A stretch of 64,000 nucleotides of DNA. Origin: an archaeon (lineage in GTDB: Archaea; Nanobdellota; Nanobdellia; Pacearchaeales; GW2011-AR1). This document shows positions 1-64,000 of the stretch, piece after piece; within the stretch, counting starts at the first letter, position 1, and every line of letters begins with the position of its first letter. Both the position numbers and the translations under genes were made by a program. The notes below the pieces were generated by a model. It had not been told where the DNA came from. It did not search any database and was given only the letters and a program-made list of their open reading frames with translations. The stretch covers positions 14,799-78,798 of the forward strand of contig JBDRCH010000005.1 in assembly GCA_043821945.1 (NCBI GenBank), written 5' to 3'.

Positions 1-841
1 TCGAGGAGGAGTCATGGAAATGCTTTCTTTAATTCAACTTACATCTTATCCAATAATTATAACTGCAAATGATATTTGGAGTAAAAAATTAAGTTCTCTA
101 AGAAAAAAATCAGAAATGATCCAATTAAAAGAGATAAATTACAAGATAATCAAAGATGTATTAATCAAAATTCTAAGAAAAGAAAATCATTTTGTAGACA
201 ATGATACAATAACAAAAATAGCAATCAAATCACGAGGAGATTTGAGAGCAGCAATAAATGATTTACAATCAATATCCAAATTAGACAAAAGTGATTCATT
301 AGATTTAGATGAAAGAAATAAAGAAGTAGATATATTCAATGCATTAAGATTGATCTTTAAAGGAAAACCAACAAACGAAACATTAAAAATTTTTGATTCT
401 GTAAATATGAATATAGATGAGATAATTCTCTGGGTTGAAGAAAACATCCCTGCAGAATATCAAGGTGAAGAATTATTAAAAGCATATGAATTATTGGGAA
501 AAGTAGATGTTTTCAAGGGAAGAATCCATAGACAGCAATATTGGAGATTTTTAGTTTATGAAAATATCTTTCTAAGTTATGGGATTGCTTCTTCAAAAAA
601 AAATCTTAAAACAAAATTCACCAGTTACAAAAAACCAACAAGAATTCTTAAAATCTGGTTAAACAACCAAAGGACAATCAAAAAGAAATCAATTGCAATA
701 AAATATGCAAAATATGTCCATATTAGCATAAAACGCGCGATGAATGAATTTCCAATGATACAACAAATTATAAAATCGAATCCAAAAATTCAACAAGAAT
801 TAAAACTTAGCGAAGAAGAAGTTGAGTATTTAAGAAGATAA
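1..841 (+). CDS. rfcL: Replication factor C large subunit, C-terminal part (5' end lies outside the window; reading frame is open to base 2)
   Basis: PIIITANDIWSKKL and GDLRAAINDLQ match the RFC clamp-loader boxes; no stop upstream of the first Met back to the window edge. Confidence 0.7.
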   Translation, partial: RGGVMEMLSLIQLTSYPIIITANDIWSKKLSSLRKKSEMIQLKEINYKIIKDVLIKILRKENHFVDNDTITKIAIKSRGDLRAAINDLQSISKLDKSDSLDLDERNKEVDIFNALRLIFKGKPTNETLKIFDSVNMNIDEIILWVEENIPAEYQGEELLKAYELLGKVDVFKGRIHRQQYWRFLVYENIFLSYGIASSKKNLKTKFTSYKKPTRILKIWLNNQRTIKKKSIAIKYAKYVHISIKRAMNEFPMIQQIIKSNPKIQQELKLSEEEVEYLRR

Positions 842-997
842 TTCGCAAGAATCAATCGCAACAGGAGTGCGAAAAGAACAAAGAAATTTATATTCCCCTA
901 TTTCCTCATAATATTTTTTTACAATAATTCTATCATTCCTACTTTGAACAAATTTAAATTCTTCTTCCACAATTTCCTCAATCCTAATTAATTCCAT

Positions 998-2083
998 TTA
1001 ACACTGAGCACTGGTTGAACTTCCTGTTCCTTCCCATCCAAATCCTGGTGAAGGACTTGTTGAGGATAATTCAACAGTTTCACAAATTTCAGAAGCAGTA
1101 TTAAATGCAGAACAGATTGCAGTCAAAAATGAAGCTGAATCTCTTCCTGAATTTACCTGAGCACCATTAATTACAAGTGTTGGACTTCCTCTAACACCAT
1201 AGCTTTCACTTAAAGCAGAATCTTCTTTATAATATCTTTCTGCATTCCCATTATCAATACATTCTTGCATTTTTGCTTCATCAACTTTAGTTTCTTTAAT
1301 GCATCTATCTGAATTCCCATCTTCTAAGAAACATTCTAAATAAACATACCATTTATCACTCTGCTCCTCACGAATACAAACCTGACGAGGCGTTTCTGTT
1401 TCTTCTGGTTCATGCATAAAATAATGTACAAATCTAATCTTAGCATCAACACTATTTTCAAGAGCATTTATAGTAGGAATAAAGCCTTTTTCTGCTTGAG
1501 TCCCATAAGGACAATGAGTCATTACAAATAACTCTACAACAGGTTTATCAGACTTAGCAACCTCAATAGAAATCTCTTCTGCCTGACTCTCAACATCTTT
1601 ATTTATCTCATTCAAATCAAGCAAACTTGAAGTAAAATAAGTTCCATCTTTAGACAAATACAAAGGAATTTCTTCTCCTTGAAATTCAATAGTCACTTCA
1701 TAAAAATAATCATTAAATGATTCTACTCCAACTAAATCTCCCTGTCCCCCTGTTTGAGACTTTACAAAATCAAGAATTTTATCTCCTGCTTCAGAATCTG
1801 AAACAACATTTCCAGTGATAACATTTCCAGTTGTTCCAAAATTACCCACTAACAAAATTAAAACTATCACACCTAAAACAAGTGTTGAAAGAATCCAAGG
1901 ATTTTTTCTAATTTCAGCAGTAAAATTTCTTTTTGATTTATTATTAGAATTAAATTCTTCTAGGCTAACAGGGGCTTCTTCATCTGTTTGTTTGGGAATA
2001 TCTCTATTTTCTGAATCCATTATTGAACTCAAGAAAAACTCATTTAAAAACATTTTGGTGAAATTCAAAGAATCTTTCAACAC
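998..2083 (-). CDS. Membrane-anchored thioredoxin-fold (DsbA-like) protein with an atypical single-Cys CPYG motif
   Basis: N-terminal TM helix; HCPYG where DsbA has CxxC; Cys-rich C-terminal tail. Confidence 0.45.
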   Translation of the reverse strand: MLKDSLNFTKMFLNEFFLSSIMDSENRDIPKQTDEEAPVSLEEFNSNNKSKRNFTAEIRKNPWILSTLVLGVIVLILLVGNFGTTGNVITGNVVSDSEAGDKILDFVKSQTGGQGDLVGVESFNDYFYEVTIEFQGEEIPLYLSKDGTYFTSSLLDLNEINKDVESQAEEISIEVAKSDKPVVELFVMTHCPYGTQAEKGFIPTINALENSVDAKIRFVHYFMHEPEETETPRQVCIREEQSDKWYVYLECFLEDGNSDRCIKETKVDEAKMQECIDNGNAERYYKEDSALSESYGVRGSPTLVINGAQVNSGRDSASFLTAICSAFNTASEICETVELSSTSPSPGFGWEGTGSSTSAQC

Positions 2084-2086
2084 ATT

Positions 2087-3721
2087 CTAAGAATAACAAG
2101 TATAGGTTATTGGATCAACTGATAAACGACGCACAGCAATAGAGTTATAAAAACAACCACCTTCAGAAGAACAGATAAATAATGAATTGCCTATTAAACT
2201 TTCTGCATCTATTTCATAATCCCACAAAGGCATACTCAAACTAATAGTATCATCCTCTTTTGAATTCACAATCTCACTACTAGAAAAAATAGCATTATAT
2301 GCATCAACACCTCCAGAATAAATAGTTACTGAGGGAGAATGAATTTTACTAATTAATTTTAAATCTATTTGACCAGAATAATCATCCAAAAACTTTAAAT
2401 TAAATTTTAAATTAGTCCCTTCACATTCAAGAGACTCTATAAAAAATTCAATAGGAACTTTAACACTTTCTTCAGTTACAACTGATGAACTATATTTCCA
2501 TAATTCACAGGTTTTTGCAGGTGACCTAGTATATAATGGTACCCCCTTATTATAATAATCATATTCACCCCTTATGTAATTTCCAGAAACAACATCTAAA
2601 CATATTTTATATTCTAAAATAAATCCTTCTTCTACTCGAGGAAACCCATATCCACTTAAAACAACAGTACCAAGATCACTTTCTAATTGAGACATCTTAT
2701 TTTCATCAATTGTGAAAAAGAATTCATAACAGGGCTTTCCCCCATAAGAGTTTTTTCCAAGATATTCAAATGATGAAACTTCCTCAAAATGATCTCTAAA
2801 AAAATAAAGGATATCTTTCTTCATTAAACTATCAAGTTTATCAAAATTAAGTCTTTGTTTTGTGCAGATCGTCATATCACCATTTGCTGAACAATCTAAA
2901 ATTTGATTTTCTATAAAATAAAATTCTTCAGGAGGAGCAATGCCTCCATAAGCCCCAACTACTTTTTTTACTTTTCTATCAAGTGAATAAACATAACCAT
3001 AAGGATCATATGCATAATAACCATCAGGAATCTGTTCACTTTTTTCAGCAAGTAATTTAAAAGTTTCTTCAGCAGTAGTAAATTTAATTTCTCCAGGAAT
3101 AACTTGATCAGGGATATTATCTGCAGAAACAAAATTTCTTCTACAATTTATTTTTTCAGAAGCTTCTCCAGTATGGGAATTAAATTCCATTGTAGTATCA
3201 CCCTCTTCAAACTCATCTTTTTCAAGTTTTGAATTTAAAACAAACCAGTATATTGATGCTGCTGTATCACCAGCACCTAAATTTTCCATTTGAGTAATCA
3301 CTGCTTCAGTATGATGTTCTAAAAAATCACATTCAATATACCTATTGTCTTGCTGATCACTAACAACACAAGCATTACCTTTTTTTTCTTTAATTGAAAA
3401 TTCTTCTTTTTCATTTCCACCAACAACAATTATTTTTTTATCACCACATTTCTTCAAAGCTTTTGTCATACACTCAATTTTTTCCAACGCATCTTCACTC
3501 ACTTCTGATCCATAACCAATTCCCATCATACTTTTCAGATTATATAATTCTATCTCTCCACAACTATCGCCACTAAAAAGAGAATTGCTCTCACTAGAAT
3601 CTCTAGAAGAAGGATTACTAGTCTCTGAATCTCCAGATCCTTTAAAGATAAAAATTCCACCAATTATAGCTACAACAATAATTCCTACAATAACACCCAT
3701 TCCAATTGCTCCTTTTTTCAT
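2087..3721 (-). CDS. Hypothetical secreted/membrane-anchored protein (544 aa)
   Basis: N-terminal hydrophobic helix followed by a Ser/Asp-rich linker; long ORF with compositional coding signal; no motif I recognise. Confidence 0.4.
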   Translation of the reverse strand: MKKGAIGMGVIVGIIVVAIIGGIFIFKGSGDSETSNPSSRDSSESNSLFSGDSCGEIELYNLKSMMGIGYGSEVSEDALEKIECMTKALKKCGDKKIIVVGGNEKEEFSIKEKKGNACVVSDQQDNRYIECDFLEHHTEAVITQMENLGAGDTAASIYWFVLNSKLEKDEFEEGDTTMEFNSHTGEASEKINCRRNFVSADNIPDQVIPGEIKFTTAEETFKLLAEKSEQIPDGYYAYDPYGYVYSLDRKVKKVVGAYGGIAPPEEFYFIENQILDCSANGDMTICTKQRLNFDKLDSLMKKDILYFFRDHFEEVSSFEYLGKNSYGGKPCYEFFFTIDENKMSQLESDLGTVVLSGYGFPRVEEGFILEYKICLDVVSGNYIRGEYDYYNKGVPLYTRSPAKTCELWKYSSSVVTEESVKVPIEFFIESLECEGTNLKFNLKFLDDYSGQIDLKLISKIHSPSVTIYSGGVDAYNAIFSSSEIVNSKEDDTISLSMPLWDYEIDAESLIGNSLFICSSEGGCFYNSIAVRRLSVDPITYTCYS

Positions 3722-4119
3722 AGATAAAGTTGGTTTTTTTATGTTATAAATTTATTGTTTTAATCTTTTGGCAAATAGATTATCTATTTTAGCAGAAAAC
3801 CGCGCTACCCCTTATTATAACTCTTGCTGATGATTAGACATCTGGATTTAAAGATGTTTAATTTTCCTCTGGAGCTTTAGCGAACAGAGTTGAAATTGAA
3901 TTTGGGAAAATGCTGAGATAAGGTATTTTCCTCTAGATCCTTGTTAAATGAGAGTCAAAATCTTTGATTTTGAAGCGTAGCGCTCTCTTTTGAGTAATTT
4001 TTAGTGAAGACAAATACAAAAATTATTAGATCATAGTAACTTATCCACCACTGAAATCTGCACAAGAGTCTCAACCAAAGATTTATCAAATATAAAAACC
4101 CCTTTAGATAGTATATAAA

Positions 4120-5430
4120 ATGCCTTATAACATAATAACAGGAAGAAATGAATCAGATAAAAAAGCATTCGGTGATAAAGCTTTGACTTACCTTGGTAAA
4201 GGATATGTTAAAATGGGACAATACACTTCTTTGAGTAATAAAATATTTATGGATGTTGCAAGAAGCCATGTTATCTTAGTTGCAGGTAAAAGGGGGTCTG
4301 GAAAATCTTACACTCTTGGAGTTATAGCAGAAGAACTCGCAAATCTTGCGAAAGAAGTTTCTCAAAATATTGCCTCATTAATTTTTGATACAATGGGAAT
4401 TTACTGGACAATGAAATTTCAAAATGAAAAAGACAAAAAATTATTACAAGATTGGGAACTAAAACCAAAAAAACTTCCAGTAAAAATCTTCGTTCCTTTT
4501 GGTCATTATGAAGATTATCTCAAAAAAGGAATTCCTGTTGATAAAAAATTTGCACTAGATGTTTCGCAATTAGACTCAGAAGATTGGATTATAACTTTTG
4601 GTTTAGGATTAATTGATCCTGTATCAGTTTTAATTCAACGAACAATAATAAAATTAAAACAACAAAAGAAATTTGGAATTGAAGAGATTATATCAAGATT
4701 AAAAAAAGATGATAGTACTTCAAAAGAAACAAGAAATGCTGCAATAGGATTATTTGAAGCAGCAGATACATGGGGAATTTTCTCAAAAAAGTCAACTGAA
4801 TCAACTTCAATAAAAAGTCTTATCTCAGCCGGAACTACTTCTATTCTTGATTTAAGTGTTTATAATTCAGTAGGAGCTTTTAATATAAGGGCATTGATAA
4901 TCAGTTTGGTTTCAAGAAAGATATTTAATGAAAGAATGGATGCGAGAAAACAAGAAGAAACACAGGCAATTTCAAAAAGATTTGATCTTGGGTCAGAACA
5001 AGAAAAAAACCAGATTCCTCTGGTCTGGATATTTATCGACGAAGCTCATGAATTTTTGCCATTGAACGAAACAACAATCGCAACATCTGCATTAGTTCAA
5101 CTTTTGAGAGAAGGCCGGCAGCCAGGAATCTCACTGATTCTCGCAACACAACAACCAGGACAAATTCACAGAGATGTCATGACTCAGTCAGATATTGTAA
5201 TCTCACACAGGGTAACCTCACAACCAGATTTAGAAGCATTAAATTACATAATGCAAAGTTATCTTATTGAAGGAATAAAAAAATACATGGATGATTTGCC
5301 GAATCTAAAAGGTTCTGCAATAATTCTCGATGACAATTCAGAAAGAATTTATCCAATGAGAATTCGGCCAAGATTCACCTGGCACGGAGGGGAAGCTCCG
5401 ACTGCAGTTAAAGAGGAAAGGAAGCTATAA
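4120..5430 (+). CDS. HerA/FtsK-superfamily P-loop ATPase (DUF87-like) lacking the N-terminal HAS-barrel
   Basis: Walker A VAGKRGSGKSYTLG, Walker B VWIFIDEAHEF, ATQQPGQI and SHRV motifs. Confidence 0.65.
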   Translation: MPYNIITGRNESDKKAFGDKALTYLGKGYVKMGQYTSLSNKIFMDVARSHVILVAGKRGSGKSYTLGVIAEELANLAKEVSQNIASLIFDTMGIYWTMKFQNEKDKKLLQDWELKPKKLPVKIFVPFGHYEDYLKKGIPVDKKFALDVSQLDSEDWIITFGLGLIDPVSVLIQRTIIKLKQQKKFGIEEIISRLKKDDSTSKETRNAAIGLFEAADTWGIFSKKSTESTSIKSLISAGTTSILDLSVYNSVGAFNIRALIISLVSRKIFNERMDARKQEETQAISKRFDLGSEQEKNQIPLVWIFIDEAHEFLPLNETTIATSALVQLLREGRQPGISLILATQQPGQIHRDVMTQSDIVISHRVTSQPDLEALNYIMQSYLIEGIKKYMDDLPNLKGSAIILDDNSERIYPMRIRPRFTWHGGEAPTAVKEERKL

Positions 5431-5637
5431 ATGGTAGATCCAGCAGACATGAATGAATTGTATAAAGAAAGATTCATAGATAGACCTTCTATGATGAAAA
5501 ATAATCCAAAAGGTCTTCTAAAAAAATTATTAGATAAGATTTACAATACAAAATATTATCTTCGAAGTTATTTATCAAAAATTATCCCAGGAGAAATGAG
5601 ATTCAAACAATATAATACTAAAGATGATTTACTATAA
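5431..5637 (+). CDS. Small hypothetical protein translationally coupled to the ATPase (TAA directly followed by ATG)
   Basis: ORF starts immediately after the ATPase stop; basic, no recognisable motif. Confidence 0.3.
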   Translation: MVDPADMNELYKERFIDRPSMMKNNPKGLLKKLLDKIYNTKYYLRSYLSKIIPGEMRFKQYNTKDDLL

Positions 5638-6408
5638 AATCCTAAAATCAACCCTAATCCTAATTTTATAAGGAGCAATTTCTCCTGCTTTTTTAACTTT
5701 CAAAATTTTAATCTTCTTTTTGTATTTTTTAGCTTCTTCCTTAATCTTCTCTACAACTTTCCCAGTCTCATCAGCTCTACAAAAATCATAATAAAAAATT
5801 CTTGTTCCTTTTTTACTTAACTTAAAAGCTTGTTCTAAAAAAGTATCTTTCAGCTGAGGCCGAGGCATAACAATAATATCAAATTTTTTATCTAACTTAT
5901 TAGAAACTCTCTTAATATCTCCGTTAATCAACTCAACTTTATTCTTAACTTTATTTAATTCTACATTCAGCTCAAAATATTTATTTGCTTCTCTATTTAT
6001 TTCATTAGAATAAACTTTTCTCGCATTAGAATTTTTAGCAATGACAATTGAAAATGGTGCAACACCTGCAAACATGACCAAAACATCCTGCCTTTTTTTA
6101 ATCATTAAAGCTATTTCTTTTCTCTCATTACTTAATCTCGGAGAAAAATAAGTTGTATCAATATTAAATCTAAAAATACAACTATTTTCCTTATACAAAA
6201 CTTCTTTAGTCTTTTCACCAAGAAGATATTTTGTCATAGGTTTCCTCAATCTCCCTTTGACCTTCCCTGTTTTTTCTAAAACTGTCTTTACAGAAGGATT
6301 ATCATTTAAAATCTTATTTGCAAATCTCATTTTTTCAGTTGATTTTAAATTCTTAGGAAAATTAACAACAACAATATTCCCTAAAACATCGAATGCTCTT
6401 TGTTTCAT
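5632..6408 (-). CDS. Trm5/Taw2-family (Met-10+ like) tRNA methyltransferase/aminocarboxypropyltransferase-like enzyme
   Basis: IDTTYFSPRLSNER motif typical of Trm5/TYW2; size (258 aa) closer to Taw2 than Trm5b. Confidence 0.55.
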   Translation of the reverse strand: MKQRAFDVLGNIVVVNFPKNLKSTEKMRFANKILNDNPSVKTVLEKTGKVKGRLRKPMTKYLLGEKTKEVLYKENSCIFRFNIDTTYFSPRLSNERKEIALMIKKRQDVLVMFAGVAPFSIVIAKNSNARKVYSNEINREANKYFELNVELNKVKNKVELINGDIKRVSNKLDKKFDIIVMPRPQLKDTFLEQAFKLSKKGTRIFYYDFCRADETGKVVEKIKEEAKKYKKKIKILKVKKAGEIAPYKIRIRVDFRIL

Positions 6409-6468
6409 TATAAATAGAACTTAGAACAATATAAAAAACTTTATAAAAACACATTCACTCTTCTTCTA

Positions 6469-7011
6469 ATGAAAAGAAGTGTATTAATTTTCTCAATTAT
6501 CTTATTGTCCCTAAGTTTCGCAAGTGCATACTATGGATCTTATAATAATTTTTCACTTAGTGATTTGTTAGATCAAATAGACTCTCCAACAATGATTCTT
6601 GGAGCAATATTCATAATTGCTTTCATCCTCATAAATTATGCTTTATCAAGAGTATTCAAAGACAAAAATGGAGAACCAGACACAAAAATAGCAGGAGTTT
6701 TAGCATTAGTTCTTTCTCTTTTCCTAACCTGGGGAATTAATAAATCAGGATATGATTTTGAAAACATATTTTATAGCATAGGATTTTCAGAAGATTTTCT
6801 ATATTTATTTCTGATATTAGCATTAATAGGTTTTTTTATCTTTTTAGTAGTTAAATTAAAGAGTTTAGGAAAAACCTTATTATTAGCAGGATTTACTTTA
6901 ATAGCAATATCTTTTTTTGTTTATTCAGGGTTATTAGCTCTTATATTAGGAATATTAAGTATAATTGTCGGATCATTAATCTTAAATAATCAAAACACAA
7001 AACCTAAGTAA
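6469..7011 (+). CDS. Integral membrane protein, hypothetical
   Basis: signal-like N-terminus plus about 4 hydrophobic helices. Confidence 0.4.
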   Translation: MKRSVLIFSIILLSLSFASAYYGSYNNFSLSDLLDQIDSPTMILGAIFIIAFILINYALSRVFKDKNGEPDTKIAGVLALVLSLFLTWGINKSGYDFENIFYSIGFSEDFLYLFLILALIGFFIFLVVKLKSLGKTLLLAGFTLIAISFFVYSGLLALILGILSIIVGSLILNNQNTKPK

Positions 7012-7013
7012 TT

Positions 7014-8057
7014 CTAACTCAACCACTCACTAAGCCCCTTTTGTTTTCTCTTATCAACAACTTCCCTTAACTTTTCAAGTTGTTTCTCAACTCTGTCTTC
7101 TGAGAAATTATGCCTTTCAATTAAAATTTCTTTGATTTTATCCTCATTAATTTTTGGGAAATTAAAATCCACATCAATAACTTTTGGCTTATGAAACAAT
7201 TCAAAAATTTCTTTCCAATCAAATCTATCTTGTTCTGGTAAACTCAGAATTTGTTCCTCAACACTCTCAAAAATAAAAATAGGTTGCTTGTATTTCTGAA
7301 CAATCTGCAATGCTTTTTTTTGCCCGATTCCAGGAATGCCCTTTGGATTATAATCTGTTCCAACTAAAATTCCTAAACAGATTAACTGATCTAAATTTAT
7401 TTCTAGAGAATTCAAAACTTTTTCTAATTCAATTAATTCGGGTTTAACTTCAACCCAACCTGAAAAAGTTTTTCTCTTTCTTGCCAAAGTTAAATTTTGA
7501 ATTAATCTTGAAGCACCAAAAAGAAGACTATCATAATCTTGGCTAACACTTGCATAAATTCCTTCTTTAACTCGAGAAAGGTAAGCAGCTTCTGCCTCTC
7601 CTTCACTAGGAGCTTGCACAACACAAATTCCCATTGCTTCTAAAAGTTCTTTACTCTCTTCAATCATCTCATCATTCAATCTCAAAAGCTGACTTCCATA
7701 TCTTCTCATTCCCCAAATATCTTCAATTTGTTTTGCGCCTTCATATCTCTCTTCAGCAATATCTCTCATCACTTGCCTTTTTTCATGAGTCTTCAATTTC
7801 AAATCAGGAGCTTCACCATCAAAAACATAAACTAATTTCATACCCTTAGAAAGCAATGAAATATTTCTATAAAAAATTCCAGAAAGATGACTTGTGATTC
7901 TCTTTTGATTATCCATTAAAGGAGTTCCATCAACCTGCCGAATCGTAGACAAAAACTGATACAAAACATTAAACGCATCAACACAAAGAGTCTTGCCTCT
8001 CAAACCCTCAACTTCAAGTTCTCTTCTAGGCATAATATCACGAATATTTAGTCCCAT
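7014..8057 (-). CDS. fen: Flap endonuclease FEN-1
   Basis: N-terminal XPG-N motif (GLRGKTLCVDAFNVLYQFL), I-domain, H3TH, C-terminal PIP-like QKGLSEWL. Confidence 0.9.
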   Translation of the reverse strand: MGLNIRDIMPRRELEVEGLRGKTLCVDAFNVLYQFLSTIRQVDGTPLMDNQKRITSHLSGIFYRNISLLSKGMKLVYVFDGEAPDLKLKTHEKRQVMRDIAEERYEGAKQIEDIWGMRRYGSQLLRLNDEMIEESKELLEAMGICVVQAPSEGEAEAAYLSRVKEGIYASVSQDYDSLLFGASRLIQNLTLARKRKTFSGWVEVKPELIELEKVLNSLEINLDQLICLGILVGTDYNPKGIPGIGQKKALQIVQKYKQPIFIFESVEEQILSLPEQDRFDWKEIFELFHKPKVIDVDFNFPKINEDKIKEILIERHNFSEDRVEKQLEKLREVVDKRKQKGLSEWLS

Positions 8058-8093
8058 TTTATCAAAATAATCAAGATATAGAAATATAAATAT

Positions 8094-8498
8094 TTAGTGG
8101 TGAGAATTAACTGCTCTTTCATAAGCTTTTTGTAAATAACCGTCAATTGGAAATTTTCCAGATTCAAGTTGAATTGTAATACGTTCTTCCAAAGAATATC
8201 TCTTTTCAGGGTTTTTTTCATTTTTTAATTTAGAAAGGTTTCCCAAAATGATCTTTTCTTTAGAAGTGGGCTTATTAGAAATATTTATAGAACGATTATA
8301 TAGGTTTTCAGCTACCCGATATAACTGCTCTGGAGAGATTTCTTCCAATTTTTTACCATAAATTGAATGATAAAAATTTTTAACCAAACCAAGTTGAGTA
8401 AAATAAGGCATATCTCGAATACAAATATTTCCAAATTCCCTAACAACTTTTCTTGCTTTTTGAATTTCATCATCCCTATATTGTTTCTTTTTTCTCAT
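8094..8498 (-). CDS. Hypothetical protein (134 aa) between fen and polB
   Basis: ORF with coding-like composition; no motif I recognise. Confidence 0.3.
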   Translation of the reverse strand: MRKKKQYRDDEIQKARKVVREFGNICIRDMPYFTQLGLVKNFYHSIYGKKLEEISPEQLYRVAENLYNRSINISNKPTSKEKIILGNLSKLKNEKNPEKRYSLEERITIQLESGKFPIDGYLQKAYERAVNSHH

Positions 8499-8582
8499 AT
8501 CATTACTACTACAAAGTGATATTTAAACTTTACGGTTTTTCTTCTCCTTAACTTTTATATATCCTCTACTCCTCTTTTTTTT

Positions 8583-11033
8583 ATGAAAACCCAATTCATT
8601 CCATTAGACTATGACTACTTTGATTACAACGGAAGAAATTATGCAAAAATAATTGGAAGAGACGAAAAAGGCAAAAGAATTTGCATAATTGACGCCTGTC
8701 CAATTTATCTCTGGGCAATACTAGAAGATAATTTACCAGAAGAAAAAATAAGCAAGATTATTAAAAAAATACAAAAAATAAAATTAGATTTTAAAGGCAG
8801 AAAAACAAAAGTAGAAAAAATAGAAGTCCATGAAAAAAAATTTCTGGAAAAACCAGTAAAAGCACTTAAAATATTCGCAACAAATTACAAAGATTTACAT
8901 GATATTGCAAGCAAATTGGATTTTTCAGAAATAGAAAAAAGGAGAGGATATGATTTAGGATATGCAACTCATTATATAATTGAAAAAAAATTAGAACCTC
9001 TAAATTGGTATGAAATTGAAGGAAAATTATTAAATAACTCAAATGAATTTGGGGGAATAGACACAACTCTTGATGTTGATTTTTGTGTGAAAGTTAATTC
9101 AATATCTAAATTAAAAAAACTCAAGTCATTCATCCCAAAAATCCTCGCATATGATCTAGAAACAGATGAATTAAAAATAGGGCAAGGAGAAATACTAATG
9201 ATCTCTTTAGTTTCAGACAATTTCAAAAAAGTCATAACTTGGAAAAAATCCCAAAATCCTCCTGAATATACTGAATTTGTAAAAGATGAAAAAGAGCTCA
9301 TTGAAAAATTTATTTATTATATTAAACAAATCTCCCCGGATTTTCTTGTAGGATATTTCTCAGATGGTTTTGATCTTCCATATCTCAAGGCAAGAGCAGA
9401 AAAACACAAGATAAAATTAAATCTTGGAATAGACAATTCTCAACCAAAATTCTCAAGAGGAGTTAATCTCACAGGAAGAATAAATGGAATAATTCATATT
9501 GATATATTAAGATTCATAAGAACAGCTTATTCTCAATACATGAAATCAGAAACACTTACATTAAATGAAGTTTCAAAAGAATTTTTAGGAGACACAAAAA
9601 AAGATTTTAAGATAGAACACTCTTCGAAAATAAAAGAAAACTGGAACAAATACTATGAATACAATTTACATGATTCTGTCTTAACGTACCAACTTTTTGA
9701 AAAATTCTGGCCAGATTTATTATCATTTACAAAAGTAATCAAGGAACCAGTTTTTGACACATCAAGATATGGTTTATCAAAATATGTTGAATCATATATT
9801 CTCCATAACTTAGAAAAATTCAATGAAATCCCAGAAAAACGCCCAACACACGAAGACATAAAATTGCGAAGACAAGAAAAAGTCACAGGGGCATTTGTCC
9901 TAGAACCAAAACCAGGGCTCTACGAAAATATTGCAATATTTGATTTTACATCAATGCATACAAGCATAATAATATCAATGAATATTTCAAAATCAACTTT
10001 ACTAGATAAACCTTCCAAAGATTCGTTTTTTATAAAAACAGACAAAGGAGAATTTTATTTTTCAAAAAAAGCAGGTGTTTTCCCTTCTTTGTTTAAAGAA
10101 ATATTTGAAGAAAGAAAAAAATACAAGGCAGAATACAAAAAAAATCCCAACAAAATAACCCTAGCAAGAAGCAATGCTTTTAAATTACTCTCAGCTTCAG
10201 CTCATGGTTATATTGGTTTTTTTGGAGCAAGATATTATTCATTAGAATCATCTGCATCGATTCTTTCTTATGTTAGAAAATTCAACCAAGAAACAATTCA
10301 AAAAGTAAAGGACGCTGGATATGAAGTAATTTTTTCAGACACTGACAGTGTTGGATTTCTAATGAAAAACAAATCAGAAGAAGATATTAAAAAATTCTTA
10401 AAAGAATTAAACACAGAACTTCCAGGAGTAATGGAACTTGAATTAGAAGGATTTTTCAAGAGAGGTCTCTGGGTTACAACTCGAGCAGGAATAGCTGGAG
10501 CAAAAAAGAAATACGCTTTATTAGATCAAAATAAAAAATTAAAAATAAGAGGTTTTGAAACAGTAAGAAGAGATTGGTGCAAACTAGCAAGAAATTTACA
10601 AAACAAAATTATAGATCAAATTCTTAAAAGTGGAAATGAAAAAAAATCATTAGAGTATCTAAAAAAAATCATAAAACAAATCAAAAATAGAGAAATAAAT
10701 AAAGACGATTTAATTATTAGAACACAATTAAAAAAATCACTCTCAGAATACAAGGCGATTTCTCCTCATGTAATAGCAGCAAGAAAAATGCGAGAGCAAA
10801 AAATTCCAATTGAACAAGGAGGATTAATTGAATACTTTATTGCAGAATCTTCATCAAATAAAAAACTCGTTAGAGAAAAAGTTAAGCTTCCTCATGAAAA
10901 TGATCCTTACAACATTGAGTATTATTTAGAAAAACAAATTCTTCCAGCTGTTGAAAATATTTTTCAGATTTTCAATATCAACATTAAAGAAGTTATTGAA
11001 GGGAAGAAACAAATGACTTTGAGAGATTTTTGA
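8583..11033 (+). CDS. polB: Family B DNA polymerase with divergent dNTP-pocket motifs
   Basis: Exo I YDLETDE, Exo II YFSDGFDLPYL, Exo III YNLHDSVLTYQL, motif A DFTSMHTSIII, motif B KLLSASAHGYIGF, motif C FSDTDSV, KKKYA, C-terminal PIP-like QMTLRDF. Confidence 0.9.
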   Translation: MKTQFIPLDYDYFDYNGRNYAKIIGRDEKGKRICIIDACPIYLWAILEDNLPEEKISKIIKKIQKIKLDFKGRKTKVEKIEVHEKKFLEKPVKALKIFATNYKDLHDIASKLDFSEIEKRRGYDLGYATHYIIEKKLEPLNWYEIEGKLLNNSNEFGGIDTTLDVDFCVKVNSISKLKKLKSFIPKILAYDLETDELKIGQGEILMISLVSDNFKKVITWKKSQNPPEYTEFVKDEKELIEKFIYYIKQISPDFLVGYFSDGFDLPYLKARAEKHKIKLNLGIDNSQPKFSRGVNLTGRINGIIHIDILRFIRTAYSQYMKSETLTLNEVSKEFLGDTKKDFKIEHSSKIKENWNKYYEYNLHDSVLTYQLFEKFWPDLLSFTKVIKEPVFDTSRYGLSKYVESYILHNLEKFNEIPEKRPTHEDIKLRRQEKVTGAFVLEPKPGLYENIAIFDFTSMHTSIIISMNISKSTLLDKPSKDSFFIKTDKGEFYFSKKAGVFPSLFKEIFEERKKYKAEYKKNPNKITLARSNAFKLLSASAHGYIGFFGARYYSLESSASILSYVRKFNQETIQKVKDAGYEVIFSDTDSVGFLMKNKSEEDIKKFLKELNTELPGVMELELEGFFKRGLWVTTRAGIAGAKKKYALLDQNKKLKIRGFETVRRDWCKLARNLQNKIIDQILKSGNEKKSLEYLKKIIKQIKNREINKDDLIIRTQLKKSLSEYKAISPHVIAARKMREQKIPIEQGGLIEYFIAESSSNKKLVREKVKLPHENDPYNIEYYLEKQILPAVENIFQIFNINIKEVIEGKKQMTLRDF

Positions 11034-11034
11034 A

Positions 11035-12015
11035 ATGAAACCTCAGCGTAAAATTCCAGAAGCAAAACCTCTTTTCTTAGAGAGAATACAACAGCTCCTT
11101 ACTGACAAAAAAGACTATGAAAATTATCTTAATATTCTTAAAATTCCTCCTGTAAAATCAATTCGTTGCAATACTTTAAAAATTTCTCCAGATAAACTAA
11201 AAGAAAAATTAGAAAACAAAGGTTGGAAAATAAAACAACCTTGGAAAGATTACCCGGAAGTAATGGTCATCAAATTTGAACTTTTACCTGGGGAGTTAGG
11301 TCGCTCACTAGAACACCTTTTAGGTTATTATTATATTCAAGAGCTCGCAAGCATGCTCCCGGTCCTTGCATTAAAACCAAAAAAAGAGGAATTAATTTTA
11401 GACTTATGCTCAGCTCCAGGAAGCAAAACAACCCAACTTGCATCTGAAATGCAAAATACAGGAACAATAATAGCGAATGAAGTTAGCCTTGGAAGATTAA
11501 AAATTCTTGCTTCAAATTTAGAAAGATGCGGAGTTGCAAACACAATAATCACAAGAAAAGATGGCTCAGCATTTTGCAAAAGAATTGAAAAATATAATTC
11601 TAAAATACAATTTGATAGAATTATCATTGATGCACCTTGTTCAGGTGAAGGCACACTAAGAAGCTCTTACAAAACTTACCTAATGTGGAATATCAAAACA
11701 ATAAAAAATCTTCCAAAAATTCAATTAAACTTATTCTCATCAGCTTTTGAAATTCTAAAACCCAATGGAACAATAATCTATTCAACTTGCACTCACGCAC
11801 CAGAAGAAAATGAAGGAGTTATTAATGAAATTCTAAAAAACTATCCTGGAGAATTGAAACTAGAAAAGATTAATTTGCCGATTAAGTATAGAGAAGGATT
11901 GACAGAATGGGAAAATAAACAATATTCAAATGAATTAAAAAAATGCGCAAGAATTTATCCCCAAGATAACAACACCGAAGGATTTTTCATTGCTAAATTT
12001 AGAAAAGTAAAATGA
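11035..12015 (+). CDS. NOL1/NOP2/Sun-family RNA cytosine-C5 methyltransferase
   Basis: DLCSAPGSKT and IIIDAPCSGEG motifs. Confidence 0.85.
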   Translation: MKPQRKIPEAKPLFLERIQQLLTDKKDYENYLNILKIPPVKSIRCNTLKISPDKLKEKLENKGWKIKQPWKDYPEVMVIKFELLPGELGRSLEHLLGYYYIQELASMLPVLALKPKKEELILDLCSAPGSKTTQLASEMQNTGTIIANEVSLGRLKILASNLERCGVANTIITRKDGSAFCKRIEKYNSKIQFDRIIIDAPCSGEGTLRSSYKTYLMWNIKTIKNLPKIQLNLFSSAFEILKPNGTIIYSTCTHAPEENEGVINEILKNYPGELKLEKINLPIKYREGLTEWENKQYSNELKKCARIYPQDNNTEGFFIAKFRKVK

Positions 12016-12473
12016 ACACTCTAAAAATTCTCTCAAAAAAAGAAAAACAAGAATTAGTTGAAAAATTAAACAAACAATTTGGAATAAAAAAAGTAAACGG
12101 GATTATCTCTACAAGAGGTGAAAGATTATTTATCTTCCAAGGAAATTTTGATGAAAAACAAATCCGAGAACTTGAATCAACAATTCCTATAGAAAGAGTT
12201 GGAATTTATTTTGGAAAACAAATAAATAATGAAATAAGACTAAGCATAGATGGGATCCATTTATTAAAAGATCAAATCAACAAGAATATTCTTGAATTAA
12301 ATGAAGAACAAACAGAATATTGGATGAAAGGAAATGAATTAAACATTCTAACTGAAAAAAGAGGTTTTGTAATAATAAAATACAATGATAATTTCATCGG
12401 AACAGGAAAAGCTTCAGAAAACAAGATAACTAATTTTATTCCAAAGAATAGAAGGTTAAAGGAAAAGGGTTAA
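12012..12473 (+). CDS. PUA-domain protein, Nip7-like (overlaps the Nop2-like gene by 4 nt)
   Basis: C-terminal PUA-like segment RGFVIIKYNDNFIGTGKA; gene order Nop2 then Nip7 matches the known interaction partners. Confidence 0.45.
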   Translation: MNTLKILSKKEKQELVEKLNKQFGIKKVNGIISTRGERLFIFQGNFDEKQIRELESTIPIERVGIYFGKQINNEIRLSIDGIHLLKDQINKNILELNEEQTEYWMKGNELNILTEKRGFVIIKYNDNFIGTGKASENKITNFIPKNRRLKEKG

Positions 12474-12497
12474 AAATAACTACATTCTATCAAAATC

Positions 12498-13376
12498 ATG
12501 AACAAAGAAAAAATTCTCCTTGCAGGAAAAATAGCAAAGCAAGTAAAAGAATACATCAAACCTCAAATAAAAAAAGATGTTCCTCTCTTGGAAATTGCTG
12601 AAAAAATTGAATCAAAGATAATTGAATTAGGAGGAAAACCAGCATTCCCAACAAATTTAAGCATAAATAACATTACAGCACATTTCACTCCTTCTTACAA
12701 TGATGAAACACTCACACATGGATTATTAAAAGTAGATTTTGGGGTTCATATTGATGGTTGGATTTCAGACACTGCTTTTTCTTTAGACTTAGAAAATTCA
12801 GAGCAAAATAAAAAGTTAATTCAAGCTTCTGAAAAAGCATTGAAGGGTGCGATTAAAATTACAAAGGAAAATATACTTCTTAATAAGATAGGAGGGATTA
12901 TTTCTGAAACAATAGAAACAGAAGGATTTTCTCCTGTAATAAATCTTTCAGGTCATGAAATCAATAAATATGAAGTACATGCAGGATTAACAATCCCAAA
13001 TATAGATGATGGAAAAATGATAAACTTAAAAAAAGGCCTTTATGCAATTGAGCCTTTTGCAACAACTGGTTCAGGAAGAGTTCATGATGGAAGCCCTTCT
13101 GGTATTTATCAATTAATCAATGATAGAAATGTAAGAAGTCCAATTGCAAGAGAAATTCTTAATCACATAACCAAAGAATATTCAACACTTCCATTTTGTT
13201 CAAGATGGCTTGTAAAAAAATTTGGAACAAAAGCCCTGTTCGGATTAAAACAATTACAAGAAAATGAAAATCTCCATCAATATGCTCAATTAGTTGAATC
13301 ACCAGGAGCAATAGTCTCTCAAGCAGAACATACAATTTTAATTGACAAAGAAGGGGTTGTTGCTACAACTAATTAA
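12498..13376 (+). CDS. map: Methionine aminopeptidase, type 2 (archaeal)
   Basis: pita-bread fold motifs, HFTP, metal-ligand pattern D..D..H..E..E, typical length. Confidence 0.85.
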   Translation: MNKEKILLAGKIAKQVKEYIKPQIKKDVPLLEIAEKIESKIIELGGKPAFPTNLSINNITAHFTPSYNDETLTHGLLKVDFGVHIDGWISDTAFSLDLENSEQNKKLIQASEKALKGAIKITKENILLNKIGGIISETIETEGFSPVINLSGHEINKYEVHAGLTIPNIDDGKMINLKKGLYAIEPFATTGSGRVHDGSPSGIYQLINDRNVRSPIAREILNHITKEYSTLPFCSRWLVKKFGTKALFGLKQLQENENLHQYAQLVESPGAIVSQAEHTILIDKEGVVATTN

Positions 13377-13570
13377 TATACTCTAGGTAAAAAACATTGA
13401 TTATTAAAGATAGATATCTCAATCAGTCTTTTCCCAAACTTATCAATACAATAATCCATCAATTCCCCTACAGTTTTAGGATCTTTTTCCTGTTTTATCA
13501 ATTCAATTAATTTTTCAAAAGATTCTATGTGAGGATATTTTTCTATCCTTGTACTATATTCATTTGTCAT
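13373..13570 (-). CDS. Small hypothetical protein (65 aa)
   Basis: ORF only. Confidence 0.2.
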   Translation of the reverse strand: MTNEYSTRIEKYPHIESFEKLIELIKQEKDPKTVGELMDYCIDKFGKRLIEISIFNNQCFLPRVY

Positions 13571-13613
13571 TGTATAATAGATACATTAACAGACTTTATA
13601 AATTTATCCCAAA

Positions 13614-14483
13614 TTAATCAAATGAAGGCAAATAAATTTCAAATTTAGTTCCCTTTCCTAATTCACTTTTGACATTAATGTGACCATTATGATTATTTAT
13701 AATTTCCAGCGCTGATGCTAATCCATAACCATTGCCAAATTTCTTTCCAGAAGTGAAACCAGATTCAAAAATATACTGCAGACATTCTTCCGGAATTCCT
13801 TTCCCATTATCAACAACAGAAACAGCGACATAATCTTCTTCTTTTCTTGCTAGAACCTCTAAAATACCTCCTCCAGAGGGAAGCATTGCATCTCTTGCAT
13901 TAACATAGATATTAAGAAAGACTCTCTCAAGATCAATTAAATCTCCAAAAACATAAAAATCTACTTTATTAAGATTAGACCTCCAAGAAATATTATTCTT
14001 TCCTAATTGTAATTGTTTTAAAGTGCAAAAAAATTCATTAATAGCAATTTTTTCATAATTCTGTTTTCTATTAACCTCTGAAAAACTCAAAGCTCTTTTA
14101 TTAAGAACTATTAATTTGGAAAGAGCACCTAACATAGCATGATTTTTCTCTTTAATACGATCTAATTTTTCTGATTCAGATAATTCAAGTTCCTTAAAAG
14201 TTAATGTATTTAATTCCAAAGAACCACCAATTATATTACAAATATTATTAGAATCATGAATTATTCCTTGAATTAATTCTAAATAGATATTTTTTTCTGA
14301 TAACCTCTTATTTTCTTCAAATAAAATTTTATTTTTCTCTATTATTTCACAGTTTTTGCATCTTTCTTCTAAATGCTTACCAAATGATCCATCTTCCAAA
14401 AACTCAGTCTTTTCTCCAATAGGAAAAAGCCAAGGGCTATATTTTCTAACATTTTCTATGTTTACAAACTTTTCAGTATACAT
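13614..14483 (-). CDS. Cytoplasmic sensor histidine kinase (HisKA + HATPase_c), no TM segment, no adjacent response regulator
   Basis: H-box IHDSNN; N/G1/G2 boxes NARDAM, VVDNGKGIP, GNGYGLAS. Confidence 0.7.
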   Translation of the reverse strand: MYTEKFVNIENVRKYSPWLFPIGEKTEFLEDGSFGKHLEERCKNCEIIEKNKILFEENKRLSEKNIYLELIQGIIHDSNNICNIIGGSLELNTLTFKELELSESEKLDRIKEKNHAMLGALSKLIVLNKRALSFSEVNRKQNYEKIAINEFFCTLKQLQLGKNNISWRSNLNKVDFYVFGDLIDLERVFLNIYVNARDAMLPSGGGILEVLARKEEDYVAVSVVDNGKGIPEECLQYIFESGFTSGKKFGNGYGLASALEIINNHNGHINVKSELGKGTKFEIYLPSFD

Positions 14484-14567
14484 AAAACAATCTTCAAAGT
14501 TAGATTATATAAAGATTTCTATTATGTAATCACTATCAAATGAATACACAAAAGAAATAGTTGAAAA

Positions 14568-14756
14568 TCATTCATACATTTCACTCAGTACTTTTCTTTT
14601 ATATTCTTCTCCACAAGTAGGACAAAAACTATGACTTATTCTACCATCAACAAAATAATCAACAACATATTGCCAACCATCAGGATCTTCTTTTATTTCA
14701 ATCCAATTCCCTTGATTATCTTCATCAAGATCAACAGCACAACAAATAATACACAT
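14568..14756 (-). CDS. Small zinc-ribbon protein (62 aa)
   Basis: CIICC near the N-terminus and CPTCG near the C-terminus. Confidence 0.3.
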   Translation of the reverse strand: MCIICCAVDLDEDNQGNWIEIKEDPDGWQYVVDYFVDGRISHSFCPTCGEEYKRKVLSEMYE

Positions 14757-14780
14757 TCTTAATAAATTATTTTTTTCATT

Positions 14781-17072
14781 TTATCCCAAATAAGTATTCT
14801 TGATTGGAACAGCAGATTTAGATGATTTTAAGAAAGCTTCTTCTACTTTTTTGTATGCTTCAAAAGTTGATGGCGTTACACTTGGTTTAACTTTGTCTAA
14901 TGATTGTTCAAAATTCTTTTTACTAACTTCTTTTGAATTAATAGATTCTCTCAAAGCAAGCATTCCAGCTTCCCTTACTAAAGATTCTAAATCAGCCCCA
15001 GTATATCCTGCTGTTTTTTTTGCAATTAGTTTTAAATCAACATTCTTAGCCAGAGGCATATTTTTTGTATGTATCTTTAAAACTTTTAATCTACCTTCTT
15101 CTTCAGGAGCATTTACTAACAATATTCTGTCAAACCTTCCAGGTCTTAATAACGCAGCATCAAGCATATCAGGTCTGTTTGTTGCAGCAATAACTAAAAT
15201 ATCTTTCAAATCTTCTAGACCATCCATCTCTGAAAGTAATTGGTTCAAAACTCTTTCAGTAACTTTTGTTCCTTGTTCTACTCCTCTTCTTCCTGCTAAT
15301 GAATCAATTTCATCAAAAAAGATTATACAAGGAGCAACTTGCCTTGCTCTTTCAAAAATTTTCCTAACTCCTTCTTCAGATTTACCAACCCACATACTTA
15401 ATAACGAAGGTCCTTTGACTTGGATAAAATTAGCTTCAGATTCTTTTGCAACTGCTTTAGCCAAAAGAGTCTTACCTGTTCCAGGAGGTCCATATAACAA
15501 AATTCCCCTTGAAGGTCTAATTCCAATTCTTTTGAAACACTCTGGAAATTTCATAGGCCATTCAACTACTTCTTTTAATTCTTCTTGAACTTTATCTAGA
15601 CCTCCAACATCATCCCAACTCACATTAGGAGTCTCGACTAAAACCTCTCTCATTGCAGAAGGTCTAACAACTTTTAATGCATCCATAAAATCATTGTGTT
15701 TAACAATTAATTTCTCTAAAATTTCTTGAGGAATAGATTCTTCATCTAATTGAATTTGATGGATATGTTTTCTAAGAACATTCATAGCAGCTTCCTTACT
15801 CAAAGATTCCAAATCAGCACCAACAAAACCATGAGTTAAAGAAGCAATTTCATCAAGCTTAACATTTTTTGTCAAAGGCATTCCTCGAGTATGAATTTTC
15901 AAAATCGCGAGTCTTCCCTCTTTACCAGGAACATTAATTGCCACTTCTCTGTCAAATCTTCCTGGTCTTCTCAATGCAGGATCAATTGCATTAACTCTAT
16001 TTGTAGCACCAATAACAATAACTTTTCCTCTTGCTTTAAGACCGTCCATCATAGTTAAAATCTGGGAAACAACTCTCCTCTCAACTTCTCCAATTACTTC
16101 TTCTCTTTTTGGAGCTATTGCATCAAGTTCATCAATAAAAACAATTGCTGGCGCTGTTTTCTCAGCTTCTTCAAAAAGATCTCTAATTTTCTTTTCACTT
16201 TCTCCATAAAACTTAGACATTATTTCAGGCCCATTTAATAAAATAAAATTAGCTTCTGATTCATTTGCAACTGCTTTAGCCAAAAGAGTCTTACCTGTTC
16301 CAGGAGGTCCGTGCAACAAAACTCCTTTAGGAGGTTGAATTCCCAATCTCTGAAAAATCTCAGGATGTTTCATTGGAATCTCAACCATTTCTCTTATCTT
16401 TTTGATTTCTTCTGTTAATCCCCCAATATCTTCATAATTAATCTCAGGAATTTTTTCATCACTTATTTCCACTGCTTTTGGATTCAAAACAACTTGGGTG
16501 TTTTCAGTTATTCTAACAGGAACATTTGGATTTGCATTAACAATCAAGAATCTTATTTGAGCAATAGTCCCTCCAAGATTTCCAAAACCTCCAAAGATAT
16601 CACTCAAATTTCCAAAAAGATCATTCATATCTTCAAATTCTTCAGACATTAAATCTCTCCTTCTTTGAGTTCCACCCAAAACAACTACATCCCCTTTAAC
16701 AACTGTTCTTCCAAGCAATCCATTTTTTAGATTTTCTGGATCACCCTGAACCATAATTCCTTTTTGCGCAGGAGCAATAATGATTTTTTTAGCTTCTTTT
16801 ACTTCTGTCTTAGAGACTACAACAACATCACCAATACCTGATTTTGAATTTCTCCTCATAATACCATCAATTCTAATAATTCCTTCTCCAACATCAGCAG
16901 GATAAGCTCGATCTGCAATTGCAACAGTTTCCCGATTTCCTTTAATCATAATCGGGTCTCCTCTCTTAATACCCAACTCATTCATAACACCCAAATCTAT
17001 TCGAGCAATTCCTTTATACACATCATCTTGCTGTGCTTCAACAACTTTTAATTGAATTGATTTTTTTGTCAT
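14781..17072 (-). CDS. cdc48: Cdc48/VCP-like AAA+ ATPase (double-psi barrel N domain plus two AAA domains)
   Basis: two copies of [15 protein letters not shown] Walker A, DEID/DELD Walker B, second region of homology. Confidence 0.92.
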
Positions 17073-17275
17073 TTTTGAATTTTTAAATAAATTTCATCAA
17101 AACATTTAGGACATAACTGACCTGCACCCTCGACATAATACCTTCTTGAATGAATAGATAAATTAACCTCACTAAGAGTTTCTTTCTTGCAACAAACACA
17201 TTTATCATACTTACTCTCTTGATTTAATTTATCATTTTTTGAAGTTCTACCAAACAAACTTATCAAATTTCCCAT
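17069..17275 (-). CDS. Small zinc-ribbon protein (68 aa) overlapping the cdc48 start
   Basis: CVCC ... CPKC. Confidence 0.3.
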   Translation of the reverse strand: MGNLISLFGRTSKNDKLNQESKYDKCVCCKKETLSEVNLSIHSRRYYVEGAGQLCPKCFDEIYLKIQK

Positions 17276-17276
17276 T

Positions 17277-17624
17277 TTATTTCTTTATCTCCTCAAAATT
17301 TAAACTTAATCTTCCAAAATCTTCAAAACATAATCTTACCATGTCATCCATGATTTTTTCTTGTTCTCTCATAAAAGAAACTATCTCTTTTGGAATTGAA
17401 ACAGCATAACTATTTCCAACAAGTCTCATCTTAACTCTAAAGTTTTTATTTTTAAGACTTATAAATTTATTGTATTCTTGCTCATCAACAGGATGAATTA
17501 TTTTTTCACTGCACTTTGGACAAACCATTAATCTAAATAAAAATCCATTTTTAGAAACCTGTGCTTTTTGCATTTTTGAATCACATTTCTTGCAAAGTAT
17601 TTTGTTGTCAAATATATCTGTCAT
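17277..17624 (-). CDS. Zinc-ribbon protein with an AbrB/SpoVT-like swapped-hairpin segment
   Basis: CKKC..CPKC ribbon; VGNSYAVSIPKEIV resembles AbrB/MazE DNA-binding hairpin. Confidence 0.4.
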   Translation of the reverse strand: MTDIFDNKILCKKCDSKMQKAQVSKNGFLFRLMVCPKCSEKIIHPVDEQEYNKFISLKNKNFRVKMRLVGNSYAVSIPKEIVSFMREQEKIMDDMVRLCFEDFGRLSLNFEEIKK

Positions 17625-17625
17625 T

Positions 17626-17799
17626 TTAATTTTGTTTTAGCAAAATTAATGTTAAAAAGAAAATTACAATTGAAAACATTTCTTCAAAACTGGGTTTAAA
17701 ATAATTAAAGCTGAATAAAGCGATTATTGAAACTCCTAAGGCTATAAGGAGATTCACAATAGTGTATTTCTTATCTTGTTTTAATTTGTTTGAATTCAT
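17626..17799 (-). CDS. Unlisted small single-TM protein (57 aa) directly upstream of the zinc-ribbon gene
   Basis: ATG at 17799 (complement); hydrophobic stretch IVNLLIALGVSIIALFSF; stop 1 nt before the next start. Confidence 0.25.
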   Translation of the reverse strand: MNSNKLKQDKKYTIVNLLIALGVSIIALFSFNYFKPSFEEMFSIVIFFLTLILLKQN

Positions 17800-17814
17800 T
17801 TTATCGAATATAAA

Positions 17815-17834
17815 GCCACATCAAATGATGTGGC
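17815..17834. other. Perfect 8-bp hairpin GCCACATC-AAAT-GATGTGGC
   Basis: read directly; GC-rich stem in an AT-rich divergent intergenic region. Confidence 0.6.
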
Positions 17835-17956
17835 TGGGTTGAAAAAAGGTTGTATGGGTATATACCTATTGTGTATACATAGAATATACACTATTTAAAT
17901 GTTTTGGTGAATTAACATATCACACATTTTAAAAACTATAATTAATTTTTCTATTC

Positions 17957-18586
17957 ATGGTGACAAAAAGAGAGTTGAAAAAATATCTAAACAAATTCTG
18001 GTTTATTGTCTGGAAAGACGATAGTTTCAAGGGATGGATAATCTCAATCTTATTTTTATTTATAGTTATTAAATTCATTTTTTTCCCAATATTAAATCTT
18101 ATCACAGGAACAACACTTCCTCTTGCAATTGTCGAATCTTGCAGTATGTATCATCAGGGGAATCTCTTATCTAATTTTGATAACTGGTATGAAAAACACG
18201 ATTCAAAATATTCAAACTTTATAATAAATAAATTAGATTTTCAGAATTTTATTTTCAAAAATGGTTTTAACAAAGGAGATATTCTATTTGTAATTGGAGC
18301 TAAACCAGAAAAACTAAAAATTGGTGATGTAATAATTTTTAATGGGGGATCAAATCATCCAATAATTCATAGAATAATCAACATAAACGAAAAAAATGGA
18401 AAAATATTTTTTTCAACAATCGGCGACAATAACAATGGGCAACTACCAGTAGAAGAAGAAATATCAGAAGACCAATTAATTGGAAAAGCTGTTTTCAAAT
18501 TAGCCCCTTACTTGGGATGGGGAAAATTAATTTTCTTCGAATTCAGACAACCTGAAAATAACAAAGGCTTTTGTGAAGAAAATTGA
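17957..18586 (+). CDS. Signal peptidase I (archaeal/Sec11 type, S26 family)
   Basis: N-terminal TM; SCSMYH (Ser box), GDILFV, HRI and GDNN boxes. Confidence 0.65.
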   Translation: MVTKRELKKYLNKFWFIVWKDDSFKGWIISILFLFIVIKFIFFPILNLITGTTLPLAIVESCSMYHQGNLLSNFDNWYEKHDSKYSNFIINKLDFQNFIFKNGFNKGDILFVIGAKPEKLKIGDVIIFNGGSNHPIIHRIININEKNGKIFFSTIGDNNNGQLPVEEEISEDQLIGKAVFKLAPYLGWGKLIFFEFRQPENNKGFCEEN

Positions 18587-18659
18587 ATTCAAAAAAACAG
18601 AAACTTTTTTAAACAAACTTATGCAAAAAGTAAGATAAATATATTATAGAAATTATAAG

Positions 18660-18968
18660 ATGGAATTTTGTCCAAAATGCGGTGCGATTCTCATTCAAAA
18701 AAGAAAAAATGATGGCTGTCCAAGATGTAATTACTCTGTGAAAGGAAGAATAAAAATAAAGACTTCTGAAGAAATGGATAAAAGACAAGAAATCGCCGTG
18801 ATTACAGAAAAAGATACGCAAGTGCTTCCAATTGTAGGAGAAAAATGCAGAGAATGCGGAAACAAAGAAGCTCTTTTCTGGACAGTTCAAACTCGTTCTG
18901 GAGATGAAGCAGAAACAAAATTCTTCAAATGCACAAAGTGCAAACACACTTGGAGAGAATACCGGTAA
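18660..18968 (+). CDS. tfs: Transcription factor S (TFIIS/RpoM-like)
   Basis: N-terminal CPKCG..CPRC ribbon; C-terminal TFIIS ribbon CRECG...QTRSGDEAETKFFKCTKC. Confidence 0.85.
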   Translation: MEFCPKCGAILIQKRKNDGCPRCNYSVKGRIKIKTSEEMDKRQEIAVITEKDTQVLPIVGEKCRECGNKEALFWTVQTRSGDEAETKFFKCTKCKHTWREYR

Positions 18969-19256
18969 TTGCAAATTAAAATAATCAATAACAGATTATC
19001 TGTGTTCGAGTAAAGAATATAGATAATAAGCTCTTATATAACCCTAGGAACCAACTTACCTCTCAACAACCATTTTTCTAAAGAAGTACGAATAATTCCG
19101 GTTTCTAAACCCTTATTTCCTGTATCTGATTTAACATAAAAAAGATCATAACTTAAATCGCATCCAATTTGAATCTTATATTTCTCTTTTTCATTAGCAG
19201 AATCATTATCTTCTCTTTTTCCTAATTGATTTCTTAAATAGAAAATTATATATAAA

Positions 19257-19349
19257 CGGCCCCAGAGGGATTTGAACCCACGACACCCAGATATCTCCTG
19301 AAAAATTTACTAAGAGTCTGGTGCTCTAGCCAGACTGAGCTATGGAGCC
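19257..19349 (-). tRNA. tRNA-Lys (anticodon CTT) with an ~18-nt intron after position 37
   Basis: acceptor GGCTCCA/TGGGGCC, D arm GCTC..GAGC, anticodon stem CCAGA/TCTGG, loop CTCTTA[intron]A, T loop TTCAAAT; one U-U mismatch in the T stem. Confidence 0.75.
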
Positions 19350-19442
19350 ATGAATCATAAAGAAATACTTAATTTAAAAAACTTCTCAAATAAACCACAT
19401 AATTACATTTACAACAAATCTTCTTTCAAGGGGCATGATTAC

Positions 19443-19721
19443 TTACTTAACTAATTTCTGAATATTCTCTATAGCACTCGCGACTTCTTTTCCTCTCTTG
19501 GTCAACTTAATCAATTTAATTCGCCCCTTTTTTTCAAATTCAACCAATTTCAAGAACTCCAAAGTCTGCAGAATCTTAACTGCATGGCTATAGGTACAAT
19601 CAACTTCTTTAGCCAAAAGGCTACCATACCTCATCCTAAGATTCTTATTCAAAAAAACCAACATCAAAGCCGGCTTTCTCCTAAAAAAGATATCAAAGTT
19701 ATCTTTCATCTTATGGTCCAT
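19443..19721 (-). CDS. Winged-helix transcriptional regulator (MarR/ArsR-like); probable start at the internal Met
   Basis: HTH-like segment GSLLAKEVDCTYSHAVKILQTLEFLKLVEFEKKGR; the 32 upstream residues of the listed ORF read like translated AT-rich promoter. Confidence 0.5.
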   Translation of the reverse strand: MDHKMKDNFDIFFRRKPALMLVFLNKNLRMRYGSLLAKEVDCTYSHAVKILQTLEFLKLVEFEKKGRIKLIKLTKRGKEVASAIENIQKLVK

Positions 19722-19881
19722 TTTATTTATGATTATTGGATAAATTCCAAGAGTTATATGTGTTTTAATGTATATATTGAGAAAACATCTTTCTTTTAAA
19801 TGTTTCGGAGTATACATTTCACTAACAAAAAGTAATAACTTTAATAAAAAAGCTTATTAAATAAAATAATTATAAAATATT

Positions 19882-20487
19882 ATGAAAAAAACAAAAATAC
19901 TTGCAATAGGGGATATTCATGGGGATACTGGCTTAGTTAAAAAACTTGCAGAAAAAGCAAAAGAACAAAATGTTGATTTAATTATTTTAGCAGGAGATTT
20001 AACTTTTGTTGAACAATCAATCAAGAATTTAGTTGGACCTTTTGTCAAAGCAAAAAAACAGGTGTTAATAATTCCTGGAAATCACGAATCAAATGCAACA
20101 ATTGATTTTTTATCACAGATGTATCCCAAAACAAAAAACATCCATGGATATTCTTTCAAAAAAGGGAATCTCGGAATATTTGGTGCAGGAGGAGGGGATG
20201 TAATAAATATAACTCCAGATAAAGAAATATTCAATGCTCTAAAAAAAGGTCATGAAAAAATCAAAGGCTCAAAAAAGAAAATAATGGTAACTCATATGCA
20301 TCCAAGAGGAAGCAAAGCAGAATTCTCTGGATTTCCAGGGTCTATTGCAGTAAAAAAAGCAATAAAAAATTTCAAACCAGATTTTTTAATTAGTGGACAT
20401 ATCCATGAAGCTTCGGGAATAGAAGAAAAAATAGGAAAAACAAAAGTGATTAATGTTTCAAGGAAGGCAAAGATTTTTGAGATTTAA
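19882..20487 (+). CDS. Calcineurin-like metallophosphoesterase
   Basis: ILAIGDIHGD, LAGDL, GNHE motifs. Confidence 0.75.
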   Translation: MKKTKILAIGDIHGDTGLVKKLAEKAKEQNVDLIILAGDLTFVEQSIKNLVGPFVKAKKQVLIIPGNHESNATIDFLSQMYPKTKNIHGYSFKKGNLGIFGAGGGDVINITPDKEIFNALKKGHEKIKGSKKKIMVTHMHPRGSKAEFSGFPGSIAVKKAIKNFKPDFLISGHIHEASGIEEKIGKTKVINVSRKAKIFEI

Positions 20488-20518
20488 TTTCAAAAACTTA
20501 TAAAAACCCTCCTTCTTC

Positions 20519-22828
20519 TTGATAATCATGACAAAAAAACCAAAGAAATTTAGAGAAGAGAAAATAGCAGAAGAATATTTTCCTGTAAGTAAAAATAATT
20601 TGAGGAGAACAATAGAAATTCCTGTAAAAGAATCAAAACAAAATGTGAGACAAACAATTGAGAAAGAATACAAAAAGCCAGATAAAAGATCATTAGAAAA
20701 AGTGGAGAAAAAATTTAAAAGAAAAATAACAAGAAAAACAAAAGCATTAGTAAAAAAATACATCCCTCCTAAAATCAAATTAAAAGATAAGAGTTATGAA
20801 CTTATAATAACTGAAAAACCTCAAGCTGCTTCAAAAATCGCTCAAGCTCTAGGAAACCCAAAAACAAAAATGAATAAGGGTGTTGCATATTATGAACTAA
20901 CAAAAGAGGGTAAAAAGATAATTGTCGCTTGCGCAGTAGGACACTTATTCACTCTAAAACAAGAAGCACCAGGTTCACATGTTCCAATATTTGAAATAAA
21001 TTGGGCGCCTAATTTTCTAGTCAGAAAAAATGATTTTACAAAAAGATATTATGACACTTTATTGATGCTCGCACAAAATGCAGGTGAAATAACAGTAGCA
21101 ACAGATTTTGATGTAGAAGGAGAAGTTATTGGTAAAAATGTTATAAAATTAATCTGCAATCAACCAGACGCTCAAAGAATGAAATTCTCCACATTAACAA
21201 AAAAAGAATTAAACGAGGCTTATGAAGATAAATCTTCGCATCTTGAATGGGGTCAAGAAATAGCAGGGGAGACTAGACATTACTTAGATTGGTATTATGG
21301 GATAAATCTCTCAAGAGCACTAATGAATGCAATCAAAACAACCGGCAAATTCAAAATAATGTCAATTGGAAGAGTTCAAGGACCTGCACTTAATTTAATT
21401 GTAAAAAAAGAAAAAGAAATTAAAAACTTTGAATCAGAAACTTATTGGGAAATTTTTATTAAAACAAAAGAACCAGAAATTGAATTAAAATATGTCAAAG
21501 AAATATTTGAAAAAGAAGAATTAAAAAAATTTGAAGGATTGATAGGAAAAAATATTGAATTAAGTACAAACAAAACAAAACAAAAACTTCCTCCGCAATC
21601 CCCATTTAATTTGACAAACTTGCAAACAGAAGCTTACAAATTCTATGGAATAACTCCTTCAAACACTCTTAAATCAGCTCAATCATTATATTTAGCAGGA
21701 TTAATATCTTATCCAAGAACATCTTCTCAAAAACTACCTAATTCTATTGATTATAAATCAATTCTAGACAAATTAAAAATAAGATACAAAGTTTCAAAAT
21801 TAATAACAAAAGATAAACCTATTGAAGGTAAAAAAACAGATCCTGCTCATCCATCAATTTATCCAACAGGTGAACAACAAATACTCTCTGGTTATGATGA
21901 AAAAATATATGACTTAATTGTAAAAAGATTTTTAGCACTATTTTGTGATGATGCAGAAATAAATAGGAAAAAAATAACTGGAATAGTAAATGATTTAAAA
22001 TTCACAGTCTCTGGTTTGGAAATATCAAAACCCTCTTGGTTGGAATTCTATCCTTCTAAATTAAAACAAGAAAAACTTCCAGATGCAAATGGAATAACCC
22101 AAATCACAGACCAAAAAACAGAAGAAAAACAAACCCAACCCCCAAAAAGATACTCTCAAGCATCAATTCTTTCACTCTTGGAAAAAAAGAATCTTGGAAC
22201 AAAAGCAACAAGATCAAGTATATTAGAAACACTCTACGACAGAGGATATATCAAAGAAAAATCAATTCAAGCAACTCCCTTAGGTATATCTCTAATTCAA
22301 ACTCTTGAAAAATATTCCCCGATAATTATTGATGAAAAACTCACAAAAGAACTTCAAGACAAAATGGATGATATTGCAAAAAGTAAAAAAGATTTAGAAA
22401 AAAAGAAAGATAAAGTTATTGATAAAGCTAAAACCTCAATAATTAATATAACAAAAGACTTTGAAAAAAATGAAACAAAAATAGGACAAGAATTAATGGG
22501 CGCTGAAATTAAAAATCGTGAAATTCAAAAAAAAGAGAATACTTTAATTCAATGCCCAAAATGTAAGAAAGGTAATCTTGCAATAACTTATTCAAAAAGA
22601 TTCAGGAGAAATTTTATTGCCTGTGATGCTTATCCTGAATGCACAAATACTTATTCTCTTCCTCCAAAAGGAACAATAAAAAAAACAGACAAGCTTTGTG
22701 AAAAATGTGGTTTTCCAATGATGATGAGTCTTCAAGCAAGAAGAAAACCTTGGTTTTTTTGTTTTAACAAAGATTGCGAAACAAATAAAGAAAGAATTGA
22801 AAAGTATCAGGAGAAGATGGAGGAATAA
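20519..22828 (+). CDS. topA: DNA topoisomerase, type IA (Topo I/III-like) with a Lys-rich N-terminal extension and two C-terminal zinc ribbons
   Basis: Toprim LIITEKPQAASKIA; active-site Tyr in LISYPRTSSQ; CPKC..CDAYPEC and CEKCG..CFNKDC. Confidence 0.85.
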   Translation: MIIMTKKPKKFREEKIAEEYFPVSKNNLRRTIEIPVKESKQNVRQTIEKEYKKPDKRSLEKVEKKFKRKITRKTKALVKKYIPPKIKLKDKSYELIITEKPQAASKIAQALGNPKTKMNKGVAYYELTKEGKKIIVACAVGHLFTLKQEAPGSHVPIFEINWAPNFLVRKNDFTKRYYDTLLMLAQNAGEITVATDFDVEGEVIGKNVIKLICNQPDAQRMKFSTLTKKELNEAYEDKSSHLEWGQEIAGETRHYLDWYYGINLSRALMNAIKTTGKFKIMSIGRVQGPALNLIVKKEKEIKNFESETYWEIFIKTKEPEIELKYVKEIFEKEELKKFEGLIGKNIELSTNKTKQKLPPQSPFNLTNLQTEAYKFYGITPSNTLKSAQSLYLAGLISYPRTSSQKLPNSIDYKSILDKLKIRYKVSKLITKDKPIEGKKTDPAHPSIYPTGEQQILSGYDEKIYDLIVKRFLALFCDDAEINRKKITGIVNDLKFTVSGLEISKPSWLEFYPSKLKQEKLPDANGITQITDQKTEEKQTQPPKRYSQASILSLLEKKNLGTKATRSSILETLYDRGYIKEKSIQATPLGISLIQTLEKYSPIIIDEKLTKELQDKMDDIAKSKKDLEKKKDKVIDKAKTSIINITKDFEKNETKIGQELMGAEIKNREIQKKENTLIQCPKCKKGNLAITYSKRFRRNFIACDAYPECTNTYSLPPKGTIKKTDKLCEKCGFPMMMSLQARRKPWFFCFNKDCETNKERIEKYQEKMEE

Positions 22829-22878
22829 GGGAATAAAGGAAAACAAGAAGAATAGTTAAAAAAATATTTTTAATACTT

Positions 22879-24114
22879 TCATATCCACTCTCCCAAATTT
22901 CTCTGGCAACTAATCTGTTTCAATAGCTTACTTTGTTTTATAATTTCATCATAATCAAATTTATATTTTATTTTTCCGATTTTCTTTGCATTATCAACTA
23001 ATTCTTCTTTACTATTAAACTGAATTCTCCGATTATTCAAAACTTTTCTAACTGTTTCTCTAACAACCCAAACCCCTAAAGCAGCCCAATAACCAGGGCT
23101 TTCAATTCTAATAACCAGAACACTTGCTTGTCTTTTCATTTTATTCAAGTGTTCTAAAATTCCCAAGCGAGTTGCATAATACCCTCCTGCAGTTGCAGAA
23201 GCATAGTTTTTCCTCCCATAAAAACTCTCGCTGTCTGTTGATGCTTTCATTTCTCTCGTTGGATTCCAGCTACTTCCTGGACTATACAATTCAAATAACT
23301 CATAATTCCAGACATTTGGAAAAAATAAAATCAAATACTGGTTACCCATAAAATCCCCAAAGTATAATTCATAATTTTCAATCCATTTGTAATCTCTAAT
23401 TTGTTTTAATAAAAACTTTCCAATATTATCATCAGTTGCAGTAATGCTCCATCGCGTTGGAACAAGTCTCTTGTTTTTCTTTAGACCCATAACTCCAACA
23501 CTCAAAATTTTACTTAGAACATATTCATCAAAATTATTCTTGTATAAAAATTCAATTCCTTCATTTGCCTTAATCTCATCATTTATTACTCTATCAACTT
23601 TTCTATGAATCTTCACATTTGAAGTGATTCTTGCTTTTTTCAATAGAGCTTTCAAACCTTGAGAAACCACAATTCGATCTTTTTTTCCTCCAACACTTAT
23701 TTTTTTATTTAATTCAATCTCAACATCAACTGGTTTTGAAGCGACAGCAATCTCCTTGGCAATTTGTAAAAGCTTGTCATTCTTCCTGACATCTTTTGCC
23801 TGCGATTGAAACCGAGAATTCAAAAGACTATTTCTAAGACCAATAACATCATTAATTTCAAAATTATTATTCGCCCAATATTTACAATCATCATAAACCC
23901 ATGCATTTTCTTCTCTTTCAAGAGGAGACAAAATTCCCACATTCATCAAAGGATATTTCAACTGCGACCCAATAAAAACACTCGGAGGTGAAACCCCGTC
24001 AATCCTTGAAACATTTTTCAAATTTTTAAACTTAAAATTTGTTTCAGATATTTTTTTTATTATTTCAAATTTTAAATTAGACATTTTTTCATATCCACCC
24101 TCGTTTAAACACAC
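22879..24114 (-). CDS. Conserved archaeal protein, possibly Nre-family (COG1602-like) DNA repair-associated
   Basis: conserved-looking core around VPTRWSITATDD and ATAGGYYATRLG; assignment from memory only; adjacent to radB. Confidence 0.3.
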   Translation of the reverse strand: MCLNEGGYEKMSNLKFEIIKKISETNFKFKNLKNVSRIDGVSPPSVFIGSQLKYPLMNVGILSPLEREENAWVYDDCKYWANNNFEINDVIGLRNSLLNSRFQSQAKDVRKNDKLLQIAKEIAVASKPVDVEIELNKKISVGGKKDRIVVSQGLKALLKKARITSNVKIHRKVDRVINDEIKANEGIEFLYKNNFDEYVLSKILSVGVMGLKKNKRLVPTRWSITATDDNIGKFLLKQIRDYKWIENYELYFGDFMGNQYLILFFPNVWNYELFELYSPGSSWNPTREMKASTDSESFYGRKNYASATAGGYYATRLGILEHLNKMKRQASVLVIRIESPGYWAALGVWVVRETVRKVLNNRRIQFNSKEELVDNAKKIGKIKYKFDYDEIIKQSKLLKQISCQRNLGEWI

Positions 24115-24817
24115 CCTTATCTTTAATCACAAAACCCATTTCTTTTTCAGGCAAACTCCTATGCTTTAACAAAACAGCTTTTCTCTTACTCCCTTCTTGC
24201 TTCAATTCAATTATGCACTTACTCCAATATTTAAACAAATCTCCCCCCACAATATTCACCTCTCTTGAAACACCCTTTTTCCAATCTTCTTCTGAAACAA
24301 AACCTTTGTAAACCTGATTAGTAATAATAATTGGAATTTTCTCATTTCTTGCAATTCCTGCTAACATCCTCATTTGTTCTACAATATCTCTATTCACCTT
24401 TCTAATTTCTTCTGAATCTCCAGTCTTAACAGCATCTCCTAATTCAAGGCGGTAAAGCATTGCCATTCCATCAACCACAATCAAACTAACATGTTCTGAC
24501 TTAACTTGTTTTAACAATTTAGAAAAACACTTTTTCTGATCTTCAAAACTAACTGGTTTTAATAATAAGATATTTTCAAGAACATTTTCAAAATCTGCCC
24601 GAACAATTTGCTTTGCTCTCTCAACACTAAACCCTCCTTCTGTATCAATAAAAATAACTTTATTTCCTTTCTTTGCCTGACTACAAGCAACCAAGATACA
24701 AAAATTTGTCTTCCCACACCCAGGAGGCCCAACAATCATACTAATAACATCTTTTTCATAACCCCCATAAAGCCATTTATTAAAATCAAAACTTCCTGTT
24801 GAAATTTTATTCGACAT
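24089..24817 (-). CDS. radB: RecA-superfamily recombinase paralog RadB
   Basis: ISTGSFDFNKWLYGGYEKDVISMIVGPPGCGKT (Walker A), LIVVD Walker B, ~240 aa without the RadA N-domain. Confidence 0.7.
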   Translation of the reverse strand: MSNKISTGSFDFNKWLYGGYEKDVISMIVGPPGCGKTNFCILVACSQAKKGNKVIFIDTEGGFSVERAKQIVRADFENVLENILLLKPVSFEDQKKCFSKLLKQVKSEHVSLIVVDGMAMLYRLELGDAVKTGDSEEIRKVNRDIVEQMRMLAGIARNEKIPIIITNQVYKGFVSEEDWKKGVSREVNIVGGDLFKYWSKCIIELKQEGSKRKAVLLKHRSLPEKEMGFVIKDKGVFKRGWI

Positions 24818-24867
24818 GATAATAAACAGATAAAAAACTTAATAAGCATTATTGTTTTAGTTTAACC

Positions 24868-26724
24868 ATGAAAAGAGTGACAAGCACATGCATCTATTGT
24901 GGTTGTGGATGTAGATTAACCTATCATATTGACAAAAATAAAATAACCAAAATCACGGGATGCAAAAATGATGATATTAGTGAAGGAAAACCTTGCATAA
25001 AAGGTTTAACAATTAACGAGGTATTTAATAAAAATAGGATTACCAAACCATTAATTAGAAAAAATAACAAATTAATTCCAACAACTTGGGAAAATGCAAT
25101 AGATCAAATTCATAAAAAAATATCCCAAACAAATTCAAAGGACATTTTTCTTAATGGTTCTGGAAAAATCACAAACGAAGACAATTTTCTTCTATACAAA
25201 CTTGGAACACAAGTGTTTAAAACAAATAATATTGACTCTTGCTGTGGGAGATTATGTCACATTTCAACAGTCAAAGGAATCAACGATTGTTTCGGAGCAT
25301 CTAATTTAACAAAAATGTCTTATTTAGAGAACATAGATACATTATTCATAATAGGTTCAAATCCTGCAGTTAGTTATCCTGTTTTCTGGAACAAAGTTCT
25401 AAAGAGAAAAAACAAACTAAAGATAATCTCAATTCAACCAATATTAAATATAACTTCAAAATTTGGTGATGCCTTCTTAGAAATAGAACCAGGAACAGAA
25501 ACAGCTTTGTTAAATGGCATAATTAATTATTTAATCAAAAATAACTCCTTTATAGAAGAAGCAAAGCAAATTCCAAATTTCAAAAAATTAATCAACATTG
25601 TAAAAAAATATTCTCCTTCATACATCTCAGAAATCTGCAGAATCAAAAAAGAGGATTTTCTAAAAATATGCGAATTAATCAAAAAATCAAAAAAAATAGG
25701 AATCTTCCACGGGATGAATTTCACCCAACATTTAAACTCCCTTGAAAATGTTCATTCATTGATGAATCTTGCAATTTTAAAAAATACTTATTTGTTAACC
25801 CTAAGAGGAGAAATCAATGTGCAAGGAGTTGGAGACATTTTTGCACCCCATAAGTTGAACGGCAATATAATAAAATCATTTATTCTAAACCCTTGCAAAG
25901 TTGCATTTATCACAGAATTCAATCCAGCCCAATCTCTTCCTGATTTAGACAAAACTCACAAAAAATTAGAAAAAATATTCATAGTCTACTTTGGGTCTTA
26001 TTTTAACAAAACTTGCGAGTTTGCTGATGTCATTCTTCCAATTCCAGCACTCTTTGAAAGTCACGGAACAATCACAAATGGGGAACAAAGAATAAGATTA
26101 GTAAATTCTCCAATAAAAACAGAAAAAACATTTCTACAAATTTCACAACTTATTGCAAAAAAATTCAACAAACAAAATTTATTCAATTATTCAAACTCAA
26201 AACAAATTTTTCAAGAAATAATTAAATCGGTTCCAGAATATAATGGAATTAATTCAGATGAGATATACAAAGGCAGGGATGGATTTGTTCCAAAGCAGAT
26301 TAGATTCAACAAATTTTTTCCAGAACCCTACAAAGGAAAAGATGACACAAGAATAAAAAAATATCCTTATTTGCTTACAACATTTAGAGACAAAGACCAA
26401 TTTTTAACAGGAGAAATAACCTCCCAATCACAAACACTTTCAAAGCTTGACATAGATAAAATGTGCATTTACATAAATCCTCAAGACGCAAAGGGGTTTA
26501 ATCTCAAGGATAAAGACAAGATAAAGATTATTTCCAAGGTTGGAGAAATAATTGGCTTTGCATTAATCTCAGATCAAACTCCAGCAGGACTTATAGCAAC
26601 AAGATTTCATTACAAAGAAATGCTTGTAAACAAATTATTTCCTCCAAAATTCGATGACATAACATTCACCCCAAATTACAAAGCTGTTGCTGTGAGAATT
26701 GAGAAAATTAAACCATTATTTTAA
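24868..26724 (+). CDS. Molybdopterin oxidoreductase, formate dehydrogenase alpha-like (Cys-type), orphan
   Basis: N-terminal 4Fe-4S TCIYCGCGCRL...CIKG; RLCHIST with Cys at the Sec/Cys position; C-terminal molybdopterin-binding domain. Confidence 0.65.
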   Translation: MKRVTSTCIYCGCGCRLTYHIDKNKITKITGCKNDDISEGKPCIKGLTINEVFNKNRITKPLIRKNNKLIPTTWENAIDQIHKKISQTNSKDIFLNGSGKITNEDNFLLYKLGTQVFKTNNIDSCCGRLCHISTVKGINDCFGASNLTKMSYLENIDTLFIIGSNPAVSYPVFWNKVLKRKNKLKIISIQPILNITSKFGDAFLEIEPGTETALLNGIINYLIKNNSFIEEAKQIPNFKKLINIVKKYSPSYISEICRIKKEDFLKICELIKKSKKIGIFHGMNFTQHLNSLENVHSLMNLAILKNTYLLTLRGEINVQGVGDIFAPHKLNGNIIKSFILNPCKVAFITEFNPAQSLPDLDKTHKKLEKIFIVYFGSYFNKTCEFADVILPIPALFESHGTITNGEQRIRLVNSPIKTEKTFLQISQLIAKKFNKQNLFNYSNSKQIFQEIIKSVPEYNGINSDEIYKGRDGFVPKQIRFNKFFPEPYKGKDDTRIKKYPYLLTTFRDKDQFLTGEITSQSQTLSKLDIDKMCIYINPQDAKGFNLKDKDKIKIISKVGEIIGFALISDQTPAGLIATRFHYKEMLVNKLFPPKFDDITFTPNYKAVAVRIEKIKPLF

Positions 26725-26979
26725 TTTACTAAAATCCTTTTCAAAATTATCTAAATCCTTAATAATAGAATTCACAGCATCATTAACTGCTTTCTTAGCT
26801 GTCTTACCACTTGTTTTAACTACAAGAAGAGGCTTTTTTGTTGGATGCTCACGCTTCCATGCTGTAAATGAAACTCCTGAATCCTTGTTTAAATAAACTC
26901 TCAAAATCTCAGCGATTGTGATATTTTCTAATTCAACTTGAATTTCATCCTTTGAACTTTTGATAATCTTTATTTCCAT
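26716..26979 (-). CDS. rpoL: DNA-directed RNA polymerase subunit L (Rpo11)
   Basis: MEIKIIKSSKDEIQVELENITIAEILR...FTAWKREHP...LVVKT pattern; ~87 aa from the internal Met. Confidence 0.6.
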   Translation of the reverse strand: MEIKIIKSSKDEIQVELENITIAEILRVYLNKDSGVSFTAWKREHPTKKPLLVVKTSGKTAKKAVNDAVNSIIKDLDNFEKDFSKLK

Positions 26980-27050
26980 ACAAGAAAACATCTAATTTGG
27001 TTTATAAAGATTTTGATTATCTTTTTGAAAGATTCAGTTAATTAATTCTA

Positions 27051-27914
27051 TCATCTTCCAAACAAAATCTTATCAATATCTTCTTTAGAAATATCATCAT
27101 TGTATTTATTATTTGTTTTCTTTTGAGAAATTGATTGAGAATCTCCCTTAACAACCCTCTTCCCAATAACTGAGTTGGAGGGAGTATTTTCAACCTTCAC
27201 AAATTCTGGCTTATCTTCCTTGGCCTCTTTATTAAAAACGAATTCTTCCTCAACTCCTTCTTCAAAAATATTTCTCTCTTTTTTCTTCTTCATTTCCTGC
27301 AAATCAGCAATTGTCAATGTCTTGGAATTATCCTCTTTAAACACTTCATCTGGTTTGCCTAAGAATTCATTTTTAACAACTTCTATTGGTCTTGTTTCTC
27401 TTGGAGCAAATTCATCTTTTATCAACTTAACATTCAAATAATTCTCAAGTTTTCTAATCAAACTATATCCTTCAGGAACAATACCTTTTTCAGCCATTTT
27501 TATTGCCATAATAGGTTCACCAATTTTATCAGCAAGTTGCTCATGAGTTATTTTTTTTAATCTTCTAATTCTCATAATAATCCAATGGAAATTATCAACT
27601 AAGTCAATTCTTGGTCTTGTGTCTTTAATCTTTGACTCAAAATTTTTATCAACAAGGCTTCTGAGAGTAGTTTCTTGTTTTTTCAATACAAGATTTTCAG
27701 GAGTTCTTTTAAAAATTCCTGAAGCAGTAGAAAGTCTTTCATAAACAGTTGGTCTTTTTTCAGATTCTCTAAGATTAAAATCATTTGGTTTTTTGACTAT
27801 TGGCAAATCTTCATCAGATGAACAATTCTTGCAAACATTCACAAAACCTTTTGCACAAATAACCTCAAATAACTCACATTCTTTACCACAAATATAGCAT
27901 CCCATAAAATCCAA
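27051..27914 (-). CDS. Zinc-ribbon + HTH_XRE protein (MBF1-like) with a long K/E-rich C-terminal extension
   Basis: CYICGKEC...CKNC ribbon; HTH ITHEQLADKIGEPIMAIKMAEKG. Confidence 0.45.
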   Translation of the reverse strand: MDFMGCYICGKECELFEVICAKGFVNVCKNCSSDEDLPIVKKPNDFNLRESEKRPTVYERLSTASGIFKRTPENLVLKKQETTLRSLVDKNFESKIKDTRPRIDLVDNFHWIIMRIRRLKKITHEQLADKIGEPIMAIKMAEKGIVPEGYSLIRKLENYLNVKLIKDEFAPRETRPIEVVKNEFLGKPDEVFKEDNSKTLTIADLQEMKKKKERNIFEEGVEEEFVFNKEAKEDKPEFVKVENTPSNSVIGKRVVKGDSQSISQKKTNNKYNDDISKEDIDKILFGR

Positions 27915-27957
27915 AGCGAATATGTCTTTTTTAAGATTTATGTGGTGAAAAGATTAA

Positions 27958-28659
27958 TTAATCAAGATACCTTTCTATGTCTTCTTTGCTTTCAACATTA
28001 ATTATTTTAAATTGCTCATCTATAATAATAGTTGGGAGTTCTTTTATTTGATATTTCTCTAAAAGTAAATCTATTGAAGAAAGTTCATTATCTGCTGCTA
28101 TTGGAATTAAAAGAATCTCTCCCCCTTTTTCTTCTTTAATTTGAACTAATAAATTTGAAAAGAATCTTTGTTTTGCTTTTTGTTCAATAGAAGGATCATT
28201 ATATTTATAAAAATAAACAAGGTTATGATAATCAGATTCACATTTTTCCTTTATCCCAATGCTATTCATCCATAACAAAGTCCTCAAAAGATCATATTTT
28301 TTATGCAATGAGATAATATTATCATTAATCCTGCTCGCTTTTTCATACTTGTCTATAATTAAAGCTTTCTCAAAAATTCTATTTGCAAAATCAATATTAC
28401 TCTGGGCTAAAGAATCACAATCCAAATCAACTAAATCAAAAGCATCACCCTGAATTCTTTGATCCAATAGTTCCATTTCAGATTCCAAATACCAATCATT
28501 TATCTTATCTATTCGAGAAGATTCTAATTTATATCCCATAAAAATTCCTATGTTAAAAACTACAAAAGTGATTATCAACGCATATAAAAAAACCCATTTC
28601 TCAGACTTCGCCATTTTATCTCCAAACTTTCTTTCCCTTAAAAAAATGATAAAGAGCAA
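27958..28659 (-). CDS. Membrane-anchored hypothetical protein
   Basis: single N-terminal TM helix; no motif I recognise. Confidence 0.35.
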   Translation of the reverse strand: MLFIIFLRERKFGDKMAKSEKWVFLYALIITFVVFNIGIFMGYKLESSRIDKINDWYLESEMELLDQRIQGDAFDLVDLDCDSLAQSNIDFANRIFEKALIIDKYEKASRINDNIISLHKKYDLLRTLLWMNSIGIKEKCESDYHNLVYFYKYNDPSIEQKAKQRFFSNLLVQIKEEKGGEILLIPIAADNELSSIDLLLEKYQIKELPTIIIDEQFKIINVESKEDIERYLD

Positions 28660-29839
28660 CCACCATAATAAAGGGATATACTGAAAGATAAAACAAGAAA
28701 TAAAACAAAAGATTAAAAATGTTTTGTTTTCTTAACATATTTGATTTCATCACAGATAAAATTAAAAAAGTAAATATTACTCCTGCAATAAACAAAATTA
28801 CTCCGAGATAATTAAGAAAACTCGGTGTAATAAAGAAATCATTCATAGTTAATAAGGGTATTCCAACATTAATTGAATATCTAGTAAAAAGATAATTTGT
28901 AAGAAATCTCGTTGTAACAAGATAAACAAAAATACCCAATCCTAATAAACCTAAAAAAAGCTGCAAAACAAAAAAAGGGAGGATAAAAAAACCCAGCATG
29001 CCTTTTTTGAAAAAGTATTTTTTATATTTCGCAATGCACTGCAAACCCCCTACATTCCATCTTCTTCTTTGTTTATACCAAGCCTTAATTTTATTAGGAA
29101 TGGTAGTAGTTGATTCTGCCAATAAACACATTCTCCTTTTATAACCCTGATAAGTTAAATGCCAAGTAGCTTCAATATCTTCTGTTAAATTATTAACATC
29201 AAAACCCCCTATCTTCTCCAAAGCAGATTTTCTATAAATCGCCATTGGTCCAGGAGTTACATAAATTGCTTCAACATAACCTAAAAGTTTTCGAGTGAAT
29301 GCAATTACATGATATTCAACAAACTGCAATCTTTCCATAAAAGATTTGTTATTTCTAGGAATAATAAAAGGAGTTGCAACACCAACTTGATCATCATCAA
29401 AAAAACCAACTAATTTTGAAAAAGCATCTTTTTCAGGATAACTATCTGCATCAACAACCGCAACAAGTTCTCCTTTAGATAATTTAATCCCTTGATTCAA
29501 AGAATCTGCTTTTCCTGAATTTTGTTTATTGATTAATTTTAACCTTGGATAGATTTTCAATAATTTCTCTACAATTTCAGCAGTATTATCTGTTGAACCA
29601 TCATTAAGAACAATAACTTCCTTAAGAGGGTAATCTGATTTAAAAATTTCACGGATAGTGTCTCCAATTGTCTCTCTTTCATTCCAAGCAGGAACTAAAA
29701 CAGAAATAGAGTATTTTTTAGTCATAGAGGGTATCTCAAAAAATCTTTTCTTGTTTCTCAAGTATAAAGTCAAAAACAAGGAAAGAAAGTAAATAGAAAT
29801 AAACATATAACCCAGATAAACAACAGGAAGAATGTCCAT
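28616..29839 (-). CDS. Family 2 glycosyltransferase, processive synthase type (integral membrane)
   Basis: VLVPAWNE, LNDGSTD, DADS and QRRRW (QxxRW) motifs; multiple TM helices. Confidence 0.75.
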   Translation of the reverse strand: MDILPVVYLGYMFISIYFLSLFLTLYLRNKKRFFEIPSMTKKYSISVLVPAWNERETIGDTIREIFKSDYPLKEVIVLNDGSTDNTAEIVEKLLKIYPRLKLINKQNSGKADSLNQGIKLSKGELVAVVDADSYPEKDAFSKLVGFFDDDQVGVATPFIIPRNNKSFMERLQFVEYHVIAFTRKLLGYVEAIYVTPGPMAIYRKSALEKIGGFDVNNLTEDIEATWHLTYQGYKRRMCLLAESTTTIPNKIKAWYKQRRRWNVGGLQCIAKYKKYFFKKGMLGFFILPFFVLQLFLGLLGLGIFVYLVTTRFLTNYLFTRYSINVGIPLLTMNDFFITPSFLNYLGVILFIAGVIFTFLILSVMKSNMLRKQNIFNLLFYFLFYLSVYPFIMVVALYHFFKGKKVWR

Positions 29840-30391
29840 TTAATCTTCTCCTGGAATTTCATTTAATGGATTGTCACCTTCTTTCACATTAAAATAATCA
29901 TAAAAATCATCACTTAAATTTAAAATATGAGTGTGTCCTTCTTTTTTTCTTTTGATCAATCCCAAATCAAAAAACTTTTTTATATGATCATAAGCTTTAT
30001 TTCCTCTGATTTTAATAATCACTGATTGCTTAATCGGTTGTTTAAATGCAATAATCGCGAGAGTCTCTTGCTCAGCTTTTGAAAATTCAGAACTTCCTGT
30101 TGCAAGCTTGTTGATAATATAAGAATATTCTTGTCTCACATCCATCTTCCACATTTCACTTTCAGAATTTCCCTTAAAGACAATTTCAATAGCGGAATTT
30201 TCCTGCTCGTATTTTTCTTTAAGTCTATCAATTAATCCCCGAATAATAAGGGGATTCAAATCAGTTAAAGAAATCAACTCAGGCATATTCAAAAATCTCC
30301 CTGACACAAAAAAAACCGCCTCTAAAATCTTCAAGTTTTCAATCTCTTTTGCATCATCAATTTCCTCAGCTGTTTTACTTGATATTGACAT
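29840..30391 (-). CDS. scpB: Segregation and condensation protein B-like (ScpB)
   Basis: tandem winged-helix pattern LEAVFFVSG...L and TLAIIAFKQPIKQSVIIKIRG. Confidence 0.55.
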   Translation of the reverse strand: MSISSKTAEEIDDAKEIENLKILEAVFFVSGRFLNMPELISLTDLNPLIIRGLIDRLKEKYEQENSAIEIVFKGNSESEMWKMDVRQEYSYIINKLATGSSEFSKAEQETLAIIAFKQPIKQSVIIKIRGNKAYDHIKKFFDLGLIKRKKEGHTHILNLSDDFYDYFNVKEGDNPLNEIPGED

Positions 30392-30432
30392 GGTGTATGA
30401 AAATACTTGGGATTTATAAAATTATCAATAAC

Positions 30433-31521
30433 CTAAACCTTAAATCTCAAAATAGCTCCAATTCCACCAAGATTATTAAATTGATCCCCTTCAGGAGTTT
30501 CTATTGAGATGATCTCCACACTTGCTCCAATATTACCAGCAAGTTGTTTAAATTCTTTTATCAAATTTTTATTTAAAGTCTTTGACAAAAATAACACATC
30601 CACAGCACCGTATTCTAATGCTTGTTTTGTATCAGATTCTTTTAAAGTTGCTAAATCGGGTTTTTCACCCAGTGTCTCAAAAAATCTCTCTAAAATTTTC
30701 TTCTCATGAATAATTTCTTGCTCAGCTAAAATATCCTGACTTGCCTCAACTAACAATTTCAAACCATGTTCATCAGCATACCCAATATCCCTTCTTCCAA
30801 TAATCTTTTCTCTTAATTTAGTAACCATATATTCCCCATCGAGAAATTCATCTTTAGTTGGAATAGGTCCTCCAACTAAAATACCTTTTAATTTGGGATT
30901 ATCAAAAAATATGTTTTTCATTTCACTTGCAACCCTTTTATAAAATTCTTTTGTCAAACCTTCAGTAATCCGATGAAATCTCTGGCTTGATTGCCCTCCG
31001 GCTCTAACTTGACTCGGTATTCCAGAAGTCATTTTCTGCAAAACCTCAATTCTTTTTCCTTCCAACAAACCAATAGCTGCATCTTTTCTGTCCATCACAA
31101 GCAATCCAAAAACTTCAGTTACATCAAGCATTTCTTTCAAAATGCTTAAAACAAATTCTTTATCACATCTATATAATCTCACTTTAACAGGCATAGGAGG
31201 TTCAATATCCCATAATTGCAAATCATCTTGACCTTCAACTTTAGAAACATTACCAGCAAAAATAGCCAACCCATTCTCAGGAGTTTTCTTCAAACCCTTT
31301 AGGTAACGCACAATCTTTTCAAGTGCCTCAGAAACATTTTTCCGAGTAGCAGTTGATTTAATATTCTTCGCAGTTGATTTCTCTGCTTCAAGCTGTCTCT
31401 GCACAGCATTCACATCATAACCTGCAGGAATATAAACACTAATCAATTCAGTATGTCTGCCTTTATGTTTTTCTAATTCTTCAAGAAGATCAGTTAATTC
31501 ATCTTTAGTTAATTGCGTCAT
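30433..31521 (-). CDS. prf1: Peptide chain release factor aRF1
   Basis: NIKS motif (TAKNIKS) and GGQ motif (RAGGQSSQRF). Confidence 0.85.
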   Translation of the reverse strand: MTQLTKDELTDLLEELEKHKGRHTELISVYIPAGYDVNAVQRQLEAEKSTAKNIKSTATRKNVSEALEKIVRYLKGLKKTPENGLAIFAGNVSKVEGQDDLQLWDIEPPMPVKVRLYRCDKEFVLSILKEMLDVTEVFGLLVMDRKDAAIGLLEGKRIEVLQKMTSGIPSQVRAGGQSSQRFHRITEGLTKEFYKRVASEMKNIFFDNPKLKGILVGGPIPTKDEFLDGEYMVTKLREKIIGRRDIGYADEHGLKLLVEASQDILAEQEIIHEKKILERFFETLGEKPDLATLKESDTKQALEYGAVDVLFLSKTLNKNLIKEFKQLAGNIGASVEIISIETPEGDQFNNLGGIGAILRFKV

Positions 31522-31551
31522 AATTAATTAAGAAAAAAGATGTTTATAAAA

Positions 31552-31947
31552 TTAGAGTATATGATGAATCATACTTCCATAATTAGATGGGATAACCGAA
31601 TCTCTAAAATTATCAAATTTCTCTCTTCTTCTCACATTAAACTTTTTTAAACTATGAATATTAACTTTAGGACGAGGTAAAATAGTATTAATATCAGAAT
31701 AATTTATAAAATACAATACTTCTTGAAAATTAGACAAATCCCGAATATTAAACTTAGCTTTTTTATCTTTACAAACTCTTTCATATCTAAGAACTCCTTG
31801 TAATTTAAAACAAAGTTCCTTATCTCCAGAATATAATTTAAAACCTTTTTCAGATTTCAAAATTACATAATTATTGTTCAACCTCTTTATTATTTCTTTT
31901 TTTTCTTCAAGATTGAAATCTCTAAAATTAATTTTTTCTAAAGCCAT
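31552..31947 (-). CDS. Hypothetical protein (131 aa)
   Basis: ORF only. Confidence 0.3.
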   Translation of the reverse strand: MALEKINFRDFNLEEKKEIIKRLNNNYVILKSEKGFKLYSGDKELCFKLQGVLRYERVCKDKKAKFNIRDLSNFQEVLYFINYSDINTILPRPKVNIHSLKKFNVRRREKFDNFRDSVIPSNYGSMIHHIL

Positions 31948-31984
31948 ATAAAAAAAATATTATCACTTTAAAAAAATTTATATT

Positions 31985-34351
31985 CTAAAATTCAACCTTA
32001 AACTTACCCTCTTTAATTTCCTTAGCATTCAAAACATTTTTCAAATCTTCAAGAACATTCTTTAACTCATCTTTTTCTTTTTTACTAATTGTCAAAACAA
32101 TCTCACTATTCATTGACTTTTTAGCATTTGTTTTTTCAGTTCTAATTCTTGTAATCATATCAACTAAAACATCAAATGTTTTATCATATTTTTCTTTTTC
32201 TAAATCTTGAAACTTAGGCCATGAGCTTAAATGGATACTTTTATCTTTCTCTCTTTTTCTAAAATATTTTTGATAAATTTCTTCAGTAATAAAAGGGGTA
32301 ATAGGAGCAATCATTTTCAAAATTACTAAGAGAGATTGATACAGAGTATATTGAGCAGATAATTTCTTTTCTCCTTTTCCCTGATAGATCCTCTTCTTAA
32401 TAATCTCTAGATAATTATCACAAAACATTTTCCAAAAGAAATTTTCAACATCTAACTTAGCTTTAGAATATTCATAAGCTTCAAATCTATAAGTAACACT
32501 CTTAATTAAAATATCTAATTTTTTCAAAAATAGCTCATCTGTTTTTTCTAACTTCTTTGGCTTCTTAAAATTATAATCTTTCAAATTCATAAAAACAAAA
32601 TTAGAAGCATTTAACAATTTTTTAATAAATTTCTTTCCTGCAATAACATCCTGCTCTTGATAATCAAAGTCTTTTCCAAGTTTTGACGAAGATGCCCAAA
32701 ACCTTATTGCATCTGCCCCATATTTTTCCATTACCTCTTGAGGTCTAATAATATTTCCTTTTGACTTTGACATTTTTTCACCTTTCAAAGTAACAAATCC
32801 AGAAATAACAACATCTCTCCAAGGATTTTTTCCATAATGAAGTTGAGATTTAACAAGAGTATTAAACAACCAAAAAGAAATAATATCATGAGCTTGAGGA
32901 CGAAGAGTCAAGGGAAAAATCTTTTTTTGGCTTTTTTCGTCCATAAGTTGAGTAATAATTTGAGGAGTCATTGAAGACGTGAACCAAGTATTAAGAACAT
33001 CTATTTCAGGAATAAATTCCTTTGACTTGCAATTAGGACATTCTTTCAATGGAGGTTTGTCTTCAGCTGGACTAACAGGTAAATTCTTTTCATCAGCAAC
33101 AATAATCTCATCACATTTCTTGCAATACCAAACAGGGAATGAAATTCCAAAATGCCTTTGATTAGAAACCAACCAATCCCACTGCAAACCCTTAACCCAA
33201 TTATCATAACGTGTCTTCATAAATTTAGGATACCATTTTAATTCATTCCCCCACTTTAACATATCTTTTTTCAAATCAAGATATTTCAAAAACCACTGCT
33301 TAGATTTAACAAACTCAATTTCAGTCCCGCATCTCTCATGAACATTAACAGGATGAACAATCTTTTCCTCCTTAATTAAAAAACCTGATTTTTTCAAATC
33401 TTTAATCATTTCCTCTCTTGCTTCTTTAACTCTCATTCCTTTATATTTTCCAGCAATAGAAGTCATTCTTCCATCTTTTCCAATAGCTTCTTTAATTGGA
33501 AGATTAAATGCTTTCTGCCACTCCATATCAGTCTGATCTCCAAAAGTAGCACAATAAGCAATTCCAGTACCCTTGTCCATCTTAGCTCTTTTATCTTCTA
33601 AAATTGGAACCTCAATATTAAACAAAGGAATTTTAGCTTTCTTTCCTTTGAGATGCTTGTATCTCTCATCATTAGGATGATAAAAAACAGCCACACTTGC
33701 AGGAAATAATTCAGGTCTAGTTGTGGAAATAATTAAATCATCTTCATCAACTTTTAATTTAACATCTACAAATAAAGAAGGAATATCTTTGTCTTCAACC
33801 TCAACCTGCGCAACACCTGTTCTGCACTCAGGACACCACATTGCAGGAGCATCCCTCCTCTCCATTCTCTTTTTTCTATACAAATCAAGAAAACTCCACT
33901 GCGAAATTCTCCGAGAATGCTCATCAATTGTTGAATAATAAACATTCCAATCACAACTTATTCCAATATTTTTCCAATCTTGAATAAATCTCGGAAGTTC
34001 TTCTTTTAAAAAATCCATGCACAACTTAATGAACTTATCCCTTGACATTTCCTTGGATTTAATTCTCTTAGTTTTCTCAACAAGTCTCTCAGTCGGCAAC
34101 CCATTATCATCTGTTCCAAAAGGATAAAAAACATTAACCCCCTTCATTCTCATAAATCTAATTATAAAATCCTGCTGCGAATATGAACAAGCATGTCCAA
34201 TATGCATCTCACCTGAAACAGTTGGCGGCGGAGTATCTACTGAATAAACCTTCTCCTTAGAATTAATATCAAATTGATAAATTTTTTCTTTCTCCCAATA
34301 TTTTCTCCATTTGTCTTCTATTGCTTTAAAGTCAAAATTATTCTTAGACAT
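31985..34351 (-). CDS. valS: Class I aminoacyl-tRNA synthetase, most likely valyl-tRNA synthetase (compact)
   Basis: TPPPTVSGEMHIGHA (HIGH) and KMSKSKGN; WCPECRTG editing-domain connector; PPPTVSG favours ValRS over IleRS/LeuRS. Confidence 0.6.
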   Translation of the reverse strand: MSKNNFDFKAIEDKWRKYWEKEKIYQFDINSKEKVYSVDTPPPTVSGEMHIGHACSYSQQDFIIRFMRMKGVNVFYPFGTDDNGLPTERLVEKTKRIKSKEMSRDKFIKLCMDFLKEELPRFIQDWKNIGISCDWNVYYSTIDEHSRRISQWSFLDLYRKKRMERRDAPAMWCPECRTGVAQVEVEDKDIPSLFVDVKLKVDEDDLIISTTRPELFPASVAVFYHPNDERYKHLKGKKAKIPLFNIEVPILEDKRAKMDKGTGIAYCATFGDQTDMEWQKAFNLPIKEAIGKDGRMTSIAGKYKGMRVKEAREEMIKDLKKSGFLIKEEKIVHPVNVHERCGTEIEFVKSKQWFLKYLDLKKDMLKWGNELKWYPKFMKTRYDNWVKGLQWDWLVSNQRHFGISFPVWYCKKCDEIIVADEKNLPVSPAEDKPPLKECPNCKSKEFIPEIDVLNTWFTSSMTPQIITQLMDEKSQKKIFPLTLRPQAHDIISFWLFNTLVKSQLHYGKNPWRDVVISGFVTLKGEKMSKSKGNIIRPQEVMEKYGADAIRFWASSSKLGKDFDYQEQDVIAGKKFIKKLLNASNFVFMNLKDYNFKKPKKLEKTDELFLKKLDILIKSVTYRFEAYEYSKAKLDVENFFWKMFCDNYLEIIKKRIYQGKGEKKLSAQYTLYQSLLVILKMIAPITPFITEEIYQKYFRKREKDKSIHLSSWPKFQDLEKEKYDKTFDVLVDMITRIRTEKTNAKKSMNSEIVLTISKKEKDELKNVLEDLKNVLNAKEIKEGKFKVEF

Positions 34352-34402
34352 AATAAATCACAATCAAGAAACTTTTAAAAACTATCTATATTTATCTAAA
34401 TT

Positions 34403-34570
34403 ATGGCAGCAGACAACAAAATTCAAATGCCCGGAGGATTCGGAGGATTAATGCGATTCAGCGAAGAATACGCAAGCAAGTTCAATTTAAAACCAACACA
34501 CGTGATTGCATTTATAATTTTAATAATTGCATTTAGAATAGTTCTTCCAATAATAAAACCTCTAGCTTAA
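34403..34570 (+). CDS. secG: Preprotein translocase Sec61-beta subunit (55 aa; below the ORF-track threshold)
   Basis: MPGGFGGLMRFSEEY motif then a single C-terminal TM helix. Confidence 0.6.
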   Translation: MAADNKIQMPGGFGGLMRFSEEYASKFNLKPTHVIAFIILIIAFRIVLPIIKPLA

Positions 34571-34572
34571 AA

Positions 34573-34755
34573 ATGGAAACTTATAGATCAATGTTAGAAA
34601 TAGAGAAAAAATTTTACCCCAAAACATTTCAAAAGAGACTAGTTAAAAGAAAATCTATTGTACAGAAAGTATTTGAAGAATTCAAGCCAGAGTATGATAA
34701 AGCATTAGAAGGATATAATTTAGCTATTAAAAAAAGAAAATGTTTCCAAATCTAG
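34573..34755 (+). CDS. Small basic hypothetical protein (60 aa)
   Basis: ORF only. Confidence 0.2.
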   Translation: METYRSMLEIEKKFYPKTFQKRLVKRKSIVQKVFEEFKPEYDKALEGYNLAIKKRKCFQI

Positions 34756-35069
34756 ACCCTAAAAAAATGCAGGCAGTAATGAAGCAGATGGGCATTGCCC
34801 AAGAAGAAATAGATGCTTCAAAAGTAATAATTGAAAGATCAGACGACAAAAAAATTATCATTGAAAATCCAACTGTAACAAAAATCAAAATGCAAGGTCA
34901 AGAAACCTTTCAAATTGCAGGAGAGATTTCAGAAGAATCAGAAGAAATTGGAGTCTCAGAAGAGGACATTCAAACAATAGTTGAAAAAACAGGCTGTAGT
35001 GAAGAAGAAGCTAAAAAAGTATTAGAAAAAACAGGTGATTTGGCTGAAGCAATTTTAGAACTAAGTTAA
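34740..35069 (+). CDS. nac: Nascent polypeptide-associated complex protein (NAC alpha with UBA domain)
   Basis: MFPNLDPKKMQAVMKQMGI NAC start; C-terminal UBA EEDIQTIVEKTGCSEEEAKKVLEKTGDLAEAI. Confidence 0.75.
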   Translation: MFPNLDPKKMQAVMKQMGIAQEEIDASKVIIERSDDKKIIIENPTVTKIKMQGQETFQIAGEISEESEEIGVSEEDIQTIVEKTGCSEEEAKKVLEKTGDLAEAILELS

Positions 35070-35833
35070 TTCTTAACACTACTTCCAGCATCTACAAAAA
35101 TTATCTGGCCAGTAATATTTCTTGATAAACTAGAACATAAAAACAAAGTAGTATTCGCAACATCTTTTTGAGTAATGTTTCTTTTCAAAAAAGATTTCTC
35201 CTTATGAACATCAAGATGCTCTTCAAATCCAGAAATTCCAGACGCAGCCATTGTCGAAATAGGTGAAAAAGAAATTCCATTTACTCTTATTTTTTTGTCA
35301 CCAACATCATTTGCAAGATAACGAACACTTGCTTCAAGAGCAGCTTTAGAAACACCCATAACATTATAATTTTCTGAGACTCTTTGTGACCCAATATAAG
35401 TCATAGCAATAATACTTCCTTCAGAATTCATCATCGGATGAACTCTCCTTGTTAATTCAACAAGAGAATAAGCACTAACTTCTTGACTCTTATTATAACC
35501 ATTTAAATCAACATTCATAAATTTACCTTTAAGAAAATCTCTTTTCGCAAAAGCAATACTATGAATCAAAAAATCAACATTTCCAAATTCTTTCTTAACC
35601 CTCTTAAAAAAACCATCAAGTTGATTATCATCAGTAACATCACAAATCATTCCAAAAGAATTCTTCAAAGACTTCACAAGTTCTTTTGCTGTTTCCTCGC
35701 TTCTATCTTGATAAGCAGCAGCAATCTGAACACCCTCTTGATTCAATATTCTAGCAATATTCCAAGCAACACTACTATCATCTCTAATACCAAAAACAAT
35801 TGCCTTTTTTCCAAATAAATTCAAATCCACCAT
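35066..35833 (-). CDS. fabI: Enoyl-[acyl-carrier-protein] reductase (NADH), bacterial FabI type
   Basis: GKKAIVFGIRDDSSVAWNIARIL nucleotide-binding segment and YNVMGVSKAALEASVRYLA (Tyr-x6-Lys) align closely with E. coli FabI. Confidence 0.88.
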   Translation of the reverse strand: MVDLNLFGKKAIVFGIRDDSSVAWNIARILNQEGVQIAAAYQDRSEETAKELVKSLKNSFGMICDVTDDNQLDGFFKRVKKEFGNVDFLIHSIAFAKRDFLKGKFMNVDLNGYNKSQEVSAYSLVELTRRVHPMMNSEGSIIAMTYIGSQRVSENYNVMGVSKAALEASVRYLANDVGDKKIRVNGISFSPISTMAASGISGFEEHLDVHKEKSFLKRNITQKDVANTTLFLCSSLSRNITGQIIFVDAGSSVKN

Positions 35834-35902
35834 CTAAAACCAAAAAAACACTCATTTAAATAATTTAGTTAATTATTTCAAGTTCAAACACCTTTATATT
35901 TA

Positions 35903-36367
35903 ATGGAAAAATTCATTGAGAATATTCAAAGTGCAAATAAAACAATAAAAATAATTGATCATATGGTTTATGTAACTTTTCCATTAATTAAGGACAAAAG
36001 ACTTCTCTTAAAAATTCTTTTAGAAACAAAAAAAGCAATTGTAGACTGTATTAACTCAATACTTCAATATGAATATTTATACAAAAGAATAAAATTATAC
36101 AAAAATCAAAAAGAAAATCTAAGAACATTCAAGGAAAAATGCGCTTCAAAATATAATATAACAAAACAAGAAATTAATTTAATAAACGAACTTTTCGAAA
36201 TAGCTGAACAACATAAAAAAAGTCCTTTTGAATTTATTAAAGACAAAAAAATAATAATTCTTTCAGAAGAATTACAACCAAAAATAATAACCTTTGAAAA
36301 AACAAAAGAATTTCTAATATTAGGAAAAAATATATTAAATAAAACAAAACAAGTAATTTTGAGATAA
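35903..36367 (+). CDS. Hypothetical protein, paralog A of a tandem pair
   Basis: shares the DH.(V/L)YV..(P)L.K motif and overall K/E-rich helical pattern with the next ORF. Confidence 0.4.
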   Translation: MEKFIENIQSANKTIKIIDHMVYVTFPLIKDKRLLLKILLETKKAIVDCINSILQYEYLYKRIKLYKNQKENLRTFKEKCASKYNITKQEINLINELFEIAEQHKKSPFEFIKDKKIIILSEELQPKIITFEKTKEFLILGKNILNKTKQVILR

Positions 36368-36421
36368 GTATAAAAACCCCTTTTCCCTTATGAAACATAC
36401 TTCTAAACTGTTGGGGGAACG

Positions 36422-36862
36422 ATGGAAGATATTATTAAGGAAAAGATAAGCGCAGATCATTTATTGTATGTAAGTTTAAAATATACTAAAACTTGCGATG
36501 TCATAGTTAACCTTCTTATTCGATGGAGCAGACTAATTGAAACCTGTAATAATGAAGTCTTAAAACACACAAAGAAGAAGAAAAAGATTTCTTCAATATC
36601 AGAAAACCCTGTAGGAAGAATAGAACAAATAAAAAAGATATTCAAAAAAGATAAAGAATTTTTAGAAGTGATTGAACTCTATGATATGTTCAAAAAAATT
36701 AATGAACTAAAAAAAGAGCGAATTGGTGAATTCAGAAAAAATGTAACCTTGAAAGTTTTCTTCAAAGGAGAAGAAATAAACATAAACCTTGAAAAACTAA
36801 AAGTCTATTCAGAATTGTTAGAAAAATTTGTAAATACCTCAAAGAAATTCTTAAAATCCTAA
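36422..36862 (+). CDS. Hypothetical protein, paralog B of the tandem pair
   Basis: ADHLLYVSLKYTKT aligns with IDHMVYVTFPLIKD of paralog A. Confidence 0.4.
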   Translation: MEDIIKEKISADHLLYVSLKYTKTCDVIVNLLIRWSRLIETCNNEVLKHTKKKKKISSISENPVGRIEQIKKIFKKDKEFLEVIELYDMFKKINELKKERIGEFRKNVTLKVFFKGEEININLEKLKVYSELLEKFVNTSKKFLKS

Positions 36863-36974
36863 TCTAATAATCTTTATAAACACAATTTTCTTAATTTATA
36901 AATCTTAAGAGAATATTAAAAATTCTTAAGTCAAAAATCTCTTATTTATTTTAGAGAAGACATTAAAATTTCAA

Positions 36975-37739
36975 ATGAAAAAAATAATTGTAATTACATC
37001 GGGTAAAGGTGGTGTTGGAAAGACCACGACAGCTATAAATCTAGGTGCAGCTATGAACTATTTTGGAAAGGACGTGCTTATAGTAGACGGAAATCTTTCA
37101 ACTCCAAACATTGGAATTCATTTAAACTCTCCAGAAGTTCCAATAAACTTGAATCATGTTTTACTAAATAAAGCAGATTTATTTGAAGCTGTTTATGAAC
37201 ATGAATCAGGTATTAAAATAGTTCCTTCTTCATTATCTATAAAAGAATTAAAAAAAATAAAACCAGAAAGAATAAAAGATTTTAAAAAAGATTTTGGAAA
37301 AATTGCTGAATATGTAATCATTGATAGTGCTGCAGGATTAGGAAGTGAAGCCTTATCAGTAATTGAAGTAGCTGATGAATTAATCATAGTAACAAATCCT
37401 GAAATGCCTGCAATTACAGATGCTTTGAAAACAATAAAGATAGCAGAGGAATTAAAAACACCTGTTTTAGGAACAATAATCTCAAGAGTGAAAAGAGATT
37501 ATATTGAAATGTCTCCAGAAACAGTAAAAGAAATGCTTGAAGTTCCAATTTTAGGAAGTATCCCTGAGGATATTGCAGTTAAAAAATCATTAAACCTCAA
37601 GGATGCAGTTGTCCATACACATCCAAAAAGCAAATCATCTCGAGCATACAAAGAAATCGCTGCCAAACTTCTTGATATTGAATATGACTCAAACAAGGAC
37701 CGGGAAAATTTCTGGAAAAGAATTTTTGGGAGAGATTAA
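36975..37739 (+). CDS. minD: MinD/ParA-family ATPase (archaeal MinD-like)
   Basis: deviant Walker A ITSGKGGVGKTT, Walker B IIDSAAG. Confidence 0.75.
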   Translation: MKKIIVITSGKGGVGKTTTAINLGAAMNYFGKDVLIVDGNLSTPNIGIHLNSPEVPINLNHVLLNKADLFEAVYEHESGIKIVPSSLSIKELKKIKPERIKDFKKDFGKIAEYVIIDSAAGLGSEALSVIEVADELIIVTNPEMPAITDALKTIKIAEELKTPVLGTIISRVKRDYIEMSPETVKEMLEVPILGSIPEDIAVKKSLNLKDAVVHTHPKSKSSRAYKEIAAKLLDIEYDSNKDRENFWKRIFGRD

Positions 37740-38081
37740 TCAACTAATCCGACACCCATTCCCAACATCTTTCTCAGGAGCAAGTAAAACACACAAATTT
37801 TCTTGAGCACTTCCAGCAGCAAGAAGCATACCTTGGCTCTCAATTCCCCGCATCACACGAGGAGCCAAATTCACAATCATAATTATTTTCTTATTCATTA
37901 ATTCTTCTTTAGAATAATAAGGTTTGATTCCAGCACAAATTACTCTCTTATCAATTTCTTCACCAACATCAACACTCAATTTATACAATTTATCAGCTCC
38001 TTCAATATTCTCAACTTCAACAATCTCTCCAACTCTTAAATCAAGTTTACTCCAATCTTCAAATGTAGCTATTCCTTCCAT
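37740..38081 (-). CDS. Standalone tRNA-binding domain protein (Trbp111/CsaA/MetRS-C-terminal type)
   Basis: DLRVGEIVEV...AGIKPYY...KKIIMIVNLAPRVMRGIESQGMLLAA OB-fold signature. Confidence 0.7.
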   Translation of the reverse strand: MEGIATFEDWSKLDLRVGEIVEVENIEGADKLYKLSVDVGEEIDKRVICAGIKPYYSKEELMNKKIIMIVNLAPRVMRGIESQGMLLAAGSAQENLCVLLAPEKDVGNGCRIS

Positions 38082-38297
38082 TTTAAAAAATAAATAATAG
38101 AGTATTTAAAATTAATTATCCTTTAACAAATCCTCTCAAAGATAAAGAATCTCTTTCACCTCTTAAAAGAGGATTATTATTTAGACAATTAGCATATGAA
38201 ATTAACTCACATAGTCCTACGGGATAATCATTATCATGTTTCCCAAATTGATTAAAATAAACATCCTCCATTTTCCCAAAATCACTCTCTTTATCAC

Positions 38298-39749
38298 TCA
38301 TATCTTTCTAAACAAAACATCACTTTTTATAATTTTATTATTATCCCTAAGTGGTTTATCTATCTGCTTCCAATTAATTTCAAATCCAAATAGCTTTGCA
38401 ATTTTCTCACTTGCTGAAGGAATAAAAGGCCAAAGAAGAACACTAATCGATTTTATTGAATCAGCTAATTCATAAAGCACTTTCTTATCTTTAGTCTCCC
38501 AAGGTTTCTTATTCTGAACATACTCATTGCAAACATCAACAAAAGCAAAGATTTCATTCAAAACCTTATCAAACTCATAATTATTAAACAATTTTTCAAT
38601 TTTCTTAGTATTCAATTTCTTAATTAATTTATTCTCGCATTTTTCAAAACCATTTTTCTCAATCAAACCACTGACTCTTGAAACTAAATTCCCTAATTTA
38701 TTTGCAAGCTCATTATTATGTCTCTCAACTAAAGCCTGTTCTGAAAAATCTCCATCTTGACCAAAAACAAAATTCCTAGTAAGATAATATCTAATTGCAT
38801 CTACACCATATTTATCAACTAAAACCTTAGGGCTAATTGCATTTCCTAATGATTTAGAAATCTTTTCTCCATTAAAAGTCAAAAAACCATTTATTAAAAT
38901 TGTCTTAGGAGGTTCAATTCCAACACTCATTAACATTGAAGGCCAAATTACACAATGAAACCATGAATTATCAGTTCCCAAAATCTCAATATCAGCAGGC
39001 CAAAATTTTTTAAATTTATTATCTGGCCAATCAATTCCAGTAATATAATTAAGCAAAGCTTCATACCAAACATAAGTAACATGATTTTCATCAAGAGGAA
39101 AATCAATCCCCCAAGATATTTTATCTCTTGTTCTAGTAATACTCAAATCTTTTAATTCTTCTTTAACTCTATTAATTATCTCTTGTCTTCGAGATTTAGG
39201 CAAAATATAATCAGAATTTTTTTTATATAATTCAAGTAATTTATCCCGATATTTACTTAATTTAAAAAAATAAGCTTCTTCCTTTATCTCTTGGGGTTTT
39301 GAATTATAATGATAAGGACATTTCCCATCAACCAAATCCTTGGAAGTTACATAAGCTTCACAACCTTCACAATAAAGCCCAGAATAATTTCCTTTATATA
39401 TATCTCCATTATCGTGCATTAACTTAATAAATTTCTTAACCTTATTTTCGTGATCTTCATCAGTAGTTCTAATAAATCTATTAAAATCAACATTCAAAGA
39501 TTTCCACGCTTCCTCAAATTTCGGAGCCAAATCATCAACAAAATTTTTAGGAGTTTTTTTAATTTTCAAAGCACTCTTTGCAATCTTTTGTCCATGCTCA
39601 TCAGTTCCAGTAAGAAAAAAAACATCCTTTCCTCTAAGCTTGTTCCATCTAGCTAAAACATCTGCAATTACTTTTTGATATGCATGACCAATATGCGGTT
39701 CTGAATTAACATAATCAATTGCTGTTGTGATATAAAATTTATTTACCAT
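38298..39749 (-). CDS. metG: Methionyl-tRNA synthetase (catalytic core only)
   Basis: SEPHIGHAYQ (HIGH), KISKSLGN (KMSKS), CEGCEAY zinc knuckle. Confidence 0.88.
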   Translation of the reverse strand: MVNKFYITTAIDYVNSEPHIGHAYQKVIADVLARWNKLRGKDVFFLTGTDEHGQKIAKSALKIKKTPKNFVDDLAPKFEEAWKSLNVDFNRFIRTTDEDHENKVKKFIKLMHDNGDIYKGNYSGLYCEGCEAYVTSKDLVDGKCPYHYNSKPQEIKEEAYFFKLSKYRDKLLELYKKNSDYILPKSRRQEIINRVKEELKDLSITRTRDKISWGIDFPLDENHVTYVWYEALLNYITGIDWPDNKFKKFWPADIEILGTDNSWFHCVIWPSMLMSVGIEPPKTILINGFLTFNGEKISKSLGNAISPKVLVDKYGVDAIRYYLTRNFVFGQDGDFSEQALVERHNNELANKLGNLVSRVSGLIEKNGFEKCENKLIKKLNTKKIEKLFNNYEFDKVLNEIFAFVDVCNEYVQNKKPWETKDKKVLYELADSIKSISVLLWPFIPSASEKIAKLFGFEINWKQIDKPLRDNNKIIKSDVLFRKI

Positions 39750-39787
39750 TATTAATCAAGAAAATAAGAATATAAAAGATTAACTAA

Positions 39788-40327
39788 TTAAGACTTTTTC
39801 TTTATCTCAATTTCAATCATTCCAGAAGATTCATCTGCACTAATTAACTGAGGTTTAAGAATCTCTCTGTATAATTTTTCAGCTTGATTCCTAGGAAGAT
39901 TTGCAATATCAACAATCGCAGAGATATATTCCTCATCATCAAAATCTCTGCCTTCTCTTAGACCATAAGTTAACATAATTTTCACTTTAGGAGGTTTTAT
40001 TTCTTTACGCTTATTTTGCAAAGGAATGCTCCATTTCTTATAATTCTTCTCAAACCAGTTAACTGCCTCACTTATACTTATCTTACTCTTTCTTCCTGTC
40101 TTAGAAGAGATATAACCTATTGCAGGGCTATCATCAATTATATTTTCTTTATTTAATAAACGAGAGTAAATTTCCTGAATGAGCTCCTGCTCAGCACTTG
40201 TAAAATAACCTCCAAGTTGTGCTAACATCCTACCTGCCCTACCATAAAGAACAGCTTTCTCTATTAAGTCTGTTAAATCTTTTCCCACAAAATAAATATA
40301 AATCACAACTATATAAAAATTTATCAA
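39788..40327 (-). CDS. Hypothetical protein (179 aa)
   Basis: ORF only. Confidence 0.3.
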   Translation of the reverse strand: MINFYIVVIYIYFVGKDLTDLIEKAVLYGRAGRMLAQLGGYFTSAEQELIQEIYSRLLNKENIIDDSPAIGYISSKTGRKSKISISEAVNWFEKNYKKWSIPLQNKRKEIKPPKVKIMLTYGLREGRDFDDEEYISAIVDIANLPRNQAEKLYREILKPQLISADESSGMIEIEIKKKS

Positions 40328-40350
40328 CTCCAGAACATAGATTTAGCTAG

Positions 40351-40421
40351 GCGTCATTAGTTTAGTGGTAGAATTCAAGCTTCCCAAGTTTGTGATGCGG
40401 GTTCGATTCCCGCATGGCGCA
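40351..40421 (+). tRNA. tRNA-Gly (anticodon CCC)
   Basis: acceptor GCGTCAT/ATGGCGC, anticodon stem CAAGC/GTTTG, loop TTCCCAA, T arm GCGGG-TTCGATT-CCCGC. Confidence 0.8.
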
Positions 40422-40458
40422 TAACTTTTATTAACCTTTTTTTCTTGTTGTAATAAAG

Positions 40459-41853
40459 ATGGTGAAAAAATTATCTAAAGAAGAACTTTCTAAAATAAAA
40501 AGCCAAAAGAAAAAAGCAAGACATGAGAATATAAAAGAAGGCATATTCGCAACAGGAAGAACTTCATTTGGAGATTATTTTGTTTCTCCATTTGCGATTG
40601 CAATTAATTCAAGTAGTTCAATGGTTGCAATGCTTAATTCTATTTCAGGACTTCTCGGACCAATAAGTCAATTATTTGGATCAAGACTTATGGAAAAATA
40701 TTCTCGGAAAAAAATTATGGTAAAATCTGTTTTTTTAGAATCACTTATGTGGTTGCCTTTAATCGCAATTTCAATTTTGTATTATAAAGGAATTTTAATA
40801 AATATTCTTCCAATTTTACTTTTGCTTTTCTTCTCATTTTTCACAATTCTTGCAAATATCGGAAGCCCTGCATTTTTTTCATGGGTGGGGGATTTAGTAG
40901 AAGAAAAACGTAGAGGAAGATGGTTTGCAAAAAGAACCCTTCTGACAGGGTTTATTTCAGTTATATTAGCAATATCAGCCTCATTTTTTTTAGATTATTT
41001 TAAAAGAAACAATTCAATAATGCAAGGATTTGTTATTCTATTTGCACTTGCACTTTTCTCAAGATTAATTTGCTGGAAAATTTATAAAAAGCAATATGAA
41101 CCAAAACTAAAACTAAAAAAAGGGGACTATTTTTCATTTTGGGATTTCATAATTCAAGCACCAAAAAACAATTTCGGAAAATTCTCCATATTCAGATTTT
41201 TCTTTTCATTTGCCTGTGCAATCTCTTCCCCTCTTTTAGTAATTTACCTTCTTAGATACCTAAATTTTTCCTATACTTTATATATGATAATAATCTTTTC
41301 AGGGACCATATTTTCTCTATTAATATTAGAACTTTGGGGGAAAATTTCAGATAAACTTGGAAGTTATAAAACACTTTCTATCGCAACTCTAATCATCCCA
41401 ATAGTTCCTTTACTTTGGATAGTATCGCCATCTCCAGTTTATCTCATATTTGTTCCGTCCCTTATTAGTGGAATTTCATGGGCTGGATTTCACCTAACTG
41501 AAAAAAATTTCATTTATGACAATGTAAGCACCCCAAAAAGAGGTCTCGCACTATCTTATTATAATCTACTTTGGGGGATAGGAACATTCTTGGGCGCGGG
41601 TTTAAGCGCAATATTGATAAAATATCTCACAATATCGATAATTGAACCAATAATAGCAATTTTTATTTTAAGTTCTATAGCAAGAATGATTGTAATATTT
41701 TTATGGCTCCACAAAATAAAAGAAATAAGAGTAACAAAAAAATTCAACAATTCAAAAATCTTTAAAGAGATCATAACTAAAGAAGCAAGACCAACAATCA
41801 ATCAAGAAATTCATGAGATCATGTCTATAAAAAAATATCTCGATGTAAAATAA
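40459..41853 (+). CDS. Major facilitator superfamily transporter
   Basis: ~12 predicted TM helices, basic loop between TM2 and TM3. Confidence 0.5.
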   Translation: MVKKLSKEELSKIKSQKKKARHENIKEGIFATGRTSFGDYFVSPFAIAINSSSSMVAMLNSISGLLGPISQLFGSRLMEKYSRKKIMVKSVFLESLMWLPLIAISILYYKGILINILPILLLLFFSFFTILANIGSPAFFSWVGDLVEEKRRGRWFAKRTLLTGFISVILAISASFFLDYFKRNNSIMQGFVILFALALFSRLICWKIYKKQYEPKLKLKKGDYFSFWDFIIQAPKNNFGKFSIFRFFFSFACAISSPLLVIYLLRYLNFSYTLYMIIIFSGTIFSLLILELWGKISDKLGSYKTLSIATLIIPIVPLLWIVSPSPVYLIFVPSLISGISWAGFHLTEKNFIYDNVSTPKRGLALSYYNLLWGIGTFLGAGLSAILIKYLTISIIEPIIAIFILSSIARMIVIFLWLHKIKEIRVTKKFNNSKIFKEIITKEARPTINQEIHEIMSIKKYLDVK

Positions 41854-41890
41854 TCACAAAATATTTAAAGAAGCTCCTTTTGAAATTATA

Positions 41891-42556
41891 ATGTTCAAGA
41901 AGAAAAATTGTAAAAGATGCGGTAGGAAAATAAACCTTAATTATGATTTTTGTCCTTCTTGCGGAAATCCCCTAAATAAAAGTTCAAATGAAAATTGGGG
42001 TATGCTAGGTAAAAATGATTTTATTCCATTGAATAATGAGTTACAACTTCCAATAGGCTTTAACAAGATTTTTAATTCATTAGTAAAATCTCTTGGAAAA
42101 GAATTAAATAGAGAGTTTTCAAATATGAATCAACCTTCTAAAAAGAATTCAAAAGAATTCAAAAAAAGCGGAGTGAGCATTAAGATTTCTACAATTGGAA
42201 ATAACCCCCCAAAAATACAAATAGATTCATTTGGAGATGGAAATAGAAAAAATCCAAAAGAAGAAATTAAAGTAAAAAGAATAAATCTTCCAAAAGGAAA
42301 TATAAAAAACAATTCAAATTTACCAAAACAAGAACCAGCAACAAACATAAAGAGGTTTTCAGACAAAGTTATATATGAAATAGAAATACCTGGAGTTAAA
42401 TCTGTAGAAGATCTCTCAATAACACAACTTGAAAACAGCATTGAAATAAAAGCTCTTGCAAAAGACAAGATATATTTTAAGTTAATCCCAATAAGTCTGC
42501 CAATAACAGATTATAATCTTTCTAAAGGAAAACTAATTCTTGAACTAGGAGAATAA
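41891..42556 (+). CDS. Zinc-ribbon protein with a C-terminal Hsp20/alpha-crystallin-like domain
   Basis: CKRCG..CPSCG ribbon; C-terminal EIEIPGVKSVEDLSITQLENSIEIKA resembles the sHSP core. Confidence 0.45.
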   Translation: MFKKKNCKRCGRKINLNYDFCPSCGNPLNKSSNENWGMLGKNDFIPLNNELQLPIGFNKIFNSLVKSLGKELNREFSNMNQPSKKNSKEFKKSGVSIKISTIGNNPPKIQIDSFGDGNRKNPKEEIKVKRINLPKGNIKNNSNLPKQEPATNIKRFSDKVIYEIEIPGVKSVEDLSITQLENSIEIKALAKDKIYFKLIPISLPITDYNLSKGKLILELGE

Positions 42557-42565
42557 AAGATTATA

Positions 42566-42640
42566 TGAGGCTGCACGGATTTGAACCGTGGACCCCTGCC
42601 TTATCAGAGCAGTGCTCTAGCCAGGCTGAGCTACAGCCTC
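42566..42640 (-). tRNA. tRNA-Ile (anticodon GAT)
   Basis: acceptor GAGGCTG/CAGCCTC, anticodon stem CTGCT/GGCAG, loop CTGATAA, T arm CACGG-TTCAAAT-CCGTG. Confidence 0.85.
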
Positions 42641-42724
42641 ATACAAAATTCAAAGAATTAAGTTATTTATAAGTTTTGTTAATTCAAACCCAAACTTTAA
42701 AAACCAAAATTCTATCAATATTTC

Positions 42725-43297
42725 ATGACAAAAGGATTATATCATTATTTAAGAAATGCTTGGAAAAAACCCGACAAAAAAACTCTTAGAGAAAGAATGA
42801 TCGAATGGAGAAGATCACAGGTTTTTACAAAAGTTGATAAACCACTTAGACTAGATCGGGCTCGAGCTTTAGGATACAAAAGTAAAAAAGGTTTTATAAT
42901 AATTAGAATAAGAGTGAAAAGAGGAGGTCATAAAAGACCAAGACCAAATAAAGGAAGAAGAAGCAAACGACTTCACACAAGAAAAAATTTAAAGATGTCT
43001 TACAAATGGATTGCAGAACAAAGAGTTGAAAGAAAATACAAAAATTTAGTTGTATTAAATTCATACCAAATTGGTAAAGACGGTATGAATTATTTTTATG
43101 AAGTAATCTGTGTAGACCCGCAAAGACCAGAAATCAAAAACGACAAAACAATAAACTGGACAACAAAAAAAATTAATCAAAAAAGAGCAATGAGAGGATT
43201 AACTTCAGCTGCAAAGAAATCTAGAGGATTAAGAAACAAACATCCAACTTCAAAAGTTAGACCTTCTGTCCGAGCTGGTAAAAGACGAGGGAAATAA
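42725..43297 (+). CDS. rpl15e: 50S ribosomal protein L15e
   Basis: MTKGLYHYLRNAWKKP...ERMIEWRR...LDRARALGYK...RVKRGG signature. Confidence 0.85.
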   Translation: MTKGLYHYLRNAWKKPDKKTLRERMIEWRRSQVFTKVDKPLRLDRARALGYKSKKGFIIIRIRVKRGGHKRPRPNKGRRSKRLHTRKNLKMSYKWIAEQRVERKYKNLVVLNSYQIGKDGMNYFYEVICVDPQRPEIKNDKTINWTTKKINQKRAMRGLTSAAKKSRGLRNKHPTSKVRPSVRAGKRRGK

Positions 43298-43537
43298 CCA
43301 CATAAATTATAAACTTTCTAAAGGATTTTTTGTATTGATTAAATTTGGAGAAGCAATATGTGTATAAATTAAAGTTGTTTCATCAAATTACGATTTAAAT
43401 AGAGTATTTCTTTCATCTCGTTCTGCATACTTTGTAACACGATAAAGATTTCTCGCCTTGATTTTCGTTCTTGATGTATTGCATTCGCTCTTTAGATAGA
43501 ACGCCCTTGAAAATAACTCTTCAGATTTCCTCCACTT

Positions 43538-43555
43538 CGACCACGCTGCGCTTTC
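43538..43555. repeat. GC-rich 18-mer CGACCACGCTGCGCTTTC, copy 1 (within an extended ~40-nt similar block 43529-43570)
   Basis: identical 18-mer found at 51431-51448; flanking CCACTTCG also shared. Confidence 0.7.
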
Positions 43556-43647
43556 ACTCCACTTGTTCCGTTTGGGAAGTTTAACAGCAATTATACGACA
43601 TTGTTGAAAAATAAAAATTATATAAACTCTTTATCTCTCTTTTCTCT

Positions 43648-44229
43648 ATGCAATTAAAAAAAAGTGAAACACAAAAAAATTTATTAAAAGCATTTGCAGG
43701 TGAAAGCCAAGCAAGAAACAAATATACTTATTTTGCGTCAGTTGCAAAAAAAGAAGGCTATGAACAAATTTCAGCAATATTTACAGAAACAGCAGATAAT
43801 GAAAAAGAACATGCAAAGATTTTCTTTAAACATTTACAAGAATGCGAAGGTGAAGCTTTAGAGATTACAGCAGATTATCCAGCAGGAAAAATCGGCACAA
43901 CAAAAGAAAATCTCTTAGCATCTGCAGAAGGAGAAAAAGCAGAATGGGGTGAAATATATCCTAAATTTGAAAAAACAGCTAGGAAAGAGGGCTTTGAAGA
44001 AGTTGCAAAATCATTTAAAGAAATTGGAGAAGTTGAAGAACAACATGAAAGAAGATATCGGAAATTATTAGAAAATATAGAACAAAATCAAGTTTTCAAA
44101 AAATCAGAAGAAGTAGAATGGAAATGCAGGAATTGTGGTTATATTCATAAAGGCTTAAAAGCTCCACAAATTTGTCCTGCATGCGAGCACCCCCAAGTAT
44201 ATTATGAACTACAATGTAAAAATTATTAA
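43648..44229 (+). CDS. rbr: Rubrerythrin (ferritin-like diiron domain + C-terminal rubredoxin-like domain)
   Basis: FAGESQARNKY diiron motifs, EKEHAKIF, C-terminal CRNCG...CPACEHP. Confidence 0.85.
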   Translation: MQLKKSETQKNLLKAFAGESQARNKYTYFASVAKKEGYEQISAIFTETADNEKEHAKIFFKHLQECEGEALEITADYPAGKIGTTKENLLASAEGEKAEWGEIYPKFEKTARKEGFEEVAKSFKEIGEVEEQHERRYRKLLENIEQNQVFKKSEEVEWKCRNCGYIHKGLKAPQICPACEHPQVYYELQCKNY

Positions 44230-44237
44230 AATTATTC

Positions 44238-44555
44238 TCAATCATTCCTCTCTCGACAACTAGCCCAATATTCATTCATTTCAATTCCTGCCTTAAAATG
44301 GCTCTCACCATTTACTCTAAGTTTCCAGTAAATTATCTGACCATTAACAGTATCAATTCTTCTAAGAACTCTTTTCCAAGTTCTCTTTGTAGCACCTCTT
44401 TTTTGAGGAGACGCTTTAACATCCTTAAGATCTTTTTCTACTTCTTTTTTCCATGCTAAAACTTCCTTCATCTCTTCTTGAATTTCTTTATATTTTTCTT
44501 TAATTTCTTCCTCTGTTAAAGGGTCTTTCTTAAGTCTAACATATCTCAAGCTCAT
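44238..44555 (-). CDS. Hypothetical protein (105 aa)
   Basis: ORF only. Confidence 0.3.
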   Translation of the reverse strand: MSLRYVRLKKDPLTEEEIKEKYKEIQEEMKEVLAWKKEVEKDLKDVKASPQKRGATKRTWKRVLRRIDTVNGQIIYWKLRVNGESHFKAGIEMNEYWASCRERND

Positions 44556-44640
44556 TTTAAAGGATAACTTATCTGATTTAAATATCTTTTCAAAAATTAT
44601 CCATCAAAAAATATATTAACTGCTTCAGATTAAATTTCTT

Positions 44641-45027
44641 ATGACACAAATTCAACAAATCTATAAATGTGACATATGTGGAAATATAATTGAAGTTTTG
44701 CATTCTGGAGCAGATGCTTTAGTTTGTTGCAATCAACCAATGATTTTACAAAAAGAAAATTCAATAGACGCTGCAAATGAAAAGCATATCCCTGTAATTG
44801 AAAAAACACCTGAAGAAAAAACAATTGTCAAAATAGGAAAAATTGAACATCCTATGACAAATGAACATTATATTGAATGGATTGGTTTAGAAAATAAGGA
44901 CAAAAACAAAATCTGCAGAAAAAATTTAAAACCAGAAGAAAAACCAGAATCAAAATTTTGTGCTAAAACAGAAAATGTAAAAGCAAGATGTTATTGCAAT
45001 TTACATGGATTATGGAAAAGTAAATAA
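44641..45027 (+). CDS. dfx: Desulfoferrodoxin (class I superoxide reductase)
   Basis: N-terminal desulforedoxin YKCDICGNIIEVL..LVCCNQPM; SOR domain EKHIPVIE, HPM..EHYIEWI, CNLHGLW. Confidence 0.85.
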   Translation: MTQIQQIYKCDICGNIIEVLHSGADALVCCNQPMILQKENSIDAANEKHIPVIEKTPEEKTIVKIGKIEHPMTNEHYIEWIGLENKDKNKICRKNLKPEEKPESKFCAKTENVKARCYCNLHGLWKSK

Positions 45028-45030
45028 GAA

Positions 45031-45459
45031 ATGAAACTTCTAAAAGAGATAAAATTCATTGTAATACATCATTCTCATAGGAATATAGATTCAATTGAAA
45101 GGATCAAAAACATTCATGTCAATATAAACAAATGGGAAGATATTGGTTATCACTGGATCATTGACAAAGAGGGTAATCTCATAAAAGGAAGAAATGAAAA
45201 ATATATTGGAGCTCATGTTTATGGACACAACGATAATTCATTAAGTGTTTGTCTAATTGGAAATTTGGATGAATTTTATCCAACTCAAAAACAAATTCAA
45301 ACATTGATTAAATTTCTAAAAGAGAATTCATTAAAATACAAAATTCCAAAAGAAAATATTCTTGGACATAATGAATTTACAAATGTTACAAAAACTTGCC
45401 CTGGAAAACTCCTAAACATAGATGAAATTAAAGAGATAATGAATGATACCAAATCTTAA
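45031..45459 (+). CDS. Zinc N-acetylmuramoyl-L-alanine amidase (Amidase_2, T7-lysozyme/PGRP/AmpD fold), no signal peptide
   Basis: IVIHHS (Zn His), GYHWII (catalytic Tyr), LGHNEF (Zn His), TKTCPG (Lys/Cys) align with T7 lysozyme. Confidence 0.85.
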   Translation: MKLLKEIKFIVIHHSHRNIDSIERIKNIHVNINKWEDIGYHWIIDKEGNLIKGRNEKYIGAHVYGHNDNSLSVCLIGNLDEFYPTQKQIQTLIKFLKENSLKYKIPKENILGHNEFTNVTKTCPGKLLNIDEIKEIMNDTKS

Positions 45460-45493
45460 AAACTCCCTTCTCATTATAACCTAACAAAAGAGA

Positions 45494-47200
45494 ATGAGAT
45501 ACAAAAAATTAGCACAACTTTATGAAGAACTTTCCTCTACAACAAAACGTCTCGAAAAGATAGAGACTCTCTCAAAATTCTTAAAATATTTGCCAAAAGA
45601 AGATAAAGATATTATGTATTTACTCTTGGGAGATATTTATCCAGAATATGACGAAAGAAGGATTGGTATAAGCAGTCAATTAGCAATAAAAGCAATTTCC
45701 AAATCAACAGGAACTCCTGAAAAAAAAGTGATTCATGAATGGAAAATTTTGGGTGACCTTGGTCTTGTTGCTGAAAAATTTACTTTGCATAAAAAACAAA
45801 CAACTCTTGATTCCCATGTTTTAACAATGAAAAAAATCTTAGAAAATCTAAGAAAACTCCCTGAACTCGAAGGAAAAGGAACAGTTGCGAAAAAACTTTC
45901 ACTAATAACAGAACTTCTAACTTCAGCAGATCCAATTGAAGCAAAATATTTAGTGAGAACATTAATTGGAGATTTAAGAATAGGGGTTAAAGAAAGCACA
46001 ATAAGAGATTCCATAGCAGAAGCATTTTTTGATGACAAAAAACAGGCTACTAAAAAAATACAAAAAGCTATTGATAAATCAAATGATCTGTCGAGAGTTT
46101 TTGAAGTTGCACAAAAAAGCAAATTAAAAGAACTAGACAAGGTGCATCTTCAAGTTGGAAAACCAATAAAAGCAATGCTAGCTCAAAAAGTCCTAACAAT
46201 TGCCGAAGGATTTAAAGCATTAGGAAAACCCTGCGCAGTAGAATATAAATACGATGGATTCCGAATGATTATTCACAAAAAAGGTAACCAGATAATTTTA
46301 TTCACTCGAAGTCTTGAAAATGTAACTAAACAATTTCCTGAAGTTGTTGATTATATTCTAAAATATGTAAAAGGAGATTCATTCATCTTAGATTCAGAAG
46401 CAGTAGGATTTCATAAAAAAACAAAAGAATACACTCCATTTCAAGACATCAGTCAGAGAATAAGAAGAAAATATTCTATAGAAAAAATTCAAAAAGAACT
46501 GCCAATTGAAATAAATGTTTTTGACATTTTATATTACAATGGAAAATCGCAATTAGACGAACCTTTCAAAAAAAGAACAGAATTAATAAAAAAAATTATC
46601 CAAAAACATCCTTATAAGATAATTCATGCAAAACAAATAATTACTTCTGATGAAAAAAAAGCAAAAGAATTTTACGAAAGAGCGCTTAAAGACAATCAAG
46701 AAGGAGTTATGATGAAAAACCTTGAAGCAAAATACCAACCAGGTTCAAGAGTGGGTCATATGCTAAAAATAAAACCAGAAGAAAGAGATCTTGATCTTGT
46801 AATAACCGGTGCAGAATATGGGACAGGAAAAAGAAGTGGTTGGCTTTCAAGTTTTATTTTATCTTGTAGAAATGAAAAAGGAGAATATTTGGAAATAGGA
46901 AAAGTTGGAACAGGAATTAAAGAAAAAGCAGATCAAGGAATTTCATTTGGAGAATTAACTGAAAAAATAATGCCTCTGATTATTTCAGAAAAAGAAAAAT
47001 CAGTAAAAATAAAACCAAAAATAATTGTCTCAGTAACTTACCAAGAAATCCAAAAATCACCAAATTACAATTCTGGGTGGGCATTAAGATTCCCGAGATT
47101 CACAGCTCTCAGGCAAGACAAACCTCTTTCCGAAATTGCAACATTAAAAGAAATTGAAAAAGATTTTCAAAACCAAAAAAGAAACTGGAGATATGGTTGA
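45494..47200 (+). CDS. lig: ATP-dependent DNA ligase
   Basis: adenylation motif I AVEYKYDGFR, motifs III-VI, OB domain. Confidence 0.88.
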   Translation: MRYKKLAQLYEELSSTTKRLEKIETLSKFLKYLPKEDKDIMYLLLGDIYPEYDERRIGISSQLAIKAISKSTGTPEKKVIHEWKILGDLGLVAEKFTLHKKQTTLDSHVLTMKKILENLRKLPELEGKGTVAKKLSLITELLTSADPIEAKYLVRTLIGDLRIGVKESTIRDSIAEAFFDDKKQATKKIQKAIDKSNDLSRVFEVAQKSKLKELDKVHLQVGKPIKAMLAQKVLTIAEGFKALGKPCAVEYKYDGFRMIIHKKGNQIILFTRSLENVTKQFPEVVDYILKYVKGDSFILDSEAVGFHKKTKEYTPFQDISQRIRRKYSIEKIQKELPIEINVFDILYYNGKSQLDEPFKKRTELIKKIIQKHPYKIIHAKQIITSDEKKAKEFYERALKDNQEGVMMKNLEAKYQPGSRVGHMLKIKPEERDLDLVITGAEYGTGKRSGWLSSFILSCRNEKGEYLEIGKVGTGIKEKADQGISFGELTEKIMPLIISEKEKSVKIKPKIIVSVTYQEIQKSPNYNSGWALRFPRFTALRQDKPLSEIATLKEIEKDFQNQKRNWRYG

Positions 47201-47257
47201 AAAATTAAGAATAAATTATTAAAAAAATTTAAAAGCCCCTTTTATCTATTATATGGC

Positions 47258-48235
47258 ATGGAAAAGGGGTTATACTTATCAACATTAGTTTTTATTTTTT
47301 TGATTAATCTTGTTAGTTCAGATATCGGGGTTTTGGGTTCAGATGGAAAAAATTATTCGATTGTTAATCAAGGTGAAGACTTTGAATATAATTTGATGAT
47401 TAGAAACAACCAGCAGATTGGATCAAATCTTTATGTAACTCAAGTAAATATAATCCTTCCGACTCATCTTAAATTCAAACAAGGAACAGAATACACAAAT
47501 GCACTTTATGAAAATTTTTCAAACACAAGTTCAGTATTAAGCTGGAGTAACCTAACTGGTTTTCTTATTGCTGAAGAAGAAACAAAAAATTTCAAATTTA
47601 CAGCAAACACAAACACTGAAGATAATTTTACAATAGGTATATGGGCAAGAGACCCTTCAGGACAATCTATTTCAGAATTTTATGTAAACATCAATTTAAC
47701 ACAAAGTCCTTTAGGGTGTGTTTCTAATTGGACTTGTACAGACTGGTCTGATTGCACAGGAGGATTTCAAACAAGAACGTGTGAAGATGAAAATGAATGT
47801 GAAAATGAATCAGGAAAGCCTCTTGAAAGAGGATACTGCTCTTCAACAGAATGTGTTCAAAAATGGAATTGTACAAAATGGTCTGAGTGTATAGGGGAAT
47901 CTCAAATAAGAAGTTGTGTTGATACAAATTTATGTGGAAATAATTCACAAAAACCACTAGAATCACAATCATGTACTCCAACAACAAATTGCATTTCCCA
48001 ATGGAGTTGTGGAGAATGGAGTAAGTGTATAGAAAACTCTCAAATAAGAACATGCGCTGATATAAATAAATGTGGAGAGTATGAAACTAAACAAGAGACA
48101 AAAAATTGCAAAAGAGATGCCCTATTAATTTTTATAATAATAGTCATAATCTTAATAACAATAACAATAATTGTAACAATAATAACAATAGAAACTATAA
48201 GAAAAAATTCATATGAAAAAATTGAAACTCAATAA
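47258..48235 (+). CDS. Surface protein with signal peptide, four tandem ~45-aa Cys-rich repeats and a C-terminal TM anchor
   Basis: repeats C..W.C(T/S).WS.C...Q.R.C.D.N.CG; C-terminal LLIFIIIVIILITITIIVTIITI. Confidence 0.5.
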   Translation: MEKGLYLSTLVFIFLINLVSSDIGVLGSDGKNYSIVNQGEDFEYNLMIRNNQQIGSNLYVTQVNIILPTHLKFKQGTEYTNALYENFSNTSSVLSWSNLTGFLIAEEETKNFKFTANTNTEDNFTIGIWARDPSGQSISEFYVNINLTQSPLGCVSNWTCTDWSDCTGGFQTRTCEDENECENESGKPLERGYCSSTECVQKWNCTKWSECIGESQIRSCVDTNLCGNNSQKPLESQSCTPTTNCISQWSCGEWSKCIENSQIRTCADINKCGEYETKQETKNCKRDALLIFIIIVIILITITIIVTIITIETIRKNSYEKIETQ

Positions 48236-48267
48236 GTTTATAAACCAATTTCATTATTTAAACTAAA

Positions 48268-48831
48268 ATGCCCACACAAACTAAAAATAATTACAAAATT
48301 CAAAATATTGTTGCTACAACCTCACTTGAAAAGCCAATTCCTTTGACAAAATTAGCAAGAACACAACCAAATACAGAATATAATCCAGAAACATTTCCTG
48401 GACTTGTACTCAGAATAAAAGAACCAAAATCAGCTGTTCTTGTTTTCTCCTCTGGAAATTTAGTCTGTACAGGAACGAAATCAGTAGCTCAAGTAAAACA
48501 AGTTATACAAGAAGTAATAAAACAACTTAAAAAAATAAATGTTGACATCACAATAACCCCAAAAATAACAGTTCAGAATATTGTTGCCTCAGGAACAATT
48601 AATCTAAAACTAAACCTAAATTTTCTTGCATTAGAAATGCAAAACACAGAATACGAACCAGAACAATTTCCAGGATTAGTCTACAAACTAATTGAACCAA
48701 ATGCAACATTTCTTTTATTCAGCAATGGAAAACTCGTTTGCACAGGAACAAAAAATAAACAGCAACTTGACTTCAGCATGACTCAAGTTTTAAAAGATGT
48801 AAAAGTTGCGTTGAAAAATTATAAGGGATGA
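48268..48831 (+). CDS. tbp: TATA-box binding protein
   Basis: two direct repeats NIVATTSL...PGLV.R...VLVFSSGNLVCTGTK / NIVASGTI...PGLVYKL...FLLFSNGKLVCTGTK. Confidence 0.88.
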   Translation: MPTQTKNNYKIQNIVATTSLEKPIPLTKLARTQPNTEYNPETFPGLVLRIKEPKSAVLVFSSGNLVCTGTKSVAQVKQVIQEVIKQLKKINVDITITPKITVQNIVASGTINLKLNLNFLALEMQNTEYEPEQFPGLVYKLIEPNATFLLFSNGKLVCTGTKNKQQLDFSMTQVLKDVKVALKNYKG

Positions 48832-48952
48832 TTACTTATTCATAAGAGATTAAAATAGACTACAACTTTCACCCCTCAAAAATAATCCTTAAATTCTAAA
48901 CTACTTGACAATTCACATAAATCTATAAAAAGTAAAGTGTCATATTTCTAAT

Positions 48953-50983
48953 ATGGGTGATGAAGAACAAAAGCCAAAAAATGAGGAGTTAATCATTGAA
49001 GCAAAGAATTTTTTTGACTTTAATAAAAAAGAGCTCGGAGAATCAATTCGTAGAGGAAATAATGTAATCTATCTGGATTTTATGAAACTTACAGAATTTT
49101 CAAACATTCTTGCAAATGAAATTCTCTCAAATCCAGAAGAAACTCTAAGGTTAATTGAATTAGCAATTGAAGAAAAAGGTTTGATAAATAATGTTAGAGT
49201 TAGACTGCACAATATTTCAAAATCCCAAGAGATGAAAGTAAGAAATATTCGATCAAAAAATCTAAATGAAATGATTGTAATTGAAGGCATTATAAGACAA
49301 GCATCAGATGTTAGACCCCAAGTAGTAAACGCAAAATTTGAGTGCCCAAGTTGTGGGACAATTATTTCAGTATTACAAATAGAAAAAAAATTCCGAGAAC
49401 CCTCAAGATGTTCATGCGGAAGAAAAGGAGGATTCAAATTAATAAGTAAGGAAATGGTGGATACTCAAAGATTAGTAATAGAAGAATCCCCCGAATCTTT
49501 ATCAGGAGGAGAACAGCCAAAGAGAATCAATGCTTTTGTAAAAGAGGATTTAGTTGAACCAAAAATGGAAGAGAAAACAACTCCTGGAAGCAGAATAAAG
49601 GTGATTGGAATCCTAAAAGAAGTTCCTGTTCCATTAAGTACTGGCGGTCTTTCAACAAGATTTGAATTAGCAATTGAAGTAAACAACTTAATTCCAATGG
49701 AAGAAACTTTTGAAGAATTAGATATTTCTGAAGAAGACGAAAGACAAATTTTAGAATTAGCTGAAGACCCAAGAATATTCGATAATTTAGCCAGAAGCAT
49801 TACTCCAAGTGTATGGGGATATGAAGAAATAAAAAAATCACTTGTTTTACAATTATTTTCAGGTGTTCAAAAAAAGCACTCAGATGGACAAAAAAGTAGG
49901 GGGGACATTCACATCCTTTTAATAGGAGATCCAGGTGTAGCAAAATCAGTAACACTAACTTTTATGGCAGAAATTTCTCCAAAAGGGAGATATGTTGTCG
50001 GAAAAAGTGCAAGTGGAGCAGGACTCACAGCAACAGTAGTTAGAGATGAATATTTAAGAGGATGGAGTTTAGAAGCAGGCGCAATGGTTTTAGCAAACAA
50101 GGGTTTAGTCTGCATTGATGAATTAGAAAAAATGGACCCTCAAGATAGAAGTGCAATGCACGAAGCAATGGAACAGCAAACTATAACAATTTCAAAAGCA
50201 AATGTACAAGCGAACTTAAGAGCAGAAACCTCTGTTTTAGCAGCAGCAAACCCAAAATTCGGGAGATTCGACCCTTACCAATCAATTGCTCAACAAATTG
50301 ATTTACCCCCAACTCTAATAAATAGATTTGACATAATCTTCACATTAAGAGACATTCCAGACAGAGAAAAAGACACAAGAATTGCAACTCATGTTTTAGC
50401 AGAACACCAAGAAAAAGGAGAGAATATGTTAATCCCAAGAGAATTATTTAGAAAATATGTTGCTTACGCAAAACAAAGAATAGTTCCAAAATTAAGTGAA
50501 GAAGCAGTTGAAGAAATTAAAAAATTCTACATTGATTTAAGAAATCGCCCTGTTTCTTCAGAAAGTGCAGTAAGACCAATCCCCATTTCAGCAAGACAAC
50601 TACAAGCATTAGTAAGAATGTCAGAAGCTTCAGCAAAAATAAGATTAAGCAGTAAAGTAACAAAAGACGATGCAAAAAATGCAATAGAAATAATGAAATA
50701 TTATTTAATGCAGGTAGGTTATGATTATGAATCAAAAACATTTGACATAGATAGAATCTCCACTGGAATTCCAACTTCACAAAGAAACAAGATAATAGTA
50801 GTAAGAGAAATAATAACTGAACTTGAAAACAAAATTGGAAAAATGATTCCAATAGAAGAAATTGAAAAAGAACTTGAAACAAAAATGAGTAAAAACGAAA
50901 TTCACGATTCAATAGATAAACTGCAATCTTCAGGAGACATTTTCAAACCTAAGAGGGGATTTGTTCAGAAAACTAGTAGTTAG
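48953..50983 (+). CDS. mcm: MCM replicative helicase
   Basis: Zn finger CPSCG..CSCG, Walker A IHILLIGDPGVAKS, Walker B CIDELEKMD, arginine finger, C-terminal winged helix. Confidence 0.92.
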   Translation: MGDEEQKPKNEELIIEAKNFFDFNKKELGESIRRGNNVIYLDFMKLTEFSNILANEILSNPEETLRLIELAIEEKGLINNVRVRLHNISKSQEMKVRNIRSKNLNEMIVIEGIIRQASDVRPQVVNAKFECPSCGTIISVLQIEKKFREPSRCSCGRKGGFKLISKEMVDTQRLVIEESPESLSGGEQPKRINAFVKEDLVEPKMEEKTTPGSRIKVIGILKEVPVPLSTGGLSTRFELAIEVNNLIPMEETFEELDISEEDERQILELAEDPRIFDNLARSITPSVWGYEEIKKSLVLQLFSGVQKKHSDGQKSRGDIHILLIGDPGVAKSVTLTFMAEISPKGRYVVGKSASGAGLTATVVRDEYLRGWSLEAGAMVLANKGLVCIDELEKMDPQDRSAMHEAMEQQTITISKANVQANLRAETSVLAAANPKFGRFDPYQSIAQQIDLPPTLINRFDIIFTLRDIPDREKDTRIATHVLAEHQEKGENMLIPRELFRKYVAYAKQRIVPKLSEEAVEEIKKFYIDLRNRPVSSESAVRPIPISARQLQALVRMSEASAKIRLSSKVTKDDAKNAIEIMKYYLMQVGYDYESKTFDIDRISTGIPTSQRNKIIVVREIITELENKIGKMIPIEEIEKELETKMSKNEIHDSIDKLQSSGDIFKPKRGFVQKTSS

Positions 50984-51089
50984 AATTTACGTTAACATAC
51001 TATAAATTAGAGTACTATTGATTACCTCCTTATTATAAGATTATCAATAATTTACTATTGATAATCTAATGTTAATTGCAATCTTGCCC

Positions 51090-51359
51090 TTAGATATCTC
51101 TAGCAGAAATAAAATTATAATCTCCTAAAGGACCATCAACAAAAATCAATTCTTTGTATATCCCAATAAATTTTTCTGATAAATCAGGATTTATTGCTAC
51201 AATTGTTGCATATCGATTCCATCTTGGTTCTCCTGGGCCCCCCATATTTTCAGGTAGGTTTTCATATGTCCTGCCTATCTTCACAGGTATGTCACCAAGT
51301 TCATCCCTTAATAGATCTGTTAATTCTGTGGGTATTGTAAATGTTTGTTGTTGATTCAT
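51090..51359 (-). CDS. Hypothetical protein (89 aa)
   Basis: ORF only. Confidence 0.3.
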   Translation of the reverse strand: MNQQQTFTIPTELTDLLRDELGDIPVKIGRTYENLPENMGGPGEPRWNRYATIVAINPDLSEKFIGIYKELIFVDGPLGDYNFISARDI

Positions 51360-51430
51360 AATAAACAGAGATTATCTGAATTATATAAATTTATCGGCCA
51401 AGATTGCAACTTCTTCGTCGCTTCGCTTCT

Positions 51431-51448
51431 CGACCACGCTGCGCTTTC
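51431..51448. repeat. GC-rich 18-mer CGACCACGCTGCGCTTTC, copy 2 (extended similar block ~51410-51535 with repeated CTTCG motifs)
   Basis: identical to 43538-43555; CCACTTCG recurs at 51523-51530. Confidence 0.7.
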
Positions 51449-51765
51449 GCTTCACTCGTCGGGGCGTATAACAAGAATTTAACGGAAAAATGCTCGGCTC
51501 GGGCTTCACCCAAATTTTTCTTCCACTTCGTTCCAGAAAAACTTCGTATATCTCTAACGTTATTCTAAACCACCTATTAACTCATAAATATTTAAAAACT
51601 CTAAAAAATTTTTCCTTATATTAAAAGATATTTTAAATCGCAAGAAAATAAAACAATTAAATTAAGGGAACTTCATTTCACGCGATTTTCTAAGGAGGCT
51701 ATTGAAGAAATTGCCTCGCAGGAACAAGAAGAGAGATCCCAAAGAACCACTTAGGTTCTTTTAAT

Positions 51766-52395
51766 ATGGTTGAAGATAAAAAATTCAAAAGACACATTGC
51801 ATACAAGTTTAGAATCGGAGACTTATTAATTGGAAAGCCTATTATTGATGGGGAGAGGTTTTCTTTTTTAGAATTAGGAAACAAACAAATAGTAAGAGTA
51901 AATGTAATTGGAAACATAATAGATAAATATGAAAGTGAAGGAGAATCCAGATTCACATCATTCACATTAGATGATGGATCAGGACAAATAAAATTAAGAG
52001 TATTTGCAGATGCAGTAGACAAATTTAAGAACATAATCCAAGGGCAAACAGTTCTTGTCATAGGAATATTAAGAATATGGAACAATGAATTATACATCAC
52101 TCCTGAAATTATCAGGGAACAGGATCCAAAATATCTCTTAATAAGAAAAATAGAAATTGAAAAAGAAAGAAACAAAAATTCTACACCTGTTCAAAGAGAA
52201 CAAATAAATGCTATCAAAGATAAAATCCTTGAAAAAATAAAAAATTCAGAAGAAGACGGAGGAATTGAAATAGACAAATTAATCCTTAATATGCGAGATC
52301 TCTCACCAGAAATGATTAACCAGGAAATTCTAAAGCTTCTTGAAGAAGGGATTATCTTTGAGCCTAGACCTGGAAAGGTAAGGTGGTTGGGGTAA
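51766..52395 (+). CDS. RPA32-like OB-fold ssDNA-binding protein with a C-terminal winged helix
   Basis: OB segment VRVNVIGNII...FTLDDGSGQIKLRVF...VLVIGILR; C-terminal wH; downstream of mcm. Confidence 0.55.
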   Translation: MVEDKKFKRHIAYKFRIGDLLIGKPIIDGERFSFLELGNKQIVRVNVIGNIIDKYESEGESRFTSFTLDDGSGQIKLRVFADAVDKFKNIIQGQTVLVIGILRIWNNELYITPEIIREQDPKYLLIRKIEIEKERNKNSTPVQREQINAIKDKILEKIKNSEEDGGIEIDKLILNMRDLSPEMINQEILKLLEEGIIFEPRPGKVRWLG

Positions 52396-52506
52396 TTTTT
52401 AACATAATTAACTCACTTTCCTAAGCTTATAATTATCTAAAATCATTAACTAACAAATCAACTAACGCCTTGAGCAACTATTACTTAATCCAATCATATT
52501 TTATTC

Positions 52507-54066
52507 TTAGCATCCATTTTTCCATTCACCAATCCCAATCATTAAATCACCGAGAGTTACTGTTCCTGATTTCCAATCTCCAATATAACTCATTAATTCA
52601 GAAAGACTAACATCTCCACTTGTATCAGAATCAGCTCCTGATTGACATGTTCCTGAACCTTCTTCATTCATACATAAAGAACTACAACCATCCTCACTAG
52701 CAGTATTTCCATCATCACACTCCTCACTTCCTTCAATTATCCAATCTCCACATGTCGGATAAGTCAGAGGATGAGGATATGTATATGGAGTGTAACCTGG
52801 TTTTTCTATAAGATTATAATCTCTATTCTGCTGAATCCAATCTGCCATATTTTGTACAACCCCACATTCATCATCACAACTTCCTCCAAGATCCACTACT
52901 CCAATATTAGTAAAACTCCTTTGGTTTCCTAAAAAGTTATTTCCCCAAATATAAAGAGGTTCTGAATCTTGATTTTGACCTCTTCCTATCTGATCATAAG
53001 AGGGATATCCCTCTCCTGGATTATTAATTGTATTGCAAGCGCATTTTTCATAACTAGCTCCTCTTATTGTAGCGGCATTACACCAATCTTCATCAGACCT
53101 ATAGTTAGTTAGTCTAATATCATAATTAAGACTTCCATCATTGATAATATTATTGTTATAGACTACCCCGCTTCCTCCTCTAAGAAACATGAAATCAGTC
53201 TGGCTAAAAGAAGAGTCTATATAGAGGTTATTCTCATAAATTTCATACCAACGGGTTGATCCTTTAATATTACCACAAAAACCATGAGCATCAATGTTTC
53301 CGTTATGCACATCATTATAACGCAGGACATATCTTGCTCCTCCAAAACCCGCTATAATATGATGTGCTCCTGTAGGATTCACATAATTATTAATAAAAAC
53401 ATTATTCTCTACAAATATTGAATTATCTGTTCCAACATTTGTTGGGTTGGTCCAATGTTCAGATTCTCCTGTAACCTGTATTGTCTCTTTACCTGCAGTA
53501 TCAAAAGTACAGTTATTAACAATTGCATAGGGACCACTTATAACTATCGCAGAACCTAAAACCCAATTATCATTCATGTAACCCTCACTAAATTTACAGT
53601 TATCTATCCTAACAATTGCATCTGTTGAAATTCCTATTACATTAATATGGCTAACTGCACCTACATTTGTTGTTGATCCCTTAAACCAAATACCAGTCAC
53701 CCTTATCTCGTGAGAATCATCACTTCTTATTTCAAACATTCCATCATATTCTAAAAAGGGTTTTGTATTTATTATAACTGTGCCCCCCATATCTGCTCCT
53801 GCTCCTTGAATTGTTATTCCTTTTCCAGATATAGAAACATCAGGAATTCCATCCCATTCACATTCTCCAGCAGGGATTCTTACAGTATCTCCATCAACAG
53901 CAGAATCAATACATTCTTGAACATCTTGTTGATTACAAGTATCTGCCTGCCATAATCCTTCTCCCATATTCTGACATGCTGCACTAACACCTCCACTAAA
54001 ACTAACAAAAAATATTCCAACCAATAAAAGAATTATCAACCTCTTTGTAACCTCTAAGTTATTCAT
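52507..54066 (-). CDS. Secreted right-handed beta-helix protein with a myxo-type Cys-rich repeat (CGDW...EECDDGN...DGCS..C) and a dockerin-like C-terminus
   Basis: signal peptide; repeated N-rich beta-helix rungs; CGDWIIEGSEECDDGNTASEDGCSSLC; DSDTSGDVSLSELMSYIGDW/GTVTLGDLMIGIGEW. Confidence 0.5.
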   Translation of the reverse strand: MNNLEVTKRLIILLLVGIFFVSFSGGVSAACQNMGEGLWQADTCNQQDVQECIDSAVDGDTVRIPAGECEWDGIPDVSISGKGITIQGAGADMGGTVIINTKPFLEYDGMFEIRSDDSHEIRVTGIWFKGSTTNVGAVSHINVIGISTDAIVRIDNCKFSEGYMNDNWVLGSAIVISGPYAIVNNCTFDTAGKETIQVTGESEHWTNPTNVGTDNSIFVENNVFINNYVNPTGAHHIIAGFGGARYVLRYNDVHNGNIDAHGFCGNIKGSTRWYEIYENNLYIDSSFSQTDFMFLRGGSGVVYNNNIINDGSLNYDIRLTNYRSDEDWCNAATIRGASYEKCACNTINNPGEGYPSYDQIGRGQNQDSEPLYIWGNNFLGNQRSFTNIGVVDLGGSCDDECGVVQNMADWIQQNRDYNLIEKPGYTPYTYPHPLTYPTCGDWIIEGSEECDDGNTASEDGCSSLCMNEEGSGTCQSGADSDTSGDVSLSELMSYIGDWKSGTVTLGDLMIGIGEWKNGC

Positions 54067-54129
54067 AAAAATATATCACATTTGCAATTTAATAATGTTT
54101 CTAAAGAATTTGCTCTGCTAATTTAACGG

Positions 54130-54402
54130 GTGTTAATCGGTAGATTTTTAAGTAACATTTTATTTTATATAATTATGAATAAAGAGCTCCCTATAAAATC
54201 TTGGAGATGGATTTTTTATATTCTTGGTTGGATTTTTGGAGCATTAAATCTTGTGTTTTGGGCTTGGCAATATTTAATGTATATGGGAGATGAAAAAAGT
54301 GACAAATTTATTTCTAATCAATTCCATAAGAGAGTATATTATTGGGGGGTTTTATTTACAGCGATAATCTTAATAACAATTATTTTTGTGTTGATAGATT
54401 AA
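54130..54402 (+). CDS. Small membrane protein (90 aa)
   Basis: two hydrophobic helices. Confidence 0.3.
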   Translation: MLIGRFLSNILFYIIMNKELPIKSWRWIFYILGWIFGALNLVFWAWQYLMYMGDEKSDKFISNQFHKRVYYWGVLFTAIILITIIFVLID

Positions 54403-55279
54403 TCAATTCCAACCATTTATTATCAGAATTTAATTTTAAGTCAGTTGCTAATTCATAAGGGCATCTTTTAAGAGTTTGATGTTTAGTTATGAAATTGTAA
54501 TAAACTGCATAACCTTTCATAATACTATTTACACTCTCTACACTTCCGTGTAATCCTCTGAAAGTTTTTGTTCTGTGTCTTATTTTATTATGTAACCTTT
54601 CTATTAAAATATTAAAACCTTCACCTTTAGAAGCATTTACTTGATTATGCTCTACTCCGAAATATTTGTTTTTACTTTTTAATCCAAAAGTTTTTCTTAT
54701 TGCATTTTCATAAGTTAAAAGTCCGTCAGTAGTTACGACTTTAATCTGTTTTTCTGTTTTCTCTTTCGCTTTCATTAGAACAGATTTTATCTCATCTTTC
54801 CCTCTTGACTTACAAAATTCAGAAGCTACCATAAAACGAGTTTTAGTATCTATACTATCAATAAACCAATTTTCTTCTTTTCCACCTTTAATATCCTTTC
54901 TTCGTGAATATTGCATTTCATCTATTTGTAATTCACTTCCTGTTTGAAGTTTAAGTTTATCTGTGAAATTACTAATTTGATTTGAATACTTTACAACCCA
55001 TTTATAGATTGTAACATCTGAACTATTATGGGGGTAAAAAGCCCTTAGATGTTCTCTTATTTTTCTTGTGCTTACTCCTCTAAAAAATAAGTCAAGACAT
55101 AAAGTAATCTTTTGAGGATTATTTCTCATTCTCTTGAAGCCGTCATTCAAAACAAATCTGTGAGAACATTCCTTACATTTGTATCTTTGAATTAATCCTC
55201 TGTTCTCTGTCTTTCGTTTGCCGTCTTTCTTGATTAATCTTGACTGACATTTTGAGCATATTATTTCTTTGTTTTTCAT
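54380..55279 (-). mobile_element. IS1/IS1595-like DDE transposase with an N-terminal zinc finger (probable start at MKNKEII; the listed ORF's first 24 codons translate the upstream repeat)
   Basis: CSKCQS...YKCKECSHRF finger; LQIDEMQYSRRKD...WFIDSIDTKTRFMVA...VVTTDGLLTYENA DDE pattern. Confidence 0.6.
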
Positions 55280-55308
55280 ATTATAATTAGGCACCCGAAC
55301 TATATAAA
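55275..55308. repeat. 34-nt promoter-like repeat, copy 1 (ATAATTAGGCACCCGAACTATATAAATGTATCGG), 29/34 identical to copy 2
   Basis: lies immediately upstream of the transposase start on the coding strand; contains TTTATATA about 21 nt before the ATG. Confidence 0.65.
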
Positions 55309-55404
55309 TGTATCGGTACCCGAATATATTTATATTATTATATATAATCATATAGTTTCAGAAAAATAGGAAAGGTTTATATATGTTATCATATATGATA
55401 ATAT

Positions 55405-56001
55405 ATGAGTAATAATGATAATACACTTTTCTGTTATAGATGTTATCACCTTTGGAAAAAAAGGAAATCTGTTGCCCCAAAATATTGCCCTAAGTGTAAA
55501 AGTCCTTATTGGAATAGACCAAGAAGAAAAGTAAAAAAAGATATAGTATTAAAAATGGAAGAAATGATTATAAAAATTCACGATAGAATAATTGAATTAA
55601 GTGGTGGGGAAAAGGGTGTCAGAGAAGAAGGTGGAATATACAACTCTACATTTAAATTAATTAACCATCAATATAAAAATCAAAGAAATCCTATTAAAAT
55701 AGGAGCATTTGCTCTGAATGAGTTTGCTAAAAGACATTATTTTGTTGATGGAAATAAAAGAACAGCTTACGCAATCTCTAAAATATTTATGTTAATTAAT
55801 AGATGTCATTTGATGATAGATTATGGTGAGGCAACAAATTTTATGCTTAAAGTTGCAGAGCACAAAAGCAAAGTTACTTATGATGATATAAAAATTTGGC
55901 TTACAAAATATTGTAAAATTATAGATAGAAAAGATGTGGAAAATTATTTAAACAAAGCATTCGTAAATGTAACATTAGGGAGTGGAGAAAATGGCGAATA
56001 A
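55405..56001 (+). CDS. Fic/Doc-family protein (Doc-like toxin) with an N-terminal zinc-ribbon fusion
   Basis: HYFVDGNKRTA (HxFx(D/E)GNxR Fic/Doc motif); N-terminal CYRC...CPKC. Confidence 0.65.
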   Translation: MSNNDNTLFCYRCYHLWKKRKSVAPKYCPKCKSPYWNRPRRKVKKDIVLKMEEMIIKIHDRIIELSGGEKGVREEGGIYNSTFKLINHQYKNQRNPIKIGAFALNEFAKRHYFVDGNKRTAYAISKIFMLINRCHLMIDYGEATNFMLKVAEHKSKVTYDDIKIWLTKYCKIIDRKDVENYLNKAFVNVTLGSGENGE

Positions 56002-56155
56002 AAAATCAAAGGATAAAGATAAATATAAGCTTACTATAAAAGAAACTTATGTGATTTCTAAAAATGATAAGAAATTATTAGAACTCGTGAAAGTTGCTAA
56101 AGAAATAGTATTTAAAGAAGATGAAATTTTGTTTAAAGAGTTAGCGAAGCATTAA
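55991..56155 (+). CDS. Small Lys-rich ORF (54 aa) overlapping the Doc gene end by 11 nt
   Basis: ORF only; read by hand. Confidence 0.2.
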   Translation: MANKKSKDKDKYKLTIKETYVISKNDKKLLELVKVAKEIVFKEDEILFKELAKH

Positions 56156-56301
56156 GAACAAATGAAAAATCAAGAACAAATTTCTATAGAAGAAAAAGAA
56201 TTACCCGAACTCAAAAAATTCCTAAAATCAAAAAACAAAAAGATTTCAAAAATAATCAAATTAAACAAAAATAGTTTAAGAGTTTTTGTTGGAGATTAAA
56301 T

Positions 56302-56460
56302 TTATTCTTTTTCAATAACAATCTTTTTGCCTTCAAGTTTGACATTAACTTCTTTGTCTTTCAATCCTGAATCTTCAACAACCTGCTTCGGCAAATTAAT
56401 TCTATATTTAATATAAGTTGTATCTCCTACTTTTTTATCAATAACTTTCATTATTTTCAT
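56302..56460 (-). CDS. AbrB/MazE-like swapped-hairpin small protein (52 aa), antitoxin-like
   Basis: MKIMKVIDKKVGDTTYIKYRINLPKQVVEDSGLKDKEVNVKLEGKKIVIEKE resembles AbrB/MazE; read by hand. Confidence 0.45.
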   Translation of the reverse strand: MKIMKVIDKKVGDTTYIKYRINLPKQVVEDSGLKDKEVNVKLEGKKIVIEKE

Positions 56461-56463
56461 AAA

Positions 56464-56497
56464 ATAATTAGGAACCCGAACTATTTAAACATTTCGG
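56464..56497. repeat. 34-nt promoter-like repeat, copy 2 (ATAATTAGGAACCCGAACTATTTAAACATTTCGG) immediately upstream of the AbrB-like gene
   Basis: 3-nt gap to the ATG on the coding strand; internal CCCGAA...TTCGGG inverted repeat. Confidence 0.65.
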
Positions 56498-56590
56498 GTG
56501 CTGAAAATAAATAGCCGACATCTTTAAATAAGACATCGGCTTTTCAATTCTGCGAGGAATTGAATATGATATTTGAAATAATTTTCTTAT

Positions 56591-56800
56591 TTATTTTAGT
56601 TTCTTCTTTGGTTTAGCAATAAAATTTTTTCTTGAAGATGATACTGGAATAGTAATATCTCTTATTTGTTTGATAGTTTTCGTTTTATGTTTTTTGATTA
56701 TATCCCTAATAATCTTACAAGCAACACAAGAATGGTTATGCCAAAAAGTCCCAGTATTATTCCAATGCCAGTCATAAATCCCATTAGATAAAACACACAT
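56591..56800 (-). CDS. Small Cys/His-containing hypothetical protein
   Basis: ORF only. Confidence 0.2.
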   Translation of the reverse strand: MCVLSNGIYDWHWNNTGTFWHNHSCVACKIIRDIIKKHKTKTIKQIRDITIPVSSSRKNFIAKPKKKLK

Positions 56801-56863
56801 ACTTCATTTATTTTATTTTTCATCTTAAAACTCCCTCTAAGTTAGCAGAGTATAAAGAATTAA

Positions 56864-57391
56864 TTATCTCTTCTTCCCAAATTTTCTATTAAACCAATAA
56901 GCTAAAAATATCACTGCAGCCAAGCCCAATAAAGAAATTATAAATCTAAACAAATCATCACCATATCTCCAATATCCTCCTGCCCCATAAACAATTGTTC
57001 CAACTCCACCCCCCATTAAACCTGCTCCAACAGCTTCTAAATGAAACAAAAATCCCCCAATAACAAGGATCAAAATTCCCAAAGGAATTGAAATATAAAA
57101 AATCTTTTTAGACCTTGTTTCCTGTGCATTTTCATAATCTTGCCTACAAATATAATCTCTATCACAATAACCTTGTGGACAGGGGGTTGTCACACATCTA
57201 ATATCTTCAGAGGTCCATTTTCCTTCAACACCAATGCATTGCTGTTCATTTTCAATTATTTGCCCAGTTTTAAATTCTCCACAATAATCTTCATATTCCT
57301 GAGCAGGATAAAATACACTAATTCCATAAACAGTTACAAAAATAGTAAGAATAAGAATTGCAATTCCAAGAACAAGATTCTTAATTTCCAT
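56864..57391 (-). CDS. Membrane protein with a Cys-rich extracytoplasmic loop
   Basis: N-terminal TM; 8 Cys in the loop; Gly-rich C-terminal TM helices. Confidence 0.4.
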   Translation of the reverse strand: MEIKNLVLGIAILILTIFVTVYGISVFYPAQEYEDYCGEFKTGQIIENEQQCIGVEGKWTSEDIRCVTTPCPQGYCDRDYICRQDYENAQETRSKKIFYISIPLGILILVIGGFLFHLEAVGAGLMGGGVGTIVYGAGGYWRYGDDLFRFIISLLGLAAVIFLAYWFNRKFGKKR

Positions 57392-57442
57392 AATTCACTA
57401 AAGCATAAAACATTTATAAACTCTTTGTTCACTTTTATAATA

Positions 57443-57853
57443 ATGGAACAATATGAAAAATTATTAGAAGAAGCATACAAAAAAGTAAAACAAGTTAACA
57501 CATCTAGTTCGCGATTGGAAATTCCAAAAATAGAAGGACACTTTGAAGGTAAAAAAACAATTCTCACGAATTTCTTTTCAATTGTATCTCATTTAAGAAG
57601 AAAACCAGAACACTTTCAAAAATTTATTTTAAGGGAACTTGCAGCTTCAGGACAAAAAGAAGGCGATCGTCTTGTGCTGAATACAAAAGTGCCAAGCACG
57701 AAAATCAATCAAAAAATAGAACAATACGCAAAAGAATTTGTTTTATGTAAAGAATGTGGAAAACCAGACACAGAATTAAAAAAAGAAGATAGATTAACTT
57801 TTGTTCATTGTTTAGCTTGTGGGGCAAAACACAGCGTGAGAAGTAAGATATAA
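57443..57853 (+). CDS. eif2b: Translation initiation factor 2 beta subunit (aIF2-beta)
   Basis: C-terminal zinc ribbon CKECGKPDTEL...CLACGA; start at the internal Met of the listed ORF. Confidence 0.8.
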   Translation: MEQYEKLLEEAYKKVKQVNTSSSRLEIPKIEGHFEGKKTILTNFFSIVSHLRRKPEHFQKFILRELAASGQKEGDRLVLNTKVPSTKINQKIEQYAKEFVLCKECGKPDTELKKEDRLTFVHCLACGAKHSVRSKI

Positions 57854-57957
57854 CGCCATAATTGTGGAGCTGAAAGTTTACGCGAGGAGCAAAATTAACT
57901 TAGTATTAACGACAAGCGTGGGCTTGAGTAAAAACATAGTGTTAAGAGTAAAATTGA

Positions 57958-58383
57958 TTATTCTAAAGATTCACTTAATTCTCCTAATCTAACATATCTG
58001 TCTTTTGAGGCAATATTTCCTACTTTTTCCCACTCCATACGCGAAGGATGAAAATACATTATGTCCTTATCTCCTAAATCCTTTCTAAAAAATATTGGAG
58101 TAGGAATAAAATTTCTAGCAAAAATAGAATAACCTCTTCCACTATATTTTCTTTTTCCATCTATTCCAAGAAGAACAAGGTCTTTTTCCTCAACCCTTTC
58201 GCAAGGATGATATGCACCATCACAAGTAACATTGAATAAATTCGTCTCGCTTATATCTCCTTTTCTATAAGTCCTAACAAAATCTTCATTTCCTCCAAAA
58301 GTAATTGGCTTTCTTAATTTGCTCTTTACTAAAAGTTGGTTTGCTTTTTTATATAAGTTCATTTTATATCTCAGCATCTTCAC
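57958..58383 (-). CDS. Hypothetical protein (141 aa)
   Basis: ORF only. Confidence 0.3.
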   Translation of the reverse strand: MKMLRYKMNLYKKANQLLVKSKLRKPITFGGNEDFVRTYRKGDISETNLFNVTCDGAYHPCERVEEKDLVLLGIDGKRKYSGRGYSIFARNFIPTPIFFRKDLGDKDIMYFHPSRMEWEKVGNIASKDRYVRLGELSESLE

Positions 58384-58489
58384 TTTTTAAAAATTTCTAT
58401 ATTAAACAACAAATCCAAATGTTTAAAAAACAAAATTCCCTTAGCAAATTAAAAGATTCAATGAATCTATAATTAAATAGGAGAAAAAA

Positions 58490-58639
58490 ATGACAGAAGG
58501 ATATTGCGTGAAATGTAAAAAAAAGGTTGAGATAAAAGGCCCTGTTGAAAGCAAAACAAAAAAAGGAACAAAAATCGCAAAAGGGAAATGCCCAGATTGT
58601 TCAACAACTGTTTGCAGAATGGGCGGAATAACAAAATAA
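58490..58639 (+). CDS. Small zinc-ribbon protein (49 aa) with a GGAG ribosome-binding site
   Basis: CVKCKKK...CPDCSTTVC; AGGAG 9 nt upstream of the ATG. Confidence 0.4.
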   Translation: MTEGYCVKCKKKVEIKGPVESKTKKGTKIAKGKCPDCSTTVCRMGGITK

Positions 58640-58682
58640 ACCATTAAAAAAATTTATTAACTAATTCTTTCTTTTATTTTTT

Positions 58683-58982
58683 ATGATACTAATTAAAATA
58701 CACAAATCCTATAGATATGTGGTTGCTATTTGTGATTCTGAATTATTAGGAAAAAAATTTGAACAAGGAAGATTCCAATTAGATATTAAAGAATCTTTCT
58801 TCAAAGGTAAAAAAACTTCTAAAGAAAAAACAATTCAGACAATGAAAAAAATGTCAATAGAAGATTCCACATTTAATATTATTGGAGAAAAATCAATAAC
58901 CTGTGCTTTAGAAGCAGGAATTATTTCTAAAGAAGGCATTAAAACAATTCAAGATATTCCTTTTGCCTTGGTACTAATATAA
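58683..58982 (+). CDS. Conserved archaeal small protein (DUF424-like)
   Basis: weak pattern recall only. Confidence 0.3.
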   Translation: MILIKIHKSYRYVVAICDSELLGKKFEQGRFQLDIKESFFKGKKTSKEKTIQTMKKMSIEDSTFNIIGEKSITCALEAGIISKEGIKTIQDIPFALVLI

Positions 58983-59023
58983 AGTTTCCCAAAATTTATA
59001 AACACACTTTATCTAAAAATTAT

Positions 59024-59377
59024 ATGGAAGAATTTAAAGATATTAATGAAGAAGAAAATATTAATAAAGAAAATGATGAAAACACTTCTCAAAAAATAAG
59101 AGTTAAACTCCCAAGAGGAAATGAAGTCATAGGAATAATAGAACAAAGGCTTGGTGGAAACAAAATGATGATAAGTTGTTTAGATGGTAAATCGAGAAAC
59201 TGCAGAGTTCCAGGAAGACTAAAGAGAAAATTATGGCTTAGGCCTGATGATGTTGTAATAATAGAACCATGGGAGCTAGACAACACAAAAGGAGATGTTT
59301 TATTCAAATATAGATTAAATCAAATTGAATGGTTAAAGAAAAATGGTTATTTGAAAAAAGAGGGTGTTGAGTTCTAA
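59024..59377 (+). CDS. eif1a: Translation initiation factor 1A (aIF1A/eIF1A)
   Basis: S1-like OB segment IRVKLPRGNEVIGIIEQRLGGNKMMISCLDGKSRNCRVPGRLKRKLWLRPDDVVIIEPWE. Confidence 0.85.
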   Translation: MEEFKDINEEENINKENDENTSQKIRVKLPRGNEVIGIIEQRLGGNKMMISCLDGKSRNCRVPGRLKRKLWLRPDDVVIIEPWELDNTKGDVLFKYRLNQIEWLKKNGYLKKEGVEF

Positions 59378-59429
59378 GATATATTATAAAAGTAATTAAA
59401 AATAAAAAGAGAATAAGTATCAAAAAGAT

Positions 59430-59615
59430 ATGCTCGAAATTAAAGCACAAGATCATAGAGATTATATGAAAGTCTTTGAAAAAGGATTAATCAAAGAAGA
59501 TAATGAAATAAGAGTAAAAAAGGGTAATTTCACAAGATTTTATGTTGTAGAATCATCAGATAAACTAAATCCTTATACTAAAGTTATAAATCAATATTTG
59601 CAAAGAAAAGATTAG
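59430..59615 (+). CDS. Small hypothetical protein (61 aa)
   Basis: ORF only. Confidence 0.2.
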   Translation: MLEIKAQDHRDYMKVFEKGLIKEDNEIRVKKGNFTRFYVVESSDKLNPYTKVINQYLQRKD

Positions 59616-59777
59616 ATAATTGTAATGGATGGTCTTTTCCAATAAAATAAATATTAATTCTTTTTAGCGAAGAAATCTAACAAGTCAATTTCGAAGCAAC
59701 TAAATCTGCGAACTCATAAGCAGGTAATTATAAAAACATTCACTTCTAACAGATAAATAACTCTAACCCCACACTGG

Positions 59778-60293
59778 TTGGGAAGATGGACCATGAAAAC
59801 AATAATATCTGAAAAACTTCCAAGAATAATAAAAAATAAAAAAAGATTAGAAGAAATTCTAAATGTTAAGATAACCAATCGCGGGAAAGAGGTTTTTATA
59901 GAAGGGTCTCCAGAAGGAGAATATATTGCAGAAAAAGTAATTGATGCATTAGAATTTGGTTTCCCCTTTTCAACTGCAATACTTATAAAAAAAGAAAATT
60001 TAATCTTTGAGATATTATCGATAAAAGAATACACAAGAAGGAAGGATTTTAAAAGAATTCGAGCAAGAATTATTGGGAAAAAAGGTAAAACCCTCAAAAC
60101 ACTATGTGAACTTACAAAATGCTATTTTGAATTAAAAGAAAACTTCGTTGGAATAATAGGCCCAGCAGAATATATTAAAAATGCTCAAGACGCAATGATT
60201 TTAATTATCCAGGGTTCAAAACAAGCAAATATTTACAAATTTCTAGAAAAAAATCAAATTAAAGAACCAATTGATTTAGGTTTGAAAAAGTGA
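59778..60293 (+). CDS. KH-domain RNA-binding protein (Dim2/Pno1-like, two KH domains)
   Basis: GxxG motif in RIIGKKGKTLKTL; second KH-like segment. Confidence 0.55.
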   Translation: MGRWTMKTIISEKLPRIIKNKKRLEEILNVKITNRGKEVFIEGSPEGEYIAEKVIDALEFGFPFSTAILIKKENLIFEILSIKEYTRRKDFKRIRARIIGKKGKTLKTLCELTKCYFELKENFVGIIGPAEYIKNAQDAMILIIQGSKQANIYKFLEKNQIKEPIDLGLKK

Positions 60294-60312
60294 ATTCTAA
60301 AATAATTCAATC

Positions 60313-60570
60313 TCAAAAATCTATTGATTTAAGATAATTTGAAAAAATAGGGGTAAGTTTTCTTTTTATAGAAGTTTTTCCAGCATCCCTTCTTACAGGA
60401 ATTCTTCCTTCTTTTTCAATTTTGAAGAGTTCTCTTGCATGAGGCACACGACCCTCAATATAAAAATCAAGAAAATATCTCCTTGTTTCAACCTGTTTAT
60501 CTTCATAGATCCTATATCTTGCAGTAGCCCATCTTCCAGAACTAAATAAATATATTTTTTCCATAAACAA
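60313..60570 (-). CDS. Hypothetical small basic protein (85 aa)
   Basis: ORF only. Confidence 0.3.
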   Translation of the reverse strand: MFMEKIYLFSSGRWATARYRIYEDKQVETRRYFLDFYIEGRVPHARELFKIEKEGRIPVRRDAGKTSIKRKLTPIFSNYLKSIDF

Positions 60571-60610
60571 TTTAAACTTAATCCTTATTTAAATTTTATT
60601 GTAATAAAAA

Positions 60611-60731
60611 CGTCCCCGGCTGGACTCGAACCAGCGACCTATCGGTTTCTGCAAAATCAAAAGATTTTGTAGCAAATTTTGACATTTCAAAATTTAACAG
60701 CCGATCGCTCTACCAACTGAGCCACAGGGAC
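60611..60731 (-). tRNA. tRNA-Asn (anticodon GTT) with an ~48-nt intron after position 37
   Basis: acceptor GTCCCTG/CGGGGAC, D arm GCTC-AGTTGGTA-GAGC, anticodon stem ATCGG/CCGAT, loop CTGTTA[intron]A, T arm GCTGG-TTCGAGT-CCAGC. Confidence 0.75.
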
Positions 60732-60808
60732 TTATTAATCAAATAACAAATTGACTTTTAAAGTTTATCTTTCATTAATTTTATAAACATATCATTCTTA
60801 TCTTAATA

Positions 60809-61363
60809 ATGGAATTAGATGAAGCAATTCAATCAAGAAAAAGTGTGAGAAAATTTAATTCTAAAAAACCGGATTGGAGAGACATTATTGAATGTATTGA
60901 CGCAGCAAGATATGCTCCAATGGCTGGAGCAAATTACTCATTAAAATTTATTATTGTTGATAAACTTGAAACAATCCAAAAACTTGCAGATGCAGCACAA
61001 CAGGATTTTGTCAGCAAAGCACAATATGTTGTTGTTGTATGTACAAATCCCTCAAGAACAATAAATTCATTTGAAGAAAGAGGAAAAATTTACTGTAGAC
61101 AGCAAGCAGGAGCAGCAATAGAAAACTTTCTTTTAAAAATACAGGAAAAAGGTCTATCAACTTGCTGGGTGGGACTTTTTGTAGATAATCTTGTTAAAAG
61201 AGCCCTAAAAATTCCAGAAGACATCAATGTTGAAGCAATGTTTCCAATAGGATATGAATATTCAAAAACAAAACCAAAAAACAAAATAGATCTGGACAGA
61301 ATTCTCTACTTCAATGAATACAAAAACAAGAAAATGAATTCTCCAAAGAAATTGAATGTTTAG
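60809..61363 (+). CDS. Nitroreductase-family flavoprotein
   Basis: RKSVRKF N-terminal motif and FMN-binding pattern. Confidence 0.7.
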   Translation: MELDEAIQSRKSVRKFNSKKPDWRDIIECIDAARYAPMAGANYSLKFIIVDKLETIQKLADAAQQDFVSKAQYVVVVCTNPSRTINSFEERGKIYCRQQAGAAIENFLLKIQEKGLSTCWVGLFVDNLVKRALKIPEDINVEAMFPIGYEYSKTKPKNKIDLDRILYFNEYKNKKMNSPKKLNV

Positions 61364-61397
61364 ATAATTATTTAAAATAAATTTACTTAAAAAAGAT

Positions 61398-61787
61398 ATG
61401 GGAAAAGAAAACCAAGTTAAGGCAATTGCAATAGTTGCAATAATCTATGGAAGTTTAATTGCTCTTTTTGGATTCGCCTTATTGCTCCTTGGTCTATTCG
61501 CAGTGAGTTTTGAAAGTTCAAACAGTTTAATTAGTTTTTTTCTTGTTTTATTAGTATTACTCTTTTTTACTTTTTTTTTACTTCCTCTTATTGGAGGAAT
61601 AGGATTATTAAAAAATAAAAATTGGGCGAGAATTTTATTGATCATAGTAGCTGCATTAAATCTTCCTGTTTTTCCAATTGGAACTGGATTAGGAATATGG
61701 TTCTTGATTGTCCTTCTAGATGAAGATGTGAAAAAATCATTTAATTCAAATAAAAAGATAAACTCTCAAAAAAAGTTGAATGTTTAA
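61398..61787 (+). CDS. Small membrane protein (about 4 TM helices)
   Basis: hydrophobicity. Confidence 0.35.
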   Translation: MGKENQVKAIAIVAIIYGSLIALFGFALLLLGLFAVSFESSNSLISFFLVLLVLLFFTFFLLPLIGGIGLLKNKNWARILLIIVAALNLPVFPIGTGLGIWFLIVLLDEDVKKSFNSNKKINSQKKLNV

Positions 61788-61789
61788 CT

Positions 61790-62224
61790 CTAATAAAAAT
61801 CATTTCTATTAGGAGCAGAAGACAAATAATTTTTTACAAAATTTTTGAATTCCAAAGTTTGCTTAGGAATTAAATAAAGAGGTTCATCATTCAAGATTCG
61901 ATTAATTACTCTTCTAAAATCAACTAGAGTATTATATCTAATTTTTTCAAATTCCTCTTTACTTCCTACTTTACCAAAAGAATTACCAAGATACTCTAAA
62001 AATTTTTGACCAAGATGAAATTTAGAAACTCTAGGAAAAATTTCTTTTACAAAATCAAGATGATCCAAATTTTTACCTTTCAAATAGTTTCCATAAGATT
62101 CTAAAGAATTATCTAAAAACTTTAAATTTTCCTCGCCTCTTTTTTTAAAATTCTCTTGAATCTTATTCTTTTCAAGATATTCCAAAATAAAAGGTCCAAA
62201 AAATATCCAAGGATTATCTCTCAT
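61790..62224 (-). CDS. Hypothetical protein (144 aa)
   Basis: ORF only. Confidence 0.3.
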   Translation of the reverse strand: MRDNPWIFFGPFILEYLEKNKIQENFKKRGEENLKFLDNSLESYGNYLKGKNLDHLDFVKEIFPRVSKFHLGQKFLEYLGNSFGKVGSKEEFEKIRYNTLVDFRRVINRILNDEPLYLIPKQTLEFKNFVKNYLSSAPNRNDFY

Positions 62225-62305
62225 AACAAAACAACAAATTCAACCTTTAAAAAAATATGTGTAATAAAAAACAAAAGGGGATTTCTCCCCTCAATAAAAA
62301 ACAAT

Positions 62306-63385
62306 TTATCTCCAGACTTCTATACCTAAATCAGAAATTTCTCTTGAAACATGTCGAGTGTGCTCTTCAACAGGTTTTCCTAAAATATAGGGGGATTTAA
62401 CTCCAGTCATTATTGTGATCACTCTGACTTTACCAACAAATTCTTTGCTGATTCTCGCACCAATAATAACTTGTGCCTCAGGATTCAAATTTTCAGAAAC
62501 AGATCTTCCAATAACATCAAATTCTTCAAGCTTTAAATCTGGTCCACAAGTAATATGTATCAAAGCCCCAGTAGCACCTTTGTAATCCACATCAAGTAGA
62601 GGATGAGTCAGGGCTTGTTTAACAGCTTCAATCACACGATCCTGTGCATCAGATTCTCCGATGCCAATAACAGCAACACCACCACCTCTCATGATTGTTG
62701 AAACATCTGCATAATCCAAATTAATCAAACTAGGCAAGGTAATTGTTTCAACAATTCCCTTAACCATAGTACTTACTAATTCATTAGCAACTGCAAAAGC
62801 TTGTTCAATAGGCAACTGTCCAGCAATATCAACAAGTCTATTATTGTCAAGAACAATGCAAGTATCAGTAACTTCTCTTAATTCTTGCAACCCAAATTCA
62901 GCCTTATCAATTCTCGCTTTTTCAGATTCAAAAGGCATTGTCACAACACCAATAACAACAGCACCAGTTTCTTTAGCTAATTGAGCAACTACAGGAGCTG
63001 CACCAGTTCCAGTTCCGCCTCCTAATCCAGCAAGTACAAAAACCATATCTGCTCCTGAAATAGCTTTCTTAACATCAACAATTGCTTCTTTTGCTGCTTC
63101 TTTTCCTTTGTTAGGACTTCCACCAGCACCCAAACCTCTTGTCAATTCTTTACCAATAAGAATTTTTTCATCAGATTTAGTAACACTCAAATGAAGTGCA
63201 TCTGTATTTGCAGAATATATAGTAGCCCCATTAATTCCTTTATTAAAAAGCCAGGTAGTCATATTACAACCACAACCACCACAACCAACGACTTTAATGT
63301 TCGCTTTACCTGCTCTTAATTCATCAAAATTAATACTGTGAGTACTTGTATTTTCTATTGCTTCTTTTGCAAAATCTAACACCAT
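62306..63385 (-). CDS. ftsZ: Cell division GTPase FtsZ
   Basis: tubulin signature GGGTGTGAAPV, T7 loop, typical length. Confidence 0.92.
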   Translation of the reverse strand: MVLDFAKEAIENTSTHSINFDELRAGKANIKVVGCGGCGCNMTTWLFNKGINGATIYSANTDALHLSVTKSDEKILIGKELTRGLGAGGSPNKGKEAAKEAIVDVKKAISGADMVFVLAGLGGGTGTGAAPVVAQLAKETGAVVIGVVTMPFESEKARIDKAEFGLQELREVTDTCIVLDNNRLVDIAGQLPIEQAFAVANELVSTMVKGIVETITLPSLINLDYADVSTIMRGGGVAVIGIGESDAQDRVIEAVKQALTHPLLDVDYKGATGALIHITCGPDLKLEEFDVIGRSVSENLNPEAQVIIGARISKEFVGKVRVITIMTGVKSPYILGKPVEEHTRHVSREISDLGIEVWR

Positions 63386-63586
63386 TTTTTATACCTCCTT
63401 ATCATTCTATAATACTTTTCTACGAAAAGCTTAAATAGTTGATATACTTCCAACTATCTATAGCAGAAAAATAAAGAGATCGACCTCTGCATGCAATAAT
63501 ATTAACAACCGCCAAGTAAATTAATATTATAAAAAATAAATTACGAGTTCTTTAAATAAATTTCTATACTGAAAAAGAATATTTAA

Positions 63587-64000
63587 TCAAACAGTTTTCT
63601 TCAAGTCCTCAATCTTCTCCCACCCCTTTTTCAAATTATCATTAGACTTCTTAATAATTAATTTCAAAAAATCCTCATTAACTAAAACCTTACTACTCTC
63701 ATTAATTATAGGAAACTCCAACTTCTCAGTACTCATTAACTCCAAAACAATATTCTTACCTAAAGAAGTTATTCCAGATCTTTTCCAACCAACTGACTTT
63801 GCTTTATTTAATAACTCTTCAGCACTTTCTAAATTCTTGCAAGCAACATGAAATATTGGTGGCTCTTGTTTGAATTTTATTGCATCTGCTTCAAGTCCGA
63901 TTTTATCAGGACTTTTCGCTAACACATTATTAATACCAATATCTTCACTTATAGATTGTTTTCCTATTAACTCGGAGTTATTAATCTCTGAGCTCAGCGA
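63587..64000 (-). CDS. Possible Taw3/TYW3-family protein, 5' end beyond the window (frame open through base 64000; the listed start is a GTG)
   Basis: IFHVACKNLESAEEL...GWKRSGI resembles the TYW3 C-terminal core; no stop for 25 codons upstream of the GTG. Confidence 0.35.
   Translation of the reverse strand, partial: SLSSEINNSELIGKQSISEDIGINNVLAKSPDKIGLEADAIKFKQEPPIFHVACKNLESAEELLNKAKSVGWKRSGITSLGKNIVLELMSTEKLEFPIINESSKVLVNEDFLKLIIKKSNDNLKKGWEKIEDLKKTV

Follow-up and report, generated by a model that had tools for sequence, protein, structure and literature searches.

A DPANN archaeal B3-type DNA polymerase with histidine at the steric gate and a jointly replaced nucleotide-binding pocket

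Introduction

The tyrosine of motif A and the asparagine and tyrosine of motif B are near-invariant in family B DNA polymerases, and the accepted accounts of sugar discrimination and minor-groove checking are built on these three residues. In KOD polymerase, Y409 packs on C2′ and N491 contacts the base, the β-phosphate and the 3′-OH (PMC5718519), and both Y409 and Y494 line the dNTP site (PMC7763228). In solved complexes, Y567 probes the minor groove by way of water, and Y416 and Y567 are part of one water network. The window, by which we mean the whole 64-kb stretch of archaeal DNA analysed here, encodes a family B polymerase (PolB) for which an initial annotation had reported replacement of all three residues. 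The locus raises the question of whether such an enzyme is still a working DNA polymerase and, if so, what the replacements would mean for its choice of nucleotide.

Results

The gene encodes a B3-type polymerase

The PolB gene (8583–11033, forward strand) is a single open reading frame that starts with ATG, stops with TGA and encodes 816 amino acids. It was identified from the reading frame, Pfam profiles, structural relatives, an AF2 model and synteny. The product scored 168 bits against PF00136 (E 4e-49, cut-off 23) and 90.6 bits against PF03104 (E 1e-25), and its best solved relatives were Pfu, KOD and Tgo PolB with E-values of 1e-113 to 1e-100. The AF2 model (pLDDT 87.8) matched KOD, Tgo and Pfu over the full length with TM scores of 0.81–0.89, and the family B fold, from the N-terminal domain through exonuclease, palm and fingers to the thumb, was present together with a profile score above the curated Pfam threshold. 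Archaeal B3 polymerases, sensu Makarova/Kazlauskas, lie nearer to the Thermococcales PolB or P. calidifontis PolB3 than to the B1, B2, PolII-like or eukaryotic groups. Judged on PDB bit scores, the window PolB belongs to them, with 366–384 bits for Pfu/KOD and 255 for 5mdn (full length) compared to 145 for E. coli Pol II, 118 for Pol δ and 85 for S. solfataricus Dpo1.

A B7 (PolII-like) polymerase, which would be nested inside the bacterial Pol II (G1) clade, was rejected because E. coli Pol II matched at only E 2e-41 versus 1e-113 for archaeal B3, and the NCBIfam Pol II models also stayed below their cut-offs. The inactivated PolB types, archaeal B2 and the C-terminal half of Pol ε, were rejected because the Asp residues of Exo I, Exo III and motif C are all there; in archaeal B2, Exo I and Exo III are lost and motif C has a single Asp (PMC7544198). 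Among the family B hallmarks, the steric-gate Tyr (here His459) and the Asn and Tyr of motif B (Ala538 and His541) are missing, and Lys534 is kept. The assignment to family B holds despite these missing pocket residues since fold, profile and catalytic residues carry it. As read from its sequence, the window PolB is most likely the ordinary chromosomal B3-type DNA polymerase of its lineage.

Catalytic, exonuclease and accessory motifs are intact

All motifs quoted in the initial annotation were found in the reading frame, and its view that the enzyme is otherwise intact was borne out at the exonuclease, metal-binding, triphosphate-binding and KKKY residues. In the alignment, Exo I (YDLETDE, 9150–9170, forward strand, as are all motifs below) retains D191 and E193, equivalent to KOD D141 and E143; among 369 relatives the Asp is found in 364 and the Glu in 363. 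Exo II (YFSDGFDLPYL, 9354–9386; D264 region, with the equivalent of KOD D215) and Exo III (YNLHD, 9660–9674; Y360 and D364, KOD Y311 and D315) are likewise intact, so that the complete set of 3′–5′ exonuclease motifs (DxE in Exo I, Exo II, YxxxD in Exo III) is present. The catalytic carboxylates D454, D586 and D588 (KOD D404, D540 and D542), the latter two in motif C (DTDS, 10338–10349), are invariant in 369/369 relatives. Also canonical are the triphosphate-binding residues KOD R460, K464 and K487, the third-metal residues E578 and E580, and K591–Y594, the last of these in the primer-terminus motif KKKYA (10503–10517), which follows a family-specific 8-residue insertion (RAGIAGA).

The protein ends in QMTLRDF (11010–11030), a PIP-box-like tail (Qxx[LIM]xxF-COOH) that is shared by 102/120 close homologues, with similar tails in a more distant woesearchaeotal polymerase (P0127) and a canonical sister (P0121). 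This motif suggests that the window PolB is tethered to PCNA. Taken together, the motifs point to an enzyme that is most likely active, proofreading and PCNA-tethered.

Three pocket residues are replaced in correct register

Motif A reads DFTSMHTSIII (9942–9974) and motif B reads KLLSASAHGY (10182–10211), both located with HMMER and MAFFT. In motif A the catalytic Asp454 is followed by His459 (CAT, 9957–9959) at the steric-gate position, KOD Y409. In motif B, Lys534 (KOD K487) precedes Ser537, Ala538 (10194–10196) and His541 (10203–10205), which stand in for KOD Ala490, Asn491 and Tyr494, respectively. HMMER aligned the protein to Pfu PolB (2jgu/3a2f, E 1e-113) with exact matches at D-F in motif A and at K-L-L..S..G-Y in motif B, and it scored the window His positions as conservative ('+') opposite the Pfu residues. 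The KOD reference used for the MAFFT numbering is in the same register as PDB 1WNS_A, residues 1–774. A shifted register, the first of two ways in which the reported replacements might have proved illusory, was ruled out by these alignments to Pfu and KOD, in which no canonical Tyr or Asn lies within a few residues of His459, Ala538 or His541. The motif A proline had also been listed as replaced, and T460 does stand at KOD P410 in the MAFFT alignment; this is not a property of the His variant, since sister polymerases with the canonical Tyr also lack Pro410 and already read S-M-Y-[S/G/A]-S, with S-M at 407–408, so that the change of Leu408 to Met is shared as well.

Of 369 relatives of full length, each from an independent assembly, 133 have exactly H/A/H at KOD positions 409, 491 and 494, far more than chance or sequencing error would produce. 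CAT and CAC are used about 50:50 at both His positions across the relatives, and the other replaced sites also vary synonymously (GCT/GCA/GCG for Ala, TCA/TCT/TCG for Ser). Hundreds of independent assemblies, this synonymous turnover and the intact reading frame rule out a sequencing error or a pseudogene. Reassignment of the CAY codons was ruled out as well, because an invariant His (H729, in the PHV motif) uses the same codons.

The variant defines a clade of positional orthologues

All 120 closest homologues of the window PolB have His at both tyrosine positions (H/H). In a neighbour-joining tree the H/A/H sequences form one clade, with a short stem branch, nested among Tyr/Asn/Tyr relatives; alignment and tree thus show that the H/H variant is monophyletic, a point that the initial annotation had left to be checked. 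The gene order HerA-TYW2-FEN1-PolB-RsmB-PUA-MAP-CDC48 is common to H/H and canonical loci. The divergently transcribed FEN1 flap endonuclease gene next to PolB (7014–8057, reverse strand; Pfam XPG_N/XPG_I and synteny) is kept across H/H, canonical and woesearchaeotal loci. From the conserved FEN1-PolB-RsmB-MAP-CDC48 neighbourhood, the window PolB is the positional orthologue of the canonical DPANN PolB. The canonical sisters from Pacearchaeota and Woesearchaeota (for example L006, L014 and P0121) are 55–68% identical to it and share the same gene order, the insertion ahead of KKKY and an ARSNAFK stretch. They differ in keeping Tyr409, Asn491 and Tyr494 and in having small residues (A/T) at 513, 514 and 517.

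Each genome gave one PolB match (28 species), and no second PolB copy was found in any sampled genome. The second way of explaining the replacements away, an inactive or extra paralogue beside a canonical copy, is contradicted by this copy number in the sampled genomes and by the synteny. The replaced residues are under clade-wide purifying selection. An alternative idea is a polymerase-dead protein that is retained as an exonuclease or scaffold, in the manner of the C-terminal module of Pol ε or of an earlier proposal for archaeal B2. In its favour, the window PolB has lost three pocket residues that rank among the most conserved in family B. We nevertheless consider a dead polymerase highly improbable, given that the catalytic Asp motifs, the triphosphate-binding Arg and Lys, the third-metal Glu and KKKY are all invariant, that the substituted residues are themselves invariant despite synonymous turnover, that the sampled genomes hold no second PolB, and that the B2 hallmarks are absent.

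Discriminating sites cluster in the pocket and on one face of a palm helix

When 127 H/H sequences were compared with a small set of 14 canonical sister sequences, only 12 of about 800 columns discriminated between them, at KOD positions 349, 384, 409, 414, 490, 491, 494, 510, 513, 514, 517 and 521. They comprise pocket residues and, on the neighbouring palm helix (KOD 510–521), residues of a single face. The suggestion that lineage-specific compensating changes would be found elsewhere in the protein thus proved correct, with sites at 384, 490, 510, 513, 514, 517 and 521. The helix spans residues 554–577 (10242–10313, forward strand; placed by the discriminating columns and helical in the AF2 model), and its altered face consists of S557, I560, L561, V564 and N568, equivalent to KOD 510, 513, 514, 517 and 521. 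Val434 (9882–9884, forward strand) is a clade-specific replacement of Tyr at KOD 384. Summed over the 12 columns, the change in side-chain volume is about −1 cubic ångström.

Leu561 (10263–10265; KOD 514) is strictly coupled to the replaced tyrosine of motif B: L514 occurs in 137/137 sequences with a non-Tyr residue (H, W or T) at 494 and in 0/222 with Tyr494. Three of the 12 discriminating sites are among the 16 sites changed in the engineered RTX polymerase (hypergeometric P = 0.0014, in a post hoc comparison). KOD RTX carries Y384H, T514I and I521L, and N491S shifts KOD towards TNA (PMC9738464).

The same four residues arose a second time in Woesearchaeota

A woesearchaeotal clade (P0127 and P0428–P0432) carries 409H/491A/494H/514L, making Leu514 the fourth member of a convergent module. 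Its members are 61–100% identical to each other and about 38–40% identical to the window PolB, and five of the six also have 513I. The polymerase lies in the same syntenic position with all catalytic residues intact. It differs from the window PolB in keeping L408 and P410, in having Gly at 492 and in lacking the changes at 384, 510, 517 and 521. The next relatives of this clade are all Tyr/Asn/Tyr, and many canonical sequences lie between it and the window PolB in the tree, so the clade represents an independent origin. Being conserved in a large clade and having arisen again in a distant relative, H/A/H looks like a working alternative design. A narrow route of compensation, and not adaptation, might also account for the convergence. 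Intermediate sequences are P0230 (H/N/Y), P0124 (Y/S/H) and P0132.

The cellular role and a search for PolD

The initial annotation had presumed that this PolB is the replicase because it is the only one in the window, which does not follow, as B3 polymerases can be repair enzymes (PMC7544198). Three roles are conceivable for the window PolB: chief replicase, partner of a PolD, or repair polymerase. Outside Crenarchaeota, PolD is taken to be the main replicase of archaea, and B3 PolBs are described as replicative or repair enzymes, with that of T. kodakarensis as an example of the latter (PMC7544198). Genes for DP1 and DP2 have been reported in two Pacearchaeota, beside phage-like genes (PMC8204110), and a second, PolII-like (B7) PolB in Pacearchaeota and Woesearchaeota (PMC7544198). 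These reports favour a specialised repair or gap-filling polymerase that works beside PolD or a B7 PolB. Such an enzyme would leave most genome copying to another polymerase, so that a relaxed pocket would be tolerated or even useful.

Several results speak against such a role. In the 64-kb window, which encodes a topoisomerase, a ligase, an RPA-like protein, RFC, FEN1 and MCM, neither PolD nor a second PolB was found, and related loci totalling about 370 kb also gave neither. A fragment of P. abyssi DP2, verified against 6HMS_B, gave no DP2 match in either the window or loci L001–L028. The reported pacearchaeotal PolD genes, as noted, adjoin phage-like genes. A DNA pattern for NCDGDED gave 0 matches in viral contigs, and its AT-rich form (low-GC codons) gave 120 matches in metagenomes, 118 of them DP2 genes; by tetranucleotide profile, which is weak evidence, 0 of these 118 loci was Pacearchaeota-like. 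One DP1-DP2 locus (L149) had no genes in common with the pacearchaeotal loci. We regard a repair role as less likely than not. It concerns the cellular role and fits either view of the pocket chemistry. As a side observation, a low-GC group of DP2 sequences (L128) was assigned to Asgard, and other DP2 clusters included Heimdall and Methanocaldococcus.

Discussion

The reading that we prefer is that the window PolB makes DNA, proofreads and is tethered to PCNA, that its pocket has been rebuilt as a coupled, compensated unit, and that its selectivity for the sugar and 3′-OH is, by prediction, looser. We put its probability at roughly 55%. The pocket for the incoming nucleotide and the nascent base pair would have been rebuilt as one coupled module. 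His459 would take the place of the Tyr ring stacked under the deoxyribose and His541 that of the Tyr whose contact with the minor groove is mediated by water. With Ala538, the enzyme would lose the Asn side chain that packs against the nascent pair and forms hydrogen bonds to the β-phosphate and 3′-OH. Larger side chains of the palm helix, Leu561 (KOD 514) together with I513 and V517, would fill the freed space. If the two imidazoles assume ring stacking and hydrogen bonding, they would substitute for the lost Tyr contacts and DNA synthesis would be retained. With a smaller gate and no Asn, the pocket for the sugar and 3′-OH would be looser and more polar. Measurably weaker exclusion of ribonucleotides or sugar-modified nucleotides is predicted relative to a Tyr/Asn/Tyr orthologue, and base fidelity may be altered as well.

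The four changes may instead be a compensated, near-neutral repacking in which His459 gates the 2′ position and selectivity, fidelity and role are essentially unchanged. Pol III α (His760) and PolC (His1275) naturally use histidine as their steric gate, with the imidazole beside C2′ of the dNTP, so sugar discrimination by the window PolB may be unchanged; these family C replicases have an unrelated fold, and the likeness is analogy and not homology. Histidine also retains an aromatic ring and the capacity to hydrogen-bond. In RB69, backbone amides also hold the 3′-OH and β-phosphate, so the enzyme may do without the Asn side chain and still keep its specificity. The near-zero net volume change, the short stem branch, the orthologous position and the otherwise unaltered motifs are consistent with such a repacking. 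However, the same four residues appeared twice and were then fixed, without reversal in >130 sampled sequences, which is not what pure drift predicts, and Asn491 to Ala requires two nucleotide changes and loses a ligand of the β-phosphate and 3′-OH. In addition, replacing the gate Tyr with His unlocks the use of rNTPs in PrimPol, and engineered substitutions at KOD 491, 384, 514 and 521 alter substrate specificity (PMC9738464). On balance, a near-neutral repacking seems rather unlikely to us.

Compared to the Thermococcales B3 PolBs (KOD, Pfu, Tgo and 9°N), the window PolB is about 30% identical with the same full-length fold, and it shares their exonuclease motifs, catalytic Asp, R460/K464/K487, KKKY and C-terminal PIP-like tail. 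It differs by Y409H, P410T, N491A, Y494H, T514L, Y384V and I521N, by the extra 8-residue insertion before KKKY and, in a weak N-terminal alignment, at the uracil-pocket positions; its host is a tiny mesophilic, low-GC DPANN archaeon, unlike Thermococcales. Enzyme variants with altered sugar specificity carry changes at the same positions (N491S in Kod-RS and RSGA, Y384H/T514I/I521L in RTX) or of the same type (Y100H, gate Tyr to His, in PrimPol). The engineered KOD and Tgo and the PrimPol variants arose in the laboratory or in disease, and in other backgrounds, whereas the changes in the window PolB are natural, fixed and co-adapted in cellular chromosomal genes. In the literature searched, we found no paper that ties steric-gate variation to DPANN polymerases.

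These polymerases present two independent, long-lived, clade-wide replacements of near-invariant residues with defined compensating residues. They offer a natural experiment on His as the gate of a family B polymerase, and 409H/491A/494H/514L is a four-residue recipe that could be transplanted to KOD, Pfu or Tgo for engineering. A bolder and, from sequence, doubtful proposal is that a widespread group of DPANN archaea copies or repairs its chromosomes with a PolB that, lacking the Tyr gate and the Asn clamp on the 3′-OH and β-phosphate, readily uses ribonucleotides or other non-canonical sugars, or extends RNA or copies RNA-containing templates, as an adaptation to scavenging, scarce dNTPs or loss of PolD that would have arisen convergently at least twice by one and the same change of four residues. 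The finding may link replication chemistry to the nucleotide-scavenging lifestyle of DPANN archaea.

A B3-type polymerase with a substituted nucleotide pocket

The PolB gene was a single ORF of 816 aa (window 8583-11033, plus strand), and its product matched the Pfam families DNA_pol_B (E 4e-49) and DNA_pol_B_exo1 (E 1e-25). The nearest solved structures were the Thermococcales B3 enzymes Pfu (2jgu/3a2f, E about 1e-113), KOD (1wns, E 3e-109), Tgo and 9°N. P. calidifontis PolB3 (5mdn) matched along its full length but far more weakly (E 1e-74), and the E-values were 2e-41 for E. coli Pol II and 5e-23 for S. solfataricus Dpo1; eukaryotic Pol delta and Pol alpha were also among the much weaker structural matches. 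An AlphaFold2 model built from 43 homologues (mean pLDDT 87.8, pTM 0.81) superposed over the whole chain on the KOD, Tgo, Pfu and 9°N structures with TM 0.81-0.89. The database record of the exact protein reads 'MAG: DNA-directed DNA polymerase [archaeon]', close homologues are labeled Pacearchaeota, Nanoarchaeota or Woesearchaeota, and the host is a DPANN archaeon of low GC (about 30%).

Residues were numbered on the KOD sequence, in register with 1WNS_A residues 1-774 (1757 bits). A MAFFT alignment placed window residues H459, T460, S537, A538 and H541 at KOD Y409, P410, A490, N491 and Y494, and an HMMER alignment to Pfu gave the identical register. All motifs quoted in the initial annotation were found in place, and both alignments agreed that the steric-gate Tyr and the Asn and Tyr of motif B are replaced; the protein thus lacks both the 'SLYPS Tyr' and the 'NSxYG' features of family B. 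The enzyme was otherwise intact, as had been proposed, with canonical residues (KOD numbering) in the exonuclease site (D141, E143, D215, Y311, D315), the polymerase site (D404, D540, D542), the triphosphate ligands (R460, K464, K487), the third-metal site (E578, E580) and the K591-K592-K593-Y594 box. Its fold, profile matches and catalytic residues make it a family B polymerase of the B3 type. A polymerase-dead protein is very unlikely, as the catalytic set is invariant.

The protein ends in a Qxx[L/I/M]xxF tail, found in 102 of 120 homologues, whose sequence suggests that PolB may be tethered to PCNA. At the N-terminus, the window protein has I, Y, L, G and G where KOD has the uracil read-ahead residues P36, P90, V93, E111 and P115. 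Template-uracil stalling may be absent because these positions differ from Thermococcales (window 8583-9000, where the alignment is weak).

The His/His enzymes form one clade of orthologues

A species-dereplicated genome scan gave 28 PolB loci from 28 assemblies, with no second PolB copy in any of them. The gene order HerA, TYW2-type methyltransferase, FEN1 (minus strand), PolB (plus strand), RsmB, PUA, methionine aminopeptidase and CDC48 was common to loci with His/His and with canonical enzymes. The window PolB is an orthologue and not a spare copy; the inactive paralogue raised as an alternative is opposed by both the single copy per assembly and the shared synteny.

Three motif states were seen. 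Twelve loci had D-F-[T/A]-S-M-H-T-S in motif A with K-[L/V]-L-S-A-S-x-H-G-Y-[I/V] in motif B. Thirteen had S-[M/S]-Y-[S/G/A]-[S/T], with K-L-[L/I]-[A/V]-N-[A/S]-x-Y-G-Y-Q in 12, since the L025 locus ends before motif B. The remaining state, S-Y-W-P-S, occurred in two loci. Canonical-Tyr loci already have Met or Ser at 408 and no Pro at 410, so the loss of Pro410 and the change of Leu408 to Met are older family traits. Hence, of the motif A changes first singled out, Tyr to His stood, but the loss of Pro lies outside the His switch.

His/His was found in 120/120 best database matches (at least 69% identity). In a neighbor-joining tree all His/His sequences formed one clade, the question that the initial annotation had posed, nested inside the Pacearchaeota-like (Pace-type) family, whose sister and basal branches are Tyr/Asn/Tyr. 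Within the clade the codons varied synonymously for His459 (CAT 6, CAC 7), His541 (CAT 8, CAC 5), Ala538 (GCT, GCA, GCG) and Ser537 (TCA, TCT, TCG), so these residues have been held through much synonymous change, and the pocket residues are under selection. Tyr to His takes one transition (TAT to CAT) and Asn to Ala two nucleotide changes.

The window is ordinary cellular chromosome. Its genes include RFC, a HerA-like ATPase, FEN1, CDC48, topoisomerase I, Nre, RadA, ScpB, DNA ligase, TBP, MCM, an RPA-like OB protein, FtsZ, tRNA synthetases, ribosomal protein L15e and two tRNAs. ORFs with no Pfam match include one of 134 aa between FEN1 and PolB (8094-8498, minus), a slot that holds a small ORF in relatives too; one of 544 aa (2087-3721, minus); and one of 325 aa in a replication gene cluster between DNA ligase and TBP/MCM (47258-48235, plus). 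At 50000-56001 the local GC rises to 0.33-0.34 from about 0.30, and this region, with a DUF4215 protein of 519 aa (52507-54066, minus), a DDE transposase (54380-55351, minus) and a Fic-domain protein (55405-56001, plus), is possibly mobile or acquired.

A helix face adjoining motif B is altered together with the pocket

Between 127 His/His sequences and 14 canonical members of the family, just 12 alignment columns were fixed for different residues. In KOD numbering, with the canonical residue first, these were M349L, Y384V, Y409H, V414I, A490S, N491A, Y494H, A510S, T513I, A514L, A517V and I521N. The last five have helical spacing (i, i+3, i+4, i+7, i+11) and fall in a helix of the AlphaFold2 model (window residues 554-577), so one face of the palm helix adjoining motif B has been re-tailored. 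These columns bear out the earlier proposal of lineage-specific compensating changes elsewhere. Side-chain volume changed by about -106 cubic angstroms in the pocket and about +128 on the helix face, and the total across all 12 sites was -1, the balance that the proposed compensated repacking would predict. Among 369 full-length relatives, Leu514 went with a His, Trp or Thr residue at position 494 (137/137) and never with Tyr494 (0/222).

The same module occurs in a second clade

The distant representative P0127, about 38-40% identical to the window protein, has DFRSLHPSII and KIIAAGFHGY. Its locus (GCA_964603525.1, contig CAZRVI010000001.1, GC 0.283) carries RFC, RFC, HerA, TYW2, FEN1, PolB, MAP, CDC48, RadA, topoisomerase and metallophosphoesterase genes, with neighbors 40-63% identical to their window counterparts; a Hydrolase_2 protein occupies its FEN1-PolB slot. 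The neighborhood is that of the window, so P0127 is the orthologous enzyme of a distant DPANN lineage. Five further members came from a profile search (P0428-P0432, 61-70% identity to P0127), and all six have 409H, 491A, 492G, 494H and 514L. Most of the next 114 relatives bear the label Woesearchaeota or Nanoarchaeia; 109 have the Tyr/Asn/Tyr state, and their residue 514 is Thr or Ala. The other six have one Trp, at either 409 or 494; His is absent from both positions and Asn491 is always kept. The discriminating columns of the P0127 clade, derived independently, again include 409, 491, 494 and 514. With the same residues in two separate clades, the H409/A491/H494/L514 module is a recurrent solution.

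Other non-canonical states also occurred in these archaea, among them Trp409 with Tyr or Phe at 408. Orthologous DPANN PolBs with this Trp gate (L009:10001-12460, BPGA01000001.1; L026, P0123, P0125, P0150, P0488, P0497, P0542) have D-F-x-x-[Y/F]-W-P-S and a canonical motif B. Three Woesearchaeota relatives (P0478, P0502, P0543) have KD[M/L]AN[S/A]FWGYM, in which Trp takes the place of Tyr494, together with Leu514 and Leu384, and are a third lineage pairing Leu514 with loss of Tyr494. P0230 (L154:8001-10433) combines His409 with Asn491, His493 and Tyr494, and P0124 combines Tyr409 with Ser491 and His494; both are possible intermediate states. Some His/His and some canonical enzymes (L022:3103-6798, L026:3713-7429, P0032, P0042, P0049, P0078, P0430) have motif C interrupted by an intein of about 400 aa, placed after the first Asp of DTDS and ahead of the TDS; the window gene is intein-free.

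Predicted pocket chemistry

To our knowledge, His is the sole residue that retains a planar ring plus a hydrogen-bonding atom. On the simplest reading, two imidazoles would take over the roles of the two phenols, Ala491 would make room in the pocket and the helix face would refill the core. In KOD, the dNTP sugar packs against Y409 with C2' nearest the ring, and N491 stacks on the nascent pair, hydrogen-bonds the beta-phosphate and can bond the 3'-OH (PMC5718519). In Tgo, Y409 and Y494 jointly line the nucleotide site (PMC7763228). In RB69, Y567 makes a water-mediated minor-groove check that controls fidelity, N564 binds the beta-phosphate via water, and Y416 and Y567 both contribute to one network of ordered water (PMC3564110, PMC3799440).

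His is the natural steric gate of family C replicases (Pol III alpha H760, PolC H1275), whereas Y100H in human PrimPol dismantles the gate and admits rNTPs (PMC8961649). The His/His PolB also lacks the Asn that contacts the 3'-OH and beta-phosphate, and N491S in engineered KOD gave a shift towards TNA. The RNA-reading enzyme RTX has Y384H, T514I and I521L among its 16 mutations (PMC9738464); 3/12 discriminating sites thus fall in the RTX set (hypergeometric P 0.0014, post hoc), an overlap partly explained by both sets lying near the active site. On these grounds the window PolB is probably an active polymerase whose selectivity for the sugar and 3'-OH would be somewhat relaxed (probability about 0.55). 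The main alternative, a pocket strictly equivalent in function to the canonical one, is less likely. Full-text searching returned no paper that ties variation at the steric gate to the PolBs of DPANN or to other natural PolBs of archaea.

Replicase context and nucleotide supply

The window PolB, in the initial annotation presumably the replicase, is a candidate for that role. PolD is described as the chief replicase in archaea other than Crenarchaeota, and B3 enzymes may serve in replication or repair (PMC7544198). Two Pacearchaeota are reported to have DP1 and DP2 genes next to phage genes and a Pol III-like gene (PMC8204110), and a PolII-like B7 PolB is known from Pacearchaeota and Woesearchaeota. 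Neither PolD nor B7 PolB turned up in the window, nor across some 370 kb of related loci. An AT-rich version of a DNA pattern encoding NCDGDED, the catalytic motif of DP2, was highly specific (118/120 metagenome matches were DP2 genes; loci L029-L148, with a further DP2 locus at L149:8596-13300, JBMXQU010000007.1). Targeted searches recovered no Pace-type DP2, and no low-GC DP2 locus resembled the Pace loci in tetranucleotide profile. Several DP2 genes (L030, L033, L039, L092, L132) carry an intein directly before NCDGDED.

DPANN archaea are described as lacking nucleotide biosynthesis to varying degree; a preprint on chimney Pacearchaeota describes it as lacking in the abstract and reports many such genes in the results. 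These descriptions raise a candidate link between the PolB pocket and nucleotide supply.

Follow-up and report, generated by a model that had tools for sequence, protein, structure and literature searches.

The window, by which the whole 64-kb stretch of archaeal DNA analysed here is meant, encodes a FabI-type enoyl-thioester reductase, whose gene runs convergently to that of the nascent polypeptide-associated complex (NAC), with the 3' ends of the two genes overlapping by 4 bp. On its other side, the FabI gene is separated by a short divergent region from a gene for a hypothetical protein of 154 aa. The following features have been assigned:

34740..35069, plus strand: gene of the nascent polypeptide-associated complex (Pfam NAC, 2e-16), a conserved neighbour
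35066..35833, minus strand: coding sequence of the FabI-type enoyl-thioester reductase, 255 aa with ATG start (open reading frame, Pfam, structure matches, AlphaFold)
35210..35272, minus strand: substrate-binding loop and helix alpha-8, residues 188-208, SFSPISTMAASGISGFEEHLD (translation, alignment, residue counts)
35345..35398, minus strand: catalytic segment YIGSQRVSENYNVMGVSK with Y146 and Y156-x6-K163 (translation, alignment)
35765..35791, minus strand: dinucleotide-binding motif GIRDDSSVA, G15-x5-S21-x-A23, the Rossmann glycine motif in its FabI version (translation, alignment)
35834..35902, no strand: divergent intergenic region of 69 bp, flanked by FabI and the gene of the 154-aa hypothetical protein (read from the sequence)
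35854-35864, minus strand: A/T-rich TATA-like element ATTATTTAAAT, ~25 nt upstream of the FabI ATG

The spacing of ATTATTTAAAT, a candidate element in a genome of 30% GC, would fit a leaderless archaeal transcript.

The encoded protein is identical to GenBank MFH1787436.1, where it is annotated as 'enoyl-ACP reductase', and its earlier identification as FabI from sequence alone has been borne out by Pfam, by solved-structure matches, by motifs and by the predicted fold. The Pfam family PF13561 'Enoyl-(ACP) reductase' covers residues 15-251 (1.1e-78; 264.6 bits against a cut-off of 27), and a sequence search of solved structures has FabI-type enoyl-ACP reductases as its strongest 47 matches without exception, among them those of T. 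thermophilus (1ulu, 1.6e-62, the best) and E. coli (1c14, 3.3e-53). The AlphaFold model (pLDDT 84, pTM 0.86) takes the form of a single-domain Rossmann-fold SDR with FabI topology, for which the best 50 matches of a PDB fold search are again all FabI (TM 0.87-0.94, rmsd 1.5-2.3 Å), and superposition on bacterial FabI crystal structures has given TM 0.92-0.94 and rmsd 1.5-1.8 Å. All NCBIfam FabI equivalog models remain below their curated cut-offs of 299-477 bits (best score 279.1 against 391), and each of these models appears to cover just a part of FabI diversity; by E-value, the best FabI model (2.8e-83) is followed at a large distance by the models of FabL (1.2e-41) and InhA (2.5e-40). The sequence-only reading had described an alignment almost residue for residue with E. 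coli FabI, which holds for the nucleotide-binding and catalytic segments and does not extend to the whole protein, as the full-length identity amounts to 37.6% for E. coli FabI and ~43% for the Thermus and Bacillus enzymes. Some homologues are listed with ~291 aa; their N-terminal extension looks like an upstream start call, and an internal Met aligns with the start of the window FabI. As judged from these comparisons, the gene product is a FabI-type enoyl reductase of the SDR superfamily and apparently a working one.

FabI enzymes carry G-x5-S-x-A in place of T-G-x3-G-x-G, and a Tyr-x6-Lys spacing as opposed to the Tyr-x3-Lys of classical SDRs. Both FabI forms are found in the window protein, in which G15, S21 and A23 align to E. 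coli G13, S19 and A21, and Y146, Y156 and K163 to the E. coli residues of the same numbers. Among the 120 closest homologues, the three positions of the dinucleotide motif are kept in 116 (G), 119 (S) and 117 (A) sequences, and Y156 and K163 are invariant (120/120), with position 146 being Y in 73, F in 39 and H in 7; the Tyr/Lys dyad, whose absence on alignment had been named as evidence against FabI, is thus intact. Residues 186-222 align with no insertion or deletion, so that the substrate-binding loop has the length of that in E. coli FabI, and P191, T194, A196, I200 and F203 within the loop are conserved, as is M159. At the start of this cofactor and substrate loop, the subclade to which the window FabI belongs (see below) reads SFSP at residues 188-191 in place of the usual SAGP (A189F, G190S). 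The residues that dock ACP in E. coli, K201, R204 and K205, are replaced by S, E and E, and the net charge of residues 198-208 averages -1.24 in the clade around the window FabI and +0.74 in other FabIs, a difference that is statistically strong and confounded by shared ancestry. This acidic docking patch is a weak hint on the acyl carrier, because K201, R204 and K205 are not conserved in proven FabIs either, be it in Thermus FabI, in Bacillus FabI or among the 82 other FabIs. For NADPH, the FabI of Staphylococcus uses an Arg/Lys pair. Since strand beta-2 of the window protein ends in an acidic Y-Q-D and lacks such a pair, NADH rather than NADPH is predicted as cofactor.

The surroundings of the gene are archaeal, as had been supposed: the other ~60 genes of the window are archaeal and include those of PolB, MCM, TBP, aIF1A, aIF2-beta, FEN1, an ATP-dependent DNA ligase and aRF1, together with NAC, L15e, Nre, a RadB-like protein, Cdc48 and an RFC-like protein. 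Rfam detects two tRNAs (93 and 121 nt, presumably with introns) that are missed by ARAGORN, and a peptidoglycan amidase gene (45031-45459) is conserved in the related contig L005. The statement that no other fab or acp gene is visible in the window has held up in three kinds of search: no such gene has been found by Pfam on all non-nested window ORFs of at least 100 aa (nested or overlapping alternative ORFs being left out), no phmmer match to E. coli PlsX, FabH, FabD, FabG, AcpP, FabF or FabZ has been obtained among six-frame fragments of at least 30 aa, and a carrier-domain HMM has zero matches within the 64 kb. Homologues of ACPS, DedA, cupredoxin and Rieske proteins are likewise not found in the window. 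These missing neighbours carry little information, because a bacterial fabI, too, usually has no other fab gene near it: E. coli fabI lies apart from the fab cluster, and another fab gene is present on the fetched stretch at just one of 78 control FabI loci (42-49% identity, presumed bacterial without taxonomic labels, many of them on short contigs).

Regarding its relatives, phylogeny places the window FabI within the FabI family, which is otherwise bacterial, in a clade made up predominantly of DPANN sequences. This clade, formed by 119 top hits together with the loci L008, L019 and L020, is separated from 82 other FabIs with 97% bootstrap support, and the nine-member subclade of the query has obtained 97% in the same tree; in a second tree of 130 representatives clustered at 50% identity, the values are 77% for the clade and 86% for the subclade. 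It comprises more than 120 sequences, of which those with a name belong with few exceptions to Nanoarchaeota, Pacearchaeota or Woesearchaeota, and the query subclade is 60-66% identical to the main group of Woesearchaeota and Nanoarchaeota FabIs. A search of metagenome contigs with the clade alignment has given two clade-type loci among the matches listed, the others being ordinary FabIs of 42-49% identity, which have been reused as comparison set for the tree and as gene-linkage control; a search of genome contigs with the window protein has given at least five loci, one of them of clade type (L008, labelled 'Methanosarcinales'). The nearest non-DPANN representatives are 45-48% identical and carry no taxonomic names, and nodes below the clade have bootstrap values of at most 14%. 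No sister group, and with it no bacterial donor, is supported by the tree. It had been put forward that placement in an SDR clade specific to archaea and acting on another substrate would speak against FabI; the clade is indeed dominated by archaea, yet it lies inside FabI and no different substrate is indicated.

Links to lipid metabolism have been found for other members of the clade, outside this genome and its closest relatives. A gene for a DedA/VTT membrane protein follows FabI at its 3' side on the same strand, with a gap of 6 nt in L015 and L008 and of 184 nt on the P0079 contig; the FabIs of P0079 and P0109, the sole pair measured across DedA-linked contigs, are 68% identical. In a Patescibacteria genome, FabI is located ~1.5 kb from a gene for ACPS (phosphopantetheinyl transferase) and a fusion of AMP-ligase, ACP and acyltransferase. 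Woesearchaeota and Aenigmarchaeota carry this two-gene module as well, there surrounded by archaeal genes. No report of such an acyl-ACP-synthetase-like fusion in the Candidate Phyla Radiation has been found in a literature search. The general statement that archaea lack ACP has accordingly to be qualified, as some DPANN carry a phosphopantetheinyl transferase and an ACP-domain fusion in genuine archaeal contexts. By analogy, the DedA adjacency and the ACPS/fusion module point to salvage of fatty-acyl lipids. A different setting is seen in the main Woesearchaeota and Nanoarchaeota group, where FabI repeatedly lies near genes for cupredoxin, Rieske, rhodanese and ferredoxin proteins. A link to lipoate and 2-oxoacid dehydrogenases, considered for E1/E2 genes beside marine homologues, has been dropped, since it concerns the neighbourhood of one group and is absent in the window.

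FabI enzymes transfer a hydride from NADH to C3 of the trans-2-enoyl thioester, with K163 holding the nicotinamide ribose. The enolate is stabilised and protonated by Y156 with the help of Y146, and a saturated acyl thioester is the product. The window FabI would probably catalyse this reaction as the final reduction in an incomplete fatty-acyl pathway of bacterial type, in which fatty acids may be salvaged, elongated or re-tailored to supply membrane lipids; this is more likely than de novo synthesis by a complete type II fatty acid synthase. As acyl carrier, a stand-alone ACP, an ACP domain in cis as in other DPANN, or CoA may serve, and the enzyme may plausibly act on host-derived fatty acids, as had been proposed.

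A horizontal acquisition had been suggested for the gene, and a bacterial origin at some depth is a sensible reading because the FabI family is otherwise bacterial. The idea does not hold for recent times, as seen from composition, synteny, divergence and clade membership. A recent arrival of the gene by transfer, or else a contig that is chimeric or contaminated, with a bacterial gene in an archaeal assembly, might be suspected where a lone gene of an overwhelmingly bacterial family is surrounded by archaeal informational genes, and interdomain transfer does occur in the clade, with a Patescibacteria FabI being 81% identical to one of Nanoarchaeota. However, the comparison of GC and codon usage with the neighbours, which had been proposed as a check, has shown a native composition: against 60 window genes, the z-scores are +0.5 for GC, -0.6 for GC3 and +0.2 for synonymous codon usage, all below 0.7 in absolute value. 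The gene order ValRS, NAC, FabI, two hypotheticals, MinD, tRNA-binding protein and MetRS is conserved in L005 and L006, and the FabI-NAC pair in L007 (labelled Pacearchaeota), three independent assemblies from other samples, all with the convergent NAC gene within ~0.7 kb of the FabI 3' end; NAC is here a synteny anchor, not a functional partner. The overlap of the FabI and NAC 3' ends also speaks against a recent transfer or a chimera. FabI is 71/73/66% identical to its orthologues in L005/L006/L007 and has changed to much the same degree as the housekeeping genes on either side, for which identities to the related contigs of 76/68/66% (NAC), 75/77% (MinD), 78/76% (aRF1) and 76/70% (ligase) have been determined. 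With synteny, composition and parallel divergence in agreement, a chimera or a recent transfer is effectively refuted and its probability close to nil. FabI is thereby a native gene of this DPANN archaeon, whose relatives include genomes labelled Nanoarchaeota and Pacearchaeota, and its vertical inheritance goes back at least to the ancestor shared by the four syntenic genomes under comparison. Values of dN/dS of 0.16-0.28 against three orthologues (dS ~1) indicate purifying selection in this lineage, which for an old, native gene argues that it does something useful.

Taken together, we give a probability of roughly 70% to the reading that the gene encodes a native, vertically inherited enoyl reductase of the DPANN FabI clade, which probably functions in a partial fatty-acyl pathway. 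An ACP-independent use is an unlikely alternative: the enzyme would then reduce enoyl-CoA, either in a CoA-based fatty acid synthesis of archaeal style or in the fermentative re-oxidation of NADH from crotonyl-CoA to butyryl-CoA. Bacterial FabIs accept crotonyl-CoA in vitro, the window holds no gene for ACP or ACPS, and the docking patch is acidic in the query and more negative in the clade than in other FabIs; the last point loses weight as proven ACP-dependent FabIs fail to conserve these residues too, and ACPS and an ACP domain do exist in some DPANN. Where fatty acid synthesis has been characterised in archaea, it relies on CoA (bioRxiv 10.1101/2024.07.05.601840; PMC3533463), but its enoyl-CoA reductase is of the MDR family, not a FabI-type SDR (bioRxiv 10.1101/2024.07.05.601840), and Pfam on the window ORFs has detected no thiolase, 3-hydroxyacyl-CoA dehydrogenase or crotonase. 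More improbable still is a neofunctionalised FabI-like SDR, in which the DPANN clade or the SFSP subclade would keep fold and dyad and reduce some other activated C=C or carbonyl compound that has no relation to fatty acids. Such a change could explain scores under every NCBIfam FabI equivalog cut-off, the variation of position 146 between Y, F and H across the clade, the A189F/G190S exchange of the subclade and the redox rather than lipid context of the main Woesearchaeota and Nanoarchaeota group (cupredoxin, Rieske, rhodanese, ferredoxin; noted too in PMC10936187). It is opposed by the ~43% full-length identity to biochemically proven FabIs with a substrate loop free of indels, by the 50 best structural matches being FabI throughout, and by the conservation of Y156, K163, M159, F203, P191 and T194, and no neighbour in the window suggests an alternative substrate.

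The presence of fatty-acid enzymes in archaea is relevant to the 'lipid divide' and to the way in which ultra-small symbiotic archaea come by their membranes. For the preferred reading of a partial fatty-acyl pathway, the carrier-domain acyl-transfer module and the FabI-DedA pair of related DPANN make a role in lipid salvage testable, and the substrate of FabI in an organism presumed to be without fatty acid synthesis is a modest question for experiment. A wider proposal, which we regard as speculative and rather doubtful, is that many DPANN have kept a bacterial-type acyl-lipid toolkit of FabI, DedA/VTT and the ACPS/fusion module with its own ACP domain, by which fatty acids or lysolipids of bacterial partners would be captured, finished or re-tailored, and built into ester-linked acyl lipids. 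Parts of this toolkit would be shared by DPANN of the Woese-, Pace- and Nanoarchaeota radiation with Patescibacteria and Dependentiae, and the peptidoglycan amidase of the window would fit a bacterial partner. If true, the lipid divide would be bridged in part by these archaea, which would have bacteria, and not other archaea, as the cells they live on.

The locus represents no new kind of system, as the protein is already annotated and DPANN FabI is already published. For oxygen-deficient zones, FabI, FabG and FabZ have been described in genomes of DPANN archaea (mBio 2024, PMC10936187), with other DPANN and then bacteria as the best hits of their fab proteins and with mention of a FabI-cupredoxin ('nosZ-like') adjacency, which is also displayed by the marine homologue P0111; per-genome fab gene data were not found in the supplements of that study. 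The likeness lies in bacterial-type reductases of the ACP pathway in Woesearchaeota, Nanoarchaeota and related genomes. In contrast to these, the window FabI belongs to a separate, more divergent subclade, in which FabI is located beside NAC, without cupredoxin, Rieske or DedA neighbours; what is added here is that FabI is old, native and under purifying selection, and that missing fab neighbours are uninformative. With the bacterial FabIs of E. coli (1c14/1qsg), T. thermophilus (1ulu/2wyw) and Bacillus (2qio/3ojf) the window protein shares its length, a core without indels, motifs, substrate-loop length and fold, and it differs from them by an identity of 38-43%, by scores below the NCBIfam cut-offs, by SFSP for SAGP, by the acidic docking patch, and by an archaeal host in which no FASII genes have been found within the 64 kb. 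FabL and InhA are SDR enoyl-ACP reductases of the same superfamily and reaction with much weaker model scores, and the enlarged substrate loop of the InhA type is absent from the window FabI. Finally, Saci_1115 of Sulfolobus acidocaldarius, an NADPH-dependent, CoA-dependent enoyl-CoA reductase of the MDR family (bioRxiv 10.1101/2024.07.05.601840), performs the equivalent last reduction of the fatty-acid elongation cycle in an archaeon without stand-alone ACP; its fold is unrelated to that of FabI, and it is thus an analogue and not a homologue of the enzyme described here.

The 255-aa product of the FabI gene is a true FabI within an archaeon. Pfam PF13561, the branch of the short-chain dehydrogenases that comprises enoyl-ACP reductases, covers it end to end (1.1e-78), and the FabI type of enoyl-ACP reductase accounts for the top 47 solved-structure matches in a sequence search (T. 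thermophilus 1.6e-62, Bacillus 1e-61, E. coli 3.3e-53), with far weaker scores for InhA and for the enoyl reductases of plants and apicomplexans. The gene and its two motif segments are:

35066..35833, minus strand: FabI-type enoyl-ACP reductase ORF, 255 aa, ATG start (ORF listing)
35765-35791: GIRDDSSVA, G15-x5-S21-x-A23 in the translation, aligned to E. coli G13/S19/A21
35345-35398: YIGSQRVSENYNVMGVSK, Y146 and Y156-x6-K163 in the translation, aligned to E. coli Y146/Y156/K163

The FabI-type assignment of the sequence-only reading has been borne out by the Pfam family, the solved structures, both segments and the predicted fold. The near residue-for-residue match that it had seen to E. coli FabI (here taken from NC_000913.3) holds for these two segments but not for the whole protein, whose full-length identity is 37.6% with the E. 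coli enzyme and ~43% with those of Thermus and Bacillus. An AlphaFold model with 30 homologues as input (pLDDT 84, pTM 0.86) superimposes on FabI crystal structures with TM 0.92-0.94 and an rmsd of 1.5-1.8 A, and its best PDB matches are FabI in 50 of 50 cases. The NCBIfam FabI equivalog models give 195-279 bits and thus reach none of their curated cut-offs (299-477 bits), which we read as each model spanning part of FabI diversity and not as an argument against membership. The catalytic and cofactor residues for FabI chemistry are intact. According to established FabI enzymology, C3 of a trans-2-enoyl thioester would receive a hydride from NADH, the enolate would be stabilised by Y156 together with Y146, and K163 would bind the nicotinamide ribose; from Y-Q-D after strand beta-2 we infer a preference for NADH.

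The gene is an old, lineage-wide resident, and a recent acquisition by this genome is contradicted by native composition, synteny in relatives and a divergence like that of its neighbours. Compared with 60 window genes, FabI is typical in GC (0.314, z=+0.5), GC3 (0.172, z=-0.6) and synonymous-codon log-likelihood (z=+0.2), in a window of uniformly ~30% GC. Its nearest homologues are P0002 (73%), P0003 (71%, labelled Nanoarchaeota) and P0004 (66%, labelled Pacearchaeota). Two contigs of relatives, L005 and L006, share the window order GT2-ScpB-aRF1-ValRS-NAC-FabI-two hypotheticals-MinD-tRNA-binding protein-MetRS; in a third, L007, the surroundings are rearranged, yet NAC and FabI are still convergent. 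Identity to the three orthologues is 71/73/66% for FabI and 76/68/66% for NAC, with two values each for MinD (75/77), aRF1 (78/76), MetRS (71/54), ValRS (62/59) and the ligase (76/70); FabI dN/dS is 0.16-0.28 at a dS of ~1. A chimeric join at FabI is ruled out by a 4-bp overlap of the NAC and FabI 3' ends and by three independent assemblies. The two hypotheticals, both transcribed in the direction away from FabI, are:

35903-36367, plus strand: hypothetical, 154 aa, no Pfam match
36422-36862, plus strand: hypothetical, 146 aa, no Pfam match, adjoining the 154-aa gene

Both occupy the same place in L005 and L006, where their identity is 57-76%, and, given a weak N-terminal likeness to each other (E=1e-4), may be distant paralogues; the 154-aa gene is unusually AT-rich (GC 0.20, z=-3.2).

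The archaeal informational surroundings noted earlier have been confirmed by a Pfam run on every non-nested window ORF of at least 100 aa (nested or overlapping alternatives left out), which has returned an RFC-like protein, FEN1, PolB, Cdc48, a topoisomerase, Nre, a RadB-like protein, ScpB, aRF1, ValRS, NAC, MinD, MetRS, L15e, an ATP-dependent ligase, TBP, MCM, aIF2-beta, aIF1A, a KH protein and FtsZ. Further window features include four tRNAs (Rfam), of which the two listed were missed by ARAGORN and presumably contain introns:

19257-19349, minus strand: tRNA gene, 93 nt
60611-60731, minus strand: tRNA gene, 121 nt
45031-45459, plus strand: N-acetylmuramoyl-L-alanine amidase (Pfam Amidase_2, 2e-20)
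54380-56001: DDE/Mutator-type transposase (323 aa) adjoining a Fic/DOC-family protein (198 aa)
19443-19817, minus strand: ORF with atypical codon usage, GC3 z=+4.0
57140-57853, plus strand: ORF with atypical codon usage, GC3 z=+2.1

The amidase, of a kind that cuts peptidoglycan, has a counterpart in a syntenic relative (L005 869-1306) and hints at an organism that interacts with bacteria, and the transposase and Fic/DOC pair is suggestive of a small island of mobile or accessory DNA. Since the aIF2-beta match of the ORF at 57140-57853 is limited to residues 119-230, its true start probably lies downstream of the listed TTG. Among the relatives' contigs (L006, L007 and that of P0079), inteins have been observed in aRF1 (L006 12639-14264, 541 aa vs 362 aa in the window) and gyrase B, and the MCM of the Pacearchaeota contig L007 (5867-8914, 1015 aa vs 676 aa in the window), whose MCM domain is split in two, may hold a further one; L007 also carries a full-length RelA/SpoT homologue (3786-5681).

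That the window holds no other fab or acp gene has likewise been upheld: Pfam finds none among the non-nested ORFs of at least 100 aa, phmmer with E. coli PlsX, FabH, FabD, FabG, AcpP, FabF and FabZ against six-frame fragments of at least 30 aa matches the FabI ORF only, and a carrier-domain HMM (120 carrier domains plus AcpP) has no match in the window. Homologues of ACPS, DedA, cupredoxin and Rieske proteins are also absent from the window. For the whole genome the missing fab partners are weak evidence, because E. coli fabI, flanked by yciW and ycjD, also lies far away from the fab cluster, and a second fab gene occurs on the fetched stretch at 1 of 78 metagenome FabI loci (presumably bacterial, 42-49% identity among the matches listed, many on short contigs).

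Among 5.8 billion database proteins, the best 120 matches share 55-73% identity with ours, and nearly all that bear a name are 'archaeon', Nanoarchaeota, Pacearchaeota, Woesearchaeota or Nanoarchaeia, with one Patescibacteria and one 'Syntrophales' as the non-archaeal names. In a 50%-identity library this clade shrinks to 1-2 representatives (54-56% identity, one labelled Nanoarchaeota), and the next ones beyond it are at 45-48%. Of two neighbour-joining trees with 200 bootstraps each, one groups 119 matches and the FabIs of L008, L019 and L020 against 82 other FabIs (97%) and also recovers the 9-member subclade of our protein (97%); the other, against 130 diverse representatives, supports clade and subclade at 77% and 86%, with all deeper nodes at 14% or below. 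These trees and the names of the best matches place the protein in a DPANN-dominated lineage nested within FabI. Of the horizontal origin considered earlier, descent from bacteria at some depth is kept as the economical reading. Cross-domain exchange continues within this lineage: a Patescibacteria FabI (P0021, L013), whose surroundings are truly bacterial (EF-P, Mur ligase, D-Ala-D-Ala carboxypeptidase), shares 81% identity with a Nanoarchaeota one (P0040, L101), which points to fairly recent gene exchange between two ultra-small radiations.

Clues to a role come from other clade members:

L015 10001-11425, same strand: FabI, then a DedA/VTT membrane-protein gene after a 6-nt gap
L008 1743-3272, same strand: the same pair, 6-nt gap
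P0079 contig, same strand: the same pair, 184-nt gap
L099 9612-12538; L100 9682-12436; L013 5676-8531: ACPS and ligase/ACP/PlsC-type fusion module
L001 10886-11974; L015 12591-16736; L101 2991-4665; L013 1645-2151: cupredoxin/Rieske/rhodanese/CDGSH/ferredoxin cluster

Proteins of the DedA/VTT family act as transporters or scramblases of lipids. FabI and DedA probably form a conserved operon, since the pairing is kept at a FabI identity of only 68% where measured (P0079 vs P0109); between L015 and L008 the DedA proteins share 69% identity. In the Patescibacteria genome (L013), ~1.5 kb from FabI, lie ACPS and an 835-aa fusion of AMP-dependent ligase, ACP domain and PlsC-type acyltransferase. This module, comprising a phosphopantetheinyl transferase (ACPS, 108-129 aa) and a fusion of ~810-845 aa across its carriers, is found next to Topo VI, Spt5, L11 and S17e in Woesearchaeota and next to an S-layer protein, Cdc48 and PTH2 in Aenigmarchaeota; Patescibacteria, Dependentiae/Babeliales and Armatimonadota have it as well. 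It resembles a self-sufficient system that activates fatty acids and re-acylates lysolipids; one literature search that combined acyl-ACP synthetase, a related term, with Candidate Phyla Radiation came back empty. The premise that archaea lack ACP is thus weakened for DPANN, where the module stands in genuinely archaeal contexts.

Based on these clues, we favour a role in which FabI supplies the reductive step to a partial acyl pathway of bacterial type that would serve lipid salvage or tailoring; its main rival is a CoA-dependent variant. Where E. coli FabI has its ACP-docking patch, our protein reads S/E/E, and the clade is more acidic there than other FabIs (-1.24 vs +0.74), a hint only, as proven FabIs do not conserve the patch residues either. 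Extending the salvage reading, one may postulate an acyl-lipid salvage toolkit shared by DPANN and Patescibacteria, implying bacterial partners and partly bacterial-type lipids, which we consider rather unlikely (roughly one chance in five).

Cupredoxin/CuA-like ('nosZ-like'), Rieske, rhodanese, CDGSH and ferredoxin genes recur near FabI in the main marine/groundwater group (Woese- and Nanoarchaeota) and one Patescibacteria genome. The Nanoarchaeota-labelled L101 also carries genes of MEP, the bacterial isoprenoid pathway, a few kb from FabI (5974-10587: IspD-IspF fusion, Dxr and a GHMP kinase, possibly IspE). The FabI-'nosZ-like' adjacency and the MEP pathway in these groups have also been described in a published DPANN study (PMC10936187).

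That study (mBio 2024) has reported FabG, FabI and FabZ in DPANN genomes, with other DPANN sequences and then bacteria as best matches. Together with GenBank MFH1787436.1, identical to our protein and named enoyl-ACP reductase, it makes FabI in DPANN an already known kind of finding, sound and not surprising to a specialist; some interest remains as to which substrate and carrier FabI uses, and in two side observations, the pairing of FabI with DedA and the module with a carrier domain. The characterised fatty acid synthesis of Sulfolobus is CoA-based and employs an MDR-family enoyl-CoA reductase (bioRxiv 10.1101/2024.07.05.601840), which is unrelated to the FabI described here.

Follow-up and report, generated by a model that had tools for sequence, protein, structure and literature searches.

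A predicted peptidoglycan amidase of the T7 lysozyme type is a conserved, syntenic gene of a Pacearchaeota/Woesearchaeota-like archaeal lineage

The whole 64-kb stretch of DNA analysed here (the window) is an archaeal chromosome segment with 30% GC. It carries many genes for replication and repair (RFC, FEN1, family-B DNA polymerase PolB, topoisomerase, a RadA-like protein, MCM and an ATP-dependent DNA ligase) and, besides these, genes for L15e, TBP, eRF1, aIF2-beta, Nre, CDC48, ValRS, MetRS, NAC and FtsZ. The contig is archaeal and belongs to the DPANN, with a Pacearchaeota/Woesearchaeota-like character; the archaeal core genes throughout the window bear out the initial annotation, which had described a peptidoglycan amidase encoded in an archaeon. 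An Rfam scan of the window and of an ORF-free stretch at about 51000-51700 returned tRNAs only. A transposase and a Fic gene are found 9 kb from the amidase gene. The amidase gene, its neighbours and its key codons are as follows, with the basis of each assignment in parentheses.

40459..41853: MFS transporter, two genes upstream of rpl15e and kept in relatives (NCBIfam, PDB search)
42725..43297, + strand: rpl15e, ribosomal protein L15e, the upstream anchor of the amidase gene, kept in relatives (Pfam, synteny)
43648..44229, + strand: rubrerythrin, rbr (Pfam; NF045767, 299 bits against a cutoff of 200)
44238..44555, - strand: 105-aa DPANN protein of unknown function between rbr and dfx (homologue search, fold search)
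44577..44617, + strand: AT-rich intergenic stretch, candidate promoter for a dfx-amidase transcript (by eye only)
44577-84, + strand: TATA-like box TTTAAATA, with the second box 25-60 nt before the dfx ATG (by eye only)
about 44608-17, + strand: second TATA-like box AATATATTAA (by eye only)
44641..45027, + strand: desulfoferrodoxin, dfx, 2Fe superoxide reductase (Pfam; TIGR00320, 160.6 bits against a cutoff of 146.9)
45031..45459, + strand: Amidase_2 gene, predicted single-domain Zn N-acetylmuramoyl-L-alanine amidase, 142 aa (ORF, Pfam, structure model, alignment)
45067-69, + strand: codon of Zn ligand H13, equivalent to T7 H17 (MAFFT alignment)
45148-50, + strand: codon of catalytic Y40, equivalent to T7 Y46 (MAFFT alignment)
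45367-69, + strand: codon of Zn ligand H113, equivalent to T7 H122 (MAFFT alignment)
45391-93, + strand: codon of catalytic K121, equivalent to T7 K128 (MAFFT alignment)
45397-99, + strand: codon of Zn ligand C123, equivalent to T7 C130 (MAFFT alignment)
45494..47200, + strand: ATP-dependent DNA ligase, 34 nt downstream of the amidase gene, the kept downstream anchor (Pfam, synteny)

Read directly from the sequence, the amidase ORF starts with ATG and stops with TAA. Amidase_2 is the only domain that Pfam recognizes in the protein and takes up its full length (PF01510; E 2.2e-20; 73.8 bits, where the gathering cutoff is 26; match from position 3 to position 131 of a 131-position profile). Amidase/endolysin (lysis) families of PHROG matched at E 3.5e-31 and 2.4e-28, and sequence matches in the PDB included LysC/LysCS, the Psa endolysin and T7 lysozyme (E 5e-15 to 9e-13) as well as many peptidoglycan recognition proteins (PGRPs). 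NCBI has an identical protein, MFH1787450.1, from a contig of 84,414 bp; its title there is “MAG: peptidoglycan recognition family protein [archaeon]”. Mapping the catalytic positions by a MAFFT alignment with T7 lysozyme, with the codons read from the sequence, recovered all five catalytic and zinc residues of the phage enzyme without the loss of any. Y40 and K121 are the Tyr and Lys that separate enzymes from binding-only PGRPs. The substrate-pocket stretch (residues 53-77) is identical to T7 lysozyme at 13 of 25 positions, and the 19-residue spacing of W35 and R54 is shared by T7 lysozyme and by the Gly-Trp...Arg254 signature that marks DAP-type-recognising PGRPs. By profile, zinc ligands, catalytic Tyr and Lys, and fold, the protein belongs to the Amidase_2/PGRP superfamily. 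This agrees with the initial annotation of a T7-lysozyme/PGRP-type zinc amidase with an intact set of catalytic and zinc-ligand residues, on which Pfam, alignment and structure model concur. We infer a Zn-dependent enzyme of the T7-lysozyme/globular-endolysin type and predict it to be catalytically competent.

The leader before the catalytic His is just 12 residues long, and no 17-residue segment of the protein exceeds a Kyte-Doolittle mean of 0.35. Hydropathy over the whole protein gave neither a signal peptide nor a transmembrane segment; with so short a leader and no hydrophobic segment the amidase has no signal peptide, as had been noted initially.

The AlphaFold model of the amidase, built on 26 homologues, reached a pLDDT of 93.9. 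In Foldseek searches it was closest to globular endolysin amidases (TMq 0.83-0.85), which were also the best matches by sequence (E 5e-15 to 4e-13): the Psa endolysin of a C. perfringens phage (7f5i) and LysC/LysCS of Clostridium intestinale (6ssc/6srt), with TMq 0.85 to 7f5i and 6ssc, and the Thermus-phage enzymes Ts2631/Ph2119 (6fhg/6su5), with 0.83 to 6fhg, all at probability 1.00. These enzymes have the same catalytic residues and, like the archaeal protein, no cell-wall-binding domain. However, they are only 22-30% identical to it, and the amidase starts 12 residues before its catalytic His, whereas they carry N-terminal extensions that aid access to the wall. T7 lysozyme (gp3.5; 1lba/1aro) gave TMq 0.77 (1lba) at 30% identity, likewise with probability 1.00. 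It resembles the amidase in its size of about 150 aa, its single domain, the missing signal peptide, the equivalent His-His-Cys plus Tyr and Lys, and the G/K-W...R pocket signature with the same spacing; it differs in that the amidase gene is chromosomal in an archaeon, with no T7-type RNA polymerase to regulate and no holin/lysis cassette. By context, too, the amidase was rejected as a phage or prophage endolysin, as its flanks are archaeal housekeeping genes and hold no holin or structural genes. Catalytic animal PGRPs such as Drosophila PGRP-LB (7nsx/1oht, TMq about 0.78) share the fold and the catalytic residues and are likewise made by organisms without peptidoglycan, in which they degrade bacterial muropeptides, but they are larger, secreted or membrane-bound immune proteins with a PGRP-specific segment.

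AmpD, the 1,6-anhydro-MurNAc-L-Ala amidase of Gram-negative recycling, is also a cytoplasmic Amidase_2 protein without a signal peptide, and the removal of stem peptides from imported muropeptides would be the functional analogy. Its structural match is weaker than that of the endolysins (TMq 0.70-0.76 at 16-18% identity), and orthology was rejected: the AmpD equivalog model NF008758 scored 22.3 bits against a cutoff of 143, matching residues 66-139 in the C-terminal half only. The AmpD-like role put forward initially may thus hold as an analogy, while orthology with AmpD does not, and the comparison of closest relatives places endolysin amidases ahead of AmpD by structure. Neither AmpG nor NagZ was found as a partner in the window or in the relatives' loci that we fetched, and the 64-kb window contained, besides the amidase gene, no peptidoglycan-related gene and none of the muropeptide-pathway companions searched for (AmpG, NagZ, LdcA, AnmK/MurQ, GH23). 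The MFS transporter two genes upstream of rpl15e was considered as an AmpG-like muropeptide permease and rejected, having only weak matches to oligosaccharide/sugar MFS models (NCBIfam) and to LacY (PDB).

Peptidoglycan-degrading enzymes are established in DPANN archaea, and Nanoarchaeota/DPANN are especially rich in peptidoglycan hydrolases (Strock 2025; Castelle 2015/2021; Vigneron 2022). The archaeal enzymes described so far (Woldo/Danwoldo; GH23 giants) have in common with the amidase that catalytic domains degrading bacterial walls are encoded in archaea. They are, in contrast, secreted or extracellular, multi-domain and patchily distributed, whereas the amidase is minimal, signal-less and syntenic. 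With Amidase_2 as its only domain it is not a modular peptidoglycan hydrolase in the sense of Strock 2025, i.e., a protein with one or more catalytic plus one or more cell-wall-binding Pfam domains, and since a wall-binding domain was required in that survey, the amidase was excluded by design. In our searches of the literature, no paper came up that describes this amidase family in DPANN.

A search of 5.8 billion proteins provided 84 homologues, which together with the window protein form a family set of 85. Nearly all homologues are 131-160 aa long and contain Amidase_2 only; the few that carry a name are Nanoarchaeota or Pacearchaeota proteins. Among the 85 members, H13, H113 and C123 are each present in 84 (the exception being a gap), Y40 in all and K121 in 82, and in alignment A1 the zinc ligands and catalytic residues are invariant. 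The intact active site is kept under purifying selection, and a binding-only homologue, which would have spoken against the initial annotation, is not what the Tyr and Lys counts describe. Exactly 12 residues precede the catalytic His in 67 of the 85 members. No signal peptide, membrane anchor or wall-binding module was detected in about 80 close homologues; a hydrophobic anchor at the N-terminus was seen in a single distant member (36% identity). The residues that the pocket has in common with T7 lysozyme (W35, G39-Y40-H41, R54, H62 and N67) are nearly invariant in the family, with W35 in 78/85 and R54 in 84/85, and position 34 is G in 47/85. In PGRPs the Gly-Trp...Arg254 signature goes with DAP-type recognition, for which exceptions are listed too (PMC8347126). 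The (G/K)34-W35...R54 arrangement may, as a weak prediction from sequence, point to a DAP-type substrate.

We also scanned one genome per GTDB species, which gave 269 relatives. Among the best 80 of these 269, DPANN archaea reached 38-64% identity, CPR/Patescibacteria 40-45%, and a clade of the Bacillus cereus group, Ureibacillus and Lysinibacillus, with signal-less proteins of about 150 aa, 31-37%. Relatives in Planctomycetota are multi-domain proteins. The closest loci were labelled as Pacearchaeota, Woesearchaeota or Nanoarchaeota MAGs, and the gene neighbourhoods of the 150-aa Bacillaceae homologues were variable and uninformative.

Synteny was assessed by tblastn with the window's neighbours. 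A collinear housekeeping block is common to the window and at least 16 related genomes, and the 17 syntenic genomes considered here are the window, L001-L012, L018, L024, L028 and L161. The kept order is MFS transporter, Zn-ribbon/Hsp20-like protein, L15e, amidase, DNA ligase, Cys-rich surface protein, TBP and MCM; on the 213-kb contig of L161 the block extends across 20 kb. In the syntenic genomes the amidase gene lies downstream of rpl15e, directly so in most loci, and almost always upstream of the ligase gene where the latter was recovered. The rpl15e stop codon overlaps the amidase ATG in L028, and in L010 the gap is 1 nt. This arrangement suggests translational coupling to rpl15e in some genomes and, with it, constitutive expression. 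In non-syntenic DPANN and CPR loci, all-against-all BLAST and Pfam revealed no shared neighbour; the genes found there encode PheRS, thioredoxin, a histidine kinase and unknowns. In the non-syntenic L034, a thioredoxin gene overlaps the 3′ end of the amidase gene.

The immediate upstream neighbour in the window is dfx, which including its stop codon ends at 45027, so that the amidase ATG follows 3 nt (GAA) later, exactly as the initial annotation had it. With so short a gap dfx and the amidase gene are probably co-transcribed in this genome. The gene for rubrerythrin is outside their transcription unit. The opposite-strand ORF between rbr and dfx has at least 218 homologues at 66-79% identity and is therefore a real gene (its product is a three-helix bundle with no significant PDB match), and with a real gene of opposite orientation in between, rbr cannot share a transcript with dfx and the amidase gene. 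A sigma-70 promoter/terminator scan, a model not suited to archaeal promoters, gave chance-level matches only.

Across the 17 syntenic genomes, dfx or rbr is situated just upstream of the amidase gene in five, with both Rbr and Dfx in the window, L009 and L024 and Rbr alone in L005 and L161. Rbr-Dfx is downstream in two (L007 and L028), and in the remaining ten neither dfx nor rbr occurs within 6 kb. Redox genes thus stand beside the amidase gene in at least three arrangements when the thioredoxin overlap of L034 is counted along with the upstream and downstream placements. The co-transcription with oxidative-stress genes that was proposed initially probably applies to dfx and the amidase gene of this genome; it does not extend to rbr, and as a trait of the lineage it fails on these counts. 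That the amidase serves oxidative-stress defence in a true operon with dfx and rbr is very unlikely in our judgement. The gap of 3 nt here and of 0 nt in L009, the upstream Rbr of L005 and L161, the Rbr-Dfx pair that follows the amidase gene in L007 and L028 and the thioredoxin overlap all favour such a link, yet here rbr is cut off from dfx by a kept opposite-strand gene, and the cassette switches sides or is absent while the amidase gene stays put. To our knowledge, no mechanistic link connects a peptidoglycan amidase with superoxide or peroxide detoxification. The adjacency of dfx represents a variable insertion site, with no conserved functional operon in the lineage, and the recurrence of redox genes may be due simply to a hotspot of insertion that lies between the genes for L15e and the ligase. 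In the boldest reading, the recurrent placement of Rbr, Dfx and thioredoxin might further mean that the amidase, as a Zn-Cys enzyme, is protected by redox proteins or co-expressed when the cell meets oxygen.

The same synteny bears on the origin of the gene, for which acquisition from a phage or bacterium had been one of the initial suggestions. We regard it as extremely improbable that the gene is a phage or bacterial passenger, whether recently acquired by horizontal transfer, left by a prophage or binned by contamination, despite the family being ultimately bacterial or phage in character and the transposase and Fic gene lying 9 kb away. The GC content of the gene is native, as is its GC3 (0.196, compared with 0.13-0.22 in neighbouring genes), archaeal core genes extend for tens of kb on both sides, and the 64-kb window holds no phage genes flanking the amidase gene, for which a check had been proposed. 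PHROG matches among ten window ORFs were limited to the amidase and two weak ones, to families of unknown function, on the Zn-ribbon protein. The position is kept in at least 16 other genomes, and pairwise distances of the amidase correlate with those of L15e (Mantel r = 0.67, 0/2000 permutations as high) and of the ligase (r = 0.62, 14/2000 permutations as high), i.e., the genes diverged together. The best viral relatives among 2.9 million viral contigs of IMG/VR shared 35-47% identity with the amidase, which does not bring them nearer to it than the proteins of CPR or Bacillaceae. Synteny and composition thus refute a recent arrival, and transfer from a phage or bacterium is possible only as an ancient event. 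A neighbour-joining tree grouped the DPANN sequences with four CPR sequences and left Bacillaceae and viral sequences outside, with a bootstrap of only 13% for this grouping. The data support an old acquisition followed by vertical descent, and what is new here is that the amidase gene is a conserved, syntenic gene of its lineage, by sequence comparison a resident, vertically inherited one of Pacearchaeota/Woesearchaeota-like DPANN.

As the host makes no murein and the family has neither an export signal nor a wall-binding module, the substrate would be bacterial peptidoglycan material. Our leading reading, which we hold with moderate confidence, is that the protein would be an active MurNAc-L-Ala amidase working on bacterial muropeptides, most likely inside the cell, for salvage. 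By analogy with T7 lysozyme and catalytic PGRPs, H13, H113 and C123 would hold Zn2+, by which a water molecule would be activated and the lactyl-amide carbonyl polarised, Y40 and K121 would stabilise the transition state, and the stem peptide would be freed from MurNAc. The substrate would most likely be soluble muropeptides taken into the cell, and removal of their stem peptides could let an auxotrophic cell recover amino acids and amino sugars. The amidase would then do the work of AmpD without being its orthologue. In bacteria, lytic transglycosylases yield anhydro-muropeptides that are then processed by a cytoplasmic amidase. Correspondingly, extracellular GH23 giants would generate the muropeptides in these archaea and LdcA would trim the freed peptide. 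Both partners, drawn from the literature on the group, would fit: giant extracellular GH23 lytic-transglycosylase proteins occur in the smallest Pacearchaeota/Woesearchaeota genomes (Castelle 2021; Vigneron 2022), and LdcA is abundant in Pacearchaeota, for which peptidoglycan necromass was proposed as an amino-acid source (2024 ISME J chimney study, PMC11537232).

That the amidase acts on something else than bacterial peptidoglycan, e.g., an endogenous amide-linked glycopeptide or metabolite for which the fold was recruited to housekeeping, appears improbable. The vertically inherited housekeeping context, the occasional coupling to rpl15e and the lack of peptidoglycan-related neighbours in any locus examined would be in line with it, but the catalytic set and the pocket (W35, G39-Y40-H41, R54, H62, N67) are retained almost without exception, and the nearest relatives outside DPANN are found in peptidoglycan-bearing bacteria (CPR, Bacillaceae) and phages. 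We know of no non-peptidoglycan substrate for this amidase family.

The main rival to salvage concerns the site of action. Phage endolysins are also made without signal peptides, so that the missing signal does not prove that the amidase acts inside the cell. It could instead be released non-classically, through vesicles, a cell-cell bridge, partial lysis or a holin-like partner, onto a bacterial host or prey, where it would open the wall alongside the extracellular GH23 proteins; we consider this rather unlikely. Its nearest structural neighbours (7f5i, 6ssc/6srt, 6fhg) are endolysins of a single domain that are lytic without the aid of a wall-binding one, and the best PHROG matches are lysis families; that the modelled fold appears closer to lytic endolysins than to cytoplasmic AmpD counts against intracellular salvage. 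Furthermore, the family is basic (median pI 9.9), a property that could equally help it to bind anionic cell walls; a high Lys content may, however, be general in low-GC DPANN proteomes. Bacteria-directed lysis was proposed for Pacearchaeota/Woesearchaeota (Castelle 2021; Vigneron 2022), and bacteria can be killed by peptidoglycan hydrolases from archaea, of which 68% have no signal peptide (Strock 2025). However, close family members have no signal peptide, membrane anchor or binding module, and no holin-like or secretion gene is kept beside the amidase gene in the loci compared. Weaponised hydrolases, moreover, are usually patchy and mobile (Strock 2025), whereas the amidase gene is syntenic, vertical and sometimes coupled to rpl15e. 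Because the close members are signal-less and the gene is syntenic and constitutive in appearance, intracellular muropeptide processing is favoured over release.

With either site of action, bacterial wall material is probably eaten or attacked by these archaea, as has been proposed in general terms for the group before. That the very abundant uncultured Pacearchaeota/Woesearchaeota depend on bacteria rather than on other archaea has so far been argued chiefly on the basis of the giant GH23 proteins. An amidase that is small, soluble, easy to express and conserved and syntenic across the lineage offers a direct experimental handle on this dependence on bacteria. Its substrate preference would tell what the cells take, anhydro-muropeptides or sacculi, of DAP type or Lys type, and its localisation would tell how they take it. 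The example also indicates that surveys limited to modular or secreted hydrolases undercount the peptidoglycan-active enzymes of Archaea. Tentatively, and with more doubt than confidence, we suggest that Pacearchaeota-like DPANN may run a constitutive cytoplasmic muropeptide catabolism composed of GH23, an importer, the amidase and LdcA. If that route is true, an entire lineage of archaea would live to a large part on the bacterial wall as a staple, from living hosts or from necromass, and the amidase, as a core gene passed on vertically, would mark this lifestyle.

Directly beside the amidase gene, genes for rubrerythrin or desulfoferrodoxin recur both in the window (43648..45459) and in the syntenic amidase loci L005, L007, L009, L024, L028 and L161; at L034, a non-syntenic amidase locus, the redox-defence neighbour is a thioredoxin gene. 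The side of the amidase on which the redox-defence genes lie differs between genomes, and their proximity could either be a genuine association or result from a hotspot for insertions. Within the redox cluster of the window, an additional gene on the opposite strand separates those for rubrerythrin and desulfoferrodoxin:

44238..44555, - strand: Lys/Glu-rich protein of 105 aa (NCBI MFH1787448.1, locus tag ABH811_01520)

This 105-aa protein is very conserved and DPANN-specific. At least 218 homologues with 66–79% identity were found in MAGs of Nanoarchaeota/Pacearchaeota, and 30 residues, including the motifs YWKLR and SHFKA, are invariant. Searches against Pfam, NCBIfam and PHROG gave no match. 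The protein is confidently predicted to form a three-helix bundle (pLDDT 91), for which comparison with the PDB returned no significant match.

CPR bacteria excepted, the cellular family closest to the DPANN amidases is a conserved chromosomal Amidase_2 family of Bacillaceae (L029–L068; Bacillus cereus group, Ureibacillus, Lysinibacillus), whose members are single-domain, signal-less proteins of ~150 aa encoded in varying gene neighbourhoods.

The only mobile-element-like feature of the window is a pair of adjoining genes ~9 kb from the amidase:

within 54380..56001, - strand: DDE transposase (IS240/Mutator-like)
within 54380..56001, + strand: Fic/DOC-domain gene

Two features of the syntenic locus L161 were both absent from the window:

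L161, 8004..8669: free-standing LAGLIDADG homing endonuclease gene, just upstream of rpl15e
L161, 14235..17627: MCM gene with an intein containing a LAGLIDADG domain

Rfam identified two additional tRNA genes, both missed by ARAGORN:

19257..19349, - strand: tRNA gene, 93 nt
60611..60731, - strand: tRNA gene, 121 nt

Introns are usual in archaeal tRNA genes and are presumably present in both. A stretch of ~700 nt (~51000..51700), in which GC content rises locally to as much as 0.39 vs 0.30, lacks ORFs of at least 90 aa, and Rfam returned nothing for it even with the threshold at E ≤ 1. The stretch may be the remnant of a degraded gene or encode a structured RNA of divergent sequence.

Two metabolic genes occur in this otherwise minimal DPANN genome:

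35066..35833, - strand: bacterial-type, FabI-like enoyl-ACP reductase (adh_short_C2, E 1e-78)
24868..26724, + strand: molybdopterin oxidoreductase

Bacterial fatty-acid synthesis genes have previously been published for the same DPANN group, with which the FabI-like gene is consistent.

Finally, the window encodes two Cys-rich, surface-like proteins:

47258..48235, + strand: Cys-rich surface-like protein 1
52507..54066, - strand: Cys-rich surface-like protein 2, with a DUF4215 Cys-rich repeat

The first has no match in Pfam. Its N-terminus is signal-like, C..W.C..WS.C motifs are repeated in its sequence, and a TM segment lies at its C-terminus; L005, L009 and L028 conserve the placement of its gene downstream of that for the ligase. 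Both products are candidate cell-contact proteins.

Follow-up and report, generated by a model that had tools for sequence, protein, structure and literature searches.

A probable cargo-carrying DDE transposon with a zinc-ribbon Doc gene and a candidate downstream antitoxin gene in a DPANN archaeon

The window, which is the whole 64-kb stretch of DNA that was analysed, contains the following features (coordinates, strand and description):

54102..54110, no strand, left copy of the 9-bp target duplication (TSD), TAAAGAATT, identical to the 9-mer at the right side
54111..54134, plus, left terminal inverted repeat (TIR), TGCTCTGCTAATTTAACGGGTGTT, of a motif family that also ends related elements
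54130..54402, plus, 90-aa hydrophobic ORF (75 aa from the ATG at 54175), between the left TIR and the transposase stop
54380..55279, minus, DDE transposase of 299 aa with an N-terminal C4 zinc finger and an IS6/IS240-like core
55280..55328, minus, transposase promoter, a TATA-like box between two palindromic sites of the TT[C/A]GG-N3-CCGAA type
55331..55401, plus, Doc promoter region, with an AT-rich palindrome-like site at 55331-55354
55405..56001, plus, zinc-ribbon-Doc fusion of 198 aa (ribbon at aa 10-36, a basic linker, Doc at about 45-190)
55991..56155, plus, candidate antitoxin of 54 aa, the partner of Doc, with an 11-nt overlap at the Doc stop
56162..56299, plus, 45-aa ORF in a window-specific spacer
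56302..56460, minus, SpoVT/AbrB/MazE-like protein of 52 aa
56461..56509, minus, promoter of the AbrB-like gene, an imperfect palindrome of about 31 nt centred on the TATA-like box TTTAAATA
55287-55326 and 56468-56507, TTCGG-N3-CCGAA sites in the transposase promoter and the AbrB-like promoter, respectively
56591..56800, minus, 69-aa ORF rich in Cys and His, with the AbrB-like promoter on one side and the right TIR on the other
56829..56852, minus, right TIR, reverse complement TACTCTGCTAACTTAGAGGGAGTT, identical to the left TIR at 19/24 positions
56853..56861, no strand, right copy of the 9-bp TSD, TAAAGAATT

The complete transposon spans 54111-56852 (2,742 bp) and has TIRs at both ends and a 9-bp TSD. 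A preliminary description of this DNA had proposed a small mobile island at 54380-56503; the island is there, but its limits lie further out. The distance between the TSD and the TIR core is the one also seen in 20 other elements, and the 64-kb window has just two copies of the motif CTGCTAAYTTARMGGGDGTT, inverted relative to each other, where no copy is expected by chance. The TIRs are about 24 bp long and the pair in the window is imperfect. The transposase is intact, and the idea that it could be a fragment without ends fails because both the ends and the target duplication were found. Regarding TIRs placed directly at the ends of the transposase (54330-54430 against 55280-55404 or 56455-56600), the search was run on the window and on a related element, L025, and gave no inverted repeat above the level of shuffled sequences, the true ends being further out. 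No empty site was recovered, the look-ups for the 175-aa protein of the flank and for P0241 having returned nothing. All the genes named in the preliminary description are present where it placed them, and a chance pattern of ORFs is excluded by their homologs (172 for Doc, 89 for the 54-aa ORF and more than 1,300 for the transposase). The three other ORFs were ruled out as conserved genes of the element by the lack of homologs. Neither the 90-aa nor the 69-aa ORF had a homolog in any fetched locus, and each of them is either variable cargo or spurious; the 45-aa ORF, with no family and no homolog anywhere searched, is probably not a gene.

Together with the window element, 21 distinct elements had a perfect 9-bp TSD and an inverted repeat identity of at least 15/20 (examples of the perfect TSD are L025, L086, L090, L110, L123 and L133). 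The other insertions, at least 20, come from DPANN archaeal genomes and metagenomes, and they measure 2.2-5.8 kb, apart from one element of 1.8 kb that has no transposase. Ends and a transposase of the same kind are found at different genomic sites, where the passenger genes differ. Homology between the window and L025 is limited to the four core genes (54383-~56511), and their cargo and flanks differ. One element (L014) has no transposase; it is 1.83 kb long, has a TIR and a TSD, and its cargo is only ribbon-Doc and the partner. The other elements carry mostly restriction-modification (R-M) cargo; D12 and N6_N4 methyltransferases, MjaI and HNH nucleases, a type IIG fusion and a 451-aa Fic protein were found among the sister elements. 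PADLOC recognised no known defence system in the window element, the only match being Doc, to the candidate family PDC-M59B. Only one relative of the transposase was found on viral contigs; therefore, the family is not notably viral. Judging from these sequence comparisons, the window element is a member of a transposon family that is widespread in tiny DPANN archaea. Our literature search found no paper describing the element family or ISMhu11; cargo transposons and Doc toxins are known kinds, but the archaeal family and the toxin-first layout appear to be undescribed.

On balance, we lean towards reading 54111-56852 as the intact insertion of a DPANN cargo DDE transposon, in which ribbon-Doc and its partner would be a toxin-antitoxin (TA) pair and the ribbon and the AbrB-like protein would be regulators. 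The element could instead be a fixed, immobile relic with a domesticated transposase, as its single copy in the 64-kb window, its imperfect TIRs and the high conservation of the transposase (60-88% identity) would suggest, but this is unlikely in view of the perfect 9-bp duplication, the intact state of all the ORFs, the invariant catalytic residues and the relatives inserted at no fewer than 20 other sites with perfect duplications.

In the intact cargo transposon that we favour, the transposase, by means of its zinc finger and IS6-like core, would recognise the TIRs and insert the unit by means of staggered cuts 9 bp apart. Its ORF extends over 54380..55351 on the minus strand, although the alignment with relatives places the real start at the ATG at 55279. 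The catalytic residues are D120, D185, E227 and R234, and both the DDE triad and the R are invariant across relatives. The transposase had been described as IS1/IS1595-like, which holds for the zinc finger only, the core being closest to IS6/IS240. The N-terminus exceeded the cutoff of NF050000 (IS1/IS1595 Zn; 29.4 bits, cutoff 28) and the protein exceeded the gathering score of Pfam DDE_Tnp_IS240 (32.1, cutoff 27). The equivalog models, however, were below their cutoffs, both in the case of IS6 (NCBIfam, 87.8 vs 125, aligned end to end) and in the case of IS1 (54.5 bits vs 100).

The ribbon-Doc protein matched Pfam Fic (E=6e-9) and TIGR01550 DOC_P1 (48.9 bits, above the 38.65 cutoff). The HxFxDGNKR motif, which the preliminary description reported as intact, is indeed so: it reads HYFVDGNKR (H111 to R119), and H111, F113 and D115-R119 are invariant in 85 Doc homologs. 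Furthermore, the predicted fold is that of Doc, since the AF2 model (pLDDT 81.5) superposed on P1 Doc (3k33/3dd7) with a target TM of 0.82-0.85 and an rmsd of 2.1-2.4. The N-terminus contains a CxxC..CxxC ribbon at aa 10-31. Regarding the promoter, a TATA-like box, TTTATATA, is located at 55376-55383 and a perfect 16-nt palindrome, TTATCATATATGATAA, at 55386-55401, with 3 nt left between it and the Doc ATG; this palindrome is a candidate operator.

The 54-aa ORF that overlaps the Doc stop by 11 nt turned out to be a real, conserved and tightly coupled gene, and its 89 homologs (69-93% identity) answer the objection that it might be a small ORF without homologs or coding signal. In 38 distinct loci it lies 3' of Doc, and in 35 of these it overlaps the Doc stop; it is also found 3' of Doc relatives that lack the ribbon. 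Doc and the partner are small, co-oriented and translationally coupled genes that stay paired in different lineages and contexts. Therefore, the order that had been called non-canonical in comparison with phd-doc, with the toxin first, is genuine. The partner ends in ...KEDEILFKELAKH (in the family, ...KEDxxLFKELAK[HY]) and was predicted from database homologs as one helix at aa 24-53 (AF2, pLDDT 89-97). We found no similarity to Pfam families, PDB structures or known antitoxins; a Phd-like, ribbon-helix-helix (RHH) or otherwise known fold was rejected, as there was no Pfam, PDB or hhalign signal (hhalign probability of 0.05% for Phd). The 54-aa protein, which follows Doc in all these loci and is predicted as a single helix, is likely to be the antitoxin, although its lack of likeness to Phd, other known antitoxins and solved structures counts against this.

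P1 Doc blocks translation by phosphorylating an elongation factor. The present Doc, with its kinase-type Fic motif, would block translation like P1 Doc, and the 54-aa helix would bind and neutralise it, so that both genes would form a toxin-first TA pair. Such a pair may stabilise the element, or it may act as an abortive-infection-type defence, like the R-M cargo of the sister elements.

A different reading takes Doc and its partner for a conserved cellular translation regulator of DPANN archaea (a kinase and its inhibitor) that a transposon captured only occasionally. Conservation is unusually high, not only in the partner but also in Doc (52-74% identity across several DPANN phyla), and most copies are among housekeeping genes (AsnRS, exosome, CPSF) with no transposase. 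Actually, Doc is highly conserved for a typical toxin and could have a housekeeping or regulatory role. However, its gene neighbourhood is not conserved between lineages, and the module lies within TIR/TSD-bounded elements in the window, L025 and L014 and beside a decayed transposase in L005. All this is in line with a horizontal spread of the module, from which the high identity would follow as well, and we consider a captured cellular regulator improbable.

The ribbon of Doc had been noted as unusual; an N-terminal C4 ribbon is indeed present, but it is no oddity of one protein. More than 80 Doc homologs have it in invariant form, and in the majority of 80 metagenomic loci a stand-alone homolog of about 46 aa is encoded divergently from the transposase; therefore, the ribbon is a core module of these elements. 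The stand-alone ribbon (e.g. 3272-3412 in L090, with the candidate sites TTACTATAGTAA) aligns without gaps to the Doc N-termini, has a basic tail and, in most relatives, is the first gene of the cargo operon that is divergent from the transposase. Palindromes are present at the promoters of the ribbon genes. A shared-k-mer test on operator pairs of the ribbon/transposase intergenic regions gave a mean of 7.8 against 6.4 in the control, a weak difference that is confounded by the TATA boxes. The ribbon had no match among curated families, and the PDB profile search gave only generic ribbons, some of them ribosome-associated and RNA-binding; for this reason, RNA or protein binding is equally possible.

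The ribbon module is possibly a regulator. As a part of the TA pair, the N-terminal ribbon would be a small nucleic-acid-binding regulator domain, and its fusion to Doc would supply the operator binding (at the palindrome TTATCATATATGATAA) that is absent from the helix-only partner. It had been suggested earlier that the ribbon may substitute for part of the antitoxin; a replacement of the DNA-binding part is plausible, given the prediction of a bare helix for the partner and the perfect 16-nt palindrome in front of Doc. We tentatively put forward, as a possibility with less than even prospects, that the CxxCxHxW...CPxCKSPYW ribbon is an unrecognised minimal, sequence-specific DNA-binding regulator (about 35 residues) and the signature controller of a new DPANN transposon family, acting on the cargo operons as well as on the transposase promoter that diverges from them. 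In that case the toxin would bind the operator and the bare-helix antitoxin would mask the active site. If true, this division of labour would be opposite to that of canonical type II TA systems.

The ribbon might also be a transposition cofactor that binds the TIRs, the transposase or the target DNA, the fusion to Doc tying the activity or localisation of the toxin to transposition. No other gene accompanies the transposase as constantly as the stand-alone ribbon, which is always divergent and often directly inside one TIR, and IS1 offers a precedent, its small zinc-finger protein InsA binding the ends. Nevertheless, the view that the ribbon duplicates the transposase finger, in the manner of InsA, was rejected (hhalign probability of 20% over 18 columns, which is unconvincing), AbrB-like regulator genes can occupy the ribbon position (L103, L153, L154 and L157) and most ribbon-Doc loci have no transposase in their vicinity, so that a role as cofactor is improbable.

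Regarding the fourth core gene of the intact transposon, the 52-aa AbrB/MazE-fold gene that had been reported downstream on the opposite strand is present at 56302..56460. The window protein was below the cutoff of Pfam MazE_antitoxin (PF04014; 18.7 bits vs 24.7), which matched 6 of 10 members of the AbrB-like family (best E=3.5e-6), and its top PDB profile matches were MazE/PemI (E=0.04-0.06). In L025 the partner stop abuts the AbrB-like stop. The promoters of the transposase and of the AbrB-like gene are 79% identical over 56 nt, a duplication that is conserved in L025 and L086, and sites of the same kind were found at all the AbrB-like promoters. The 56-nt direct repeat does not represent IS ends or att sites: it takes in the start codon and the TATA box of each of the two genes, and is a promoter duplication. 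One arm of the presumed operator overlaps a stretch upstream of the TATA box that may be no more than the archaeal BRE (CGAAA).

Across the loci compared, the AbrB-like gene tracks the transposase and not Doc. It is missing from most Doc loci (about 30 other ribbon-Doc loci keep the partner without it), occurs with another Fic cargo in L086 and with R-M cargo in L154 and L173, and has its promoter and operator in common with the transposase; because of this, the protein, which had been named as one of two candidates to neutralise Doc, is more likely a regulator of the transposase and of itself than an antitoxin of Doc. It would repress its own and the near-identical transposase promoter through the TTCGG-N3-CCGAA sites on either side of the TATA boxes, so that transposition stays low. 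AbrB/MazE-like proteins are classical DNA-binding modules of antitoxins, and the gene is adjacent and convergent to Doc in the window, L005/L017, L025 and L029, but a three-component system, with the AbrB-like protein as DNA-binding antitoxin or regulator of Doc and the 54-aa helix as accessory or adaptor, is very unlikely given that distribution, the copy of the operator on the transposase promoter instead of the Doc promoter and the small size of the protein, which lacks a C-terminal toxin-binding extension.

As for the known systems, IS6 elements are about 0.8 kb long, with 14-bp inverted repeats, 8-bp duplications and a passenger gene in one member only, and some members have an additional N-terminal zinc finger (PMC7986276). 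The present family resembles IS6/IS26 in its DDE(K/R) core, which is the best match, and in its single-ORF transposase, but differs in its longer TIRs (about 24 bp), 9-bp duplication, larger size and cargo as a rule; neither the 8-bp TSD nor the combination of 0.8 kb, 14-bp inverted repeats and no cargo describes the window element and its relatives. A 9-bp duplication is typical of IS1, and tIS members of IS1/IS1595 carry passenger genes (ISfinder), although we found no paper on these passenger-carrying members. The likeness to IS1/IS1595 consists of the N-terminal Zn domain, the 9-bp duplication, the passengers and a small zinc-finger protein beside the transposase that recalls InsA. In contrast to IS1, the transposase does not have the frameshifted two-ORF layout and falls below the IS1 equivalog cutoff, and the ribbon gene is divergent and non-homologous to the transposase N-terminus.

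Omega of omega-epsilon-zeta and the controller (C) proteins of R-M systems are similar by analogy only, in that a small regulator heads a selfish or defence operon. The antitoxin of omega-epsilon-zeta itself does not bind DNA. C proteins and omega are HTH or RHH proteins, whereas the candidates here are a C4 zinc ribbon and an AbrB-like protein. The pair shares with P1 phd-doc the Doc fold and motif and a small partner encoded next to the toxin, which is helical towards its C-terminus. However, the partner is downstream and has neither a Phd/YefM domain or similarity nor a DNA-binding fold, the toxin has an extra N-terminal zinc ribbon, and upstream of Doc lies the divergent transposase instead of a Phd/YefM-type antitoxin. 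Tn3-family transposons also carry TA modules, for which a role in stable invasion or maintenance has been proposed (Lima-Mendez et al. 2020, PMC7157771). As in those, a TA-type pair is located inside a transposon and adjoins the promoter region of a transposition gene, but here the transposase superfamily is another one, the host is an archaeon, the toxin is a Doc that comes first and there is no resolvase.

The genomes of DPANN archaea are tiny, and little has been described of their mobilome. The small transposon family reported here, which is defined by its ends and its duplication rule, ferries defence-type cargo (R-M, Fic/Doc) between these archaea and is a handle for annotating many genes now labelled hypothetical. 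It also illustrates clearly how a transposase and an AbrB-like regulator gene can have a promoter in common, and it provides a widespread Doc variant with a new candidate antitoxin family (...LFKELAKH) in reversed gene order. Finally, the tiny zinc-ribbon module may be a new kind of archaeal regulator.

The preliminary description had proposed a mobile island at 54380-56503. The flagged stretch is a real feature with four real genes, but the island extends further on both sides. In 80 metagenomic loci with relatives of its transposase, a conserved motif of ~20 nt (variants TTGTTACCTTAAAGGGTGTT, TGGTGCATTAAAGGTTGG and CTGCTAACTTAAAGGGAGTT) marks where homology between close copies ends, and many loci have one forward and one reverse copy of it around the transposase. 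The pattern CTGCTAAYTTARMGGGDGTT has exactly two matches in the 64-kb window, where none is expected by chance. Each element end consists of this core motif plus four extra outer bases, and the 9 bp directly outside the ends, 54102-54110 and 56853-56861, form a perfect direct repeat, TAAAGAATT. Therefore, the terminal inverted repeats (TIRs) sought are present, with cores at 54115-54134(+) and 56829-56848(-), and these together with the duplication delimit the transposon. Immediately at the transposase gene no inverted repeats exist, the real ends being farther out. The element sits in the short gap that separates the stop codon of a gene for a 175-aa membrane protein from the first codon of a gene for a 519-aa secreted protein. 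The features of the element are:

54111-56852: the transposon, 2,742 bp
54380..55351, minus strand: DDE transposase ORF; alignment with relatives puts the real start at ATG 55279, giving 299 aa
55405..56001, plus strand: ribbon-Doc, 198 aa, divergent from the transposase; N-terminal CxxC...CxxC ribbon and Doc domain
55991..56155, plus strand: partner of ribbon-Doc, 54 aa, overlapping the Doc stop by 11 nt
56162..56299: 45-aa ORF of no family, between the partner and the AbrB-like gene
56302..56460, minus strand: AbrB-like gene, 52 aa, with MazE/AbrB matches below threshold

We found 21 distinct elements with this geometry (9-bp duplication, four outer bases, core motif), counting those with a perfect duplication and a repeat identity of at least 15/20; the noise level of the element-finding script was gauged from its low-identity, one-mismatch pairs. 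Among the related loci fetched for comparison, the duplications are TGTTGAACG in L025, AAGTTATAG in L086 and CCTTACAAT in L090, and L110, L123, L133 and L167 are further examples. The transposase-encoding sister elements measure 1.8-5.8 kb and have nothing in common beyond their ends, the transposase and a single small gene. Their cargo is mostly restriction-modification (D12 and N6_N4 methyltransferases, MjaI and HNH nucleases, a type IIG fusion), with an archaeal ATPase besides and, in L086, a 451-aa wHTH-Fic protein. In that locus (1503-6195) the same transposase/AbrB-like frame surrounds wHTH-Fic, with the canonical AMPylase motif HPFNDGNGR in place of Doc, and on the downstream side of the transposase a TAGTCTAGAC palindrome precedes an additional pair of AbrB-like 54-aa and 80-aa genes.

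Regarding the transposase, residues D120, D185, E227 and R234 are invariant in the alignment of its relatives. The initial assignment as IS1/IS1595-like stands for the N-terminal finger, which passes the IS1/IS1595 Zn-domain model, but not for the core, which is closest to IS6/IS240 with a Pfam score above the gathering threshold. Nevertheless, the NCBIfam IS6 score is 87.8 bits across the whole profile, under the cutoff of 125, and the IS1 model gives 54.5 bits, also under its cutoff. IS6 elements have 8-bp duplications, 14-bp inverted repeats, a size of ~0.8 kb and a single known passenger-carrying member (PMC7986276), whereas here we have 9 bp, 2,742 bp and cargo. Because of these scores and differences, we treat the element as an IS6/IS1-related cargo transposon that is a member of neither family. 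Where a long spacer separates the ribbon gene from the transposase in relatives (L133, L158, L125, L138, L141, L116 and others), the final ~45 nt leading up to the transposase ATG hold a GC-rich hairpin with compensatory changes and then a T-run (GGGAGCTACGAACTCCCC, GGGTGCTACTAACACCCC, GAGGGCTCCGAAGAGCCCT, GGGATTCCGAAGAATCCC). The window copy lacks this structure, which may act as an attenuator or terminator and so hold down transposase expression.

Ribbon-Doc matches Pfam Fic (E=6e-9) and TIGR01550 DOC_P1 (48.9 bits, above the 38.65 cutoff), and its AF2 model, with a pLDDT of 81.5, fits the P1 Doc structures 3dd7 and 3k33 at a target TM of 0.82-0.85. It has 172 homologs of ~198 aa with 52-74% identity. 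Both the intact HxFxDGNKR motif and the N-terminal C4 zinc ribbon reported at first reading are borne out: HYFVDGNKR occupies residues 111-119, and in an alignment of 85 sequences the four ribbon cysteines, W17, Y35-W36, H111, F113 and D115-R119 are invariant. The public annotation of the gene, database entry P0013 (148 aa, 'Fic family protein [archaeon]'), covers 75% of ORF 55405-55998 with 100% identity, as expected if the annotated start were an internal Met lying after the conserved ribbon; in that case the entry conceals the fusion.

The 54-aa ORF proved to be a real, conserved gene. In 38 distinct loci a homolog lies directly downstream of Doc on the same strand, overlapping the Doc stop in 35. 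It also follows Doc relatives without a ribbon, which ties the partner to the Doc domain and makes the ribbon a later addition. All 89 database members of the family are 'hypothetical' and none has a Pfam domain, and the C-terminus ...KEDxxLFKELAK[HY] is nearly invariant. Structure prediction gives the partner a single long helix (residues 24-53, pLDDT 89-97), and it resembles neither Phd nor any solved structure. Judged by this anatomy and conservation, the two genes are best read as a type II-like pair in which the toxin comes first and a new kind of antitoxin consists of a helix only. The 45-aa ORF has a homolog in none of the related loci, and in L025, the closest syntenic relative, its stretch is simply missing.

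The ribbon also exists as a separate module. Most of the transposase loci whose upstream sequence is long enough have a stand-alone ribbon gene of ~46 aa (for example MKKEIKVYECKCERCKHEWITRTEEAPIVCPKCKSPYWDKPLNNKK), which lies divergently 90-250 nt upstream of the transposase, often directly inside one TIR or first in a methyltransferase operon. Its product and the Doc N-termini align gap-free over C-x2-C-x-H-x-W-x9-10-P-x2-CP-x-CKSPYW, followed by a basic tail. Palindromes adjoin the TATA box in ribbon-gene promoters, and in the window a perfect 16-nt palindrome, TTATCATATATGATAA, lies between a TATA-like box and the Doc ATG. We suspect a small regulator mainly because in a few elements (L103, L153, L154, L157) an AbrB-like gene takes exactly the ribbon-gene slot. 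Tentatively, the ribbon could be a new minimal DNA-binding regulator, which would put the operator-binding domain on the toxin and not on the antitoxin. A role as transposition cofactor seems improbable, and RNA binding is another reading. Another tiny zinc-ribbon protein, a 49-aa CxxC...CxxC ORF (MTEGYCVKCKKKVEIKG...CPDCSTTVCRMGG), is encoded at 58490-58639 (+), ~1.6 kb outside the element.

The convergent AbrB/MazE-like gene is present, with its sub-threshold matches, but its reading as an antitoxin fits poorly, since most Doc loci lack it. Its promoter and first codons (56454-56509) copy the transposase promoter (55273-55328) with 79% identity, and the core TTAGGNACCCGAACTAT occurs at these two promoters only in the window. 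Both have imperfect palindromes centred on the TATA-like box and flanking TT[C/A]GG-N3-CCGAA-type sites, with the caveat that the upstream arm overlaps a possible BRE. L025 and L086 also keep the promoter duplication, and such sites are present in every AbrB-like homolog. Because the gene also accompanies other cargo and shares the transposase promoter, the protein is better explained as a putative repressor of its own and the transposase genes. Also within the element, a hairpin AGCCGA...TCGGCT followed by a T-run (56515-56547) separates a 69-aa ORF from the promoter of the AbrB-like gene and is terminator-like on either strand.

The window is archaeal. The homologs found for the element's genes are almost all from DPANN (Pacearchaeota, Woesearchaeota, Nanoarchaeota, Aenigmatarchaeota), and the literature that could be searched gave no description of this transposon family. 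Among described systems the closest analogy is the Tn3 family, with toxin-antitoxin pairs embedded beside transposition genes (PMC7157771), although the window element has another type of transposase, host domain, toxin family and gene order, and is set apart by its fused ribbon and AbrB-type control. In L014 (3427-5255) a 1.83-kb element without transposase ends in TIRs of the family and is flanked by a perfect 9-bp duplication, TAAACTCCT; ribbon-Doc and partner are the cargo that can be identified in it, next to one 96-aa ORF with no function assigned, and it looks like a non-autonomous derivative. In L005/L017 an intact ribbon-Doc/partner/AbrB-like set has on its upstream side a decayed transposase fragment (aa 35-83, at 3770-3925) with the Doc promoter region duplicated beside it, an arrangement which shows how the ribbon-Doc module outlives the transposase. 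The window element works like a tIS, or cargo transposon, whose load is an addiction or defence module.
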